Source: Syntrophorhabdaceae bacterium (lineage in GTDB: Bacteria; Desulfobacterota; Syntrophorhabdia; Syntrophorhabdales; Syntrophorhabdaceae). Taken from it: a stretch of 64,000 nucleotides of DNA. Below are positions 1-64,000 of this stretch, piece after piece. Both the position numbers and the translations under genes were made by a program. Position 1 is the stretch's first letter; every line of letters starts with the position of its first letter. The stretch spans positions 768,001-832,000 of the forward strand of contig CAXXUO010000001.1 of assembly GCA_963666485.2 (NCBI GenBank), read 5' to 3'. The notes under the pieces are model-generated. The model ran no database searches. It had not been told where the DNA came from and saw nothing but the letters and a program-made list of their open reading frames with translations.

Positions 1-99
1 AAACGGGTTCAGGGACACATGCAGGTCCCTGGAGGCGATGTTAGGATGGTCGGGCCGCCACCTGGAGTGAGTTCTCCGGGGTGCGGCTTTTTTGTTGGG
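1..99 (+). ncRNA. Riboswitch-like element copy 1 (nhaA-I/Li+-like aptamer plus intrinsic terminator); may be 5'-truncated by the window edge
   Basis: GGGT, then a 9-bp hairpin (8-16/25-33), then TGGTCGGGCCGCC. The GCCGC starts a terminator stem (54-87) followed by T6 (88-93). Exact duplicate at 138-236. Family recalled from the motif, not searched. Confidence 0.6.
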
Positions 100-137
100 A
101 GGACCTTGAGAAACGGCGCATTACAACTGAATATGTA

Positions 138-236
138 AAACGGGTTCAGGGACACATGCAGGTCCCTGGAGGCGATGTTAGGATGGTCGGGCCGCCACCT
201 GGAGTGAGTTCTCCGGGGTGCGGCTTTTTTGTTGGG
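138..236 (+). ncRNA. Riboswitch-like element copy 2 (nhaA-I/Li+-like aptamer plus intrinsic terminator)
   Basis: 99/99 identical to 1-99; ends 28 nt upstream of the ATG at 265 (SD GGAGGG). Confidence 0.6.
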
Positions 237-264
237 GTATCTAAAAAAAGGGGAGGGAAAGACG

Positions 265-678
265 ATGGAAAGAAAAACACATTGGGCCATGATCGGACTT
301 GTTGTTGCGGTATGTTTCCTCGCGGTCGCGACGTTTTCGTACGGTTTTGACGAAAAACAGCTCAAGACATTCAAAGCGAGCAACGCCTGTAAGAAGTGTG
401 ACCTGTCGGGGGCGAATCTGACAGGCGCGGACTTGACCTATGCCGACCTGTCGGGGGCGAATCTTTCAGGGGCGAATCTTTCAGGGGCGATCCTGCAGAG
501 CGCCAACCTGTCGGGGGCCAATCTTTCAGGGGCCAATTGCAGCGGAGCGAACTTCAACGAGGCCAACTTTAAAGGAGCAAACGTCACGAAAGCAAACTTT
601 GCAAAAGCGTATTTCGACCAGGCCAAATGGACCGACGGCAAAATGTGCGCCGTCGGGTCGCTGGGTCAATGCAAATAA
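265..678 (+). CDS. Secreted pentapeptide-repeat protein
   Basis: Signal-peptide-like N-terminus, CxxC, then A(N/D)LSG-type pentapeptide repeats; SD before ATG 265. Confidence 0.9.
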   Translation: MERKTHWAMIGLVVAVCFLAVATFSYGFDEKQLKTFKASNACKKCDLSGANLTGADLTYADLSGANLSGANLSGAILQSANLSGANLSGANCSGANFNEANFKGANVTKANFAKAYFDQAKWTDGKMCAVGSLGQCK

Positions 679-739
679 AGGACGGGCATAAGGCCCGGGA
701 CGGGCTTTATCGATACACAAAAAAACAGGAGGAGTTGTA

Positions 740-1321
740 ATGAAAAGGTGTTTGGTAATGTCAGGAATCATTTTCGTATTCGTGATGGTAATGCTTTCGT
801 ACGCGTCGGCGGCGGACCTTACAGCGGACATGATCACAAAAGAAGGAAAGATCACGAGCAAGGGAAAGCTTTACATGAACGGCAACAAGGTTCGTGCGGA
901 CAAAGGAAATACGCCTATCTACAATATCGTGAGGGGAGATAAGGGTGTATTATGGCAGGTAAATGGCGCCGAAAACACATATGTTGAAGCGAAGATCACG
1001 CCGGCCGTAAACCTCTGGACCACAGAGAAGATACCGGGCGAGGTAAGCAGGAAAGAGCTGGGTGCCGAGAAGATCGACGGCTATGCCGTTAAAAAATACG
1101 AGGTTTCGGTCAAACAGGGAAAGAACACGAGCACATACTACCAGTGGGTAGCGACCGATCTTCGTTTCCCGATAAAGGTGGCAAATGCCAACGGGAAATG
1201 GAGCATCGAATACAAGAATATAAAGAAAGGCACGCCTGCCGATTCCGTCTTCAACCTGCCGAAAGGTGCCTCGATCGATACAATGTCAGTACCGGATGTA
1301 TTGAGCGGCGGCGGACACTAA
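740..1321 (+). CDS. Secreted hypothetical protein (DUF4412/LolA-like fold)
   Basis: SD AGGAGG, signal peptide ending ASA-A, C-terminal 'SVFNLPKG' typical of DUF4412-like proteins. Confidence 0.7.
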   Translation: MKRCLVMSGIIFVFVMVMLSYASAADLTADMITKEGKITSKGKLYMNGNKVRADKGNTPIYNIVRGDKGVLWQVNGAENTYVEAKITPAVNLWTTEKIPGEVSRKELGAEKIDGYAVKKYEVSVKQGKNTSTYYQWVATDLRFPIKVANANGKWSIEYKNIKKGTPADSVFNLPKGASIDTMSVPDVLSGGGH

Positions 1322-1328
1322 AATGAAC

Positions 1329-1469
1329 GCGTAAGGCGTAAGGCGTTAGAAACTCGAATAACCAAAAATAAAAGCCGGGAGGAATCCCGGCTTTTTTATA
1401 TCGTGTTGTGATGAGTTTATTTTCTGTTACTTTTTGACGCCTTACGCCCTCACGCCTTACGCCTTACGA
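1329..1469. repeat. Inverted heptamer arrays (GCGTAAG x3 / CTTACGC x~5) flanking a terminator
   Basis: 1329-1349 GCGTAAG GCGTAAG GCGTTAG; 1434-1469 carries the reverse-complement units. Confidence 0.8.
1370..1397. terminator. Bidirectional intrinsic terminator
   Basis: AAAAGCCGGGA-GGAA-TCCCGGCTTTT between convergent genes. Confidence 0.85.
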
Positions 1470-1472
1470 TTT

Positions 1473-1967
1473 TTACTTCACCGAATATCCCCTTCCCTCC
1501 ATGCAGGCGGTAAAGGCTTTGTTGAACGTCTGTTTCTGACCGGCTGCTGCGCTTTGCTGCTGCTGCGCCTGCGCTTTACGGCTTTGCTGTTTTCCTCTTA
1601 CCGCGCCGGCTGCTGCGCCGACACCGGCACCTTTGCCCGCGTCGTCGTTCGCGACCTCACCCACCACGGCGCCCCGCATGGCGCCCCGGGCAGCACCCTT
1701 CACGCGCGAGCCGTCAGGGCCTGCCGGCTGCTGCTGTTTCGGCGGTGCCGCCGGATCGGCTATGCCTGTCTGCTGCTGGGACCATTTGTAGCAGTCCGTT
1801 TCGTCCTTCGCCTGGACATCTCCTGACTGCCCTTTCGCGGGGTACACCATGACCCCGAGGTTCTTTGAGATGACCTGGGCTTGTACCGGCAGTACGCATC
1901 CCAGGACCAGGACGAAACATCCGGTCAGTGCGGGTAAAAACAATGCTATTCTCGCTGTGTGACTCAT
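1473..1967 (-). CDS. Secreted glycine-zipper (YMGG-like) protein
   Basis: Signal peptide, 'YPAKGQS..QAKDETDC', Gly/Ala zipper, C-terminal 'ACMEGRGYSVK'. Confidence 0.8.
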   Translation of the reverse strand: MSHTARIALFLPALTGCFVLVLGCVLPVQAQVISKNLGVMVYPAKGQSGDVQAKDETDCYKWSQQQTGIADPAAPPKQQQPAGPDGSRVKGAARGAMRGAVVGEVANDDAGKGAGVGAAAGAVRGKQQSRKAQAQQQQSAAAGQKQTFNKAFTACMEGRGYSVK

Positions 1968-2104
1968 TTCCGCGCCTCCTTTTTATGCCGGGCCAAAGAA
2001 CCGGGCGTTGTACATTTCAAACTACGTTCCTTCACGATCCGTGTCAACTGTTTTTCTTTCGGCTGCAGCCGGGCATTTCCGTCATCCCCGAAGACCGGGC
2101 GGCT

Positions 2105-4474
2105 TTATGATTTGAGGTATGGCTCGAGCCCCTCGGCGCTGCGGATGTGGATATCCTGCTGGGGATAGGCCATTTCGATATTATTTTCCCTGAACGCCTT
2201 CTCCACTTCGAAGCGGATGGCTGACGCTGTTTTGTCCCTCATCTGAACAGGCCGCCGTATCCAGTACCGCAGGCGGAACGCGAGGGCGTTGTCCCCGAAA
2301 TCCCAGAAAAGGACATAGGGCTCGGGATCTTTCAGGACGGCGGGGTTTGAATCGGCACACCGGATCAGGATATCCCTCACCAGTTCCGTATTTGAACCGT
2401 ATGCCACCGCCACGGCGATCTCGGCCCGGCCCTTGGGGTCCCTGTACGTCCAGTTGACGATGTTCTTATTTATCAGGTCCGAGTTCGGGATGAATATGGT
2501 GGAATCGTCGTTCGTCTGCATGATCGTGTTGCGGATATTTACCCTGATGACCGTACCGCGGATATTTTCAAGCTGAATTTCATCGCCCGGATGGATGGAC
2601 CTTCCGAAAAGCAGTATGAGCCCGCTGAAAAAGTTCTTGATAAGCTCCTGCAGGCCGAACCCGGCACCGATCGATAATCCGCCGGCGACAATGGCGAGAT
2701 GCGTTACGCTGACCCCGATAAGCTTCAATGAGACCAGTATCGAAAGGGACCAGGTAACGTACGACGCAATGGCGTGAAGGGATTTGATGACGCCTTCCTG
2801 GAGGAGCCCGCCCGAGCCGAGCCGTGCTGCGATGAAGGTTATCAATGCGTTTACTGCAATGACCAGGGACCGGGTGATGACGACGATCGCGATGATGACG
2901 ACCAGCATCGGGACGTTCAGGGAGAGGTAACCTATATTCAGGTGCCAGCGCATGATATCGTCACGAAGAGGGGTGCCCCCGATGTAGAGGATGATCCACA
3001 CGACAGAGACTGAAAAGAGACCAAGGAAGATCATGGGGAAAACAACGCCGATGGCAAGCCTGCGGGCCGTTGTCATATTTTCCTTGCCGGCCTCGATCAG
3101 TTTCCTCATCCATCCGGCAAGGCCCGACCATAGCTCGACATTGACGGCGACAGCAAACCAGGCAGTTGCCGCCAGCAATGCAATGGCGCACCATCCCAGA
3201 AGGGCGAGGGCGATGAATACGATCGAAAACCAGAAATTGACCAGGAACAGGCTTTTGTCCAGGTCATTCTGCTCGCCTTTTTTCATGAAGAAAGACCAGG
3301 CGCCGGAGATCATGAATATAAGAACCATGGGAAGCGAATAAATGATGGTGGGCGTATGGCAGACCTCAACCGTTGTACCCGCTGCAAACATCAACCATAC
3401 GGGCCACAGCGGGTTGTGCCGGTATATCGGGCCGGCGGCGAAAATTCTCCGGAGATTCCAGCCGAGACTGACGAGCCCCGCGGCAAGTACTATCTCGGCG
3501 ATAAAACTGACCGGGGCCAGGATCCCCATGCCTGTCGTTGTGCCGAGCACCATAAGCGGCAGGCCGATGGACGTATAGATCCCGAAAACGAGGAACCTCC
3601 GGGCCGGGACCGAGGGATATTTTCGCCGGATGCGGAAGAAGATCGCCAGGAAAAGCCCGATCATCCCGGCCGCATACAGGGAGGTCCTCCCCAGGGTCCT
3701 GCCGATAACGCCGCCGTTCTGGATATACGGGATCAGCCAGTAGTCCCAGAAACCGGACATATTCACCACGACCTCCCGCAGGGTCTTCCATGTGTTTGAT
3801 GCAAAAAAAGTGGAGGTCTGCGGAAAAAGATAATATTTTTTCCAGGCGGCCCTGAGGTCGTTCTCCACTGATTTCTTTTTCGATTCCAGCCTGACGCTGA
3901 ACTCTTCGACGGCATTGGGAATTATGTCGATAATTTCTGCGGCGGTGCTCAAAAGTGCGACCGCCTTTTTAATATCGGCCGCATGATCGGCGGCGGCCTT
4001 GCGGGCTTCCTGCAGGGAATCCTGCCGGGACAGGTTTTCATACTCGACCTGATGTCCCGCCAATGTTTTTTTGAGGTCCATGATCGCCTTGTGCTCTTCG
4101 TTTATCGGGGAGACCATGGTCGTTGCCTGTTCCTCCAGTATTATCATCTGGCGCAGGGTATCGCGCATCTCTACCGGGTTGGCCTCGACCATATTGTACA
4201 TGATGGACAATCTCAGCAATTCCTGGTTGAGCTGCTGCGTCTTCTCGTGTATCTTGCCCATTCGTTCGGGCTGTGCGGCGATATATGTCTTTACATTGGT
4301 GGAAAGGGAATTGATGGCGATCTTTTCCCTTTTTATCATCTCCTCCCAGGACGCCGCGTCGGACTGCATCGTCTGGGCACGGCCTGCGGCGGGCGTCATG
4401 AGAGGGATGAAGATGGCGATCACCACACACAGGATCAATGTTCGATAAGGAGCAAGAGGATAATTGTCTTTCAT
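2105..4474 (-). CDS. Large MscS-family mechanosensitive channel (MscK-like); start uncertain
   Basis: Periplasmic coiled coil, many TM helices, MscS core 'GAGFGLQELIKNFFSG..IHPGD..IFIPNS..NWT'. Confidence 0.9.
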   Translation of the reverse strand: MKDNYPLAPYRTLILCVVIAIFIPLMTPAAGRAQTMQSDAASWEEMIKREKIAINSLSTNVKTYIAAQPERMGKIHEKTQQLNQELLRLSIMYNMVEANPVEMRDTLRQMIILEEQATTMVSPINEEHKAIMDLKKTLAGHQVEYENLSRQDSLQEARKAAADHAADIKKAVALLSTAAEIIDIIPNAVEEFSVRLESKKKSVENDLRAAWKKYYLFPQTSTFFASNTWKTLREVVVNMSGFWDYWLIPYIQNGGVIGRTLGRTSLYAAGMIGLFLAIFFRIRRKYPSVPARRFLVFGIYTSIGLPLMVLGTTTGMGILAPVSFIAEIVLAAGLVSLGWNLRRIFAAGPIYRHNPLWPVWLMFAAGTTVEVCHTPTIIYSLPMVLIFMISGAWSFFMKKGEQNDLDKSLFLVNFWFSIVFIALALLGWCAIALLAATAWFAVAVNVELWSGLAGWMRKLIEAGKENMTTARRLAIGVVFPMIFLGLFSVSVVWIILYIGGTPLRDDIMRWHLNIGYLSLNVPMLVVIIAIVVITRSLVIAVNALITFIAARLGSGGLLQEGVIKSLHAIASYVTWSLSILVSLKLIGVSVTHLAIVAGGLSIGAGFGLQELIKNFFSGLILLFGRSIHPGDEIQLENIRGTVIRVNIRNTIMQTNDDSTIFIPNSDLINKNIVNWTYRDPKGRAEIAVAVAYGSNTELVRDILIRCADSNPAVLKDPEPYVLFWDFGDNALAFRLRYWIRRPVQMRDKTASAIRFEVEKAFRENNIEMAYPQQDIHIRSAEGLEPYLKS

Positions 4475-4655
4475 GTGCATTCCGGTAATTAACAATTACA
4501 TGGCGCCGTCATTTTTTGCAAGGCTAAAACGGGGGTCTCACAATTGGGAAAGATGGCCTGTCGCCTTCCGGCGGCGCGGGCAGCAGTCTCTTCCAGGGCA
4601 TAACGGCCTTGACTTTATACATTCCCTGTGCAAAAAATGCGGGAGGGGTGCTCTT

Positions 4656-5144
4656 ATGGGACTTATCTACAGCATCATAGCGGGCGGGATCACGGCGTTA
4701 TTGACGTACTTTTTCGGCTATCCCGCCTGGGTGTTCATTATCCTCGGGGTCCTGTGGCTCGCGGCACTCGTGATATCGTTCGGTACCGGGCATCACGGTT
4801 TCGGGGGAGGGGGCAATACCGATCTCATGATCGTGATCGCGGCCCTTTTTCTGACCGGCGCGATCGTGTTCCCGAAATACGTTCAGCAGACACCCTGCAA
4901 CCGGATGAAGGCGACCCTTCAGAACCTGGACCGATACCAGAAGGAATACCGCGCCCGCAATTCCCTGTATGCGTCGCAGCTCGCTATAAGTGATTTCAAG
5001 CATGACCCCGATGTCGAGGTGATCGTGGCCTTTGCAAACCCGGAGTTCTTCATTGCCCATGCTTCGTCCCCCGACTGCAAGAATAAGGATGGTACGGTAA
5101 GGGTCCTGACGTGGGATTCGGCAAAAGGAGGGTTGCAGAACTAA
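4656..5144 (+). CDS. Membrane protein with degenerate type IV pilin-like domain
   Basis: SD GGAGG; two TM helices, then 'GF..TDLMIVIAALFLTGAIVFPKY..KATLQNL..YQ..Y'. Confidence 0.6.
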   Translation: MGLIYSIIAGGITALLTYFFGYPAWVFIILGVLWLAALVISFGTGHHGFGGGGNTDLMIVIAALFLTGAIVFPKYVQQTPCNRMKATLQNLDRYQKEYRARNSLYASQLAISDFKHDPDVEVIVAFANPEFFIAHASSPDCKNKDGTVRVLTWDSAKGGLQN

Positions 5145-5188
5145 ACCCGGCAAGCGGGTTTAGTTCTTTCAAGGTTCAAGGTTCAAGG
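5137..5188. repeat. Perfect 13-bp hairpin followed by TTCAAGG x3
   Basis: AGAACTAAACCCG-GCAAG-CGGGTTTAGTTCT (5137-5167), heptamers at 5168-5188. Confidence 0.75.
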
Positions 5189-5247
5189 CAAAAACAGCGT
5201 CCTTGAATTATGTGCAAGCAATTTACCGTTGTGATATCATTCCCGGC

Positions 5248-5979
5248 ATGAGGCAACAAGAAATCAGGCTCTTTGAACGGCTGCTCATTCTTCTGCTTCT
5301 CATCATGGGCCCGTCCGTTGTTTTTGCGCAGGTACCGTCGAGCGCGCGGTCGGTCAAGGCCGTCAATGAGGTGAGGCCGGGGCTTGAATCGCAATTGAAG
5401 GAAAAGGGCCTGACATACGGGTCACCTGTTTTTATAAGGATCTTGAAAGAATCGAAAGAGCTCGAGGTCTGGGTGAAGAAAGGAAGGTCATTTCACCTTT
5501 TCAAGATATACCCGGTCTGCACGTACGGGATTGGCGGGCTCGGCCCCAAGACAAAGGAAGGTGACTGGAAGGCGCCCGAAGGGTTCTATGCCGTTACGCC
5601 CGAGAGGTTGAACCCGGTAAGCAAATATCATCTTGCTCTCAACATCGGCTACCCGAACGCGTACGACAGGGCCCATGGCCGGACGGGGAGCGCGATCATG
5701 ATACATGGCGACTGTGTATCCGTCGGATGCTTCGCCATGACCGACCCTGCTATAGAAGAGATATACGCGCTCGCCGACGGGGCGTTCAGGAACGGGCAGG
5801 GATCCATCATGGTGCATATATTTCCCTTCCGCATGACAGGCGAAAAACTCAAGAAGACGGCGAAAAGCGAGTGGAGGGAATTCTGGGGCGATCTCAAGCA
5901 GGGCTACGATCTTTTTGAGAAGAGGCGCGTCCCGCCGCAAACGTCCGTCGAGAACAGGCGCTACGTTTTCCGGCAATGA
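5248..5979 (+). CDS. YkuD-domain L,D-transpeptidase family protein (YafK/DpaA-like)
   Basis: 'GPKTKEGD..PEGFY', 'GYPNAYD', catalytic 'IMIHGDCVSVGCFAM'; signal peptide. Confidence 0.9.
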   Translation: MRQQEIRLFERLLILLLLIMGPSVVFAQVPSSARSVKAVNEVRPGLESQLKEKGLTYGSPVFIRILKESKELEVWVKKGRSFHLFKIYPVCTYGIGGLGPKTKEGDWKAPEGFYAVTPERLNPVSKYHLALNIGYPNAYDRAHGRTGSAIMIHGDCVSVGCFAMTDPAIEEIYALADGAFRNGQGSIMVHIFPFRMTGEKLKKTAKSEWREFWGDLKQGYDLFEKRRVPPQTSVENRRYVFRQ

Positions 5980-5994
5980 TGCATGAAATGATCT

Positions 5995-6432
5995 TCAGGG
6001 TGCTCCCGGTACCGTATCTTCTATGAATTCCCGTACTTTTTCTTTTATGGCATCACGGACCCGGCGCGTCTTTGCGAGTTTTTCCTCATCTGTACCCGTG
6101 AACGACCCGGGGTCTTCAAAATGCCAGTGCAGGGTTTCCGTCCTGAGGCCGGGGAATAACGGACAGGTCTCGGCTTCGGCACAGACGGTGATGACATACG
6201 AGAACAGTTCGCCGTCCCGGTATTTTTCAAAAACGCTTTTCGTCGTGTTCCGGGATATGTCTATCCCCGCCTCGTTCATCACCTCGACCGCGAGAGGATT
6301 AAGGACGCCGGGTTCCATTCCCGCGCTTTCGGCCTGAAAGCGGTCACCGGCTATATGATTGAGGAACGCCTCGGCCATCTGGCTCCTGGCGCTGTTGTGG
6401 ACGCATACGAATAATACTTTTATTTTATTCAT
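5995..6432 (-). CDS. arsC: Thioredoxin-type arsenate reductase (LMW-PTP family)
   Basis: P-loop '[14 protein letters not shown]', 'ITVC..ETCP' resolving cysteines, 'HWHFEDP'. Confidence 0.85.
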
Positions 6433-6439
6433 TTGCCGT

Positions 6440-7108
6440 TTATGTGGGCTCGTCCCGTTCTTCAAAATGATGTTTGATCACCCTGCCTTCAACCATAAAT
6501 ATAACGTCTTCGCAGATATTCGTCGAGAGGTCCGCGATCCTTTCCAGGTTATTGGCTATCCTGATGAGGTGCAACGACCGCTCGATGGTTGTCGCGTCGG
6601 ATGTCATGAAGGTGACCAGTTCCCGGAAGATCTGGTCGTGGAGCGCATCGATAATGTGGTCCTTCTCGCACACCTCCTGGGCCAGGCGCGCATCTTCGTC
6701 GATGAAGGACGTAATGGCATCATTGACGCTCCGGATAGTTTCCGACGCCATGCGGGGGATGTCCACGAGAGGCTTCACCGGGGCGTGGGAAACGAGGAAG
6801 AGCCCGCTGTCGGCAATATTGGCAATATGGTCCCCCATGCGCTCGAGATCGCTGTTCATTTTGAACACCATGAGCACGATCCTCAGGGCCCGTGCCCGCG
6901 GCTCGAACTGGGCTATCGTCGTTGTGCACAGTTCGTCCAGCCTGATCTCACGGTCGTTCGTGGCCGGCTCCAGAACGTCTATGACCTCCTTGAGCGGCTC
7001 TTGTTCCCGTGCCCACAGGCCCGCGATGCTCTTCATGATCATTTCTTCGATCAGTACGCCGTATTCGACGATCTCTTTCTTGAGCTCTTTTATCCTGTCC
7101 TGCAGCAT
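6440..7108 (-). CDS. phoU: Phosphate signalling protein PhoU
   Basis: Two PhoU repeats 'DLERMGDH', '[12 protein letters not shown]'; follows pstB. Confidence 0.95.
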
Positions 7109-7116
7109 CCTTCCTC

Positions 7117-7875
7117 CTAACCAAATTTACCTGTCAGGTATTCTTCTGTGCGTTTATCTTTCGGTACGGTGAACATCTTCTCCGTCGTCCCGAATTCCAC
7201 AAGCTCTCCCAGGTATATAAAGGCGGTTACGTCCGACACACGGGCGGCCTGTGCGATGTTGTGGGTAACGAGGAGCATGGTCACGGTCTTCTTGAGCTCG
7301 ACAAAGAGGTCTTCGATCTGCGCGGTCGATTTCGGGTCAAGTGCAGACGTGGGTTCGTCGAACAGGATTATCTCCGGGTTCATGGCGAGCGCCCGCGCAA
7401 TACAGAGGCGCTGCTGCTGACCCCCGGAAAGGAAGGTTCCCTTGCGGTGGAGGTTGTCCTTGACCTCGCCCCAGAGCGCCGCATTCTTGAGCGATCTCTC
7501 GACAATCCCGTCCATCTCCGATTTGGGAAGCTTGATGCCGTTCAGCTTATACCCCGCAACGACATTGTCATAGATGCTCATCGTCGGGAACGGGTTCGGT
7601 TTCTGGAACACCATGCCGACCTTCCGCCTGAGGATTATAGGCTGCATGTCATAGATGTCCTCGTTCATGAGGAACATTTTTCCCGACACCGCAGCGCCGG
7701 GAATGAGCTCGTGCATCCTGTTGACGCATCGTATGAGCGTCGTCTTGCCGCAGCCCGAAGGACCCATTAGTGCCGCGACGATATTCTTTTCGATCGTCAG
7801 GTTAATGTTATGGAGAATTTGATGGTCCCCAAAACTTGCACTGAAATCCTTGACGGTCAGTACTGTATTTTCCAT
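7117..7875 (-). CDS. pstB: Phosphate ABC transporter ATPase
   Basis: GPSGCGKT, 'VFQKPNPFPTMSIYDNV', LSGGQQQR, DEPTSALDP, 'TEEYLTGKFG'. Confidence 0.96.
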   Translation of the reverse strand: MENTVLTVKDFSASFGDHQILHNINLTIEKNIVAALMGPSGCGKTTLIRCVNRMHELIPGAAVSGKMFLMNEDIYDMQPIILRRKVGMVFQKPNPFPTMSIYDNVVAGYKLNGIKLPKSEMDGIVERSLKNAALWGEVKDNLHRKGTFLSGGQQQRLCIARALAMNPEIILFDEPTSALDPKSTAQIEDLFVELKKTVTMLLVTHNIAQAARVSDVTAFIYLGELVEFGTTEKMFTVPKDKRTEEYLTGKFG

Positions 7876-8702
7876 TTTGCAGATATACCTCGCGCAACCA
7901 TATTTAAAGAAAGCGTCAGAACAACCAGGATGAATGAAGCACCCCAGGCAAAAGAATGCCATTCGGGGTACGGACTCATTGCGTAATAGAAGATCCGGTA
8001 CGGGAGCGAATCGATCGGCTTGAAGATATTCATGTTCATGAACTGGTTGCCGAAGGCCGTAAAGAGGAGCGGCGCCGTCTCTCCCGTGATCCTGGCTACG
8101 CTCAGCAGGATGCCGGTCAGGATGCCGCTCATGCCGGACGGGAGTATGACCTTGAGCATTGTCCTGTAATAGGGCACCCCGAGCGCCAGGGAGGCTTCCT
8201 TCAAGTGGTACGGGACGAGCTTCAAGGTCTCTTCCGTCGTCTTGACAATGACGGGGAGCATCATGACGGCAAGGGCGATGCCGCCCGAGAAGGCCGAGAA
8301 TGTCTTGAGCGGGCCGACGATCCACAGGTACGCGATGATCCCTATGACTATCGACGGCGTCCCCTGGAGGACGACGACACTCAGGCGTATCGCATTGCCG
8401 AGCTTGCCGGCCTGGTGCTCGGCAAGGTAAATGCCGGCCGCTATGCCGCAGGGTATCGACAGGGCGCTCGACAGGACAATGAGCATCAGCGTCCCCACGA
8501 TCGCGTTGAAGATGCCCCCGCCCGTCTCTCCCGTCGGGCGCGGCAGGCTTGTCAGGAATTCCCAGTTGATGACCGCGATCCCGTTCCTTGTTATGTAATA
8601 GAGGATAAGAAACAGGGGCAGCAGCGACAAGAAGGCAAAAAGGCAGACGAGGCCCTTGAATATCTTTTCTTTTGCGAGGCGCGCCCGGACGTTGTCACGC
8701 AT
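7857..8702 (-). CDS. pstA: Phosphate ABC transporter permease
   Basis: 'PSIVIG', 'EASLALG', 'ARITGETAPLLFT'. Confidence 0.95.
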   Translation of the reverse strand: MRDNVRARLAKEKIFKGLVCLFAFLSLLPLFLILYYITRNGIAVINWEFLTSLPRPTGETGGGIFNAIVGTLMLIVLSSALSIPCGIAAGIYLAEHQAGKLGNAIRLSVVVLQGTPSIVIGIIAYLWIVGPLKTFSAFSGGIALAVMMLPVIVKTTEETLKLVPYHLKEASLALGVPYYRTMLKVILPSGMSGILTGILLSVARITGETAPLLFTAFGNQFMNMNIFKPIDSLPYRIFYYAMSPYPEWHSFAWGASFILVVLTLSLNMVARGISAKWKIQY

Positions 8703-9607
8703 CAGGTCACCTCGCGCGATGATTCGACGGTAAGCTTCTGGATCACCCATGTCCCGGCCATGTTGACGATCATCGTGACAAAGAACAGGACCAGGGCCAG
8801 GTATATCAGTGACGCCGACGTTATCCCTGTCGCCTCGGCAAATTCGTTCGCTATGACGCTTGCCATTGTGTTGGCGGGGCTGAATATGCTTGTCGGGAGA
8901 AAATTGCTGTTTCCGATGAGCATCGTGACCGCCATCGTCTCTCCTATGGCCCGTCCCAGCGAAAGAAGGATCCCGGCAATGATCCCCGACCGTGCATAGG
9001 GAACGACGATATTCTTCACCACTTCGAAACGCGTCGCCCCAAGCGAATAGGCCGCCTCCTTGAGATCGGCCGGAACGAACGTGATGACCTCCCTGCCGAT
9101 CGAGGCAGCAAACGGGATGATCATGATCGCAAGGATGAGCGACGATGTCAGAATCCCGACGCCCTGGGGTGCGACGCCAAGTTTTGTCTCGATATACCGT
9201 ACGGCCGGCATAAGCAGGAATAGCCCCCATAACCCGTATATGACCGACGGGATGCCCGCCAGCACCTCGACGGCACTCCGCAGAAAGGCCGAAACGGCGC
9301 CGTTCCTGTAATACTCGCCGAGAAAGAGCGCTATAGCCAGCGAGAACGGCACGGATATCAAGAGCGCCAGGAATGACGTCAGGAGCGTCCCGGCGAGGAA
9401 CGGAAGCGCACCGAACGTCTCCGTTGCCGCGTTCCATGTCTTCCCAATAAAGAAACCGGCGCCGAATTCACGGATCGCAGGAATGGAGTTGAAAAAAAGC
9501 GTCACCATTATCCCGATAAGGAGAAGCACGATAAGGCCGCCGCTTATTGCGAGGACGACGGTGAACGTTCTTTCGGAGCGGTCTATATGGGGTGTCGGTC
9601 GTGTCAT
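8702..9607 (-). CDS. pstC: Phosphate ABC transporter permease
   Basis: 'LAGIPSVIYGLWG', 'EAAYSLGAT', 'GRAIGETMAVTM'. Confidence 0.95.
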   Translation of the reverse strand: MTRPTPHIDRSERTFTVVLAISGGLIVLLLIGIMVTLFFNSIPAIREFGAGFFIGKTWNAATETFGALPFLAGTLLTSFLALLISVPFSLAIALFLGEYYRNGAVSAFLRSAVEVLAGIPSVIYGLWGLFLLMPAVRYIETKLGVAPQGVGILTSSLILAIMIIPFAASIGREVITFVPADLKEAAYSLGATRFEVVKNIVVPYARSGIIAGILLSLGRAIGETMAVTMLIGNSNFLPTSIFSPANTMASVIANEFAEATGITSASLIYLALVLFFVTMIVNMAGTWVIQKLTVESSREVT

Positions 9608-9668
9608 ATGCCCTGAATAATGAAGGGGGACCGGGAAAGTTTTCCGTTCCCCCGCGGCCTGGTGCATT

Positions 9669-10724
9669 CTATTTCAACAGCGGCGCGCCGTTATAGGTCA
9701 TCGAGCGGATAAGCTTCACGGATTTTTCCGAGGCTTCCTTCGACAGCGGGGCGTACTGGAGCGGTTCGAGGTATCTCTGGCCGTTCCCCACCATCCACAT
9801 AAGGAGCTTTGCGAGTGCTTCCGCGCGCTCTTTCGTCTTGCCGCCGTAATTCTGTTCCTTGTAAAAGATAAGCCAGGTAAAACTGCTGATCGGGTACCCG
9901 GCCGCGGCATCCGTGTTCGTAAGGGACTTGTTCGTATCATCCGGTATCGCGACGTTCGCCGCTGCCGTTACAGACTTGAGGCTGGGCTCGATGAATTTTC
10001 CCGCCTTGTTCTTGACATTGCCGTACGGCATCTTGTTCTGGACCGCGTAGAGGAGCTCGACATAGCCGATCGCCCCCGGGGTCTGCTTGACGTACCCGGC
10101 CACACCCGGGTTCCCCTTCTGGCCGATAGAGCCCGCCGGCCAGTTCACCGATTTCCCGAGGCCCATCTTTTCTTTCCACGGATCGCTCGTTTTGGCGAGG
10201 TACTCGGTGAAGATGAACGTGGTGCCGCTCGAATCCGCCCTGTGGACGGGGCTTATGGCGAGGTTGGGAAGAGCGGTCTTCGGGTTTACCGCTGTGATCT
10301 TCGGGTCGTTCCATTTCGTTATCGTCCCGAGAAAGATCCCTGCAATTATGTCCGAAGTGAGGTTGAGCCGCGGATTGCCGGGAAGGTTGTACGCCAGGAC
10401 AACCGCGCCGAGGCATGTCGGGATGTGCAGAACGGGTGCGCCGGCGGACTGAAGCTCTTTCTCTGTCATGTACGCATCTGTCCCGCCAAAATCTACGGTT
10501 TTCTTTATGAGCTGGTTGATGCCGCCACCGGAGCCGATGCCCTGGTAGTTGACCTTTACCTTGTACTGCTGGTAATACGCGTCGAACATCTTGGAATACA
10601 GCGGCTGGGGAAATGTGGCGCCCGCACCGAGGAGCTCCATATCGGCAGCCCGTACATAGCCTGTAAGAGCAAAGATAATGATAGCAAAAATTGTTACGAT
10701 ATTTCGCAATAGCCTGAAATTCAT
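9669..10724 (-). CDS. pstS: Phosphate-binding periplasmic protein
   Basis: 'GAGATFPQPLY', 'YQGIGSGGG', 'HRADSSGTT', 'GYPISSFTW'. Confidence 0.96.
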   Translation of the reverse strand: MNFRLLRNIVTIFAIIIFALTGYVRAADMELLGAGATFPQPLYSKMFDAYYQQYKVKVNYQGIGSGGGINQLIKKTVDFGGTDAYMTEKELQSAGAPVLHIPTCLGAVVLAYNLPGNPRLNLTSDIIAGIFLGTITKWNDPKITAVNPKTALPNLAISPVHRADSSGTTFIFTEYLAKTSDPWKEKMGLGKSVNWPAGSIGQKGNPGVAGYVKQTPGAIGYVELLYAVQNKMPYGNVKNKAGKFIEPSLKSVTAAANVAIPDDTNKSLTNTDAAAGYPISSFTWLIFYKEQNYGGKTKERAEALAKLLMWMVGNGQRYLEPLQYAPLSKEASEKSVKLIRSMTYNGAPLLK

Positions 10725-10770
10725 GATTTCCTCCTTAACAGGACCTTACTGCAATATAATTACTGACACC

Positions 10771-10809
10771 TGTTAAATTTGAAGGATTATTCCGTTAAGA
10801 AATGATTAA
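10771..10809 (-). promoter_or_regulatory. Pho-box-like direct repeats upstream of pstS
   Basis: Minus-strand TTAATC/TTAACG/TTAACA units at 11- and 22-bp spacing. Confidence 0.55.
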
Positions 10810-12548
10810 GATTGCGAATCAGGGCGTGCAGCAGGCAGCGACACGATAAAAGTGGACCCCTTGCCGAGGGTACTCTCGACATTGACCGTTCCCTCATGTA
10901 AAAGGACAATATGCTTGACGATAGAGAGCCCGAGACCGGTCCCGCCCATTTTTTTGGTCCGTGATTTATCGACCACGTAGAAACGCTCGAAGATGCGAGG
11001 CAAATGCCCGGCGGGTATGCCCGGACCGGTGTCTCTCACCGCGACGATCACATTGTCCCGCACGGCATTGATCTCGATCGTGATCTCCCCTGCTTCCGTG
11101 TATTTGATCGCGTTGTCCAGGAGGTTGATAAAAACCTGTTCGAGTTTGAAGGCGTCACCCATAACAGGCGGCACATCCTCCCCGGCCTTGACCTTTATGG
11201 AGAATCCTTTTTCCCGGGCCTGGTTGTCAAAGATCCGGAGGACCCTCTCGAGAAGCTGCGCCATGTCGACGGGTTCCGTAGTAGCCAGAAATTCTTTTTC
11301 CTCAAGCTTCGCAAGCGTCAAAAGGTCGCCGACAATATTGATAAGCCGGTCCGTATTGCGTTTTATGACCTCCAGGTAACGCCTGTTCTCATCGGTGATC
11401 GAGCTTTCATCTATGGTTTCGGCATATCCTTTTATAGATGTCAGGGGCGTGCGAAGCTCGTGCGAGACATTGAGGACAAAATCGCTCTTGATCTTTTCGA
11501 GCCGCCTTGTTTCGGTGATATCGTGAAAAACAAGGACGATACCGGCTTTTGCCCTGAGGAAGGATGCGCTGCACAGGAAGACCCTGTCATTTACAGCAAT
11601 CTCCCGATTCACATTGTGCTGTTCGCTGCGTACCGCTTTTATCAGGTCGTTGATCGCGGGCTCCCGGACCTCTTCCCAGAATGTCTTCCCTGTATCGATC
11701 GCGCGGCCGACAACGTTCACCAGGCTTTTATTCGTCAGGACAACCCGCTCCTCGCTATCAAGGACGAGCAGGCCTTCCTGCAGCGACGATATGATGCTGT
11801 TGAGCTCCTCTGTTTGGCGGGTAAGTTCGGCAAAAAGGCCCTGCATCTCATCCGTCATCGCGTTAAAACTGTCCGCGACCTGTTTAAGCTCATCCCTCGT
11901 CTTTAAGAGGACCCGGGTACTGAAATCGTGTCCGGCAACGCGCCGGATGGCGTCAGTCAATTCCTTCACCGGCCGGGATATGGTCCGGGCGAACAAAAAC
12001 GCCGCGATAAGAGCGATGGCGAGGACGATTACGGCCGTCAGCGCGATCCTTGTGTTGAGCCTTCCCGAAACAACCTTGATATCTCTGAGGAATTTGCTGG
12101 TCCGGATAACATAGTGGACCGTATTGCCTTTGTATACGGGTATAGCGATATACAGCATCTCCCGCCCGAGGGTATCGCTCAGGCGCAGGTATTTTCCCGT
12201 TTGTCCCTCGAGGGCCTGCGCGATCTCCGTCCGCGTCCGGTGATTCTCCATCCGTTTCGGGTCTTCCCGGGAATCGGCGATAACCCTGCCGTCGGGGTCG
12301 ACGACCGTGATCCGGGTAGTGACCTGTCTGCCAAGGGCCTTGATCGTTTCGTCGATCGGCCTGTCGGTAGGGGCCTCATTCAGAAGGCCCTTGATGACCG
12401 AGGCGGTCTCCTCTAATTCCTGGCCGGTGTATTCCATCTGGTAGTGCCGTATGAGGTAGGACGAGAAGAGGACCGTAAGACCGGAAAGGGCGACGATCAG
12501 CAGGACATAGCTTCCGAATATCTTAAGGAATATCGACCGTTTCATCAT
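10806..12548 (-). CDS. phoR: Phosphate regulon sensor histidine kinase
   Basis: TM-sCache-HAMP-PAS, 'NVSHELRTPLTSIKG', 'NLLDNAIKY', 'GGTGLGLSIVKH'; context. Confidence 0.9.
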   Translation of the reverse strand: MMKRSIFLKIFGSYVLLIVALSGLTVLFSSYLIRHYQMEYTGQELEETASVIKGLLNEAPTDRPIDETIKALGRQVTTRITVVDPDGRVIADSREDPKRMENHRTRTEIAQALEGQTGKYLRLSDTLGREMLYIAIPVYKGNTVHYVIRTSKFLRDIKVVSGRLNTRIALTAVIVLAIALIAAFLFARTISRPVKELTDAIRRVAGHDFSTRVLLKTRDELKQVADSFNAMTDEMQGLFAELTRQTEELNSIISSLQEGLLVLDSEERVVLTNKSLVNVVGRAIDTGKTFWEEVREPAINDLIKAVRSEQHNVNREIAVNDRVFLCSASFLRAKAGIVLVFHDITETRRLEKIKSDFVLNVSHELRTPLTSIKGYAETIDESSITDENRRYLEVIKRNTDRLINIVGDLLTLAKLEEKEFLATTEPVDMAQLLERVLRIFDNQAREKGFSIKVKAGEDVPPVMGDAFKLEQVFINLLDNAIKYTEAGEITIEINAVRDNVIVAVRDTGPGIPAGHLPRIFERFYVVDKSRTKKMGGTGLGLSIVKHIVLLHEGTVNVESTLGKGSTFIVSLPAARPDSQS

Positions 12549-13224
12549 CTATCCTGTAACCTGCCCCGCGGACATTCTTTATTATATGAGAGGCCTCTCC
12601 GAGCTTCTCGCGCAGGTGCCTGATGTGGACGTCCACCGTCCGGTCGATCACGAACTTTTCGTCGCCCCAGAGATAATTCAATATCTGGTCCCGGGTCTGA
12701 ATGCGCCCCTGCCTCGTCGCCAGCAAATGCAGTATCTTGAACTCCGAGGGTGTAAGGTCGACCGGCCTTCCTTTCACGCGGACCTCGCGCCTTTCGATGT
12801 CTATGGCGACATCGCCGACCATTAATCTCCCGGCGTCCACATCAGCCCGGATACGTCGCCGCAACACTGCCCGGACACGGGCGACCAGTTCCCGCGTCGA
12901 GAAAGGCTTCGTCACATAATCGTCCGCTCCCAGTTCAAGACCGATCACCTTGTCGATCTCCTCCGCTTTCGCGGTCAGCATAATGATGGGGATCGATGCG
13001 AACCTTTCGTTCCCCCGAAGGTATTTGCATACCTGCAGGCCGTCAATGTCGGGCAGCATGAGGTCGAGTATGACGAGGTCGGGTGCCTCTTTTCCCAGGG
13101 ACCGATAGAAAGATTCCGCTTCGGTAAATCCGCGGACACGGAAATTGGCTTTCTTGAGGTGTATCGAAACGAGCTCCAGTATATCCGGCTCATCGTCGAC
13201 AACAGCGATCAGTTCATGGGGCAT
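12523..13224 (-). CDS. phoB: OmpR/PhoB-family response regulator
   Basis: REC 'LDLMLPDIDG', 'GADDYVTKPF', winged helix 'RTVDVHIRHLREKL'. Confidence 0.9.
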   Translation of the reverse strand: MPHELIAVVDDEPDILELVSIHLKKANFRVRGFTEAESFYRSLGKEAPDLVILDLMLPDIDGLQVCKYLRGNERFASIPIIMLTAKAEEIDKVIGLELGADDYVTKPFSTRELVARVRAVLRRRIRADVDAGRLMVGDVAIDIERREVRVKGRPVDLTPSEFKILHLLATRQGRIQTRDQILNYLWGDEKFVIDRTVDVHIRHLREKLGEASHIIKNVRGAGYRIDDETVDIP

Positions 13225-13301
13225 ACTGTGATATTACCTCATCCGCACAATTTGTAAAACCGGGATCCGCCCTGCCTTTCCCGGTAATTGTAAAATGGTA
13301 A

Positions 13302-13318
13302 TGTTAATTTTTGATTAA
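13302..13318 (-). promoter_or_regulatory. Pho-box-like pair upstream of phoB
   Basis: TGTTAA-N5-GATTAA (+ strand), same arrangement as CGTTAA-N5-GATTAA at 10793-10809. Confidence 0.5.
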
Positions 13319-13538
13319 TTTGTCCGGCACCTGTCATTATCAAGGGCTTATATCCGGCTTCCTGCGCCCTATGAATTTTTATCTTGAAATTCCCGACTGT
13401 TATACAGGACAATATTCCCGCGGTATAACGAAAAAGCTTCATTGCCACAGACGACCGGAACTGCCAGGAGTATTACTCCCCTTTTTGTCTTTAGCAGGAG
13501 ATAGACGTTCTTCACCGTGGCGAAGAGATCTGAGAGTT

Positions 13539-15590
13539 ATGGTCACGACACAGATCAGCAATGTTTTGAAGGAAAGCAGGGAATCCATCACCCGTGAATG
13601 GACGGGCGTGCTTGAGGCCGAAAAGAACGGTACTTTTTCCGCCCTGTTCAAAGAAAATGCTTCCTATACCATCGAACAGGCGGCCGACGCCTTCCTCGCA
13701 TTCATTATCAACGACGACGCCCCGGTGATCGATCCGCTCATCCGCGAACTGGCAAAGACGGGTTTCCGGTCACAACTTCCCGCATCGGATGCCTACAGGG
13801 CCTTCGAGATGTTCCGCTCGCTCGTCATGCCGCTCATGGTCGCCCGGCTCGAGAAGGATATCGCTATTCAGGCCATAGAGCGCCTGAATTCCGCATTGAG
13901 CCGCGTATGCCGGGCATACAGCGATTATCGCCAACTCCTGCAGGAAACAGATCTGTCGGTATACGCGAGGAGGCTCGAGCACAACGCCGCGGAACGGGAG
14001 GAACAGTTCCGCGAATCGGAAAGCAAGTTCCGCGACCTTGCCGAGAAGGCGACGGTGGGCATCTACCTGATACAGGACGACGTCTTCCCGTACGTGAACC
14101 GGAGGTTCGCCCAGATCGCGGGTTACACCGTGGAGCAGATGGCGGGGAAGATCGGGCCGAGGGACATCGTCCTTCCCGAGGACTGGCCGCTCGTGGACGA
14201 GAACATGCGCCGCCGGCTGTCGGGCGAGCTGGACTGCACGTATGCTGAATTCCGGCTTGTCGCCAGAGGGGGGCACGTAAGGAACGTCGAGGTGTACAGT
14301 GCCCAGACGACATACCAGGGACGGTCCGCGATCATCGGGACCCTGATCGATGTCAGTGAGCGCAAGGCGTTCCGGGACGCCCTCGAAAGGTCGGAGAAGA
14401 AATACCGGGGGCTGTTCGAAAAACTGCCCGACGGATTCACCCTCGTCGGCATGGACAAGAAGTTCATAGACATCAACCCCGCGTTTTGCGCGATGTCGGG
14501 CTATACGCGGGAGGAGCTCCTCGAGTTGAAATACCCGGACATAACGCCGAAAAAATGGCACGCGCGCCAGGACCGGGTCATAGAGAGCCAGGTCTTGAGC
14601 CGGGGATATTCCGACGTGTTCGAAAAGGAGTATATCAAAAAGGACGGCACGGTATTCCCCATCGAGGTACGGGCCCACCTCGACCGCGACGAAAAGGGGA
14701 AACCGCTGCAGATGTGGGGTTTCGTCCGTGACATATCACAGCGCAAGGAAGCGGAAAAGGCCCTCAAGTGGGAGGAGTTGAAGTACAAGATACTTTTCGA
14801 ATCGTCAAACGATGCCATCCTGCTGATGAAAGACGATTCCTGCATCGATTGCAATACGAAGGCCTGGGAGATGTTCGGCCGGACAAAGAAGCAGATGATC
14901 GGCCAGAAGCTTTTCATGTTCTCGCCGCGCACGCAGGGCGACGGGTCCGACTCCCAGGAGTCTGCGGCGCAAAAGATAAACGCGGCGCTGAACGGCAATT
15001 TTCAGTTCTTCGAATGGCGTTTTTACCGCTCCGAAGGCACTTTTTTCGATGCGGAGGTGAGCCTCAACGGTTTCGACCTCGCCGGGGAGCACCTGATCCA
15101 ATGCATCATCCGCGACATTACGGTCAGGAAGCTTTTCGAGGAAGAGGCACGAAAGAAATCGAAAGACCTCGAGGATGTCAACGCGGCCCTGAGGGTCCTG
15201 CTCAAGCAAAGGGAAAAGGACCGGGAGGAACTGGAAGAGCTTGTACTCCAGAATGTCCGCGAGCTCATACTGCCGTACGTGGACAAGCTCAAGCGGCACA
15301 AGCTCGACCCGCAGCAAAGATCCTATATGAATGTGCTCGAAACCAACCTGAGGAACATCATTTCGCCTTTTACACGGAAGATGACGTCTATCGACGTTTA
15401 TTTCACCCCTACCGAACTCAGGGTCGCCCATCTCATACGGGAGGGCAAGACCGCCAAGGAGATCGCGCAGCTGCTCGGCGTCTCTGAAAGCGCGATCAAT
15501 CTCCACAGGCAGAAGATCAGGAACAAGCTGGGGCTGAATAATATGAAGGTCAACCTGAGCGCATACCTCATCTCCTCCTTCGACAGCTGA
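13539..15590 (+). CDS. Multi-PAS LuxR-family transcriptional regulator
   Basis: N-terminal helical domain, three PAS/PAC repeats, C-terminal 'FTPTELRVAHLIREGKTAKEIA..HRQKIRNKL'. Confidence 0.9.
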   Translation: MVTTQISNVLKESRESITREWTGVLEAEKNGTFSALFKENASYTIEQAADAFLAFIINDDAPVIDPLIRELAKTGFRSQLPASDAYRAFEMFRSLVMPLMVARLEKDIAIQAIERLNSALSRVCRAYSDYRQLLQETDLSVYARRLEHNAAEREEQFRESESKFRDLAEKATVGIYLIQDDVFPYVNRRFAQIAGYTVEQMAGKIGPRDIVLPEDWPLVDENMRRRLSGELDCTYAEFRLVARGGHVRNVEVYSAQTTYQGRSAIIGTLIDVSERKAFRDALERSEKKYRGLFEKLPDGFTLVGMDKKFIDINPAFCAMSGYTREELLELKYPDITPKKWHARQDRVIESQVLSRGYSDVFEKEYIKKDGTVFPIEVRAHLDRDEKGKPLQMWGFVRDISQRKEAEKALKWEELKYKILFESSNDAILLMKDDSCIDCNTKAWEMFGRTKKQMIGQKLFMFSPRTQGDGSDSQESAAQKINAALNGNFQFFEWRFYRSEGTFFDAEVSLNGFDLAGEHLIQCIIRDITVRKLFEEEARKKSKDLEDVNAALRVLLKQREKDREELEELVLQNVRELILPYVDKLKRHKLDPQQRSYMNVLETNLRNIISPFTRKMTSIDVYFTPTELRVAHLIREGKTAKEIAQLLGVSESAINLHRQKIRNKLGLNNMKVNLSAYLISSFDS

Positions 15591-15891
15591 TAATAAACAT
15601 CTGATACTTCAATATTTACATCACCTTTGCCCGCCCGTTGTCCTTGAGGTCAGGGCTTTCCTCCCGGGAGAGAAGCTACCAGTACGCTATTAGTTGCTAT
15701 CATTTTTATACCAGCTCATTCTGTCAGTCATCTATAATTTTTCTGTTAGCAAAGCCAGCCTGTTTTCGGGGTATTTAGGTAGTATGTTTCCGCTTATGCG
15801 CCACATTGGGTGTGGCGCGGCCGCCTTCGAATCACCGGGATGGACGGCACATGAGCGGGCTAAAAAATATTCGGGATCACAGGGGGTTATT

Positions 15892-17133
15892 ATGCATTAC
15901 GCGTGGATCATTGCGCTTACCGGAACACTTGTTGTCTTGCTTGCCCATGGCTTCGGAAGGATGTCGTATTCCGTACTGCTTCCCGCCATGAGGGACGGCC
16001 TTCACTTCAGCTACACACAGCTTGGCCTCATCGGGACGGGGAATTTTATCGGGTACCTGTCGCTTTCCATTGTCGGCGGGTTCCTTGCAGCCCGCTTCGG
16101 CGTACGAAGGGTGGTCTTCGCATCACTCATCATACTCGGTATCAGCATCTTCCTCACGGGATTTACGAATTCATTTGTCTATGCCTTTGCGACCCGGCTT
16201 ATCACCGGCCTCGGGAACGGCGGCGCCTTCGTCCCCATCATGGCCCTGCCCGCCGCGTGGTTCGCCGCCAAGAAAAGGGGCCTCGCAACGGGCATCGTCA
16301 CGATGGGGGTCGGAATGGGCCTTTCCCTCTCCGGCATTATCCTTCCCTTCTTTCTCGGAAAGTACGGGGTCCAGGGATGGAGATACGCATGGTTCCTCAT
16401 GGGCGCAATCGCGACGGTCCTCTCCCTCGCCTGTTATTTTCTCCTGCGCGACCACCCGCGTGAAAAAGGGCTTGCCTTATACGGCGCGCCCATCATGGAC
16501 GGCGGCGAAGAGGAGGCCAAAAAAGAACCCGCCCCGAACATGTTCTCCGCATTCAAGAATGTCGTCGGGAACTCGGAGCTCTGGAAGCTCGGCACCGTTT
16601 ACATGATGTACGGGTTTTCTTACATTATTTACCTGACGTTCATTGTCGCCTATCTCAATAAAGAGATCGGCATCGGGGCGGCGCGGGCGGGCCAGATATT
16701 CGCGTTCCTCGGTTTCGTCAGCATCTTCTGCGGCGTCTTCTGGGGCGGCATCTCCGATTTCGTGGGGCGGCGCTACGGCTCGTTCCTCGCCTATATGACA
16801 CTCACGGCAGCCTACTTCATCATCGTCTTCTCCCGGGGCAGCGTTGGTTTTTACGTCTCGGCGTCGCTGTTCGGCATCACCGCCTTTGCCGTCCCGGTGA
16901 TCATGGCGGCTGCGGCCGGGGATGCGGTCGGCGGCAAGCTTGCACCTGCCGCCCTGGGCTTTATCACCCTCTTCTTCGGCATCGGCCAGGCATTCGGCCC
17001 GGCTGTCGGCGGATGGATCAAGGACCTCACCGGATCGTTCACGAACGCATTCCTGCTCTGTGCGGTCGTTTCGGCGATAGGCACTTTCAGCTCTCTCATG
17101 CTTCGGAAAAAATACCAGGCAGTCCGCACGTAA
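15892..17133 (+). CDS. MFS transporter (YbfB/YjiJ-like)
   Basis: 12 TM helices, 'GFGRMSYSVLLPAMR', 'GGISDFVGRR'. Confidence 0.9.
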   Translation: MHYAWIIALTGTLVVLLAHGFGRMSYSVLLPAMRDGLHFSYTQLGLIGTGNFIGYLSLSIVGGFLAARFGVRRVVFASLIILGISIFLTGFTNSFVYAFATRLITGLGNGGAFVPIMALPAAWFAAKKRGLATGIVTMGVGMGLSLSGIILPFFLGKYGVQGWRYAWFLMGAIATVLSLACYFLLRDHPREKGLALYGAPIMDGGEEEAKKEPAPNMFSAFKNVVGNSELWKLGTVYMMYGFSYIIYLTFIVAYLNKEIGIGAARAGQIFAFLGFVSIFCGVFWGGISDFVGRRYGSFLAYMTLTAAYFIIVFSRGSVGFYVSASLFGITAFAVPVIMAAAAGDAVGGKLAPAALGFITLFFGIGQAFGPAVGGWIKDLTGSFTNAFLLCAVVSAIGTFSSLMLRKKYQAVRT

Positions 17134-17145
17134 GGCAGGTGAAAT

Positions 17146-17700
17146 ATGGAAACGGCTATGACAGCAAACGGCCTCCTGTTAACCGGGGGCCAGATCTTCG
17201 AAGAGACCGAAGAAGACACAATAGCACAGGGAGGGGCCATATCCGATGCACTGCGCTGGGCTGTGTTCACGCCCACCGCCCTCGGGTTGCTCGGCCATTT
17301 CCGGACCGAGAAAGAAGGAAAGAATGCCGGCCGGTTCAACATAAAGACCCACGGGCTCGATCCCCTGATCGCATCCGTACGCGCCTTTGCGGCATCGAAA
17401 GGCATCGCGGAGCATGACGCCTTGAAATGCATATTCCTGCTCAGGATGAGGCGGTTCATATCGGCCGAGATGGAAAGCGCGCTGGCGGAGGCCTATGAAT
17501 CCCTGATGGACCACCTGCTGGCCCATTACGGCAGGTCCGGCGACACCGGCGGATGGGTCCGCCCGTCGCTCCTTGACCGGCATACGCACATGCAGATACG
17601 TGATGCCATGGAGACCGTGGAATGCTTCCAGAAATACATTTATGACGACGGGATCGGGGAACTGATCACAGACGCCGGCCTGCCGCTGAAGACCCTGTAA
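17146..17700 (+). CDS. Stand-alone DUF294 C-terminal (nucleotidyltransferase substrate-binding) domain protein
   Basis: 'LGLLGHFRTEKEG..GRFNIKTHGLDPLIASVRAFA..AEAYESL' resembles DUF294_C. Confidence 0.6.
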   Translation: METAMTANGLLLTGGQIFEETEEDTIAQGGAISDALRWAVFTPTALGLLGHFRTEKEGKNAGRFNIKTHGLDPLIASVRAFAASKGIAEHDALKCIFLLRMRRFISAEMESALAEAYESLMDHLLAHYGRSGDTGGWVRPSLLDRHTHMQIRDAMETVECFQKYIYDDGIGELITDAGLPLKTL

Positions 17701-17707
17701 ACAGGAT

Positions 17708-18322
17708 CTAAAGCATGATGTTGAGGGACGGGGCCAGCCGGGGGTCGTCCTCTGAAATCTCCAAGAGGGGCTTTGAGAGGCGCGATAGCGTCGCCCGACA
17801 ACTATCGCAAAGCTCAAAGCCCTTTTTGTCCGTATCATCGATCGTGCGGGAAAAGGACATGACGCACCCGGGATCGAAGCAATGTTTCATTCGGTATGAA
17901 TGGACAGCCTCGTGCACGGCCTCTGTCAGCACCCGCCTGGTAAAAAGGCCCCTGTCCGCATCGAGACCGTAAAATTCCTGTCTTAAACGCGTGATCGAGA
18001 CGAGCGCAGCCCTTCCGAGCGCCGCCCCGAAGACAAAGGTCAGATCGGGAATATAGAGGTCGAAGTCGATAACGCCGAGGACATGTTCCCGGGGGTCCGC
18101 TTCCTGTTCCGCAAGGGCATTCAGTATGGCCTCGGCGGAATATTGGGCGCGCCCGGCATCAAAGGCTTCACGGGGCGGCTCGATGACATCGCCCGACCGG
18201 ACATCGGCCGGGAGGGCCTGACCGATATCCCGTTTTAATATTTCGATGATACCCGGCTCTACAGGCCCGACCGGGATGATCCGCAACTTGATATCGGGCC
18301 CCTCTTCAATTCCCGTTTCCAT
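17708..18322 (-). CDS. Archaemetzincin-family Zn metalloprotease (peptidase M54)
   Basis: 'DLYIPDLTFVFG', 'HEAVHSYRMKHCFDPGCVM', 'LCDSC'. Confidence 0.85.
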   Translation of the reverse strand: METGIEEGPDIKLRIIPVGPVEPGIIEILKRDIGQALPADVRSGDVIEPPREAFDAGRAQYSAEAILNALAEQEADPREHVLGVIDFDLYIPDLTFVFGAALGRAALVSITRLRQEFYGLDADRGLFTRRVLTEAVHEAVHSYRMKHCFDPGCVMSFSRTIDDTDKKGFELCDSCRATLSRLSKPLLEISEDDPRLAPSLNIML

Positions 18323-18378
18323 GTATACCTTTCAAACGGCATTCCGTTATATCCCGCTTTATTTCCCGCGAACATTCT

Positions 18379-19407
18379 TCAGGAGGTGACAACCGCCCCG
18401 CGGTGATCGTCCCGGATGATGCCGCATATCTTTTCCGCCTTCTCCGAGTAAAGCCGGATGCCTTCCCAGTTGGGCCTGACGGCGACCTTCTGCATCAGGA
18501 GGCCATCCGTGCCGAACCACCGGGGCAGGACGCCCCCGAAGAAATATCCCCGGCCCCTGAGATACTCGGTCAATTGCCCGATCCACGGCCAGGCAAGGTT
18601 GAGCCACACCTGGATGACGATCATGCCCTTGCCGAGGGCCTCTTCCTCGTGATGTTCGAATATATCCGCAAAATCCGTCCCGGCGTTAAAGACGGTAAGG
18701 CGCGCCACCGAGGCAAATTCAAAGAGGTGGCTTTCGATGGAAGTTCCCGCGCTTCCCGGAGATGCACTTTCTGCCTGTGCCACAGTCGCGCCGCTATCGA
18801 AACCGTCATACATGAACCGGATCGCTTCTTCATACCGTTCGGGTGCATAGACAATGTGGTCCAGGGGACGGTACATCCGGGTCATGTGCAGGGACGCCAC
18901 CCGGCCCGTGGCGCTGCCTTCCCTGGCGTAGGCCTCAGCCGGCATGAGGTCGATCTCGAGGGCCGTCTCGATCGCCCCCTCGTTGGACCAGGCCTTCTGC
19001 ATGTAGGGGTGATTGCAGACCGCCTCGCCAAAGACGGCGTCCGCGTCATACTGCGGCGCGGCTACTTCCGCGAAATAACGGTTCATTACCTGTGCGATCC
19101 CGTGATTGCGGTAGTCGGCGCGCACGAGTCCCTGCCCGCCCTCGTAGACCTTTTTACTCGGCGCAGACCTGAAGAGGCTCACGTATCCCACGATCCCTCC
19201 CTTCGAGGAGCGGGCGACGGTGGGTACGTTCTCCCCGTTCCTGAAGGCCTCCACGAGTTCCTCCGGTTCATACACCAGCTTGACAGGATAGTCATCGCCG
19301 TAGACGCTGCGAAAAAGCTCCCCGACGTCCGCGGCGTCGCCCGGCTGAAAAATGCCGACGGTTATCCGCTCGTCGGGTTTGATATCAACGATATAGGGGT
19401 CCACCAT
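18379..19407 (-). CDS. GNAT-family N-acetyltransferase
   Basis: Acetyl-CoA motif 'VRADYRNHGIA'; 'YGDDYP'. Confidence 0.8.
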   Translation of the reverse strand: MVDPYIVDIKPDERITVGIFQPGDAADVGELFRSVYGDDYPVKLVYEPEELVEAFRNGENVPTVARSSKGGIVGYVSLFRSAPSKKVYEGGQGLVRADYRNHGIAQVMNRYFAEVAAPQYDADAVFGEAVCNHPYMQKAWSNEGAIETALEIDLMPAEAYAREGSATGRVASLHMTRMYRPLDHIVYAPERYEEAIRFMYDGFDSGATVAQAESASPGSAGTSIESHLFEFASVARLTVFNAGTDFADIFEHHEEEALGKGMIVIQVWLNLAWPWIGQLTEYLRGRGYFFGGVLPRWFGTDGLLMQKVAVRPNWEGIRLYSEKAEKICGIIRDDHRGAVVTS

Positions 19408-19453
19408 TTTCCCTCCTTACCCACTTTCTTGTACATCACGGGCACAGATCCCG

Positions 19454-20629
19454 TCAATGGGAAATGGCCCGAAAACGGGGCGGCAGGGCCAGCATGACCG
19501 CCCCGAAGGCGTTGAGCAAACCGCAGAAAATAAAGAGCGGCCCGTATCCCCACCGGGCGAGGATGAATCCGCCCGCGAGGGGGCCCACGAAGAAGCCGGC
19601 CTGCATCATGACCAGCGACAGATTCAGGTTAAGCCCCCTGAAGCGGGGTTCAGAGATATCGAAGACGAGGGCAAACAAGAGCGGTATGCCCACGCCCCAG
19701 AGGACCCCGAACGCGGCCGCCAGGCACAGGAATGCAGCCGGGCCCCGTGAAACAAGGATGGCGGCGTGACATATTGCCAGGATACCCATTGAGAACGCAC
19801 AGACCCGTGCCTTGTTCATCCTGTCGAAATACCGGCTTCCGGCAAGCCTGACGATGATCATGGCCACCATGGCGACCGTGAAGAAATAGCCCGGGTTCCG
19901 CATACCGCGCTGCGTGCCGAAGTCTTTGAAGAAAAAGAATAATAACGTGTATGCGCTGTAGAATATGACGTTGACGGCAAGAAGCTTCATCACGGGGCCG
20001 GACCTTACGTCCTCCGCCAACCCCTTCAGCCCTGCGCCTTTTTCGGGCCCTCCCCTGTCTTCGGGCAGCGGCCGCACAAAGAGAAGCGGCACCAGGAAAA
20101 GGATCACGATGCCGGCCACGATGGTGCATATGGATGCAAACCCGAAAGACCCCCCGGTCAGGTAGACGACGGCAGGCGGGATGAGGGCGTACGGAATGAG
20201 CCTCGTGATGGAGATGATGCCGATCGACTCGCCGCTCTTCTCGGGCGGGATATGCGAGGCAAAAAGGGCCATCACGGCGGCGATGAGGACGACAAAGCCC
20301 GTTCCATGGATAATGCGGACACAGGCGATGGTAAGGGGAGTCATGGCGAAACTGTAGAGCAAAAGCGATACCGCCATCACCGAGATGCCGGCGGCGCACG
20401 CCTTTTTCGCATTTCCCCCGTGAAGATAGGGGCTCAGGAACGGCTGCAGCACAATGCCCGTGATCGAATCGGCACCGAGAAGGAATCCGTACCACCGCGG
20501 ATCGATGCCGAGCATGCGAAGGTGATCGTGGAACTGGAAGAAAAGGGCCATGACCGCCGCGGCTGAGCCGAGGACTACATTAAGGAGGATAAACTCACGG
20601 GTATAGATGGAAGGGCCCCGGTCCGTCAC
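19454..20629 (-). CDS. MFS transporter
   Basis: About 12 TM helices, 'RIIHGTG', 'GPLAGG'; GTG start overlapping the upstream stop. Confidence 0.85.
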   Translation of the reverse strand: MTDRGPSIYTREFILLNVVLGSAAAVMALFFQFHDHLRMLGIDPRWYGFLLGADSITGIVLQPFLSPYLHGGNAKKACAAGISVMAVSLLLYSFAMTPLTIACVRIIHGTGFVVLIAAVMALFASHIPPEKSGESIGIISITRLIPYALIPPAVVYLTGGSFGFASICTIVAGIVILFLVPLLFVRPLPEDRGGPEKGAGLKGLAEDVRSGPVMKLLAVNVIFYSAYTLLFFFFKDFGTQRGMRNPGYFFTVAMVAMIIVRLAGSRYFDRMNKARVCAFSMGILAICHAAILVSRGPAAFLCLAAAFGVLWGVGIPLLFALVFDISEPRFRGLNLNLSLVMMQAGFFVGPLAGGFILARWGYGPLFIFCGLLNAFGAVMLALPPRFRAISH

Positions 20630-21477
20630 CGGATGGCCTTGAGCGTGTTTTCGAGGCGCATGAGGAGATTGCCCGCCACCATCCTCCGGTACTCTTTCGA
20701 CGCCCTCACGTCGCTGATCGGCAGGACGCCGTCGCGAACGAGTGCCGCCGCCCCGGTCAAGGTCGGCCCGTCGATAGGCCTGCCGGCAAAATGATCGTCG
20801 AGTGCCTTCAGGGTGAAGACCGTTGGTGCAACACTTCCAAACGCACAGCGGGCTTTTTTGACGGTCCCGTCTTCGTGAAAGGCCGCAGCGAAGGCGAAGC
20901 TCGCAACGCTGATGGCCATTGCCCTTCGCTGTCCCGCTTTTTCAAAATGGCTCACCGTGAAACCGTGACCTTTCCGTATGCAGACGGCACTGAGCACCTC
21001 TCCCGTATCCAGCATCGTCAGGCCGGGGCCCCGTATGAAACTGCCCACGGGCAGGCGGCGCACGAGGTCGCCTTTACGCAATTCAACCTCCGCATCATAG
21101 ATATACAGCGGCGGCAGCGTATCTCCCGCAGGCGATGCCGTGCATATGTTCCCGCCTATCGTCCCCATGTTCCGGATGGCCGGGGAACCCACGTGAGCAG
21201 CCGCACGTTTCAGAAGAGGGAAATATTCACCGATGAGCCGGTTCGAGATAATTTCGGCGTGTGTCGTGCATGCCCCGATCCGGACCTCGTCGCCGGGATC
21301 ACCGACACCCTTTAATTCTGCTATCCTTTCGAGACAAACGAGCGGCCTGTCATTGATCTTCCCCGGGGGGGATTTCGCCAAAATATCGGTACCCCCTGCA
21401 TAGAGGGCGGCCCGGGGTTCATCCGACAGTGCGTCAAAAACCTCATGCAGTGATGCCGGAAGAAAGACCTTACCCAT
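20626..21477 (-). CDS. Xanthine-dehydrogenase-family FAD-binding subunit (CoxM-like)
   Basis: 'AGGTD', 'IRNMGTIGGNICTASPAGD', 'SDVRASKEYR'. Confidence 0.93.
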   Translation of the reverse strand: MGKVFLPASLHEVFDALSDEPRAALYAGGTDILAKSPPGKINDRPLVCLERIAELKGVGDPGDEVRIGACTTHAEIISNRLIGEYFPLLKRAAAHVGSPAIRNMGTIGGNICTASPAGDTLPPLYIYDAEVELRKGDLVRRLPVGSFIRGPGLTMLDTGEVLSAVCIRKGHGFTVSHFEKAGQRRAMAISVASFAFAAAFHEDGTVKKARCAFGSVAPTVFTLKALDDHFAGRPIDGPTLTGAAALVRDGVLPISDVRASKEYRRMVAGNLLMRLENTLKAIR

Positions 21478-21955
21478 CCTCTCCCCCTTCCCGCATCTTC
21501 TTCGCAGCTCCTTCCACGGCGTCGACGATCTTCTGATACCCGGTACAGCGGCACAGGTTGCCGCTTAACGCCTCGCGGACCTGTTCACGCGTCGGTGCAG
21601 GGTTGCCATCGAGGAAATTGACCGCGCTGACGACCATGCCCGGGGTGCAGAAACCGCACTGCACGGCCCCGTACTCGATGAATGCCTGTTGAACGGGATG
21701 GAGCACGCCGCCCGCGGCGATACCCTCGATGGTGACGGCCTGCCTTCCCTCGAGCTGCGCCGCTGTCATCAGGCATGACAGCTTCACGACGCCGTCCACG
21801 ATGATCGAACACGCGCCGCACTCGCCCTGTCCGCAGCCTTCCTTCGTGCCCGTCAGGCCGATATCTTCCCGCAGCACATCGAGGACCCTGCGCGCCGGGT
21901 CTGTCTCGATCTGCGCCGGAGACCCGTTAAGGACAAAGGATATCTTCTGTTTCAT
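21470..21955 (-). CDS. Xanthine-dehydrogenase-family 2x[2Fe-2S] subunit (CoxS-like)
   Basis: 'GCGQGECGAC', 'QCGFCTPG', 'GNLCRCTGY'. Confidence 0.95.
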   Translation of the reverse strand: MKQKISFVLNGSPAQIETDPARRVLDVLREDIGLTGTKEGCGQGECGACSIIVDGVVKLSCLMTAAQLEGRQAVTIEGIAAGGVLHPVQQAFIEYGAVQCGFCTPGMVVSAVNFLDGNPAPTREQVREALSGNLCRCTGYQKIVDAVEGAAKKMREGGEDG

Positions 21956-24237
21956 CCCCCGCCCCCTTTACCCGCGATCAGGGACAGCACCCTTTCCGGT
22001 GTCAACGGGGCCCGTGCGGCCCGCACACCGCAGGCATCATGCAAAGCGTTGGATATGGCGGGAAGGCAGCCGCTTATCACGACCTCACCGATCCCCTTCA
22101 TGCCAAAGGGCCCGGTCTCCTCGTAGGGTTCGACCGGCACGGACGTGACGTCGGGCAGGTCGAGCGACGTCGGAGTGATGTACGTGGAGAGGCTTTGGGC
22201 CGCGTGCATGCCGCCCGGCGCCGTGTACTCCTCTGTCAGTGCATAACCTATACCCTGGGCCACCGAGCCCTGCACCTGCTGGTCGTAGACCGCCCGGTCG
22301 ATGACCGTCCCCGCATCCGTGACGGCAATGTAATCCCTGACCTCGACAGCCCCCGTCAGGGTGTCGACCTCGATCCTCGCCAGGTGTGCGCCGTAGGAGA
22401 ACAGGACGTGGGCACCGAGATAGAATTTTTCGATCGTGCTCTCATCATACGGGGTCCTGAAGAAACCTTTGCAGGAGCGCTCATCGTTACCGAGGAGCCG
22501 GGCTATATCGGAAAGCGGTACTTCCCTCCCCGATGCCGCATCCCGCACCCTTCCCGGAAGAAGAACAAGTTCACCGGCCCCGGCTGGGCCGAAAATCCCG
22601 GCGGCGCACCGGAGGATCGTTTCCTTGAGGCCCTCGGCTGCATTGATGACAGCGTTCCCGAAGGTATAGGTCGTGCGGCTCGCAGATGATGAACCTGACG
22701 GGAGACCGTGATCGGTATCAGGCTGCACGAGTTCCATCGAGCCGGGGTCCTGGTCGAGTATGCCGGAGGCGATCCTGAGATAGGTGCTCGCGTTCCCCTG
22801 TCCCATGTCGGGCAGGCTCGAATAAAGGCGAACGCATCCGTCCGTCTTCAGCTCCAGCATGGCGTTGGCCTGGTCGGGAACGAACGCGGGATAGCCGATG
22901 GCGTGGCCCATGCATCCCACGCCGGTCCCGCGCTTCTTCCCCTTTGGTGCCGCGTTCTTCCATGCGTGCCTTTCCTTCCAGAAGGGATGCTCTATGAGCT
23001 TGCCGATGCACTCGCCTATTCCCGTGGAATACTTGAGCTCGACGCCCAGGCAGTTCACGTCCCCGGCCTTGAGCGCGTTCCTGCGGCGGACCTCGAGCGG
23101 GTCCAGGGAAAGCTTTTCGGCGATCATGTCCACGGCCTGTTCCATCGCAAAGGTCACCTGCGGCACGCCGAAGCCGCGGAACGGCCCGCCGAGAGGGTTG
23201 TTCGTGTAAACGCAGCGCCCTTCGACACTGACATTCGGGATACGGTAGGCCGACCCTGCGTGTTCCGTCCCCATGGCCATGATCTCGCCGCTCAACCCCG
23301 CATACGCGCCCGCGTCATAATAGAGCCTGCTGGCAAGGCCGTGCAGCGTGCCGTCCTTTTTTGCTCCCAGCCGGTAGTACATCCGGGCGGGCAGCCTCTT
23401 GACGCTGGCGAGGAAGCTTTCGGACCTCTCCCACCACATTTTGACGGGTACACCTCCCGCGTTGAGGGCGGCGACCCCCAGCAGGCACTGCACCGTAATA
23501 CCGTCCTTGCCGCCGAACGCCCCGCCGAGGTACGGGGCCTTGACCCGGACCTTCTCCATTTCGAGCCCCAGCGCGTGTGCTATCTCGATCCTGTCCCTGT
23601 ACGGCGTCTGTGTCGACGCGATGATGGTGAGCACCCCGCGGTCGTCGACACAGGCCCACCCGGCCTCCGTCTCGAGATAGGCGTGCTCCTGGCGGGGGGT
23701 CTCGAAAACCCCCTCGACAACCACGTCGCTTTCACGCAACGCCGTATCGGCGTCTCCTGCCCTTATCGTGACATACCGTAAGAGGTTCCCCTCCTCGCTG
23801 TCTTCGTGGACCTTTGGCGCGTCGCTTCTCAGCGCCTCTTCGACATCGAAGACCCCGGGGAGCGGTTCGTGGTCGAACGTGATCCGTTCGAGGGCGGCGG
23901 CGAGGGCCGCCCTGTCTTCGGCAAGAACGAGCGCGACGGCATCGCCCGCGTGGCGCACCGTGCCGTCGACAAGGACCGGCTGGTCGTTCTTTATGAGCCC
24001 GACCCTGTTCTTCCCGGTGACGTCCCGGTACGTGAGCACGCGTTTGACACCCGGGACGGCAAGGGCGGCTTCGGTATGGACCGCCCCGAGGCGGGCATGC
24101 GGAACAAGGGCCCGTTTCGCGCCGGCCCAGAGGAAATTCGCGGAATAATGATCAGCGGCGTATTTTTCCCTGCCTGTCACCTTTGACATGGCGTCAAAAC
24201 GGGGCCCGCCGGGCAATTTTTTTCCGCTATCTTTCAC
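21952..24237 (-). CDS. Xanthine-dehydrogenase-family molybdopterin-binding subunit
   Basis: 'GGAFGGK', 'FRGFG', 'DMGQG', 'SASRT', catalytic Glu in 'KGIGE'. Confidence 0.95.
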   Translation of the reverse strand: MKDSGKKLPGGPRFDAMSKVTGREKYAADHYSANFLWAGAKRALVPHARLGAVHTEAALAVPGVKRVLTYRDVTGKNRVGLIKNDQPVLVDGTVRHAGDAVALVLAEDRAALAAALERITFDHEPLPGVFDVEEALRSDAPKVHEDSEEGNLLRYVTIRAGDADTALRESDVVVEGVFETPRQEHAYLETEAGWACVDDRGVLTIIASTQTPYRDRIEIAHALGLEMEKVRVKAPYLGGAFGGKDGITVQCLLGVAALNAGGVPVKMWWERSESFLASVKRLPARMYYRLGAKKDGTLHGLASRLYYDAGAYAGLSGEIMAMGTEHAGSAYRIPNVSVEGRCVYTNNPLGGPFRGFGVPQVTFAMEQAVDMIAEKLSLDPLEVRRRNALKAGDVNCLGVELKYSTGIGECIGKLIEHPFWKERHAWKNAAPKGKKRGTGVGCMGHAIGYPAFVPDQANAMLELKTDGCVRLYSSLPDMGQGNASTYLRIASGILDQDPGSMELVQPDTDHGLPSGSSSASRTTYTFGNAVINAAEGLKETILRCAAGIFGPAGAGELVLLPGRVRDAASGREVPLSDIARLLGNDERSCKGFFRTPYDESTIEKFYLGAHVLFSYGAHLARIEVDTLTGAVEVRDYIAVTDAGTVIDRAVYDQQVQGSVAQGIGYALTEEYTAPGGMHAAQSLSTYITPTSLDLPDVTSVPVEPYEETGPFGMKGIGEVVISGCLPAISNALHDACGVRAARAPLTPERVLSLIAGKGGGG

Positions 24238-24239
24238 CC

Positions 24240-25361
24240 TTAAGCCGTCCCCCGCTCACGCACTATCCCCGCAAGGCCGTCTATGAATGCCTCCATCGCC
24301 TCGTGGACACCGACGCTCACGCGTATCCAGTTGGGGAACCTGAAACCCGTCATCGTCCGGATCATCACCCCTTGCGACATGAGCTGCCTGTATGCCAGTG
24401 TGTCGCTGAAAGGAAGCTTCACCATGACGTAGCAGCCCTCTCCCGCCTGCGTCTCGAGTCCGAGGCTGCCGAGTTCCCGCACGAGGTACGCCTTTTCGTC
24501 TTTCACGTGCCGGCGCGTCCTCGAGACGTGCTCGTCGTCCCCGATGGCCGCGAGCGCGGCGTCCTGGGCAACGGTGTTCACCGAGTAGACGATGCAGGTG
24601 CGCCGTATGACGTCGACGACGTCCCGGCTCCCTGCAAGGTAGCCTATGCGAAGCCCCGCAAGGCCGTACATCTTCGAGAACGTCCTGAATGTCACGAGGT
24701 TGGGGTATTCCTTGAGGAGCTTCATGCCGTCCGGGTAGTCGGGCGCCTCCACGAACTCGCAGTAGGCCTCATCGACGACCACGATCTGCCGCCCCGCGAC
24801 GGTGTCGAGAAATCTCCTCAGTCTTTTTTCGTCCCAGTAGGTCCCCGTGGGGTTGTTGGGGTTGCAGACAAAGAGTATCTTTGTCCGCTCGTCCCTTAAG
24901 CCCAGCATCCCGTCGTCGTCGAAACCGAAATCCTTGAGCGGCACGAGCCTCGCCTCGAAACCGGAGAACTCGGCAACCCACTCGTAAACGGCAAAGGTCT
25001 TGTCCGCAGTGACGATGTTGTCCCCCTCCTGGCAGAAGGCCTTGATCACGAAGGCGATCGCCTCGTTCGCCCCGTTGCCGAATATGATCTGGTCCGGGTC
25101 GAGGCCGAACCTCTCGGCGAGCTTCATGCGCAGGTAGTAGGAGTCGCCGCTGGGATAGAGGCTTGCCCTGCCCGGCGGGAACCTCTCGATGATCTTCGCC
25201 GAGCCGTGAGGGGGGCCGAGCGGGTTCTCGTTGTTGTTCAGCCGCCAGAGGTGGCCGACATTGTAGAGCTTCATGAGTTCGGGGTCGGGTTTACTGGGTA
25301 TGTACGGTTCGAATTTCTTTATATATTCCGGGACGAGCCTGTTTAAAGGGACATCGAACAC
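24240..25361 (-). CDS. Histidinol-phosphate aminotransferase-like PLP enzyme
   Basis: 'NENPLG', 'CNPNNPTG', 'DEAY', 'RTFSKMYGLAGLRIGY'. Confidence 0.9.
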   Translation of the reverse strand: MFDVPLNRLVPEYIKKFEPYIPSKPDPELMKLYNVGHLWRLNNNENPLGPPHGSAKIIERFPPGRASLYPSGDSYYLRMKLAERFGLDPDQIIFGNGANEAIAFVIKAFCQEGDNIVTADKTFAVYEWVAEFSGFEARLVPLKDFGFDDDGMLGLRDERTKILFVCNPNNPTGTYWDEKRLRRFLDTVAGRQIVVVDEAYCEFVEAPDYPDGMKLLKEYPNLVTFRTFSKMYGLAGLRIGYLAGSRDVVDVIRRTCIVYSVNTVAQDAALAAIGDDEHVSRTRRHVKDEKAYLVRELGSLGLETQAGEGCYVMVKLPFSDTLAYRQLMSQGVMIRTMTGFRFPNWIRVSVGVHEAMEAFIDGLAGIVRERGTA

Positions 25362-25368
25362 GGCGTGC

Positions 25369-26670
25369 CTAACCTCTCAGCGTGAAAAAGACCACGTCGG
25401 CCTTGCCCCGATACGGCATGAGAAGCGACGCCTTGAAACCGGCGGCTTCGATGACCGGGTACAGCCGCGCCTGCCAGCCGTGGCCGAGGTCAATTGTCAG
25501 CACAATATTTTCTATGCCCTCGGCGCGCAGGACGTCGACGTGCCGCCTGAGGTTCTCCCCGGCATCCGCACCGTCCCACAGGGGTGAGAGCATAACGAGG
25601 TCCTGGTTGGACAGGAAGGTCGTTCCGAAAACGGAGTGGGGATTTTGCCGCTCCCCCTCGTTGCGCACGGGGATGATCTCGCGGGCAAGAAAGTGCCGCC
25701 TGTACTCGGCCCTCAGGAACTCTTCCATTCCTGCATGCGCGTACACCTTGCATCCCGGGTCTTCCTTGAGCTGGCGGAAAAGAAAGCGCCACGGCCTCTT
25801 TTCGCCGTTGTGGACAAAATCGACAGTGCCGAGCTCTTCAAAATAGCCGTCAGGGAGGTCTTCCGTGGCGTACCGGTTCATGAGGAAGACCGCCTCCGAC
25901 CGGGCGACCGCGGAGATAACACCGGCAACGAGCCGCTCGCCGACATCCTTCCTGCCGTCCTCGACAAAGACGTAGGGGCCATAGCACTCGATCATCGATG
26001 TTTCCGCATAACGCCAGAGCATCCCCCCGGCGATCCTTTCCCTTTTGTCCATTGCGGTTATAGCGCTGAACTCCCCGCTTGCCACCATGTCCACGACCTT
26101 GCCGGGATAGCGGAAATCCGGCAGGTACACGAAAGGATCGTATCGGCCGGCGATGGACCGTGCCAGCAGCTTTAAGTCCTCCGGGCCGGGCACGCCGTAT
26201 GTCAGGCCGCCCGAAACCGGCTCGTCCGGGCCCTCCCATGGCTCCCCCTCCGGGTAGGTCTTTTCCTTGATCAGTATAAACCCGGTGCCCTCGATGGGAT
26301 TGTGGAAGATAGACATGCTGTCCACAGACCGCGCGGCGATGACGAGCCCCATCTCCTCCATCCCCTCTTCGTCGGGTGACACGTCGGCGGTGAGATTGAA
26401 GGCGCGCGGATCGAAATCGATCCCCTCAAAAGCGATCTCGAGCCGGGCATAGTAATATCCGCCCGTCATGGTGAGCCTGACCGGTGCCGGCTCCCCGGTC
26501 ATCCTGCAGAGATATGCGAACAGCTCTTCGGATGCGAGGCTGAGCTTCAGCGCATCCTTTTCATCGAGGCCGAATATACGGCCGGACGACTCGGCAAAGG
26601 AAACGGCAAGGGGAAGGAATTTGACATCCGTCTTGAGGGTAAGTGAAATATCTGACTGGCCGTTTTTCAT
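25369..26670 (-). CDS. Hypothetical protein, HATPase (anti-sigma-like) N-terminus plus GNAT-like region
   Basis: 'LKLSLASEELF', 'FDP', 'MGLVIAARSVD' resemble HATPase_c_2; 'RKDVGERLV' is GNAT-like. Confidence 0.6.
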   Translation of the reverse strand: MKNGQSDISLTLKTDVKFLPLAVSFAESSGRIFGLDEKDALKLSLASEELFAYLCRMTGEPAPVRLTMTGGYYYARLEIAFEGIDFDPRAFNLTADVSPDEEGMEEMGLVIAARSVDSMSIFHNPIEGTGFILIKEKTYPEGEPWEGPDEPVSGGLTYGVPGPEDLKLLARSIAGRYDPFVYLPDFRYPGKVVDMVASGEFSAITAMDKRERIAGGMLWRYAETSMIECYGPYVFVEDGRKDVGERLVAGVISAVARSEAVFLMNRYATEDLPDGYFEELGTVDFVHNGEKRPWRFLFRQLKEDPGCKVYAHAGMEEFLRAEYRRHFLAREIIPVRNEGERQNPHSVFGTTFLSNQDLVMLSPLWDGADAGENLRRHVDVLRAEGIENIVLTIDLGHGWQARLYPVIEAAGFKASLLMPYRGKADVVFFTLRG

Positions 26671-26901
26671 GGTCGACCCCGCAGGCGTCCGTACGTTAAG
26701 CTGACCGCCATGGTGTTTATCGTATATATCAGGAAAACGATTTCCTTTGCAACTGCTTGTTCGCCCTAAGGTATCCGGGCCCCGTTGCGATAATAGGTCT
26801 ATAAGGGCCTTTGTTGGCCCGAAGGCACGATATGGTTTGTGCCCTGCGGCGTCGCCGCGTATAATGTCTTTGGGTCCTGGCATGGCGAAACGGAGATTTT
26901 T

Positions 26902-27843
26902 GTGAGAATACTTGCGGCTGAAGACGATCTGACGTCCCGGTTGATGCTGGTTGCCGTGTTAAAGAAAATGGGGCATGACGTGGTCGAGGCGCCGGGCGGC
27001 AAGGAAGCATGGGACGAACTGCAAAAGCCCGATGCGCCGCGGCTCGTCGTCCTTGACTGGATGATGCCGGACATTGAAGGGATCGAGATCTGCCGGCGCG
27101 TGCGGCAGATACCGACGACCGATCCGCCCTACGTGATATTGCTGACCGCGAAAGACGACGTGGACAGCATTGTCACCGGGCTGAACGCCGGCGCCAACGA
27201 TTACCTGATAAAACCATACAGGATCGCCGAACTGGAGGCGCGCATCGGCGTGGCGCAGAGGATGCTGGACCTCCAGGAGGAACTCAACAGGATGAGGGAG
27301 GTGCTTGCCCACGAGGCCACGCATGACAGCCTGACGGGCGCGCTCAACCGCCGGGCCATATATGAAGCACTCTCGCATGAATTCTCCCGCGGCCAGCGCA
27401 AAACGTCCTCGTTCAGTGTCTGCCTCTGCGACATCGATCTCTTCAAACAAATAAACGACGAACACGGCCACCTGGCCGGTGACGACGTGCTGAAGGAACT
27501 GGTCCGGACCCTGCAATCCAATGTACGCGACTACGATATGGTCGGACGCTATGGCGGGGAGGAATTCCTGATAGTCGCCCCGGACCCGGGCGGGATCGAG
27601 GACAATCACCTGTTCGAGCGTTTGAGGTCGGTCATCGCCGGCACCCAATTCAAGACACAGGCGGGAAGCATTTCCGTGACGATAAGCATGGGGGTCGCGC
27701 GATTCACTGAAGAGCGTTCAATAGACGAACTGATCGCGGCCGCAGACGAAGCACTCTACCGGGCCAAGGCCGGGGGCCGCAACCGTGTCGTGTACGCCGC
27801 CGGGAAAGAGAAGGTAACACTGGCCTCACCAGATCTTCCGTGA
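26902..27843 (+). CDS. Response-regulator diguanylate cyclase
   Basis: REC 'LDWMMPDIEG', 'DIDLFKQINDEHGHLAGD', I-site RDYD, GGEEF. Confidence 0.93.
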   Translation: MRILAAEDDLTSRLMLVAVLKKMGHDVVEAPGGKEAWDELQKPDAPRLVVLDWMMPDIEGIEICRRVRQIPTTDPPYVILLTAKDDVDSIVTGLNAGANDYLIKPYRIAELEARIGVAQRMLDLQEELNRMREVLAHEATHDSLTGALNRRAIYEALSHEFSRGQRKTSSFSVCLCDIDLFKQINDEHGHLAGDDVLKELVRTLQSNVRDYDMVGRYGGEEFLIVAPDPGGIEDNHLFERLRSVIAGTQFKTQAGSISVTISMGVARFTEERSIDELIAAADEALYRAKAGGRNRVVYAAGKEKVTLASPDLP

Positions 27844-27907
27844 TTGACAATCGAAAATGAACTATAAGTACATTTTGACCGGTATAGATGAACTGCATAC
27901 CACGGTT

Positions 27908-30187
27908 TCATGACACTTCTTCGGGACGCGCGCGGCGGATACCCGCGTAAGCGATCACTGCGGCAATTGCGAGCGGCAGTACCCCGAGGAAGATGAAGAT
28001 GAGGTCCGCGGGCATTCGGAGCCACTCGAGGAAATGGATAACGGGCTGTTCCTGGAACGCCGCGCTCCGTGCGTGCCAGTACCCGTTGTCGAGGACGTCG
28101 AGAAACTGGATCACGCCCTCGGGAAAGAGGTTCATGATGACCATGAGGGCAAGGCCGATGTTCAAGCCGAAAAACGATACCCTGATGTACTTTTCCACAC
28201 GCTCCCACAGCGCATCCGTCGAAACCTGCCTGAGCGCGAAGACGATGAACGAGACGCCGAGCATGCCGAAAACGCCCATAAGGGCCGTGTGGGCATGGTT
28301 CGGCGTCAGCACCGTGCCCACCTCGAAGTAGCTTATGACAGGCAGGTTGATGAGAAAACCGAATATCCCCGCGCCGACGAAATTCCAGAAGCCGACCGAC
28401 ATCAGGAAATAGAAGGTCCAGCGGTGCGGTATCCGGATCTCCCTCCCGCAGATCTCGCACTTCCCCCGGCTCAATTTTACAAAGTCCCATGCATCGAGCG
28501 TCATGAGAGTGAGCGGTACGACCTCCCCTGCCGAGAACATCGCGGAAAGCGCGAGGTTGAAATTCGTCTGCCCGGTCCAGTACCAGTGGTGCCCCGTCCC
28601 GACGATGCCTGCGCCCAGAAAAAGGATCGCGTCGAGGTAGATGATCCTGAGCGCCGTCTGGCGCGCGATCATGTCGAGCCGGTAGAACAGGACGGCGACC
28701 ATCGTTGTGGCGGACAGCTCGAAAAAGCCTTCCACCCACAGGTGTATGATCCAGAAACGCCAGTTGTCGACGACCGTGAAATTGCTCCTGCCGGTGAAGA
28801 AAAGGGCGGGCAGGTAAAAAAGAGGGATAGCCGCCGTCGTCAGGAGGAAGAGCCGGGTGATCTCTTTATTTTCCGGGTCTTTCAAAGATCCCGCGGCCTC
28901 CCTGATGATCAGGGCTATCCAGAGAACGAGGCCCGCTATGAGCAGCACCTGCCATCCCCGGCCGAGGTCGAGGTATTCCCAGCCCTGGTGGCCGAACCAG
29001 TACCAAGCCCGCCCGAGCATGTTCCGGATGCCGGCCATTTCACCCAGGAGGCTGCCGAGGACAACAAGCACGAGAGCCCAGAAGAGAATGTCGATACCCA
29101 ATTTTTGCCTTTTCAGGGTGCCCGTCCCCAAGGAAGAGGCGAGAAAGAGGCCTCCCGCGACCCACGCCGTCGTGATCCACAGGACGGCAAGCTGTATGTG
29201 CCACGTCCGGGTCAGGTTGCTCGGGAAAAGGGCAGAGAGGTCGAGGCCATAAAAGCTCGCGGGATCGGCGCGGAAATGGGCCGTTGCGGCGCCGACGTTC
29301 ACCTGCACGAAAAAGAGCAGTGCGGCGACCGCGAAGTATTTTATCGTGGCCAGCTGCGTACCGGTCGGCGCGCCGGGAAGCATCCTCGGATGTATATGTT
29401 CTTTTCTGCCTTTCCAGCCGAGATACCCGAACTTTCCGAACGTGAACAGGACCGCCGCCGTCCCCGCCAGAAGGGTAATAAGGCTGAGCGCGCTCCACAG
29501 GATGGTCTCGGCGGTCGGCCTGTTGCCCGCCATGGGTTCGTAGGGAAAATTATTCGTATACGAGTAATTCGTGCCGGGCCGGTTCGCGACGGACACCCAG
29601 GCGGTCCATGCAAAAAACGCGGTGAGCTTCCCGATCTCGCCGGGGTCCGCCACGGCCTCGTGCGCAAGGCCCCTGTTTTGCAGTTTTGCCGTGAAATAAT
29701 TCTTCCATTTTACCTTCTGGTTTTCGTAGGAAAACGCCTCGGCCGGGGTGAACAGGAGCGTCCCCGTTTTTGCATCGTAACGGTTTTCTTTGAGCAGACG
29801 GGCCGTGAGAGCAATGACGGCCGCGCGTTCATCGTCCCGAAGCTCAGAAAAGCCGCGGCCGAATCTCTGCCGCGATATGCCGTCTGCTGCAGCCATCGAA
29901 AGCGTGTGGAGATAATCCGCGGAAAAATCCGGTCCGAGGTAGGCGCCGTGGCCCCAGATGCTGCCGTTCTGCATGAGGGCGTTCTTGAGAAAGACCTCCT
30001 GCCCGGAAAGGATGGTATCGCCCGTGAAGAGGACCTGCCCGGATGCGTCGATCACCTTTTCGGGGATCGGGGGCTCATTCGTATATGACCGCGTCGTGAC
30101 CCATATCAGGACCGCGAAGCAAACGGCCACCGTGAGCAGGACCGATCGTTTCCACCATACCGAAAGCTGTTCAGGGGATTCATCCAT
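27908..30187 (-). CDS. norZ: Quinol-dependent nitric oxide reductase (qNOR)
   Basis: 'GSIWGHGAY', 'SYTNNFP', 'HLWVEGFFE', 'GTGHHWYW', 'HAHTALMGV'. Confidence 0.93.
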   Translation of the reverse strand: MDESPEQLSVWWKRSVLLTVAVCFAVLIWVTTRSYTNEPPIPEKVIDASGQVLFTGDTILSGQEVFLKNALMQNGSIWGHGAYLGPDFSADYLHTLSMAAADGISRQRFGRGFSELRDDERAAVIALTARLLKENRYDAKTGTLLFTPAEAFSYENQKVKWKNYFTAKLQNRGLAHEAVADPGEIGKLTAFFAWTAWVSVANRPGTNYSYTNNFPYEPMAGNRPTAETILWSALSLITLLAGTAAVLFTFGKFGYLGWKGRKEHIHPRMLPGAPTGTQLATIKYFAVAALLFFVQVNVGAATAHFRADPASFYGLDLSALFPSNLTRTWHIQLAVLWITTAWVAGGLFLASSLGTGTLKRQKLGIDILFWALVLVVLGSLLGEMAGIRNMLGRAWYWFGHQGWEYLDLGRGWQVLLIAGLVLWIALIIREAAGSLKDPENKEITRLFLLTTAAIPLFYLPALFFTGRSNFTVVDNWRFWIIHLWVEGFFELSATTMVAVLFYRLDMIARQTALRIIYLDAILFLGAGIVGTGHHWYWTGQTNFNLALSAMFSAGEVVPLTLMTLDAWDFVKLSRGKCEICGREIRIPHRWTFYFLMSVGFWNFVGAGIFGFLINLPVISYFEVGTVLTPNHAHTALMGVFGMLGVSFIVFALRQVSTDALWERVEKYIRVSFFGLNIGLALMVIMNLFPEGVIQFLDVLDNGYWHARSAAFQEQPVIHFLEWLRMPADLIFIFLGVLPLAIAAVIAYAGIRRARPEEVS

Positions 30188-30998
30188 GGCTGTATCCCAT
30201 CTTTGTCTGCCCTTCACTGTAAGAACCGTGAGCGAGAGAACCGGCAGCGTCCCGGTCGGCGATCACAAGGAGTTGGCCATGGGTCGGTCGTACATGTGAT
30301 GCGGGCAGTGCCCTGTCTCTGTCATCCACTATCTTTCTGAGGATCGCCGCTTTGTTGTGACCCAGGACGAGGATGAAAATATGCCGCGCGTTATTTATCA
30401 CCGGCATGGTCAACGTGACCCGATCGTAACCATGACCTTTTGCGAAAACCGGCCACACCCTGTTCCCGGCATCATCCGCGACGGGACTTCCCGGAAAGAT
30501 CGACGCGGTGTGTCCGTCTTCCCCAAGGCCGAGCATCACGATGTCGAACCGGGGCAATTCCCCCTTTTTCAAGTTAAAATGCTGCGAAAGCTTTTTTTCG
30601 TAGTCTTGGGCGGCTCTGTCCGGCCCTTTGAGTTTCGTTTCGATCGGGTGGATATTCACCGCCGGGATCGGCACATGATCGAGGAGGGCCTTGAGGGCCA
30701 TGCCGAAATTGCTGTCCTCATCATCGTGGGGGACGAAGCGTTCGTCGACCATGAAGATATGCACCTTACCCCAGGGCAGATCCTTCTGCTTTGCAAGCGC
30801 CCTGTAGACCCCGACGGGCGATCTCCCTCCGGAAAGGGCAACATTCACGAACGGCCTGGCCTCAAGTGTTTCCTTACATATTTCGCGCCAGAGGGAGACA
30901 ACAAAATCCGCACATCGCCCTTCCGTCTCGAAAACGATGATCTGCCGCTCATTCGCCTTGGGGCCCGCCAGGATCGCCCGCGCCGAAGGTCCCGTCAT
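30180..30998 (-). CDS. pgl: 6-phosphogluconolactonase
   Basis: 'ALSGGRSP', 'DERFVP..SN', 'GLGEDGHTASIFP', 'RVTLT'. Confidence 0.93.
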   Translation of the reverse strand: MTGPSARAILAGPKANERQIIVFETEGRCADFVVSLWREICKETLEARPFVNVALSGGRSPVGVYRALAKQKDLPWGKVHIFMVDERFVPHDDEDSNFGMALKALLDHVPIPAVNIHPIETKLKGPDRAAQDYEKKLSQHFNLKKGELPRFDIVMLGLGEDGHTASIFPGSPVADDAGNRVWPVFAKGHGYDRVTLTMPVINNARHIFILVLGHNKAAILRKIVDDRDRALPASHVRPTHGQLLVIADRDAAGSLAHGSYSEGQTKMGYSHG

Positions 30999-32551
30999 GC
31001 CGTGTTCCAGGTACAGCCCTCTCTTTCGAGGAGGGTTGCGGCAGCGGGCGGGCCCCATGTCCCTGCCGCGTAGTTCGGGAAATCGGGCGGCTTTTGCGTT
31101 TCCCATCGCCTGATGATGGGATCGACGACCGTCCACATCGCCTCGATCTCATCCTCCCGTACGAAAAGCGTGAGATCGCCCTTCAGGACATCGACGAGAA
31201 GCCGCTCATAGGGCTCGCGCAGCTTGACCTTGAAGGTGTCGGCATAACTGAAGACCATATTCACGTAATAGATCTGGTTGGTCGCAAACGGGTATTTCAC
31301 GCCGAAGCCCAGGGAGATCTTCTCGTCCGGCTGTATCGTCAACCTCAGGACGTTCGGCGTGAGTGCGTCGCACGTCCGGCCGAAGAGCCGCAAGGGAAGG
31401 CGTTTCAGCTCGATGCATATCTCGGTCGCCAGGGTCGGCATCCGCTTGCCGGTCCTGATAAAGAAAGGTACGCCCGCCCAGCGCAGGTTGTCGATGTAAA
31501 GCTTCGCCGCAAAAAATGTCGCCTGGTCGGAACTCCCCGAGACGTCCGCCTCCTGCCTGTAGCCCGGCACGGGCTCCCCCGCGACGACACCGGGCCCGTA
31601 CTGGCCCTTTACCGTGAAATTGTCGATGTACGACTCGTCCATCGGCCGGATGGAGCGCATGACCTTGAGCTTCTCGTCCCGGATGAAATTGGCGTCGAAG
31701 CCGATGGGAGGGTCCATGGCGATGAGCCCGAGAAGCTGCATCATATGGTTTTGAATGATGTCGCGCACGACGCCGGCATGCTCGTAGAAGACGCCCCTGT
31801 GGCCGATGCCAATGTCTTCGGCGACCGTTATCTGCACGTTGTCGACAAAGTGACGGTTCCACACCTCTTCGAAGATGGTGTTCGAAAAATGGAAGAAAAT
31901 GATGTTCTGGACCGGGTCCCGGGCAAGGTAGTGGTCGATCCTGTAGATCTGGCGTTCATCAAAGGCGTCGGTAAGGACCTTGTTGAGTTCCGCGGCCGAA
32001 TCGTGGTCCCGCCCGAAAGGCTTCTCCATGACGATCCGGATGCTGCGCAGATACTTGCACAGGCTGTGTGCTTTGAGCTTCGCGATGATGAGCGGCGCGG
32101 CTTCCGGCGGCACGGCCATGTAGTACACGATCTGCCTTTCACCATCCGGCCCCCGGCCGTGCATTCCCTTTACCTCTTCGTCAAGCCTGTCGTACGTGGC
32201 ATCTTCCTCGAAGCGCCCGGAAAAGTACCGGATATGACGCAGAAAACGGCCCCATTCCTTTTCGTCGGGGACCTCGTTCCTCAGTGTCTCGAACGACTTC
32301 TGCATCATGTCGCAATATGCGTCGAGGTCCATCTGGAGCCTGTCGAAAACGAGTATGGAAAAATCTGCCGGCAGTTCATTTTTCACGTAGAGCTTGAACA
32401 GGGACGGCAGGAGCTTCCGCCGCGTCAGGTCCCCGGCCCCTCCGAAAATGACCATCGTGAACGGCTTTACGTGCACCAATTCCCGCGGGATGTCGCACAC
32501 CTGGAGAAAGCGGCTGTAGATCTCGTCCTGCTCCTTTGTCTCCGCACCCAT
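30995..32551 (-). CDS. zwf: Glucose-6-phosphate 1-dehydrogenase
   Basis: 'FGGAGDLTRRKL', 'EKPFG', 'RIDHYL', 'RDIIQNH', 'RWAGVPFFIRTGK'. Confidence 0.95.
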   Translation of the reverse strand: MGAETKEQDEIYSRFLQVCDIPRELVHVKPFTMVIFGGAGDLTRRKLLPSLFKLYVKNELPADFSILVFDRLQMDLDAYCDMMQKSFETLRNEVPDEKEWGRFLRHIRYFSGRFEEDATYDRLDEEVKGMHGRGPDGERQIVYYMAVPPEAAPLIIAKLKAHSLCKYLRSIRIVMEKPFGRDHDSAAELNKVLTDAFDERQIYRIDHYLARDPVQNIIFFHFSNTIFEEVWNRHFVDNVQITVAEDIGIGHRGVFYEHAGVVRDIIQNHMMQLLGLIAMDPPIGFDANFIRDEKLKVMRSIRPMDESYIDNFTVKGQYGPGVVAGEPVPGYRQEADVSGSSDQATFFAAKLYIDNLRWAGVPFFIRTGKRMPTLATEICIELKRLPLRLFGRTCDALTPNVLRLTIQPDEKISLGFGVKYPFATNQIYYVNMVFSYADTFKVKLREPYERLLVDVLKGDLTLFVREDEIEAMWTVVDPIIRRWETQKPPDFPNYAAGTWGPPAAATLLEREGCTWNTA

Positions 32552-32562
32552 CTTTGCCCTTC

Positions 32563-33429
32563 CTATCCCGTGATCAGCGAATTCCAATCCGAAGAGAATT
32601 TTTCCATTCCCTTTGTCGTCAGATCGTGGGCAATATCGTAATCCTCCCACGGCTTCGCAAGGTCGATCTCCCGGTAGGGGATGGGCTTCAAGTCCCGCGT
32701 ATTGTACACGTAATCGTCCGCGGGCAGTGGAAGGCCTTTCTGTCCCCATTCCTTGAGGATGGCGTACGGGGCGGTGATAATGTCGGAGCCGAGCTTGAGC
32801 GCGTACATGAGGTGGTCGTACGAACGGACGCTGGCGGTCAGGACCTCCACGTGCCCGTCGCCTGAGCGGTACATTTTCAGGATGTTGGCAATGACATCCA
32901 TCCCGTTCTCGCCCCGGTCGTCGAGGCGGCCGATGAACGGGGAGACATAGACGTTACCCTTTCCTGCCCCTCGCGTCGCGGCATAGACGGCAGCTGCCTG
33001 GCTTTGCGAGAAACAGAGCGTCATGTTGATCCTCAGGCCCGCCTTCAGGGCCTCGCTTGCCGCGGCGAGCCCTTCTCGCGACGTCGGGAACTTCACGTGG
33101 GCGTTGGGGATCCACGAGAACATCTCTTTCCCCTGCGCGAGCATGTCCTTCGCCTGCGTTGACGGGACCGCATAGACCTCGACGGATATCGAACCCGCGG
33201 GCATCATCGCCGACAACTCCTGCACCACCTTCTTGTAGAACGTCAGGAGCTCGGACCGGCAAAATTTCTCACCCTCGCTCAGTCTTTCCCGGGCCTCCGG
33301 GTTTTTCGAAAGGAGCGTCGGGTTCGTCGTCTGGCCGTCGAGGAAACCGAGGAGATCTATGATCTCCCTCGTCTCGTCCGGGTTGCCTCCGTCTATGAAG
33401 ATCCTTGTTTTCATTCCGGCGGGCCTCAT
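32563..33429 (-). CDS. tal: Transaldolase
   Basis: 'DGQTTNP', 'HVKFP', 'INMTLCFS', 'SPFIGRLDD'. Confidence 0.9.
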   Translation of the reverse strand: MRPAGMKTRIFIDGGNPDETREIIDLLGFLDGQTTNPTLLSKNPEARERLSEGEKFCRSELLTFYKKVVQELSAMMPAGSISVEVYAVPSTQAKDMLAQGKEMFSWIPNAHVKFPTSREGLAAASEALKAGLRINMTLCFSQSQAAAVYAATRGAGKGNVYVSPFIGRLDDRGENGMDVIANILKMYRSGDGHVEVLTASVRSYDHLMYALKLGSDIITAPYAILKEWGQKGLPLPADDYVYNTRDLKPIPYREIDLAKPWEDYDIAHDLTTKGMEKFSSDWNSLITG

Positions 33430-35264
33430 ATAACCCCCTTTACCTTCCGGATAATGGCATCCCGGGAGATCTCTTCGTAGTCGAGCAATTCTTCAGGCTT
33501 ACCGCTCACCGGCACCTTTCTCACCGCAAGGACATGAACGGGCGCCGCGCCGTCCACAGCCGTCCTGACCGCCTCGCCCAGTCCGCCTTCGGCGAAATGG
33601 TCCTCCACGGTAATGATCACCTTCGTCTCCCCGGCCGTCTCGCGAAGGGTTACGATATCGATGGGCTTGATGCTGTAAAGATCTATGACGCGGACCATGA
33701 TATCTTCCTTCTTCAACGCGTCGTACGCGGCGAGGGCCTCGAAGACCGTGGCGCCGGCCGCGACGATCGTGGCGCGGTCCCTCGTGTGTATGCGCAGGAC
33801 CCTGCTTCCCCCTATGGCAAACTCGTCATCGCTCTTGTAAAGGATCGGGGTGTTCATCCTGGTCGTGCGGATATAGACAGCCCCCTTGTGGGCAGCCGCC
33901 TGCTCGACAAGCCTTTCCGTGGAAATGGCATCGCAGGGATAAAGGACCACCCCGTCAAGCAAAGTCCGGAACATGGCGACATCTTCAAGGCCCATCTGGG
34001 ACGGGCCGTCCTGCCCTATGGATACGCCGGCGTGCGACCCGGCGATCTTGATATTGCTTTTCGAATACGCGTTCATCCTCACCTGGTCAAAGCATCGCGT
34101 GAGGAAGGTGGCAAAGGTGGAGACGAACGGGATCTTCCCGCGGGCTGCAAGTCCCGCCGCCGCGCCCATCATGTTCTGCTCCGCGATATACATCTCGAAG
34201 AAGCGCGCGGGATATGCCTCCTGATAGATCTCCGAGTACGTGGAATTGCTGACCTCGCCGTCGAGCGCCACAATATTCGGAAATCCGGCGGCGATGCGCT
34301 TGAGGGCGTTTCCGTACGCTTTACGGGTGGCCACCGGGGTTTCGGGGTCATAGGCGGGCTGATCAATGTTCCGGGCGGGGGCCGCCTCGGGCTTCACATC
34401 ATCCGGGGGCTCTATTTGCCCCACGATCGACCTGTCCACATCTCCCAGTTCGACCATCGCCTTCTCGAACTGTTCCTCGTTCAAAGCCTTTCCGTGCCAG
34501 CCATTTTTATCCTCGAGAAAGGAAACGCCTTTCCCCTTGATGGTCCGTGCGATTATCATTACCGGCCTGTCCGTCGACGAACGGGCTTTCTCATATGCCC
34601 CCGCGATCTCATCCGGGTTGTGGCCGTCTATCAGGATGGTGTCCCAGCCGAATGGCGCTATCCGCTCCTCGTAGGCCTTGAGGTCATGCCCGTACATGGT
34701 CTCCCCGCGCTGGCCCAGGCGGTTGACGTCGATGATCCCGATGAGGTTGTTGAGCTTGTAATGCGCCGCGACCTGGATGGCCTCCCACTGGGACCCTTCG
34801 GTCATCTCGCTGTCCCCCAGGAGAACGTAGGTCCTGTAGGGCAGCTTATCGATGTATTTTGCGTTGAGCGCCATTCCGAGGCCAATGGGGAGCCCCTGGC
34901 CCAGCGACCCCGTCGACGCCTCGGTGTAGGGAAACGAAACGACCGGGTGGCCTTCGAGGCGGCTCCCGAATTGCCTTAAGGTCATGAGTTCGTCGAAGGA
35001 CACCTGGCCGGCGGCAGCCCACATGGCGTAGAACAAGGGGGATGCATGGCCTTTCGAAAAGATGATCCGGTCGTTGTTCGGGTTTGCCGGATGGGGGGCG
35101 TCGAACCGGAATGTCCCGCCGAAAAGGAGGCCTGCCATCAGGTCCGCGGCCGACAGCGACGACGTAGGATGCCCCGAACCCGCTTTCGTCGTCGATGCGA
35201 GGATGTAGTAACGGATCAGCCTGGCCAGTTTTTCGAGATATTCCCTGCCTGGTCTGTCATTCAT
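33426..35264 (-). CDS. tkt: Transketolase
   Basis: 'SGHPTSSLS', 'SKGHA', 'TGSLGQG', 'GDSE', 'GQDGPSQ'. Confidence 0.95.
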   Translation of the reverse strand: MNDRPGREYLEKLARLIRYYILASTTKAGSGHPTSSLSAADLMAGLLFGGTFRFDAPHPANPNNDRIIFSKGHASPLFYAMWAAAGQVSFDELMTLRQFGSRLEGHPVVSFPYTEASTGSLGQGLPIGLGMALNAKYIDKLPYRTYVLLGDSEMTEGSQWEAIQVAAHYKLNNLIGIIDVNRLGQRGETMYGHDLKAYEERIAPFGWDTILIDGHNPDEIAGAYEKARSSTDRPVMIIARTIKGKGVSFLEDKNGWHGKALNEEQFEKAMVELGDVDRSIVGQIEPPDDVKPEAAPARNIDQPAYDPETPVATRKAYGNALKRIAAGFPNIVALDGEVSNSTYSEIYQEAYPARFFEMYIAEQNMMGAAAGLAARGKIPFVSTFATFLTRCFDQVRMNAYSKSNIKIAGSHAGVSIGQDGPSQMGLEDVAMFRTLLDGVVLYPCDAISTERLVEQAAAHKGAVYIRTTRMNTPILYKSDDEFAIGGSRVLRIHTRDRATIVAAGATVFEALAAYDALKKEDIMVRVIDLYSIKPIDIVTLRETAGETKVIITVEDHFAEGGLGEAVRTAVDGAAPVHVLAVRKVPVSGKPEELLDYEEISRDAIIRKVKGVI

Positions 35265-35281
35265 GCTCACTCCCCCGGCGT

Positions 35282-36202
35282 CTATTTTTTGAAAACATCG
35301 TGTTGTCCAAACTGGTTTCGGAGCGCAGAGAGTATCTGCCCCGTATAGGTGGGATGTCCCTCGGACCTCTTCCTGAAATTGACCGCGTCTTCCATGACCG
35401 GTGTCTCGACCTTGAGTTCCCGGGCGGCTTCGACCGTCCACAGGCCCTCCCCGCTCTGGGCGACAGACCCGGAGATCGCGTCGAGCTCCTCCCCGTGTTC
35501 CCGGTAGGCTTTCTCGAGCCATCCCACGAGCCGTGACGCGATAACACTGCCATGATCGTAAAGACCGGCTATCCGGGTGAGATCGAGATCGAACTCAGAG
35601 GCCTTCATCACCGCAAAGCCTTCCGCAAGGGCCTGCATCATCCCGTATTCGATCGCGTTGTGGACCATCTTCACGAAATGCCCCGCTCCGCGGGTGCCCA
35701 CGTATGCGTACCCCCGGGGTACGGAAAGGTCCCGAAAGAGCCGTTCGTACCTGTCGAAGAGGTCCTTTCTGCCGCCCACCATGATGCACGAACCTTCGAG
35801 CGCGCCGGCAGGCCCGCCGCTTACCCCCGCGTCGATGAAACCGATCCCGGCCTTTTCGAGGTCGTCCGAGCGGCGTATGGATTCCTTGTGGTGCGAATTC
35901 CCGCCGTCGACGATCGTGTCGCCGGGGTCGAGCCAGGCCGTTGTCTCTTTGAGGACGCTGTCCACGGCTTCATGGGGCACCATGATCCAGATGAGACGGG
36001 GGGCGGCAAGCAAGCTTACGAGCTGCCTGAGCGATGCCGCGGGCTCGGCGCCGAGTTCGGAGGCCCTCCGTACGGAGTCTTCGTGCGTGTCGAAGGCGAC
36101 AACGCCGTATCCTTTCTTGAGAAGCCTCTCCACCATGTTGAGCCCCATTTTCCCGAGCCCGACATAGCCGATCCTCAATAACGGTTCTTTTCGTTTTCTC
36201 AT
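35282..36202 (-). CDS. gnd: 6-phosphogluconate dehydrogenase, decarboxylating, short type; start uncertain
   Basis: 'GLGKMG', 'DGGNS', 'VSGG', 'GAGHFVKMVHNAIEYGMMQ', 'LRNQFGQH'. Confidence 0.95.
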   Translation of the reverse strand: MRKRKEPLLRIGYVGLGKMGLNMVERLLKKGYGVVAFDTHEDSVRRASELGAEPAASLRQLVSLLAAPRLIWIMVPHEAVDSVLKETTAWLDPGDTIVDGGNSHHKESIRRSDDLEKAGIGFIDAGVSGGPAGALEGSCIMVGGRKDLFDRYERLFRDLSVPRGYAYVGTRGAGHFVKMVHNAIEYGMMQALAEGFAVMKASEFDLDLTRIAGLYDHGSVIASRLVGWLEKAYREHGEELDAISGSVAQSGEGLWTVEAARELKVETPVMEDAVNFRKRSEGHPTYTGQILSALRNQFGQHDVFKK

Positions 36203-36371
36203 AGTACGCAACTTCGCCAAAATAAAACCCCCTTATTACGACGACGGTGCAGCGGCCGTCCTGCTCAATGCAACCTATGTCGGCGTCTTTGGAGTTTCAA
36301 GGGCGCCGGTACGCCCGCGTCCGTGAATACGCCACAATGGCAGGGTTGCGGACGGCCCGGGGTATCGCCGG

Positions 36372-36400
36372 TTGACGGTAATCATGAGGTGCATTAGCGT
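36372..36400 (+). promoter_or_regulatory. Putative sigma70 promoter of the nuo operon
   Basis: TTGACG-N17-TAGCGT in the divergent gnd/nuoA gap. Confidence 0.35.
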
Positions 36401-36483
36401 CTTTCATAGGCCGGGCGATGGGGCGGCCGGTGGCCGGCGGTGATCGGTGCCGGTTTTTTTTCAAAAAATTCAAGAGGGCGCTC

Positions 36484-36885
36484 GTGGAATCTGAAACTTC
36501 TTTTTTTTGGCCTCTCATTTTCTTCTTTTGCTGCGTGGCAGCCGTCGTCGCGGCCATGATAGCCGTGTCGTTCTTTCTCGGCGAGAGACATAAAGGCCGC
36601 GTGACGGACGAGCCGTACGAATCCGGGATGCCCCTCACGGCCGCGCCTCAATTGCGCTTCCACGTAAAGTATTATCTCGTTGCCATGTTTTTCGTCATCT
36701 TCGACGCCGAGGCGCTCTTCATGTTCGCCTGGGCGCTGTCGGTCAGGGAGCTGGGGCTGTCCGGATACATCACATTCCTGGTCTTTGTCCTCGTTCTCAT
36801 GATCGCTCTTGCGTACCTCTGGAAGCGCGGGGCGCTCGATTGGACGAACGGGAAGCATAAGGCCCGGGCTTTAACCCGAATCTAG
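36484..36885 (+). CDS. nuoA: NADH-quinone oxidoreductase subunit A
   Basis: 'PYESG', '[15 protein letters not shown]', 'GALDW'. Confidence 0.95.
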
Positions 36886-36895
36886 AGAGCGTGCC

Positions 36896-37531
36896 ATGAA
36901 AAACTTTCTGCGGAAAGATCCCTCACCGGGTGTTGCGACAGCGGGCTCCCTGGAAGAAGCTGTCAGCAAAAATATCGTCCTTTCGCGGCTCGAGGACCTC
37001 GTTGCCTGGGGCAGGAAGAATTCGATATGGCCGTTCAACTTCGGGCTTTCGTGCTGCTATGTCGAAATGGCGGTGAGCCTCACGAGCCGGTACGACATTG
37101 CGCGCTTCGGAGCCGAGGTCATCCGCGCGTCGCCCCGTGAGGCCGACCTGATGATCGTTGCGGGCACCGTCTTCATCAAGGTCGCGCCCGTCATCAGGAG
37201 GCTGTACGACCAGATGATGGAGCCGCGGTGGGTCATATCGATGGGATCATGCGCAAACTCGGGCGGGATGTACGACATCTACAGCGTGGTCCAGGGGGTT
37301 GACAGGATACTGCCCGTGGACGTGTACGTACCGGGCTGTCCCCCAAGCCCTGATGCATTTATGGAAGGCCTTCTTCTCCTGCAGCGGATGATCGCGGGGC
37401 AGAGGCGCCCCCTGACGTGGGCCGCAGGCCCCCGGGATGCGGGCCGGGTTGAAAAGCCGTCGATGCGGGACCTGAAAAGGCCGCAGCGGCAAAAGGCAAC
37501 CGTGTTTCCCTCCCCCGATGAGGTGATATGA
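36896..37531 (+). CDS. nuoB: NADH-quinone oxidoreductase subunit B
   Basis: 'GLSCCYVEM', 'MGSCANSGG', 'PGCPP'. Confidence 0.96.
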
Positions 37532-39267
37532 ATATCGCTGATACCCCGGAAAGCAGGGATGTTGGAGAAGAACTGCACGACCGCTTCGGCGAGGCCATCA
37601 TAGGGCGGCAGCCGACCCGGGACGGCATCCCTACCGCCTGGGTGGACATTGACCGGCTGAAAGACGTCCTCACATACTTAAAACGGGATGCGGCCGGGCC
37701 CTACCGGATGCTCTATGACCTCACCGCCATCGACGAGCGCGTAAGGGAGAACAGGCACGGCCAGCCGGACGCGGCATTCACGCTCGTCTATCACCTGCTC
37801 TCCCATGAGCGGAACAGTGACGTGCGGATCAAGGTGCCGCTCACGGGCGATGACCCGCACGCCCCGAGCATCACCGGCATCTGGCAGTCGGCCAACTGGT
37901 ACGAGCGCGAGGCCTTTGACATGTTCGGGATCCGCTTCGACGGTCACCCGGACCTGCGGCGCATCCTGATGCCGCTCACGTGGACCGGCCACCCTCTTCG
38001 CAAGGACCACCCGGCCCGGGCAACGGACATGGGACCGTTTTCCCTGCCCGACGACAAGGCCGAAAGGGAAGAGGACGCGCTGCGTTTGAGGCCCGACGGC
38101 GCCGGAGATGTCATGTTCCTCAACATGGGGCCGCACCATCCGGGAACGCACGGCCTCTTGAGGATGATCCTGGAACTCGACGGCGAGGTGATCATGAACG
38201 CCACCCCGGAGATCGGCTTTCATCATCGCGGCGCCGAAAAAATGGGGGAGCGCCAGTCGTGGCACACCTACATCCCCTACACGGACCGCATCGACTATCT
38301 TGCGGGGCCGCTCAACAATTTCCCGTATGTGCTCGCCGTGGAGGCCCTCGCCGGGATCGAAGTGCCCGACAAGGCAAAGGTGATTCGCATCATGGTCGCG
38401 GAGCTTTTCAGGATCTCGAGTCATCTCGTCTACTACGGCACGTTCTCGCAGGACACAGGCGCCATGTCGCCGGTGTTCTTCATGTTCAACGACAGGGAGC
38501 GCGTCTTCCACATCATCGAGGCCATCTGCGGCGGGCGCATGCACCCGGAATGGTTCCGTATAGGAGGCGTGGCGCAGGACCTCCCGAAGGGTTGGGACGG
38601 ACTCGTACGGGACTTCATCTCCTTTATGCCCCGCCGGCTGAAGGAATACGACAGCCTCGTCCTGAAGAACCGCATTTTCAAGGGTCGTACGAAAGGCATC
38701 GGAATCCTCAGCGTAGACGAGGCCGTCGACAGGGGAGTGACCGGGCCGAACCTAAGGGCATGCGGCCTCGCATGGGATTTAAGGAAGAAGCGCCCGTATT
38801 CGGGATATGACCAATTCACGTTCGACGTCCCCACCATGCCCGACGGCGACTGCTATTGCCGCGCCGTCATCCGCGCCGAGGAGATGCGCCAGAGCCTCAG
38901 GATCATAGAACAATGCCTCGAAAACATGCCGGACGGTCCGTACAAGTCCGACCATCCCCTCGCAACCCCGCCGCGCAAGGACAGGACCCTGTGTGATATC
39001 GAAACCCTGATACACCACTTCCTGGGCGTGAGCTGGGGGCCCGTGATACCGGCCGGGGAGGCGGCATTCGGGACGGAAAGCGCAAAGGGGAACAATACGT
39101 TTTACCTGGTAAGCGACGGCGGTGCGATGTCGTACCGGACACGGATCCGGACGCCGTCCTTTCCGCACTTGCAGGCGGTGCCTTTCCTGACTGAGGGACG
39201 TATGCTTGCAGACCTCATCGCGATACTAGGCAGCATCGATTACGTGCTTGCCGATGTCGACCGCTGA
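37528..39267 (+). CDS. nuoCD: NADH-quinone oxidoreductase fused subunit C/D
   Basis: 'WYERE.FDMFGI.F.GHP', 'GPHHPGTHG', 'HRGAEK', ends 'ADVDR'. Confidence 0.96.
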
Positions 39268-39288
39268 GCCGTGGAGGATGGGGACACT

Positions 39289-39753
39289 ATGTTGAGCGAA
39301 GAAGAAAGAACAGCGATCCTGAAAGAACTCCGGAATGCGGAAGATTCCCGGGCTATCGCCATAGACGCTTTGATGGTCGTGCAGGCACATCACGGCTATG
39401 TTTCCGACGAGTCCTTGCGCGATGTCGCGGCGGTCCTCGGCATGACGGCGGAGGAACTCGACAGCCTCGCCACGTTCTATTCATTCATTTTCCGGAAGCC
39501 CGTCGGCAGGCACGTGATCTACGTCTGCGACGGCGTGACCTGCTACGTCATGGGCTACGAAAATATCCTCGATCACCTGAGACAGCGCCTCGGTATCGAC
39601 CCGGGAGAGACGACCGAAGACGGCGCGTTCACGCTCCTTCCCGTAAGCTGCATAGGCGCCTGCGACCACGCGCCGGCGATGATGATCGACGGTACTCTTT
39701 ACGGCGACCTCGACACGGAAAAGATAGACGAGATATTGAAGGAACACGGATGA
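39289..39753 (+). CDS. nuoE: NADH-quinone oxidoreductase subunit E
   Basis: 'ATFYS', 'CDGVTC', 'CIGACDHAP'. Confidence 0.95.
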   Translation: MLSEEERTAILKELRNAEDSRAIAIDALMVVQAHHGYVSDESLRDVAAVLGMTAEELDSLATFYSFIFRKPVGRHVIYVCDGVTCYVMGYENILDHLRQRLGIDPGETTEDGAFTLLPVSCIGACDHAPAMMIDGTLYGDLDTEKIDEILKEHG

Positions 39754-41048
39754 CGGACGCGGAAAAAAGAAGCAGCGAAAAACCCCTCACCCGGGCGATG
39801 TCAAGCGACGGCGGGCCGCTCGGCATACAGGAATATGAACGTTCCGGCGGCTACGAAGCCTTGCGCAAGGCGCTTCAAAAAATGTCCCCCGCCGGTGTGA
39901 TCGAGGAGGTCAAGGCCTCCAACCTTCGCGGCAGGGGCGGGGCGGGGTTTCCGACCGGGATGAAATGGAGCGCCGTGCCGCCCGACGACGGTTCTTCCCC
40001 GCACCGGTACGTCATCTCCAATTCGGACGAGATGGAGCCGGGTGCATTCAAGGACAGGCTCCTCATGGAGGGGAACCCCCATCAGCTCATCGAGGGGCTT
40101 ATCATCGCAGGGTATGCCACGCAGGCGGACCGGGGCTATGTCTTTTTGCGGTGGGCATACGGAAGGTCCGCGCAAAGATTGAAAAGAGCGATCGAAGAGG
40201 CATACGGGGCGGGGTACCTGGGACGCGACATCCTCAATTCGGGATACAGCTTCGACATAAACCTCCATATCAGCGCCGGGCGGTATATCTGCGGCGAAGA
40301 GACCGCGCTCCTCAATTCGATCGAGGGAAAACGGCCCATACCGAGGGGCAGGCCGCCTTTCCCGCAGGTATGCGGACTGTGGGGGAGGCCTGCGGTCGTC
40401 AACAACGCCGAGACCCTGTCGAACGTGCCCCACATAATCAGGAACGGCGCCGACTGGTACAAGGGGTTGAGCCTGTGTGCAGACGGCGGCACGAAGATGT
40501 ACGCCGTGAGCGGCAAGGTGAAAAACCCCGGGGCGTGGGAGCTCCCCATGGGCATCACAATGCGTGAGCTCCTGTATGACCACGCGGGCGGGATGAAAGA
40601 GGGCTTCACGCTCAAGGGCATCATACCGGGCGGGGCATCCACAGATTTCCTGCTGGAGGAGCACCTTGACACCACGATGGATTTCGACTCCGTTCAGAAG
40701 GCGGGCAGCCGCCTCGGGACGGGGACCATGATCATTCTCGACGACAGGACCTGCCCCGTCGGCATGGTCCACAACCTCGAACGGTTCTTCTCGCGTGAAT
40801 CGTGCGGGTGGTGCACGCCGTGCCGGGAGGGCCTGCCCTGGGTGGAAAAAATGCTCAAGGCGATCGAGGACGGGCAGGGGCGTCACGAGGACATAGAGAT
40901 ACTCGAAGAGATGACGAGGCTCCTGCGCCCGGGGAACACCTTCTGTGTTCACGCACCGGGGGCCATGGAGCCGCTGCAGAGCGCTCTGAAGTTCTTCCGC
41001 GCCGATTTTGAGCGGCATATCGAGGAGGGGCGCTGCCCGTACAAATGA
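39750..41048 (+). CDS. nuoF: NADH-quinone oxidoreductase subunit F
   Basis: 'LRGRGGAGFPTG', 'YICGEET', 'ESCGWCTPCREG'. Confidence 0.96.
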   Translation: MTDAEKRSSEKPLTRAMSSDGGPLGIQEYERSGGYEALRKALQKMSPAGVIEEVKASNLRGRGGAGFPTGMKWSAVPPDDGSSPHRYVISNSDEMEPGAFKDRLLMEGNPHQLIEGLIIAGYATQADRGYVFLRWAYGRSAQRLKRAIEEAYGAGYLGRDILNSGYSFDINLHISAGRYICGEETALLNSIEGKRPIPRGRPPFPQVCGLWGRPAVVNNAETLSNVPHIIRNGADWYKGLSLCADGGTKMYAVSGKVKNPGAWELPMGITMRELLYDHAGGMKEGFTLKGIIPGGASTDFLLEEHLDTTMDFDSVQKAGSRLGTGTMIILDDRTCPVGMVHNLERFFSRESCGWCTPCREGLPWVEKMLKAIEDGQGRHEDIEILEEMTRLLRPGNTFCVHAPGAMEPLQSALKFFRADFERHIEEGRCPYK

Positions 41049-43756
41049 CCACGGCGACGATCCATATCGACGGCAGCCCGTATTCCGTGACAGCGGGGCA
41101 GAGCCTGCTTAGGGCCTGCCTCTCGTTGGGGTTCAACGTGCCCTATTTCTGCTGGCACCCGGCCCTCGAGTCCGTCGGCGCATGCCGCCAGTGCGCGGTC
41201 AAGCTCTTCCGGGACGATAAGGACACGCGAGGCAGGATCATCATGTCCTGCATGACGCCGGTGACAGACGGAATGATCATCTCCATCGAAGACCCCGATG
41301 TGCGGACGTTCCGGGCCCGGAACATCGAATGGCTGATGCTCAACCATCCCCACGATTGCCCTGTCTGCGACGAAGGCGGCGAATGCCACCTCCAGGACAT
41401 GACCGTCATGACGGGCCACACGTACAGGAGGACCCGGTTCAGGAAGCGGACATACCGGAACCAGGACCTGGGCCCCTTCGTCAATCACGAGATGAACCGG
41501 TGCATCCAATGCTACCGCTGCGTGCGCTTCTACCGCGATTATGCGCACGGCCGCGATCTCGATGTCTTCGGGACCCATGACAGCGTCTATTTCGGCCGCC
41601 ACGAGGACGGGGTCCTTCAGAACGTCTTTTCCGGCAATCTCGTCGAGATATGCCCGACCGGCGTGTTCACCGACAAGACGGAAAAGGGGCATTTCGTCCG
41701 CAAATGGGACCTCGCGACCGCGCCGTCCGTGTGCGTCCACTGCGGCCTGGGGTGCAATATCATCCCCGGCGAGAGAAGCGGTCAATTGCGGCGCATACGC
41801 AACCGCTTCAATGACAGCGTCAACGGGTATTTCCTGTGCGACCGAGGCCGCTACGGTTACGAATTCGTGAACAGCCCCTCCAGGGTCCGCCGGCCATTGG
41901 TGAGGGACGGTCGCGCCGAACCCCTCAAGCCGTTGGGAAGCGAGGAGGCACGCGCGCTTTTTTCCGATATCCTTTCGCACAAGGGCCGTGTTGTCGGCAT
42001 TGGTTCGCCCCGGGCGTCACTTGAGGCCAATTTTGCCCTGCGCGCCCTGGTCGGTTCGGAACAGTTTTTTGCGGGCATGGCCGGGGAAGAGTTTACCCTC
42101 GTCAAGCGGCAGATAGACATTATGCAGAACGGTCCCGTGCCCTCCGTGCCTCTCGGCGAGGTCGCATCCTGCGATGCCATCTTCATCCTGGGGGAAGATG
42201 TGGCAAATACGGCCCCGGTACTTGCCCTCGATATACTCCAGGCGTGCCGGAACGAGCCGATGGCGCGGGCGGATGCGCTTCATATCCCCCGCTGGGAGGA
42301 CAGGGCCGCCCGCGAGGCCCTCCAGCAGGCAAAAGGGCCGTTCTTCCTCGCCGCTGCCCACGAAACCTGGCTCGACGAAAGCGCGGAACGGGTGTTCAGG
42401 GGCGCACCCGATGACATTGCCCGGCTCGGTTTCGCCGTGGCCCATCTTCTCGACGGGGACAGCCCGGAAGCGGCGGGCATGGACAGCGACAGCATGGATA
42501 TTGCCCGCACGATCGCCGAGTCCCTGGGACGGGCGCAGGACCCGCTCATAATCTCGGGTCCCGGGACAGGAAACGCATCCGTTATCGATGCCGCGGCCAA
42601 TATCGCCTGGGCCCTCGGGAAGAACAACGGGAATACCCGGCTTTCTTTCGCCGTCCCCGAATGCAACAGCCTCGGCCTCGCCCTTATAACCTCCCGGGCC
42701 GTGGACGACGCTCTTGCCGCGGTGGAGAGGGGCGATGCGGACACGATGGTCGTACTGGAGAATGACCTCTTCCGCAGAACGGACAGGGACCGGCTGACAG
42801 CATGCCTCGATGCGTGCAAGCACGTCGTCCTTCTCGATCACCTCGTGCACGGCACGGCACCCTTTGCCGACCTCATCCTCCCCGTGGGAACATTCGCGGA
42901 GACTACGGGGACCCTTGTCAACAGCGAGGGGCGGGCCCAGCGTTTTTTTCAGGTATTCGTCCCTGCGGGTGGCATAAGGCCTTCGTGGCAGTGGATGCGC
43001 GACGCACGGGCAGCGAGGGGGGACCCCTCCGGCGCATCGTGGCGCCGCCTTGACGACATCATAGCCGCCATTGCGGGCGATTTCCCCGAACTGAAGCCTG
43101 TGATGGATAGTGCGCCCCCGGCGGACTTCCGGATACACGGCCTCAAGGTCCCCCGCGAGACGCACCGGGTGAGCGCCCGCACGTCCATGCACGCCGATGT
43201 CACGGTCCACGAGCCGAGGCCGCCCGATGATCCCGACTCCCCGTTCGCTTTCTCCATGGAGGGGTACGGCGGCAGGCCTCCTTCATCGCTCATCCCGCGC
43301 TTCTGGGCGCCGCGGTGGAATTCGGTCCAGGCCCTGAACAAGTTCCAGTCCGAGGTGGGCGGCCATCTTGCGGGGGGCGATCCGGGATGCCGGGTCATCG
43401 AACCTGACAGGGGTAAAGGGCCGGGGTACAGGCACAGCATTCCCGAAGCATTCGTTCCCTCGGGGTCGCTCGTACCGGTCCCGCTCTATCACATTTTCGG
43501 CTCCGAGGAGTTAAGCATGTTCTCGCCGCCGGTCGCAGGCCGGGCGTGCGGTGCGTACGTGGCGCTCAACCCTCGCGACGCCGCGCGCCTCAACCTGTCA
43601 GACGGCGACGAGGTCGAGATCGACGGGCAATGGCGGGGCCGGGTTGCCCTTCGAACCGCCCTTCCCGAGGGCGTTGCAGGGGTTCCTTCCGGGCTGCCCG
43701 GAACGGGTGCGGGAATGAAAGGCGGAAAGATCGATATCAAAAAGGTGGCGCCATGA
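41045..43756 (+). CDS. nuoG: NADH-quinone oxidoreductase subunit G
   Basis: 'CWHP..GACRQC', 'HPHDCPVCDEGGEC', 'RCIQCYRC', N7 motif 'CVHCGLGC'. Confidence 0.96.
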   Translation: MTTATIHIDGSPYSVTAGQSLLRACLSLGFNVPYFCWHPALESVGACRQCAVKLFRDDKDTRGRIIMSCMTPVTDGMIISIEDPDVRTFRARNIEWLMLNHPHDCPVCDEGGECHLQDMTVMTGHTYRRTRFRKRTYRNQDLGPFVNHEMNRCIQCYRCVRFYRDYAHGRDLDVFGTHDSVYFGRHEDGVLQNVFSGNLVEICPTGVFTDKTEKGHFVRKWDLATAPSVCVHCGLGCNIIPGERSGQLRRIRNRFNDSVNGYFLCDRGRYGYEFVNSPSRVRRPLVRDGRAEPLKPLGSEEARALFSDILSHKGRVVGIGSPRASLEANFALRALVGSEQFFAGMAGEEFTLVKRQIDIMQNGPVPSVPLGEVASCDAIFILGEDVANTAPVLALDILQACRNEPMARADALHIPRWEDRAAREALQQAKGPFFLAAAHETWLDESAERVFRGAPDDIARLGFAVAHLLDGDSPEAAGMDSDSMDIARTIAESLGRAQDPLIISGPGTGNASVIDAAANIAWALGKNNGNTRLSFAVPECNSLGLALITSRAVDDALAAVERGDADTMVVLENDLFRRTDRDRLTACLDACKHVVLLDHLVHGTAPFADLILPVGTFAETTGTLVNSEGRAQRFFQVFVPAGGIRPSWQWMRDARAARGDPSGASWRRLDDIIAAIAGDFPELKPVMDSAPPADFRIHGLKVPRETHRVSARTSMHADVTVHEPRPPDDPDSPFAFSMEGYGGRPPSSLIPRFWAPRWNSVQALNKFQSEVGGHLAGGDPGCRVIEPDRGKGPGYRHSIPEAFVPSGSLVPVPLYHIFGSEELSMFSPPVAGRACGAYVALNPRDAARLNLSDGDEVEIDGQWRGRVALRTALPEGVAGVPSGLPGTGAGMKGGKIDIKKVAP

Positions 43757-44706
43757 GCGTGAGCCTGTCTTCCTTCATCACGCCACTGGCCATCCTCCTC
43801 GTCCTTCTCGTCGCCTCTGCGTGGCTTATCTGGCTCGAGCGCAGGCTGCTCGCCCTGTGGCAGGACAGGTACGGCCCGAACCGGGTGGGCCCTTTCGGGC
43901 TCGGGCAGGTCATAGCCGATATGATCAAGATGACCATGAAGGAGGACTGGGTCCCCCCGTTCGCCGACAGGGCCGTCTTTATCATCTCGCCCGCGATCAT
44001 CATGGCGGCGGTCCTCAGCGCATTTGCGATCGTCTCGTTTGCGCCGGGCATTTCGGTCGCCAGTTTGAACATCGACCTCCTTTTCTTTGTGTCCATGATA
44101 GCCCTCAATGCGTACAGCCCCGTACTCGCCGGCTGGTCGTCGGGCAGCAGGTATTCCCTGCTGGGCGCTTTGAGGGCGGCGGCGCAGATGGTCAGCTACG
44201 AGGTCTTTATGGGGCTGTCCCTCATGGGTGTCGTGGCGCTGACCGGTTCTTTCACGATCCGCGACATCGTCGAGGCGCAAAGGACGATGTGGTTCTGCAT
44301 ACCCCAGCTCCCCGGCCTTGTCGTGTTCGTGATAGCCGGGATAGCCCTCACGCACAGGCTGCCGTTCGACCTCCCGGAAGCGGAGAATGAACTCGTGGCC
44401 GGGTACCATACCGAGTATTCGGGACTCAAGTTCGGGATGTTCTACGTGGGTGAGTACCTCAACATAATCCTCATATCGTCGCTCATAACCACCTTCTTCT
44501 TCGGCGGCTGGCTGGGACCGGTGTTACCTCCCCTTGCCTGGTTCATCATCAAGACCTTCGTGTTTACCTGCGGGTTCATCCTCCTGCGCGCTTCCCTGCC
44601 GCGGCCGCGTTACGACCGGCTCATGGCGCTGGGCTGGAAGATCATGCTGCCGCTGGCAATTCTCAACCTTGTCGTCACGGGAGGCATTATCCTGGCAACG
44701 GGATAA
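43753..44706 (+). CDS. nuoH: NADH-quinone oxidoreductase subunit H
   Basis: 'QDRYGPNRVG', 'PFDLPEAENELVAG', 'LPRPRYD'. Confidence 0.96.
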   Translation: MSVSLSSFITPLAILLVLLVASAWLIWLERRLLALWQDRYGPNRVGPFGLGQVIADMIKMTMKEDWVPPFADRAVFIISPAIIMAAVLSAFAIVSFAPGISVASLNIDLLFFVSMIALNAYSPVLAGWSSGSRYSLLGALRAAAQMVSYEVFMGLSLMGVVALTGSFTIRDIVEAQRTMWFCIPQLPGLVVFVIAGIALTHRLPFDLPEAENELVAGYHTEYSGLKFGMFYVGEYLNIILISSLITTFFFGGWLGPVLPPLAWFIIKTFVFTCGFILLRASLPRPRYDRLMALGWKIMLPLAILNLVVTGGIILATG

Positions 44707-44715
44707 GGGGAACCT

Positions 44716-45231
44716 ATGCTGAGCATTATGAAAGCGTTATGGCTTATCTTCCTTCACACCTTCAGGAGGCGGGAAACGGTCCTTTACCCCGAGGAGAAAA
44801 GGCGCATCCCTCCCCGGTGGAGGGGCCGCATCATCCTTTCCCGCAGTCCGGACGGCAAAGAAAGGTGCGTCGCCTGCTACCTGTGTTCGGTTGCATGCCC
44901 GGTCGACTGCATCTCGCTCCAGGCTGCCGAGGACGAAGACGGCAGGCGGTACCCGGAATTTTTCCGGATAAATTTCTCGCGCTGCATCTTTTGCGGGTTT
45001 TGTGAAGAGGCGTGCCCTACCCTGGCGATCCAACTTACCACGGACTTTGAAATGAGCGAATACGAGCGGCCGAACCTCGTCTACGAAAAGGAAGACCTGC
45101 TCATCGACGGGCCGGGGAAATACCCGGATTACGATTTTTACCGGGTTGCGGGGCTGGCCGTAAAAGGCAAGGGAAAAGGCGAAGGCGACGAGGAATTACC
45201 GCCGGTGGACGTGAGGACCCTTTTACCATGA
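44716..45231 (+). CDS. nuoI: NADH-quinone oxidoreductase subunit I
   Basis: Two CxxCxxCxxxCP motifs. Confidence 0.96.
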
Positions 45232-45265
45232 AACAATGCGTGATCACGAGGCATATGAGGCTTTT

Positions 45266-45779
<514 letters not shown>

Positions 45780-45787
<8 letters not shown>

Positions 45788-46088
45788 CGCGCTCCTTAAC
45801 TACACTATGGCACTCGCGGGACTTATCTTCGCGATCGGCCTGACCGGGGTCCTCATGCGCCGCAACCTGATCTTCATTCTTCTCTCGCTGGAGATCATGC
45901 TGAATGCGGCGGGTCTCGCCTTCGTTGCCGCCGGCGCCAAGTGGGGCGCGGCCGACGGACAGGTCATGTTCATCCTTATCCTCGCCGTCGCGGCCGCCGA
46001 GGTGGCGATAGGGCTCGCCCTCCTCTTGAGGTTTTACGATATGCACAAGACCCTCGACACCGGCCGTGCGGCCGGGATGAAGGGGTAG
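45780..46088 (+). CDS. nuoK: NADH-quinone oxidoreductase subunit K
   Basis: 'LSLEIMLNA', 'AAAEVAIGLA'. Confidence 0.95.
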
Positions 46089-46102
46089 ACGGTGAATACG
46101 TT

Positions 46103-47995
46103 ATGTTAGAGATGCTGTGGCTGGTCCCCGCTTTTCCTTTTTTGGGCTTCGCATTTCTTGTTCTTGGCGGAGCGAGACTGCCGCACGGGCTGAAAGCCCT
46201 CGTGGGTGCGGGAACGGTTGCGGGCTCGGCCGCGGCGGCGACCATCGTGGCGGTGCGGTTCATTGCGTCCCCGCCCAACGGGTCAGCGTACGTCGAGAGG
46301 TTGTGGACATGGATGCATACGGGCAGTTTCAACCCGGCCGTCGCCCTGTACCTCGACCCGCTCTCGATCGTGATGGTCCTTGTCATAACCTGGGTGAGTT
46401 TCTTCATCCTCCTGTATTCGACGTATTTCATGGCGGAGGATGACGGGTTCGGGAGATTCTTCGCCTACATGGACCTCTTTGTCGGGTTCATGCTCGTCCT
46501 GGTGCTTGCCGATAATTTTCTCCTTCTCTACCTCGGCTGGGAGGGGGTCGGGCTTTGCAGCTACCTTCTCATCGGGTTCTGGTACAAGGAGGAAGAGAAC
46601 GTGCGGGCCGCCGTCAAGGCATTCATCGTGACACGCATCGGTGATGCCGCTCTTGCGGTCGGCCTCTTCCTCATCTTTTACGACCTCGGCACCCTGAACA
46701 TCCAGGAGGCATTGGCGCAGGTGCCGGAGAAATGGCTCATCGGCTCTGTCATGGCGAACGCCGCGGCGGCGCTCCTATTAGGAGGGGCACTGGCAAAGTC
46801 CGCCCAGGTGCCGCTCCAGACCTGGCTCCCCGACGCCATGGCGGGCCCGACGCCCACGAGCGCGCTGATACACGCGTCGACCATGGTCACCGCCGGCGTG
46901 TACCTTATCGCCCGTACACACACCTTCTTCACGATGGCGCCGCCGGTGCACTACGCCATTGCCATCATAGGGGCCGTTACCGTGTTGATCGGGGGGTCGA
47001 GCGCCCAGGCCCAGAGGGATATAAAACGCGTCCTCGCCTACTCGACGATGAGCCAGGTCGGCTACATGTTCCTTGCCCTGGGCGTCGGCGCATGGGCCGC
47101 GTCCATCTTTCATTTCGTGACCCACGCGTTTTTCAAGGCCCTTTTATTTCTTTGCGCCGGGCTTGTGATCAAGGCCCTGGATGACGAGCACGACATATTC
47201 AACATGGGCGGGTTGAGAAAAAAACTCCCCCTTGTTTTCTGGAGTTTTCTCATAGGGTGCGCGTCACTGTCTGCAATCCCCCTGGTCACCGGCGGTTTCT
47301 TCAGCAAGGACCTCGTCCTTCTCGATGCATGGCTATATCCGGCGGGGGGCCTGCACCTCTTCGTCGCCGGCATGATCGGCAGTTTTCTCACGGCCGCCTA
47401 CAGTTTCCGGCTTCTGTTCATCGTTTTCTTTGGCGCGTCAACCCGGCCGGTCAAGGCGATCAAGAGCCGTGCGGCCGGGATAGCCGTCATATCCCTCGCG
47501 GTCCTGTCCATCATAGGGGGATATATCGAAACACCGCGCTTCCTGGGCAATGTCACGATCTTTACGGACTTTATCCGGTCTGCCATACCCGAGGCCCTGC
47601 CCGTTGTGACCGGGGCCGGCAGGTCCGTCATTTTCATTGTATTGTCGGTCCTCGCATCGTTCGGGGGGATCTATACCGCTTACACCCTTTTCGTGAGGAA
47701 CCGGGATAACGTACAAAGCATGATACATGCCGGGGCGGGAAAGATCATCCACAGGTGCCTCTCGGCGGGATGGGGTTTCGATCTGCTGTACGACACCCTG
47801 GTCGTCCGGCCCTTCGTTTACCTTGCGAGGCGGGGCCGCAGGGATGTCTTCGATCTTTTCTATCGAGCGGTCGAGCTTTTCTGCGGCGCCGCGCACGGTA
47901 TTGTGCGCTCGACGCAGACGGGCAACCTGCGCTGGTATGCCGCGGCCATAGCCTTCGGCGCCGTCGTGTTCATAGGCTTGGTGATACTCTTATGA
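46103..47995 (+). CDS. nuoL: NADH-quinone oxidoreductase subunit L
   Basis: 'GWEGVGLCSYLLIGFW', 'KSAQVPLQTWLPDAMAGPTP'. Confidence 0.96.
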   Translation: MLEMLWLVPAFPFLGFAFLVLGGARLPHGLKALVGAGTVAGSAAAATIVAVRFIASPPNGSAYVERLWTWMHTGSFNPAVALYLDPLSIVMVLVITWVSFFILLYSTYFMAEDDGFGRFFAYMDLFVGFMLVLVLADNFLLLYLGWEGVGLCSYLLIGFWYKEEENVRAAVKAFIVTRIGDAALAVGLFLIFYDLGTLNIQEALAQVPEKWLIGSVMANAAAALLLGGALAKSAQVPLQTWLPDAMAGPTPTSALIHASTMVTAGVYLIARTHTFFTMAPPVHYAIAIIGAVTVLIGGSSAQAQRDIKRVLAYSTMSQVGYMFLALGVGAWAASIFHFVTHAFFKALLFLCAGLVIKALDDEHDIFNMGGLRKKLPLVFWSFLIGCASLSAIPLVTGGFFSKDLVLLDAWLYPAGGLHLFVAGMIGSFLTAAYSFRLLFIVFFGASTRPVKAIKSRAAGIAVISLAVLSIIGGYIETPRFLGNVTIFTDFIRSAIPEALPVVTGAGRSVIFIVLSVLASFGGIYTAYTLFVRNRDNVQSMIHAGAGKIIHRCLSAGWGFDLLYDTLVVRPFVYLARRGRRDVFDLFYRAVELFCGAAHGIVRSTQTGNLRWYAAAIAFGAVVFIGLVILL

Positions 47996-49578
47996 TACTC
48001 GTATGCCTTTTGATCATACCCCTTGTCGCGGCCCTTTTGTGCCTGGCCTTCGGTTTTCGCACCGGTGCGGGTGCGCGATGGGTTGCGCTCCTGGCCATGG
48101 TTGCCGAACTTGTTATTACAGTCACCCTTTTCGCCGGATACCAGGACGTTCCTCATTCGCCCGCCCCGGGAGGGTGGCTTCTCGAAACCAGGGCCTCCTG
48201 GTTCCCCCAGCTGGGGATAAGCTTTCACCTCGCCGCCGACGGGATGAGCCTCCTTTTCGTCCTGCTCACCGCCCTCGTCGGCTCGATGGCCGTCATTGCA
48301 TCATGGACGGAGATAAAGGAGAGCGCCGGCTTTTTTCATTTCAACCTCCTCCTGACCCTTGTCGGGGTCATCGGGGTCTTTCTCGCCGTCGACCTCTTTC
48401 TCTTCTACTTTTTCTGGGAGCTCATGCTGGTCCCGATGTTCTTCCTGATCTTATCGTGGGGACACGAGAGGCGGGTCTATGCCGCGGTCAAGTTCCTTAT
48501 CTTCACCCAGTTCGGCGGGCTCTTCATGCTTGTGTCCATCCTCGGCCTCGCTTTTGCCCATAAGCATGCAGCGGGGGCGTTGTCCTTCGACTATGCGGAC
48601 CTTATCGGGACATCCATGAACGGCACGACCGCGACCCTCCTCCTGTTCGGTTTCCTCGCGGCCTTTCTCGTCAAGCTGCCCGCCGTGCCGTTTCACGCGT
48701 GGCTCCCGGAGGCGCACACGCATGCTCCCACGGGCGGCAGCATTATCCTTGCCGGTCTTTTACTGAAAACCGGGGCGTACGGGCTCATCCGCTTCGCCGT
48801 TCCGCTCTTTCCGGATGCTGCGTCCGGGCTTGCCCCTTACGGCATGGTGCTCGCCGTTGCCGGCATCCTGTACGGCGCGGTGATGTCTTTCTCGCAGACC
48901 GACCTCAAGCGGCTCATCGCCTATACGAGCGTGAGCCACATGGGCTTTGTGCTCCTCGGGGTCTCGGCATGGAATGTCCTTGCCTTACAGGGCGCGGTCA
49001 TCCAGATCATATGCCACGGCATAGGGACCGGGGCCCTGTTCATGCTCGCCGGAGCTCTCCAGGAAAGGATCCACACACGCGAGCTTTCCCGCATGGGGGG
49101 CCTCTGGACGAAGGTCCCCCGTATGAGCGGGATGTGGCTTGTCTTCGCCCTTGCGGCCCTCGGGTTGCCGGGGCTGGGGAATTTCCTGGGGGAGTTCCTT
49201 GTGCTCCTGGGGAGCTACCGCGCAAGCATCGCCGCGACAGCCATTGCGGCTTCCGGGTTTATTCTCGCGACGGTCTACGCATTGTGGATGCTCTGGCAGC
49301 TGGCTTTCGGCCCCCGGCGCACCGCGTGGGACATGGCGGACCTCTCGGTACGGGAAATGCTGCCCCTGGGCGTGGCGGTCGGGCTCCTCATCTGGATCGG
49401 CCTTTTCCCGCAAAGTGTGATCAGGGCTGCCGCGCAGGGCCTCAACAGCTTGAGGCCCCCCACGGAGTGGAGCGCGCCTTCCCGGCACAACGCCGGCATA
49501 CCGGATAGAGATCTGGTGGAGCGAGGAACACGGACAGGCGGCGGGGAAGTACCGGGAGGGCACAATGCGAGGCCGTGA
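47992..49578 (+). CDS. nuoM: NADH-quinone oxidoreductase subunit M
   Basis: 'FWELMLVP', 'PFHAWLPEAH', 'LIAYTSVSHMG'. Confidence 0.96.
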   Translation: MILVCLLIIPLVAALLCLAFGFRTGAGARWVALLAMVAELVITVTLFAGYQDVPHSPAPGGWLLETRASWFPQLGISFHLAADGMSLLFVLLTALVGSMAVIASWTEIKESAGFFHFNLLLTLVGVIGVFLAVDLFLFYFFWELMLVPMFFLILSWGHERRVYAAVKFLIFTQFGGLFMLVSILGLAFAHKHAAGALSFDYADLIGTSMNGTTATLLLFGFLAAFLVKLPAVPFHAWLPEAHTHAPTGGSIILAGLLLKTGAYGLIRFAVPLFPDAASGLAPYGMVLAVAGILYGAVMSFSQTDLKRLIAYTSVSHMGFVLLGVSAWNVLALQGAVIQIICHGIGTGALFMLAGALQERIHTRELSRMGGLWTKVPRMSGMWLVFALAALGLPGLGNFLGEFLVLLGSYRASIAATAIAASGFILATVYALWMLWQLAFGPRRTAWDMADLSVREMLPLGVAVGLLIWIGLFPQSVIRAAAQGLNSLRPPTEWSAPSRHNAGIPDRDLVERGTRTGGGEVPGGHNARP

Positions 49579-51004
49579 CCTTATTCCGATCATGCCCTTT
49601 CTTGTAATAGCCTTTACCGCGGTCCTCGTTATGGTCGCGGCCGCTCTCAAGAGAGGCAGGGCCGGCGCCTTTATCATAACGGCGTGCGGCTTGGTGCTCT
49701 CTTTCGTTTCGACGTGCCTCGCCATGACGAAAGCGCTGCCCGTGCACCGGGTCGGGCAGCTTCTTGTCATAGACGGCCTGGGCCTCTTCTTTATCGGCCT
49801 CATCGTCGCCGCGTCGCTTGCGCTTGCGATCCTGTCATACGATTACCTCACGATGCACGCGGCGCGTTCCGGGGAATATTACGTTCTTTTTCTCTCGGCA
49901 ACGCTGGGGGCCATGGTGCTTGCCGCGAGCAGCCATTTCATATCTTTCTTTCTCGGGCTCGAAATTTTAAGCCTGTCCCTCTATGTCCTTGTCGCCTACC
50001 TTCACGCCACGCCCGGGCACCTGGAGGCGGGTATCAAATACCTCGTATTGTCCTCTGTTTCCACGGCATTCCTCCTGTTCGGGATGGCCCTGACCTACGG
50101 CCGCACGGGCACCATGGAATTTTCCGCCCTGGCCGCGAGAATATCCGGCCTTGCCGCCGACCCGGCGCTCATTGCCGGGACCGTGATGGTCATCGTGGGC
50201 ATCGGCTTCAAGCTCGCCCTCGTCCCTTTCCATATGTGGGCCCCGGATGTGTACGAGGGCGCGCCCGTGCCGGTGGCGGCGTTCATTGCGACTGTGTCCA
50301 AAGGCGCTGTTTTCACCGTTCTTGTCAGGTTCTTTCCGGTCACAACCGTTCCTGAGGGCGGACCTCTCTTTATCATATTCAGCGTCATCGCGGCGGTCAC
50401 GATGTTCACGGGGAATTTCCTCGCCCTTTTCCAGAATAACGTGAAGCGCCTCCTCGCCTATTCCTCTATCGCCCAGTTCGGCTATCTCCTCGTGGCCTTT
50501 CTCTCCGTAAGCAGCATGCGCACGACGTCGATCGCTTTTTATCTCGCCGCGTATTTTGTGATGACCATCGGCGCCTTCGGGGTCGTCACGCTCATGGCGG
50601 ACAAAGACAATGACGCAGATGCCCTTCCCGCCTATGCCGGCCTTTTCTTCGCGAGGCCCTGGCTGGCCGCGGCCTTCGCCCTCATGCTCCTCGCGCTCGC
50701 AGGAATGCCCCTGACGATCGGCCTTATCGGGAAGCTTTATATCTTTGCGGCGGGTGTGGCGTCCGGCCTTTGGTTGCTCGTCATCGTCCTCGCGGTAAAC
50801 AGCGTTATCGGGCTTTTTTATTACGTCCGCGTCATAACGACCATGTTCCTCCGGCCTGATGCCGGCGAAATAGACGCGCTGAAGTTGAGGCCCTCGCCGC
50901 GGACCGGCCGCGTCCTTATCGCGGCACTGTCAGTCATCCTTGTCTGGCTGGGGATCTATCCGGCCCCCCTGGTCAGCATCATACAAAAAATGATCGGGCC
51001 GTAA
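49565..51004 (+). CDS. nuoN: NADH-quinone oxidoreductase subunit N
   Basis: 'FKLALVPFHMWAPDVYEGAP', 'KRLLAYSSIAQ'. Confidence 0.96.
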   Translation: MRGRDLIPIMPFLVIAFTAVLVMVAAALKRGRAGAFIITACGLVLSFVSTCLAMTKALPVHRVGQLLVIDGLGLFFIGLIVAASLALAILSYDYLTMHAARSGEYYVLFLSATLGAMVLAASSHFISFFLGLEILSLSLYVLVAYLHATPGHLEAGIKYLVLSSVSTAFLLFGMALTYGRTGTMEFSALAARISGLAADPALIAGTVMVIVGIGFKLALVPFHMWAPDVYEGAPVPVAAFIATVSKGAVFTVLVRFFPVTTVPEGGPLFIIFSVIAAVTMFTGNFLALFQNNVKRLLAYSSIAQFGYLLVAFLSVSSMRTTSIAFYLAAYFVMTIGAFGVVTLMADKDNDADALPAYAGLFFARPWLAAAFALMLLALAGMPLTIGLIGKLYIFAAGVASGLWLLVIVLAVNSVIGLFYYVRVITTMFLRPDAGEIDALKLRPSPRTGRVLIAALSVILVWLGIYPAPLVSIIQKMIGP

Positions 51005-51021
51005 GGAACGGGAGGGAAACG

Positions 51022-51516
51022 ATGCGTATCGGCATAGCTTCGGACCACGGCGGGTTTGAATTGAAGATGAAGTTGGCCAAAGACCTCGGCAAGGCGGGAT
51101 ATCAGATAGAAGATTTCGGGGCGTTCGCGTTTGTCCGGGAAGATGATTACCCCGATTTTGTCATACCGCTCGCCCGGGCTGTAGCGAAGGGCAAAATAAC
51201 GCGGGGTATTGCCGTCTGCGGGAGCGGCGTCGGGGCCTCAATTGCCGCCAATAAGGTCGCGGGGGTCCGGGCGGCCCTCATAACCGACTGTTTTTCCGCC
51301 CACCAGGGGGTGGAAGACGACGACATGAACATCATATGTCTCGGCGGCCGCGTCCTCGGGTACGCCCTTGCCCTCGACCTGACATTGACATTCCTCGCGG
51401 CGCGCTTCAAGAATGGGGAGCGCCACCGCCGCCGCCTGGCCAAGGTGAACGAACTCGAGGAACCCGCAAACCCATCGAACGATCTACGCCATGCCCCGGG
51501 AGCCCGCCATCGATAA
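51022..51516 (+). CDS. rpiB: Ribose-5-phosphate isomerase B
   Basis: 'SDHGG', 'DYPD', 'CGSGVGASIAANKV', 'RHRRR'. Confidence 0.92.
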   Translation: MRIGIASDHGGFELKMKLAKDLGKAGYQIEDFGAFAFVREDDYPDFVIPLARAVAKGKITRGIAVCGSGVGASIAANKVAGVRAALITDCFSAHQGVEDDDMNIICLGGRVLGYALALDLTLTFLAARFKNGERHRRRLAKVNELEEPANPSNDLRHAPGARHR

Positions 51517-51550
51517 CCCCCCTCAACTTCCCGGTCGAAGGCCGAAGGGT

Positions 51551-51580
51551 TTGACAGTTCCCTGAAAACCCCTGTAAAAT
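51551..51580 (+). promoter_or_regulatory. sigma70 promoter of tRNA-Leu
   Basis: TTGACA-N18-TAAAAT with TG extension, 7 nt before the tRNA. Confidence 0.6.
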
Positions 51581-51587
51581 ATCGCAT

Positions 51588-51669
51588 GCGAGAGTGGCGG
51601 AACTGGCAGACGCACTGGACTTAGGATCCAGCGGGTTACACCATAGGGGTTCAAGTCCCCTCTCTCGCA
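51588..51669 (+). tRNA. tRNA-Leu (anticodon TAG), CCA not encoded
   Basis: Acceptor GCGAGAG/CTCTCGC plus A, anticodon arm CTGGA-CTTAGGA-TCCAG, long variable arm, T-loop GGTTCAAGTCC. Confidence 0.95.
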
Positions 51670-52126
51670 TTCAAGTAATATCAAGGTCTTACCCCTTTTG
51701 TCCACGTCTTTAGACCTTCGGTCTTTCGGCGATTGCCAAAAAAACAAAATGGCTTTTTAACCTGGTTTGTTGGGAACGTCCCTTGACTATTCCTTGACTA
51801 TTCTGGGAAGACCAGGGATCTGTCCTGAAATTCAACCTCATCGTGTTTCGCCCTTGCATTTACCGAACAGCGGATGCCGCTGAATACACGCCTTGCAAAT
51901 ATGCGCAGCCCGCAGTGTTGCCCTCATATTCTTTGATTGGCTTCCTTGTCGTTCTAAAAGGAAGGAAGCTGGTCAGGGATATTCGGCTCCCCATCGTCTC
52001 CTGGAATAACCATCATGATATGGCAGGCCCGGTAACGCTGATAGTGTTAATCCTTCACGTATTGGGGCAATTTTGATCGAGTTGTCGCAGTTCTTGTTTC
52101 CCGGTATAATGTATAAGGTGTTCACA

Positions 52127-54499
52127 ATGAAGAGGGTGCCGAAAAATGGGAAACCGTTGCTACCGGCTAAACGGAAGCCCGTTGATCAGGAAATGCTCGG
52201 AAGCGAAGCAAGGCTAAAGAGCATATTCCGCGCGGCGCCCGTAGGCATCGGCCTCGTGATCAACCGGGTCATTATGGAGGCGAACGATCTTTTGTGCAGG
52301 ATGACAGGCTATTCCAAGGAAGAATTGATCGGGCAGAGCGCAAGGCTTCTTTACCCTTCCGACGAGGACTTCGACTTTGTTGGGACAGAAAAATACCGGC
52401 AGATCGCCAATCGGGGAACGGGTTCGGTAGAGACCCGTTGGCGGCGAAAGGATGGAACCGTTATCGACGTGCTTCTGAGTTCCGGCGCACTGGATCCCTC
52501 CGATCTGTCGATCGGCGTAACATTCACCGCACTGGATATCACCGACCGCAAGCGTATGGAGAGTGCACTGCGATCGTCTCACGAACAAACGAGGATCGCC
52601 CAGGCGGCCGCTAATGCAGGCTTGTGGGACTGGGACATGCAGACGGGAAAACTGGAGTGGTCGGAACAGTTTTTTTCGTTGATCGGCCTGTCTCCCGCTG
52701 CCGAACCGTCCTTCGACACATGGTTAAAAGTAGTGCATCCTGAAGACCGGGAACCTGCCATGAAAAAGATACAAAAAGCCATTGATGAACATATACGGCT
52801 CGAGAATGAGTACCGGATTACAAGGTCCGACGGCGAGGAGCGTTGGCTAGCTGCGCTCGGTGACACGTTTTACAGTGATACCGGGAAACCCGAACGCATG
52901 ATCGGTATCTGCATCGATATCACCGAACGCAAGCGCATAGAGGAAGAACTGCGAACATCTCGCGACGAATTCGAGGCGCAGGTCTTAGAACGCACCGCGG
53001 AACTCAGGCATCGGGCGGAACTGCTCGACCTCGCACACGACGCCATCATTGTAACGGATATGGAGGGCCGGATCATCTTCTGGAACCGGGGCGCGGAAAA
53101 GATATACGGCTGGACGCCTGATGAGGTTGAGGGCTCGGTTATCTATGAACTCCTCAAGACCAGGTCCCTCCCGTCCTTTAATGATCTAAACAGCATCCTC
53201 CTGGATCAAAATACGTGGGAAGGCGAACTGGAGCATACCACGAAAGACGGCCGGACCTTGAGCATTCTCAGCCGGTGGGTTTTCCAGAGGGACGAGGCAG
53301 GGAACCCGATCGCTATTATGCGGATAAACCTCGACATCACGGCAGCGAAACAGGCGGAAGAATCCCTCCGCCAGGCCCACAAGATGGAGGCCATCGGCAC
53401 CCTCGCGGGAGGCATAGCCCACGACTTCAACAACATCCTTGCCGCCATCATCGGCTTCACCGAGATGGCCATAGAGGACGTGCCCGACCGCCCCCTGGTA
53501 GAGAGGAACCTCCAAAACGTCATGACCTCGGCCACGCGGGCACGGGAACTCGTGAAGCAGATCCTTGCCTTTTCCCGCAAGACGGGCTACGAGAGGTCAC
53601 CCATCGCCCTTACCCCCGTCGTGGAAGAGACGGTCAAGCTCCTTAGGGCCTCGGTCCCTGCCACGATCGACATGAAGTTTTCCGCCGGTGCCACCTCCGA
53701 CACGGTGACCGCCACCCCCGTCGAGGTCCAGCAGATCGTCATGAACCTCGCCACCAATGCTGTCCTTGCCCTGGAGGACCGCAAGGGCTCTCTCGTGATC
53801 GCCCTTTCCGACACCGACTTCGAACCCGACGCCTTTACCCTCGACCAGGCGTCCCGGGAGTACCTCCAGATCATGGTGAAGGACACCGGCGCGGGTATGA
53901 CCCCCGAGGTGATGAAACGTATCTTCGAACCCTTCTTCACCACCCGGGAGGTGGGCAAGGGCTCCGGCATGGGCCTCGCGGTAGTCTATGGGATCGTGAA
54001 CGACCTGGGCGGCACGATCGCCGTTGAGAGCGAACCGGGCAAGGGCTCCACCTTCCGGGCCTTCCTGCCGAAGGTGAAGGCAAAGGCCAAAGAACAGGTG
54101 GAACGGGTGGAACTGCCCCGGGGGAACGAACGGGTCCTCTTCGTCGACGACGAACCCCTGCTCGTTGACTGGGGTAAAGAGACACTGGAGAGACTGGGGT
54201 ATAAAGTAACGACTGCAACTGACAGCACAAAGGCCCTCCAGACCTTCTCGGCCGACCCCTCCCGGTTCGACCTCGTCATCACCGATCAGGCCATGCCGCG
54301 GATGGCCGGCTCGGACCTCTGCGCTAAGCTCCTGCGTATCAGGGGCGACATCCCTATCATCCTGTGCACCGGTCACTCGGAGACGGTATCGCCGGAGAAG
54401 GCCAGGGAGATGGGTATCCGGGAATTCCTCATGAAGCCCCTCAGGAGGAACGAACTGGCATCCGCCATCAGGAGGGTGCTGGGTGGAGACGGGGGATAA
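52127..54499 (+). CDS. Multi-PAS hybrid sensor histidine kinase/response regulator
   Basis: Three PAS domains, 'GGIAHDFNN', 'NLATNA', 'GSGMGL', REC 'TDQAMP'; TTGTCG-N17-TATAAT promoter at 52082-52110. Confidence 0.93.
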   Translation: MKRVPKNGKPLLPAKRKPVDQEMLGSEARLKSIFRAAPVGIGLVINRVIMEANDLLCRMTGYSKEELIGQSARLLYPSDEDFDFVGTEKYRQIANRGTGSVETRWRRKDGTVIDVLLSSGALDPSDLSIGVTFTALDITDRKRMESALRSSHEQTRIAQAAANAGLWDWDMQTGKLEWSEQFFSLIGLSPAAEPSFDTWLKVVHPEDREPAMKKIQKAIDEHIRLENEYRITRSDGEERWLAALGDTFYSDTGKPERMIGICIDITERKRIEEELRTSRDEFEAQVLERTAELRHRAELLDLAHDAIIVTDMEGRIIFWNRGAEKIYGWTPDEVEGSVIYELLKTRSLPSFNDLNSILLDQNTWEGELEHTTKDGRTLSILSRWVFQRDEAGNPIAIMRINLDITAAKQAEESLRQAHKMEAIGTLAGGIAHDFNNILAAIIGFTEMAIEDVPDRPLVERNLQNVMTSATRARELVKQILAFSRKTGYERSPIALTPVVEETVKLLRASVPATIDMKFSAGATSDTVTATPVEVQQIVMNLATNAVLALEDRKGSLVIALSDTDFEPDAFTLDQASREYLQIMVKDTGAGMTPEVMKRIFEPFFTTREVGKGSGMGLAVVYGIVNDLGGTIAVESEPGKGSTFRAFLPKVKAKAKEQVERVELPRGNERVLFVDDEPLLVDWGKETLERLGYKVTTATDSTKALQTFSADPSRFDLVITDQAMPRMAGSDLCAKLLRIRGDIPIILCTGHSETVSPEKAREMGIREFLMKPLRRNELASAIRRVLGGDGG

Positions 54500-54835
54500 C
54501 AGTCGTTGCAATCAAGGGGCAGCCTGTTACTATTGGCAATCCGTCCCTGCCTGGTTCCAATCAGCTATTTATTAGTAGGTGAAAGTGTTGATCGCCCGTC
54601 AACGGCGAACAACGAAATCGCGGCCGGAATCATCAATTAAACATTACTTTACAAACTCCTGAAGAGGTATAGTGCTGCGTTCCGTGACTGTTGAAGTGTA
54701 ACTATTTTGTAACTAATGACCCCTCAAATACCTCTCAAAATCCAACATAATCCAAACATCGTGACGCCGGGCAACCTGCTGATATAGATCATACTTCATT
54801 GATATAACTGATTATTCTCGAATCCGCTGTTTTGA

Positions 54836-54891
54836 ACTTAGGATCCAGCGGGTTACACCATAGGGGTTCAAGTCCCCTCTCTCGCATTCAA
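54836..54891 (+). repeat. attR-like duplicate of the tRNA-Leu 3' half
   Basis: Identical to 51619-51674. Confidence 0.9.
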
Positions 54892-54970
54892 TAATAACAA
54901 TGGCCCGCAGCTTCTCATCGTACCCGGTGTTTTCCTTTTCGTTTCATGCCGATAATATGGTAATCTCTGG

Positions 54971-55022
54971 GTGGCGATGGGGTCCGCCTTTTAACCGCCT
55001 GCCCTGGCTAATGACTCCTACC
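54971..55022 (+). ncRNA. Fluoride riboswitch (crcB motif)
   Basis: GGCGATGGGGTCCGCC..TAACCGCC..GGCTAATGACTCCTAC. P1 GGCG/CGCC, pseudoknot GGGGT (54979-83) with ACTCC (55014-18), P3 GCC/GGC. Confidence 0.9.
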
Positions 55023-55076
55023 TGTATCAGATCTCCTGTACGCTTGTTGTTTACGGGGACAATTTATGGGAGGAGC

Positions 55077-56762
55077 ATGTTGAAAGATCCTATAGCCAAC
55101 GCTGCTTCCGAGACGGTCCAGACTTCGATCGGCTCGATCCTGCAGACCATCAGGCACATATCCACAGAATTCAATATTGTATCTCTCGGGCGCCAGATCG
55201 CGGCATGCGAGGTGGTGTCTGTCGAAAACCCCGTCATTGACGTCGCCATACTCGGTCAGTTCAAGGCGGGGAAAAGCTCGTTTGTCAATAGCCTCATCGG
55301 GGTCCCGGTCCTTCCCGTGAGAGCGATCCCCGTGACCACTGTTATCACCCGTCTGAGCTATGGGCCCCGGCAGAGGTCTATCGTCACCTATTACGACGGG
55401 AAGGAGTCCGAGGTTGGCTTTTCGGAGATTGAGGAATATATCTCCGAGGCAAAAAACAGGGCCAACGAGAAGAATGTCGATGTGGTCGATATCGAACTGC
55501 CTTCCCTTGAACCTTACGCCGGGCTTCGTTTCGTCGACACCCCGGGATTGGGGAGCATTTTTAAATACAATACCGCGATCTCAGAAGAATGGCTGCCCGA
55601 GGTCGGGGCCGCCATCATTGCTATCAGCTCCGATAGGCCGCTTGCGGAAAACGACCTGAACCTGATCAGGGAACTCATGGAATTTACTCCCAGGGTTGTT
55701 CTGCTCCTTACGAAAGTGGACCTTCTTTCCCGGGAACAGCAGGAAGAGGTTATCGCATTCTTCAGGGACTCACTGAAACACGAATTCGGCAAGGACTTCC
55801 CGACACTCCTCTATTCGACGCTGAAAGATACGGAGCTCTATAAGCCCGCCCTGAATGAATTATTCCTTGACCTGTCCCGGAACCGCGACACGGAATTCAG
55901 AGGGATTCTCCACCATAAGGTCCGTTCACTTGCACGGCAATGCGTGAGCTATCTCGCCATTGCCCTCAGGGTATCCGAAACGGAAGACAAAGACCGCGAG
56001 GACCTGAAGAGGATCATTCTCGATGAACGGGTTAACTTTGAATTGATGCAGACAGAGCTTTCTCTCGTGGCGAGAGAGAACAAGGAAAAAACGAGGGAGT
56101 TCGTCGCCGGCTATCTTACCGCTACCCACAGGATGAAACTTGTCCAGAAGCTGACTGTCAGACTGTCCTCTGAAATGCCCCGGTGGAAAGGCAACCTCTG
56201 GAGGATCACCCGCCAGTACGAAGAATGGCTCATGGAGAATATGGTTGAGGAGATGGACCATATATCGAGGGCAGATTACAAGCATTTCTTTGGGACCCTC
56301 AGAAAAGCACACAGCAGCATATCCCGGTCCGTTGAACTCTTCAGGACCCTTCTTGACAAGAACATCGAAAAAGTGCTCGGGATTGCGCCGAACAGCGTCA
56401 ACTGGATCATTGAAGTATCCGAACCGGCCCATCCCGACGTCCAATTTACGAAGACCTTCGATTTCCACTTCGATACACTCTGGTTTCTGTTTCCCATGTT
56501 CATATTCCGCCGTGTTTTCGAGAAGCATTTTCTGAAGCAGATCGCCCGCGTCACAGACGTGCATCTGTCCCGTCTCGCCTATCAGTGGGAAGTCCGCATT
56601 AATAGAACCATAGACGAGATAAAGAAACAGGCATTGGAATATGTGCAGAATGAACTTTCAACGATCGATGCGCTGGTGTCCGGCAAAACAGGGCAGACGG
56701 AGCGGATCAAGGATCTGATAAGGGCCCTTGGGGAAAACATTGCCGTTATTGAGAAACTTTAA
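55077..56762 (+). CDS. Bacterial dynamin-like GTPase
   Basis: G1 'GQFKAGKSS', G2 'PVTT', G3 'DTPG', G4 'TKVD', helical stalk with hydrophobic 'LWFLFPMFIF'; SD GGAGGAG. Confidence 0.88.
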   Translation: MLKDPIANAASETVQTSIGSILQTIRHISTEFNIVSLGRQIAACEVVSVENPVIDVAILGQFKAGKSSFVNSLIGVPVLPVRAIPVTTVITRLSYGPRQRSIVTYYDGKESEVGFSEIEEYISEAKNRANEKNVDVVDIELPSLEPYAGLRFVDTPGLGSIFKYNTAISEEWLPEVGAAIIAISSDRPLAENDLNLIRELMEFTPRVVLLLTKVDLLSREQQEEVIAFFRDSLKHEFGKDFPTLLYSTLKDTELYKPALNELFLDLSRNRDTEFRGILHHKVRSLARQCVSYLAIALRVSETEDKDREDLKRIILDERVNFELMQTELSLVARENKEKTREFVAGYLTATHRMKLVQKLTVRLSSEMPRWKGNLWRITRQYEEWLMENMVEEMDHISRADYKHFFGTLRKAHSSISRSVELFRTLLDKNIEKVLGIAPNSVNWIIEVSEPAHPDVQFTKTFDFHFDTLWFLFPMFIFRRVFEKHFLKQIARVTDVHLSRLAYQWEVRINRTIDEIKKQALEYVQNELSTIDALVSGKTGQTERIKDLIRALGENIAVIEKL

Positions 56763-56860
56763 TTGCTTGTTCATGCCTTTCAGTTCCGCGGCGAACTCAG
56801 CAATTTTCATTTCAGGCCTGGATCTTTGCCCGGTTCAGGCCTTCGATAAAGGATACACGT

Positions 56861-58054
56861 ATGGAACAACATTTTTTTGTGGCCGCGGTCTGGCTTGGCA
56901 TGGCGGTCTTTTCGGCGGCAATTGCGTATCATTTGCGGATTTCTATCGCGTTAATCGAGATATGCCTCGGAGTGGTGGCGGCGGCAGTCGCGGTGTGGAC
57001 CGGCAAACAGGAGGCCCTGGGCTCGAATCTCGACTGGTTGCGCTTCCTGGCATCATCAGGAGCGATATTGTTAACTTTCCTGGCGGGAGCCGAACTGGAC
57101 CCAAGGGTAATGCGAACAAAAATGAAAGAAGTTACGGTCGTTGGCCTCGTCGGATTCCTTGCACCTTTTCTCGGCTGCACGGCGCTGGCTTATTACGGAT
57201 TGAAGTGGAATGCGCAGGCGAGCTGGTTATGCGGCATAGCGTTGTCGACTACCTCGATGGCGGTGGTTTATGCAGTTATGCTTGAGACGGGATTGAATAA
57301 AACAAGTTTCGGCAAAGGCATCCTCGGTGCCTGTTTTATCAATGACCTGGGAACCGTTATAGCCTTAGGTCTCATTTTTGCGCCATTCACTTTTCGGACT
57401 CTCATTTTTGTCTCCGTTTGTGTGTTGGTGCTCGGGATATTGCCAAAGATAACAGACCTCATAACCCGTGTTTACGCTCATCGCACGGCTGCCATCAGGA
57501 CCAAATGGGTCATGCTCATCCTTTTTGGCCTCGGCGGCCTCGCCCTGTGGTCCGGCAGTGAGGCTGTGCTTCCCGCGTACATCATGGGTATGGTCATGGC
57601 GGGCGGCGCCGCAAGAGACACCCTCTGGATCCGCCGGCTGCGAACACTGACGATCGGCCTTTTGACACCATTCTACTTTCTGCGTGCCGGGACCCTTGTT
57701 TCTTTAAATGCCCTTGTAGCCGCACCCGCTCTTTTTCTACTATTGCTGGGCGGTAAAGTAGCTACGAAGACCATCGGTCTTTATCCCGTTATCGCCGGGT
57801 TCCGGAAAAAAAATAATGAACGGTGGTATTATACGCTTCTCATGTCAACAGGTCTGACCTTCGGGACGATCTCGGCAATATACGGGTATTCTCACGGCAT
57901 CGTGACGCAGGGGCAATACTCTTTCCTTGTTGCCGCTGTTATCGGAAGTGCCGTCATACCCACATTAATAGCCGGCCATGCATTTCTGCCTACGCATCTT
58001 TTACCGCACAAAGAACCGAAGATTCCCGAGGATGCTATGGATGAAGAAGGGTAG
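56861..58054 (+). CDS. Cation:proton antiporter (Na+/H+ exchanger family)
   Basis: About 12 TM helices, 'FLAGAELD', 'ALSTTSMAVV', 'FINDLG', 'PFYFLRAG'. Confidence 0.88.
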   Translation: MEQHFFVAAVWLGMAVFSAAIAYHLRISIALIEICLGVVAAAVAVWTGKQEALGSNLDWLRFLASSGAILLTFLAGAELDPRVMRTKMKEVTVVGLVGFLAPFLGCTALAYYGLKWNAQASWLCGIALSTTSMAVVYAVMLETGLNKTSFGKGILGACFINDLGTVIALGLIFAPFTFRTLIFVSVCVLVLGILPKITDLITRVYAHRTAAIRTKWVMLILFGLGGLALWSGSEAVLPAYIMGMVMAGGAARDTLWIRRLRTLTIGLLTPFYFLRAGTLVSLNALVAAPALFLLLLGGKVATKTIGLYPVIAGFRKKNNERWYYTLLMSTGLTFGTISAIYGYSHGIVTQGQYSFLVAAVIGSAVIPTLIAGHAFLPTHLLPHKEPKIPEDAMDEEG

Positions 58055-58175
58055 GTCATTGGCCCGTCGTCTTTAATTATCCGAGGCCTTCTGCCCAAGT
58101 TTTATAAGACCAATGTCCTATTGACACCCTGGTTATCGCCGTAGTAAGAATTTCAAAAAAAAGAGGGGGCGGCTC

Positions 58176-59714
58176 ATGAAGATATTTTGCCAATGCCTGG
58201 TTTATTTCGTTTTGCTTACGATGATCTTAACTGCACCGACCGGAATTGGCGCACAAGAAAGCAGGTTACCATCCGCTTCACCAAAATATTCACCCAGCGT
58301 CCCGGCGAAGATCACGACGCCCGATACGGTCGAAACGCGCATTGGCACGCTGCGTTTCAAGGACGGCGCCCCCGATCCCGCGACCGTCCGGCTGGCCTAT
58401 GACCAGATTGATTTTAACCGCAGTGTCGAGGCGTTTTTGAAGGGTATATCGGCAACATCCGTTTATGCAGCATGCAAGGGTTTTGAAGAAGCGGGTATCA
58501 AGACGAACCAGGGTATCGGTATAACGGAAGACCTTCTCGATGCCCGTTCGCTGTTTTTGACACCCAACACCACCACCGTCTACGTCATGGCGTGTATGAA
58601 CCTGAAGGACGGGCCGATGGTGCTGCGGGTGCCGCCGCGGGTCCTGGGCCCCGTCGATGACGCAAATTTCGGCTGGGTAACAGACGTAGGATTGACAGGC
58701 CCGGACAAGGGGGCAGGCGGAGATTACTTATTCGTGCCGCCCGGTTACAAGGGACCCTTGCCCAAAAAAGGCTACCACATCGCCCGACCGGCCACCAACC
58801 GTTTGATCATCTTTTATCGCGCATTCGTTGAAAAGGGCAATGTCGCCGCGGCGGTGGCGGGTGTCAAGGCAAAAGCCGCCCTGTTCCCCCTGTCCCAGGC
58901 CGTCAAGCCGCCGGCAACTGCGTTCGTCAATTTTTCAGGCGTCAAATTCAACACGATCAGCGCCAATGACTTCAGCTTCTATGAGGAGTTGAACGCGGTC
59001 GTGCAGAACGAACCCGCCGATTGGGTGGATCCGGAATCGGTGGGCCTGTACGCATCGATCGGCATCCGCAAAGGGCAAGCATTCGCGCCGGACGCCCGGA
59101 TGAAAAAGATCCTGACGGAATCGGCTGCTGTAGCGAACGCAATAGCGCGCGCCGACGTTTTCGCCCCGCGTGATCCGCGGACCTTCATCTATCCCGACCG
59201 GCAATGGATAACACCCTTTGTGGGCGGCAGCTACAAGTTCATCGAAGGAGCAGAGCGACTTCTTGACGCTCGGACAATGTTCTTCTATTTCGCCACGGGT
59301 ATCACGCCTGCCATGAGCGAAGCGAAACCGGGCACAGGCTCTGCCTACGCAGGAGTATTCCGCGACTCGACGGGGAATTACCTGGATGGCGGCCGTACGT
59401 ACAAAATTACTCTGCCGGGACCGATCCCGGCGAAAGACTTTTGGGCTCTTACGGTCTATGACAATCAGACCCGTTCGCTTCTGCCCACAGACCAGAAAAA
59501 AGCAGGCATCGACAGCAATATGTCCGCCATCCGGAAGAATCCCGATGGCGGAGTCACCGTTTGGCTCGGACCTAAACCACCGGCCGGCCAGGAAGGGAAC
59601 TGGATCCAGACCATGCCCGGTAAGGGCTATAGTATCATTCTCAGGCTTTACGGGCCGCTCGAGCCATGGTTTAAAAAGACCTGGCGGCCGGGTGACCCTG
59701 AGGTGCAGCCCTGA
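58176..59714 (+). CDS. Secreted DUF1254/DUF1214 protein
   Basis: Signal peptide, 'PNTTTVY', 'GPDKGAGGDYLFVPP', 'FWALTVYD', 'LRLYGP'. Confidence 0.88.
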   Translation: MKIFCQCLVYFVLLTMILTAPTGIGAQESRLPSASPKYSPSVPAKITTPDTVETRIGTLRFKDGAPDPATVRLAYDQIDFNRSVEAFLKGISATSVYAACKGFEEAGIKTNQGIGITEDLLDARSLFLTPNTTTVYVMACMNLKDGPMVLRVPPRVLGPVDDANFGWVTDVGLTGPDKGAGGDYLFVPPGYKGPLPKKGYHIARPATNRLIIFYRAFVEKGNVAAAVAGVKAKAALFPLSQAVKPPATAFVNFSGVKFNTISANDFSFYEELNAVVQNEPADWVDPESVGLYASIGIRKGQAFAPDARMKKILTESAAVANAIARADVFAPRDPRTFIYPDRQWITPFVGGSYKFIEGAERLLDARTMFFYFATGITPAMSEAKPGTGSAYAGVFRDSTGNYLDGGRTYKITLPGPIPAKDFWALTVYDNQTRSLLPTDQKKAGIDSNMSAIRKNPDGGVTVWLGPKPPAGQEGNWIQTMPGKGYSIILRLYGPLEPWFKKTWRPGDPEVQP

Positions 59715-59785
59715 TAGCACGATGTCCTTGATGGGCCGAACAAGAATAAGGATCTAAATTGATTTCAAGAAATATCATAACGCAA

Positions 59786-60247
59786 ATGCAAACCGGGGGC
59801 GGCAATATCGCGCGCGAGTACAAGACAATTATTGCGCTGCTTCTTTTAGCCATGCTCTGCATGACAGGAATAGCCGGGTATTCGGCAGACGCGGTGTCAG
59901 CTGAGCCATCACAAGCCGGAGGACCGTCTTTTGCACAAAAAGAGCTCAAGGTCATCGAAGGGCGCTGGGTCCGGCCGGACGGGGGATACATTCTCGAACT
60001 GAGGGACGTAAAAAAGGACGGAACAATTTCCGCGGCTTATTTTAACCCCCGGCCGATTAACGTCTACCGTGCCCGGGCGGACATAAAGAAAGGCAAGATC
60101 ACCGTCCGGGTTGAGTTGCGCGATATTAATTATCCCGGTTCGATCTACACGCTGCACTATGATCCGGGCCCCGACCGTCTGAAGGGAAAATACTTTCAGG
60201 CCGTGGAGAAGCAGACGTTCGATATTGAATTTGTGAGGTCCAGGTAA
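59786..60247 (+). CDS. Secreted hypothetical protein; start uncertain
   Basis: Hydrophobic signal segment, beta-rich 'GRWVRPDGGY..AAYFNPRPI..YPGSIYTL'. Confidence 0.65.
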   Translation: MQTGGGNIAREYKTIIALLLLAMLCMTGIAGYSADAVSAEPSQAGGPSFAQKELKVIEGRWVRPDGGYILELRDVKKDGTISAAYFNPRPINVYRARADIKKGKITVRVELRDINYPGSIYTLHYDPGPDRLKGKYFQAVEKQTFDIEFVRSR

Positions 60248-60279
60248 CCGGGTAAAACTTCTCATTCTTGTGGCTAAAT

Positions 60280-60309
60280 CATAGGGGTTCAAGCCCCCTC
60301 TCTCGCATT
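60280..60309 (+). repeat. Second att-like duplicate of the tRNA-Leu 3' end
   Basis: 29/30 match to 51642-51671. Confidence 0.85.
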
Positions 60310-60382
60310 AAACCGATATCACAGGACGGTCACTCTCGAATCGGGCACAACGATGAAGGGTTTATAGCGGCTTTTATACCGG

Positions 60383-60434
60383 TTGACGAACCATGAAGAA
60401 ATTGTTAGATTATTTCGGAATGATTCCTGATTAT
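60383..60434 (+). promoter_or_regulatory. perR promoter with overlapping operator
   Basis: TTGACG-N17-TAGATT; GGAATGATTCCTGATTAT at 60417-60434. Confidence 0.65.
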
Positions 60435-60436
60435 TT

Positions 60437-60883
60437 ATGAGAAACGAATCGTACATTCAAAGACTGCGCGAGACGGGATTGAAGGTGACTCCGCAGAGAA
60501 TCGCCATCATAGATGCCGTTGAGAAATCAGGATATCTGCATCCGAGCGTCATGCAGATATATAAGGAAGCCAGAAAGAACAGCCCGAAACTCAGTCTGTC
60601 GACAACGTACGCGACACTGAAAGAATTGTCCCGGCTGCGCCTGATAAAAACACTGCAATTTGACAGAAAAGAGAACAGGTACGAGTTGGATCTGGAAGAC
60701 CATATCAATCTGATTTGTAATAGGTGTGGTAGAATAACTGATTATACGTCTTCCGAATCTGCCGACCGCGGAAAGATCCGGAAACGTACGGGATTCCAGG
60801 TTGTGGACAGCAGGATGGAATTTTACGGGATATGCTCGGAGTGCTCTTCCGGTACCAGCCAAGGAGGAGAGGAACGATCCTGA
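60437..60883 (+). CDS. perR: Fur-family regulator, probably PerR
   Basis: 'GLKVTPQR', 'HPS', 'SLSTTY', 'HINLICNRC', 'GICSEC'; directly upstream of katG. Confidence 0.8.
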   Translation: MRNESYIQRLRETGLKVTPQRIAIIDAVEKSGYLHPSVMQIYKEARKNSPKLSLSTTYATLKELSRLRLIKTLQFDRKENRYELDLEDHINLICNRCGRITDYTSSESADRGKIRKRTGFQVVDSRMEFYGICSECSSGTSQGGEERS

Positions 60884-60920
60884 GCGGTAACCTTTAACGA
60901 AGTACAAAAATTTTTTCGTC

Positions 60921-60941
60921 ATAATCAGGAATCATTCCTGA
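60921..60941. promoter_or_regulatory. Palindromic operator upstream of katG
   Basis: TCAGGAAT-C-ATTCCTGA; 60921-60938 is the exact reverse complement of 60417-60434. Confidence 0.75.
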
Positions 60942-63173
<2,232 letters not shown>

Positions 63174-63503
63174 TTGCCGTCTGCGGCGAGACGGGGTCAG
63201 CAAGCGGACATTATTTTACGAGATCGCCATCTACTACCCGGGTCGGTCCGGTATCAATAATAGACGCTCGGGTATCCCGGATGACGCCTGAAGAAACCCA
63301 CCCTTCCCCGGTGATCCCGGCAATGTCCTTGTAGCGTTCCGGTTGTGACTCTCTCCGGAAGATCCCCGTCTTCTCGCATTTTCCCTTTTGATTCCTTTTG
63401 GAAAAGAGTATAAAGATAACGATAAGTTGGAAAATACCCGCCAGATATATTAAATGCCAGGTGGTGACCGAATCTATTCAGACACGTAAGGAGGTTTTCT
63501 GCA

Positions 63504-64000
63504 TTGGATATTCCCCGGATCTTCAACGTCACCGAAAGTGCACACCGCATCCATGACCCGTTCACACCCGAAAAACTCGCCACTCTCGGCGCGGCGCTGC
63601 GCCTCGAAACGGGAACCCGGGTGCTCGACCTCGGCAGCGGTTCGGGAGAGATGCTGTGCACCTGGGCACGCGATTATGGGATCATCGGCACCGGCATCGA
63701 CATGAGCCAGCTGTTCACCGAGCAAGCGAAACTTCGGGCTGAAAACCTCGGTGTTGCCGATCACGTCACGTTCATCCATGGGGACGCCGCCGGCTTCGTT
63801 TCTGAAGAGAAAGTCGGTGTGGCAGCCTGTCTTGGGGCAACGTGGATTGGTGGGGGAGCCGCCGGTACCATAGAACTTCTGGCCCGGAGCCTCCGCCCCG
63901 GGGGGATCATCCTGATCGGCGAACCTTACTGGCGGCAGTTACCGCCGACGGAAGATGTTGCCAGGGGGTGTCTTGCCGGCTCAATCTCCGACTATCTCCC
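63504..64000 (+). CDS. SAM-dependent methyltransferase (YjhP-like), runs off the window
   Basis: SD AGGAGG, TTG start, 'LDIPRIFNVTESAHRIHDPF..VLDLGSGSGEMLCTWARD..GEPYWR'; absent from the ORF track because there is no stop. Confidence 0.85.
   Translation, partial: MDIPRIFNVTESAHRIHDPFTPEKLATLGAALRLETGTRVLDLGSGSGEMLCTWARDYGIIGTGIDMSQLFTEQAKLRAENLGVADHVTFIHGDAAGFVSEEKVGVAACLGATWIGGGAAGTIELLARSLRPGGIILIGEPYWRQLPPTEDVARGCLAGSISDYL

Follow-up and report, generated by a model that had tools for sequence, protein, structure and literature searches.

The window analysed here, a stretch of 64,000 nucleotides from the genome of a Syntrophorhabdaceae bacterium, contains a fluoride riboswitch that is followed, on the same strand, by the genes for a dynamin-like GTPase (DLP) and a cation/H+ antiporter. 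We consider it probable (about 0.7) that this unit is a fluoride-inducible operon in which a translational ON switch controls the DLP, acting on the membrane, and the antiporter, acting on the ion balance. The DLP as a target of the fluoride riboswitch would be the new part: a dynamin-like GTPase was not found in this role in the literature searched. The link between antiporters and fluoride riboswitches, in contrast, is already in print (PMC11139923). The unit and its leader consist of the following features (coordinates are those of the window):

54916..54939, + strand: terminator-like hairpin with a T run, directly upstream of the riboswitch (found by consensus scan alone)
54964..55027, + strand: fluoride riboswitch aptamer (crcB motif; RF01734, Rfam covariance model)
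55028..55076, + strand: expression platform, comprising a predicted hairpin (55033-55059) and the Shine-Dalgarno sequence GGGAGGAG (55068-55075), from folds
55077..56762, + strand: DLP gene, 561 aa (Pfam Dynamin_N, 3.1e-23), with an alternative TTG start at 55080
56763..56860, + strand: intergenic gap of 98 bp between the DLP and antiporter genes
56861..58054, + strand: gene of a CPA-superfamily cation/H+ antiporter, 397 aa (Pfam Na_H_Exchanger, 3.5e-31)

The aptamer, which had been described from the sequence as a near-consensus crcB motif, is recognized by the RF01734 (Fluoride) model with a score of 51.9 bits (E 1.7e-11; Rfam scan of the window), well above the gathering score of 34 bits, and the match covers the entire model (positions 1-64 of 64), as membership requires the gathering score to be reached along the full model length. 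A scan of the 3.77-Mb genome yielded this match and no other, which excludes chance. The aptamer precedes the DLP gene, as the preliminary description had it, but at a distance of 49 nt (ATG 55077) or 52 nt (TTG 55080) rather than about 55 nt. The listed open reading frame (54900-56762) opens upstream of the aptamer; the actual start is one of these two codons, TTG 55080 being the one that aligns with the GTG at which the closest homologues begin. The terminator-like hairpin at 54916-54939 may insulate the riboswitch unit from upstream transcription.

The aptamer thus lies in a 5' leader, 49 nt before the ATG start, and its 3' strand overlaps the expression platform: in the minimum-energy fold (z = -2.87), the Shine-Dalgarno sequence GGGAGGAG is paired to the 3' pseudoknot strand of the aptamer, ACUCCUAC, and the equivalent pairing was predicted in 11 of 13 related leaders. 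This pairing is weak evidence because the two strands are complementary almost by definition, CUCC being also the anti-Shine-Dalgarno motif of 16S rRNA. When the pseudoknot strands were blocked, the fold of the window leader still paired four of the five Shine-Dalgarno bases, and the RNAalifold consensus of the 13 leaders recovered the two aptamer stems alone, with no covariation support for the platform. A consensus scan detected no terminator-like site within the platform (55028-55076). The riboswitch would then be a translational ON switch: in the absence of fluoride, ACUCCUAC would pair with GGGAGGAG and block translation, and upon fluoride binding ACUCCUAC would be held in the aptamer pseudoknot, so that the ribosome-binding site would be released.

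The DLP contains a Dynamin_N domain (83 bits against a Pfam cut-off of 27) with the four motifs that define the GTPase domain of the dynamin superfamily, namely G1 (GxxxxGKS; G60-S68), the G2 threonine (T87/T91), G3 (DxxG; D154-G157) and G4 (T/NKxD; K213/D215), all invariant in 25 sequences, where the P-loop, DTPG, TKVD and a hydrophobic segment, WFLFPMFIF (W469-F477), do not vary. The solved chains closest in sequence are those of IniA (3.2e-17), the Campylobacter DLP and BDLP. The AlphaFold2 model (pLDDT 82, pTM 0.70) gave the same names as the best Foldseek matches (IniA, 1.4e-19; BDLP, 1.8e-18; Campylobacter DLPs); the full-length matches to IniA and BDLP have a probability of 1.00 and low TM scores of 0.32-0.34, which may be due to hinge positions. 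In the model, helices at 252-434 and 463-560 form the bundles expected of a helical stalk or neck and trunk, and WFLFPMFIF, which comes after a low-confidence stretch, forms a helix-Pro-helix element. Judged by sequence and model, the protein is a bacterial dynamin-like GTPase of the IniA/BDLP type, short in length and with an intact GTPase site, and its invariant hydrophobic hairpin probably dips into the membrane. The DLP, encoded by a single-copy gene, would keep the cytoplasmic membrane intact or remodel it during fluoride stress. A role as a fluoride sink was rejected on stoichiometric grounds, given that the few fluoride ions bound per protein would be negligible against millimolar fluoride.

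The 98-bp gap and the co-oriented gene of the Na+/H+ exchanger family that follows it are as originally reported. The PF00999 match (108.9 bits against a cut-off of 26.2) extends over residues 15-369 and places the protein in the CPA superfamily, whereas the score with the CPA2 model TIGR00932, 87 bits, is below the cut-off of 238.3. Among solved chains, NapA (4bwz) comes closest, and its D-D pair aligns with the TM5 motif N161-D162. Because of the low CPA2 score and the replacement of D-D by N161-D162, the antiporter is assigned to the CPA superfamily only. D162, K299 and K303 are invariant in its clade. The earlier proposal that the antiporter exports F- finds no support; the clade retains the cation-binding aspartate of CPA antiporters. 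As a CPA-type cation/H+ exchanger, the protein would adjust the proton and cation balance; HF that enters by diffusion acidifies the cell interior, and F- trapping is dependent on the pH gradient. The antiporter gene is probably on the same transcript as the DLP gene, by read-through. It lacks a riboswitch of its own, unlike nearly all its relatives, and a promoter of its own could be located in the gap. The Rfam scan found no riboswitch in the gap at the gathering threshold, and a relic riboswitch was rejected given the lack of both a match at threshold and nucleotide similarity to the antiporter leaders of the relatives.

Examination of related loci shows that the conserved link is that between the riboswitch and the DLP, not the three-part order. 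The related DLP loci number 27; 22 of them, spread over at least six phyla, have a fluoride riboswitch above the gathering score, and in 20 of these 22 it is on the same strand and heads the DLP gene or its operon. A sub-threshold Rfam scan of the remaining five loci gave one weak match (L018, 24.6 bits); among the others, L013 amounts to a 3' fragment where a contig ends, while upstream DNA is scarce in L021 and L022 and absent in L026. In 61 genomes of the family, 43 riboswitches score above the cut-off, and the DLP is their commonest target (29), followed by orthologues of the antiporter (8), a MutS-like gene (1), a hydrogenase-like gene (1) and four unassigned targets; none precedes an exporter gene. 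All 29 family DLP loci that include the 5' end of the gene and upstream DNA have the riboswitch; left out of this count are the G034 copy, the 5' end of which is cut by the contig end, and three 3' pieces. The DLP is missing from 31 of the 61 genomes, and these lack exporters too, so the DLP cannot be a general substitute for an exporter.

The antiporter clade, represented in 10 of the 61 family genomes, has a riboswitch above the gathering score in eight of the nine assessable loci, the ninth containing a 21-bit relic, and in seven loci (L034, L035, L045, L061, L067, L073 and L074) the antiporter has a riboswitch of its own. The DLP and antiporter units are adjacent in G000, L069, L005 and G023:C134, and form one operon in L016 and L023, with the antiporter upstream of the DLP. 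The survey for the order riboswitch, dynamin, antiporter thus did not bear out its recurrence: this order was found only in the window and in L069, where the riboswitch is followed by a 127-aa DLP remnant, a 78-bp gap and the antiporter. In this bacterial family, the DLP and the antiporter belong to the fluoride regulon independently of each other. The operons of relatives also include genes for enolase, MutS-like proteins and CrcB, and enolase in particular follows the DLP in L005, L014 and L015 and belongs to the DLP operon in L023. Elsewhere an MFS protein is encoded alongside the DLP or the antiporter; its best counterpart in this genome, at only 29% identity, is probably not an orthologue.

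Both kinds of exporter known for fluoride, Fluc/CrcB and CLC-F, are missing from this genome and from nearly the whole family, and the DLP-antiporter operon is therefore the only recognizable fluoride response of the organism. No match to CrcB (PF02537) was obtained in a profile search of the genome (99.1% complete, 10 contigs; three candidates scored), and of 14 named genomes searched as a control, 11 gave matches to the family; the genome, including the window, encodes no CLC protein. Hence the absence of crcB/fluC and eriC noted at the outset for the window extends to the entire genome. CrcB is present in one of the 61 family genomes, compared with 64 of 151 in the phylum, and in three of 13 DLP-bearing genomes of other phyla, proportions that form a fitting background for tolerance without exporters; it should be kept in mind that metagenome-assembled genomes may miss small genes such as crcB. 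The signatures of CLC-F given in PMC11139923 are GNNLI/GMGLI, GREGT/V and GEVTP. None of the ten sampled CLC proteins of the family has them, all carrying G(K/R)EGP and the four long ones also GxFAP, and they are equally missing from the 13 CLC genes of the DLP-bearing genomes of other phyla. CLC-F in relatives was ruled out accordingly, all three signatures being absent from 23 of the 23 CLC genes inspected.

Several other readings of the unit have to be weighed. The riboswitch might control the DLP alone, with the antiporter having been deprived of its own riboswitch upon insertion downstream and now being transcribed constitutively or from an unrecognised promoter in the gap, in which case the pairing would be accidental. 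This reading, possible but doubtful in our judgment, would agree with the seven loci in which relatives of the antiporter follow a riboswitch of their own, with the lack of an antiporter orthologue in all 11 other sampled genomes of the genus, with the end of the DNA similarity to the closest relative inside the DLP gene, at window position 56712, and with the dissimilarity between the gap (56763-56860) and the leaders of the relatives. However, consensus scans, which are weak tools, detected neither promoter-like nor terminator-like sites on the + strand of the gap, and L069 has a matching layout in which the antiporter must depend on the switch upstream of the DLP remnant because there is no other riboswitch in that locus; the two gaps share no nucleotide similarity beyond the Shine-Dalgarno region. 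A single operon under the riboswitch remains our preferred reading also against the proposal that the CPA clade, alone or aided by the DLP, is the missing exit route for fluoride, a third kind of exporter that replaces Fluc and CLC-F. The lack of CrcB and CLC in the genome, the association of the clade with fluoride riboswitches in eight of nine assessable loci, its movement between phyla (the copy in the spirochaete locus L023 is 64-67% identical to the family copies), the ND in place of the DD ion site of NapA and the CPA2 score under the cut-off all speak for such an exporter. Nevertheless, we hold it to be very unlikely, considering that D162, a carboxylate, and two lysines, K299 and K303, do not vary, as expected of cation/H+ exchange, and that the clade occurs in just 10 of the 61 family genomes, 60 of which lack CrcB. 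No member of the CPA superfamily is known to carry halides. In print, the antiporter is interpreted as serving pH homeostasis (PMC11139923).

It is likewise conceivable that the DLP is not protective at all and is a fluoride-sensitive GTPase that is overproduced to offset inhibition by metal fluorides, as proposed for enolase. Enolase is a classic fluoride target, GTPases bind AlF4- and MgF3- as transition-state mimics, and the enolase gene adjoins the DLP gene or shares its operon in the four loci named above. Yet the DLP gene is single-copy, 31 of the 61 family genomes manage without it, and all 29 assessable family copies are behind the switch, so the protein would be absent without fluoride and there would be no housekeeping activity to rescue; this explanation appears highly improbable. 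More speculatively, in lineages that have lost both Fluc and CLC-F, tolerance could be achieved without export, by an induced dynamin on the membrane, maybe locked in the assembled state by Mg- or Al-fluoride and hence both sensor and effector, together with a CPA clade that weakens the pH gradient by which F- is trapped, or even carries F- itself. We regard this scenario as unlikely.

The unit is located next to a tRNA-Leu gene, in a region with the following features:

51587..51670, + strand: tRNA-Leu gene (anticodon TAG), at which the islets are anchored (ARAGORN; Rfam tRNA, 56.7 bits)
51616..51674, + strand: direct repeat copy 1, formed by the tRNA-Leu gene's 3' portion (reference copy of the repeat search)
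51843..54499, + strand: cargo of islet 1, a 77-aa open reading frame and an 808-aa PAS-histidine kinase-receiver hybrid
54833..54891, + strand: direct repeat copy 2 (98% identity), where islet 1 ends and islet 2 begins
58176..59714, + strand: gene of a DUF1254/DUF1214 protein, 512 aa, co-oriented cargo of islet 2 (Pfam)
59759..60247, + strand: open reading frame of 162 aa without an assigned family, the last of islet 2
60254..60312, + strand: direct repeat copy 3, 73% identical, with the 3' 30 nt best kept, the end of islet 2

The three 59-nt copies of the tRNA-Leu 3' end (100, 98 and 73% identity) mark island borders, and the repeats at 54833-54891 and 60254-60312 place the riboswitch unit in the second of two tandem islets; the assertion that it resides on a tRNA islet is thereby substantiated. 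The first islet encodes the hybrid kinase (PAS_3, HisKA, HATPase_c and Response_reg domains in Pfam). In the second, the consensus scan detected no terminator-like site between the antiporter and DUF1254/DUF1214 genes, and no link of the DUF1254/DUF1214 protein to fluoride was found. The G+C content of the unit is 0.50-0.56, compared with 0.59-0.64 in the flanks, its neighbours differ in nearly every relative, and in relatives, too, tRNA-Leu ends are repeated at sites of this kind. Together with the repeats, the low G+C and the variable neighbourhoods agree with the suggestion that the module is mobile. No integrase or other mobility gene was detected with Pfam and family models among the open reading frames of 51675-60312, and the insertion at tRNA-Leu looks old and fixed. 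It is in this islet that the DLP and the antiporter would have been joined under one riboswitch.

The riboswitch-DLP-antiporter unit points to a branch of the fluoride response that is independent of the two known exporters. According to a recent review (PMC11139923), more than 85% of representative bacteria possess a fluoride exporter, and the exceptions tend to be reduced symbionts. In contrast to this exporters-first view, a free-living anaerobe with a 3.8-Mb genome and almost its whole family would sense fluoride without a known exporter, and the genes most often placed under the switch in the family encode a putative membrane GTPase and a proton/cation exchanger. Bacterial dynamins are widespread and mostly lack a known natural trigger; the riboswitch would give this DLP clade a defined inducer, fluoride, which is easily applied and would make the function of the clade directly testable. 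Tolerance without export would also bear on fluoride toxicity in anaerobic organofluorine breakdown.

The targets of the crcB motif (RF01734) named in the literature (PMC2864571, PMC11139923) are crcB/Fluc, eriC-F/CLC-F, Na+/H+ antiporters, enolase and mutS-like genes. The unit described here resembles these classical units in its full-length, near-consensus aptamer, located in a 5' leader and predicted to be of the ON type, and in the antiporter of the putative operon, but differs from them in that a dynamin-like GTPase comes first and is the most conserved target, in that exporters are missing from the operon, from the genome and from almost the whole family, and in that control appears to be exerted by a freed Shine-Dalgarno sequence rather than by a terminator. 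Compared with the known bacterial dynamin-like proteins, IniA of Mycobacterium (6j72), BDLP of Nostoc (2j68/2j69), DLP1/2 of Campylobacter (5owv) and DynA of Bacillus, the DLP has the same four-motif G domain, long helical bundles and a hydrophobic element near the far end. Expression of iniA is induced by specific chemical stress, as that of the DLP would be by fluoride. However, the identity to IniA, BDLP and the Campylobacter proteins is 14-18%, the DLP is a short, single-gene form (561 aa) with its own invariant WFLFPMFIF, and its inducer would be fluoride sensed by RNA. With Thermus thermophilus NapA and the CPA2 family, including KefB/KefC, the antiporter has in common the Na_H_Exchanger fold over the whole length, the conserved unwound segments of TM4/TM11 and the TM5 aspartate, whereas N-D replaces D-D in TM5, the CPA2 score is 87 bits as opposed to 238, the KTN/RCK domain is lacking and the clade is bound to fluoride riboswitches. 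Finally, like other tRNA-integrated genomic islands, the two tandem islets are bordered by direct repeats derived from the 3' end of the tRNA and have a G+C content below that of the flanks, but neither encodes an integrase and the third repeat is degenerate (73%).

The preliminary description had placed a crcB aptamer upstream of the gene for a dynamin-like GTPase (DLP), and this is borne out by the Rfam covariance model for the fluoride riboswitch (RF01734), which scores 51.9 bits in the window (gathering score 34; E 1.7e-11). The model has no second match anywhere in the genome (3.77 Mb in 10 contigs; completeness 99.1%), and this one is therefore not due to chance. The report of a Na+/H+-exchanger-family gene beyond a 98-bp gap was likewise correct in coordinates and description, and the proposed tRNA islet is real: three repeats of a tRNA-Leu end define two tandem islets, the second of which contains both genes.

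51616-51674, terminal 59-nt region of the tRNA-Leu(TAG) gene
54833-54891, second copy of this tRNA end, 98%
54964-55027, + strand, fluoride riboswitch, model covered end to end
55068-55075, GGGAGGAG, followed by ATG 55077 and TTG 55080
55077-56762, DLP, 561 residues (Pfam Dynamin_N, 3.1e-23)
56763-56860, gap of 98 bp
56861-58054, antiporter, 397 residues (Na_H_Exchanger, 3.5e-31)
60254-60312, degenerate third copy of the tRNA end, 73%

The open reading frame listed at 54900-56762 opens upstream of the aptamer, and the GTG start of the nearest homologues aligns with TTG 55080. In the minimum-energy fold of 54960-55100 (-48.4 kcal/mol, z = -2.87), ACUCCUAC, which is the 3' strand of the aptamer pseudoknot, is base-paired with the Shine-Dalgarno sequence, with a small hairpin in between, and blocking the pseudoknot strands costs 12.6 kcal/mol in this leader. 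The same pairing is found in 11 of 13 family leaders, although complementarity of Shine-Dalgarno and anti-Shine-Dalgarno strands is expected regardless, so that pairing is a weak guide; RNAalifold applied to the family leaders did not recover the platform. A consensus scan found no terminator-like site in the expression platform of the window, and the leader of a Bacillota relative (L019) carries a terminator in place of such pairing. These features argue for translational ON control, in which the fluoride-bound aptamer would free the Shine-Dalgarno sequence.

Across the 61 sampled genomes of Syntrophorhabdaceae (including that of the window), 35 contain a riboswitch matched at an E value of 1e-3 or below, and 43 matches reach the gathering score. 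For each of these 43, the following gene was classed by tblastn and Pfam.

Genes headed by the 43 fluoride riboswitches of the family
DLP: 29 (two copies look truncated)
Orthologue of the antiporter of the window (59-72% identity): 8
MutS-like gene: 1
Hydrogenase large-subunit-like gene: 1
No assigned gene: 4 (two at contig ends, two before unrelated or opposite-strand genes)
CrcB or CLC: 0

The DLP is present in 30 family genomes, and all 29 loci that include the 5' end of the gene and upstream DNA have the switch; four pieces were excluded, one cut at its 5' side by a contig end (G034) and three 3' pieces (G001:C191, G003:C32, G060:C65). The antiporter clade occurs in 10 of the 61 genomes, and eight of the nine loci with upstream DNA have a riboswitch over the gathering score, a count that takes in the window and the relative L069, whose switches stand before the DLP. 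At the remaining locus (L096:1656-1718, on G041:C201), a 21.2-bit sub-threshold element about 130 nt upstream of the gene may represent a switch in decay or one of divergent sequence. The two units frequently lie close together: one locus (L005) reads riboswitch-DLP-enolase-two ORFs-riboswitch-antiporter, and on G023:C134 both units lie on the same strand within 5 kb. The riboswitch-dynamin-antiporter order seen in the window was found only once more, in L069, and there in decayed form (riboswitch, 127-aa DLP remnant, 78 bp, antiporter); what is conserved is the putative response of each gene to fluoride and not the three-part order. The original observation stands, and its reading as a mobile fluoride-stress module is supported in part only.

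The preliminary description had also noted that the window lacks crcB/fluC and eriC genes, and this extends to the entire genome, in which neither CrcB (PF02537) nor CLC (PF00654) was matched by searches that, run on 14 control genomes, were positive in 11 and 12 of them, respectively. CrcB is found in 1 of 61 family genomes and in 64 of 151 genomes of the phylum Desulfobacterota (completeness 90% or more). CLC genes are present in 33 of 61 family genomes; all 10 inspected products (four of about 600 aa, six of about 450 aa) contain G(K/R)EGP, to which the longer four add GxFAP, and none has the CLC-F signatures GNNLI/GMGLI, GREGT/V and GEVTP (PMC11139923). Among 13 DLP-bearing genomes of other phyla, of unstated completeness, three encode CrcB and none of 13 CLC genes has the CLC-F signatures. 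The possibility that the DLP simply replaces an exporter was rejected because family genomes without the DLP are likewise without exporters.

By sequence, the solved relatives nearest to the single-copy DLP are IniA (3.2e-17), the Campylobacter DLP pair and BDLP, and its AlphaFold model (pLDDT 82, pTM 0.70), which consists of a G domain and long helical bundles, has IniA, BDLP, Campylobacter DLP1/2, Mx and mitofusins as its top Foldseek matches. The P-loop, switch threonines, DTPG and TKVD are invariant in a 25-member alignment, as is the hydrophobic WFLFPMFIF (residues 469-477), located in a helix-Pro-helix element past a low-confidence stretch of the model. The stress-induced bacterial dynamins IniA and DynA maintain or reseal membranes; by analogy, we infer a membrane role for the DLP, which would maintain or reseal the membrane under fluoride stress.

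The nearest solved chain to the antiporter is NapA, the D-D pair of which aligns with N161-D162, and the score with the CPA2 model is under the cut-off. Because D162, K299 and K303 are invariant in eight riboswitch-linked members, a cation/H+ exchanger is the economical reading of these sequences. Under fluoride, such a protein may serve pH homeostasis against the HF-driven acid load (PMC11139923). A second possibility, put forward here, is that cation-coupled proton uptake narrows the pH gradient by which F- is trapped. In a Spirochaete (L023:1027-5614), the operon order is riboswitch-antiporter-enolase-74-aa ORF-DLP; the antiporter there shares 64-67% identity with those of the family (nucleotide identity about 66%), which suggests that the module moved between phyla.

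Islet 2 holds the riboswitch, DLP, antiporter, a DUF1254/DUF1214 protein and a 162-aa ORF, at a G+C content of 0.50-0.56 against 0.59-0.64 in the flanks; no integrase is found in either islet. Repeated tRNA-Leu ends also occur on single contigs of several relatives (e.g., G060:C115, G051:C17, G067:C7). When 19 other genomes of the genus were searched at the DNA level, the closest match to the unit among those listed (G055, 83%) spanned only 54953-56712, that is, the riboswitch and DLP, and none of the listed matches covered the antiporter. Islet 1 contains a PAS-kinase-receiver hybrid (52073-54499), part of which (53357-54484) has many paralogues in this genome (e.g., C2:112568-113691, C1:844062-845186) and throughout the genus, at 64-83% nucleotide identity among the matches listed; the sensor-kinase family to which it belongs is an expanded one. 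A Fur-family regulator and a KatG-like catalase-peroxidase (60437-63173), directly after the last repeat, are presumably the original neighbourhood of the tRNA-Leu. At the window's start, two tandem nhaA-I RNAs (5-62 and 142-199, + strand; 48.4 bits each), a cation-sensing riboswitch class usually found before nhaA, precede pentapeptide-repeat and DUF4412 proteins (ORFs 229-678 and 740-1321) and not an NhaA antiporter.

Relatives of the DLP sought in one genome per species gave 27 loci, 13 from Syntrophorhabdaceae, Syntrophorhabdus or unclassified Deltaproteobacteria (54-82% identity) and 14 from Bacillota, Ignavibacteria, Bacteroidota, Spirochaetes and Chlorobiota (31-42%). A fluoride riboswitch at the gathering threshold is present in 22, and in 20 it lies on the same strand and heads the DLP or a co-oriented operon containing it; the switches of L015 and L017 are arranged otherwise. 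Of the remaining loci, L018 has a 24.6-bit sub-threshold match before DUF6062-DLP, L013 consists of a 3' fragment, upstream DNA is short in L021 and L022, and it is missing from L026. Genes already known from fluoride regulons share the operons: enolase (L005, L014, L015, L023), CrcB (L024), Na_H_Exchanger (L016, L023) and MFS (L016, L018), with MutS-like pairs and a universal stress protein nearby in L017 and L018.

Several further associations were observed. MFS genes adjoining fluoride-switched DLP or antiporter genes in three phyla (L016:2729-3940, L018:5622-6815, L019:430-1635, L067:1382-2596) are 41-69% identical to one another and may form a conserved fluoride-regulon subfamily; the best counterpart in the window's genome is only 29% identical. 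DUF6062 is either the gene immediately before the DLP or its divergent neighbour in Bacillota loci (L015:3098-3829, L017:841-1698, L018:3134-3925), and paired MutS_V-only genes follow a fluoride riboswitch in L017 and the family genome G005 (L066). Three riboswitch matches fall inside 1.1 kb in L015 (2768-3904), two minus-strand ones ahead of glutamine synthetase and DUF6062 and a plus-strand one for which no gene is obvious. Just past the DLP are a convergent His_Phos_1 gene of the phosphoglycerate-mutase type (L002:4027-4659, L013:803-1435) or a metallo-beta-lactamase-fold gene (L006-L008 and L021; four loci, two phyla).

An exporter is found in >85% of representative bacteria, those without one tending to be reduced symbionts, and the association of the fluoride riboswitch with Na+/H+ antiporters is already published (PMC11139923). 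The crcB section of Weinberg 2010 (PMC2864571) lists mutS, K+ or Cl- transport and formate hydrogen lyase, and that section names no GTPase; the searchable full-text literature, a scope outside which Baker 2012 and its supplement fall, yielded nothing relevant on this riboswitch with a dynamin or GTPase. New relative to these reports are the single-family census of fluoride riboswitches and their genes, the near-absence of known exporters across the family, the clade of antiporters that have fluoride switches of their own, and the probable merged DLP-antiporter operon on a tRNA islet, in which a fluoride riboswitch is combined with a new effector class in an exporter-less background.
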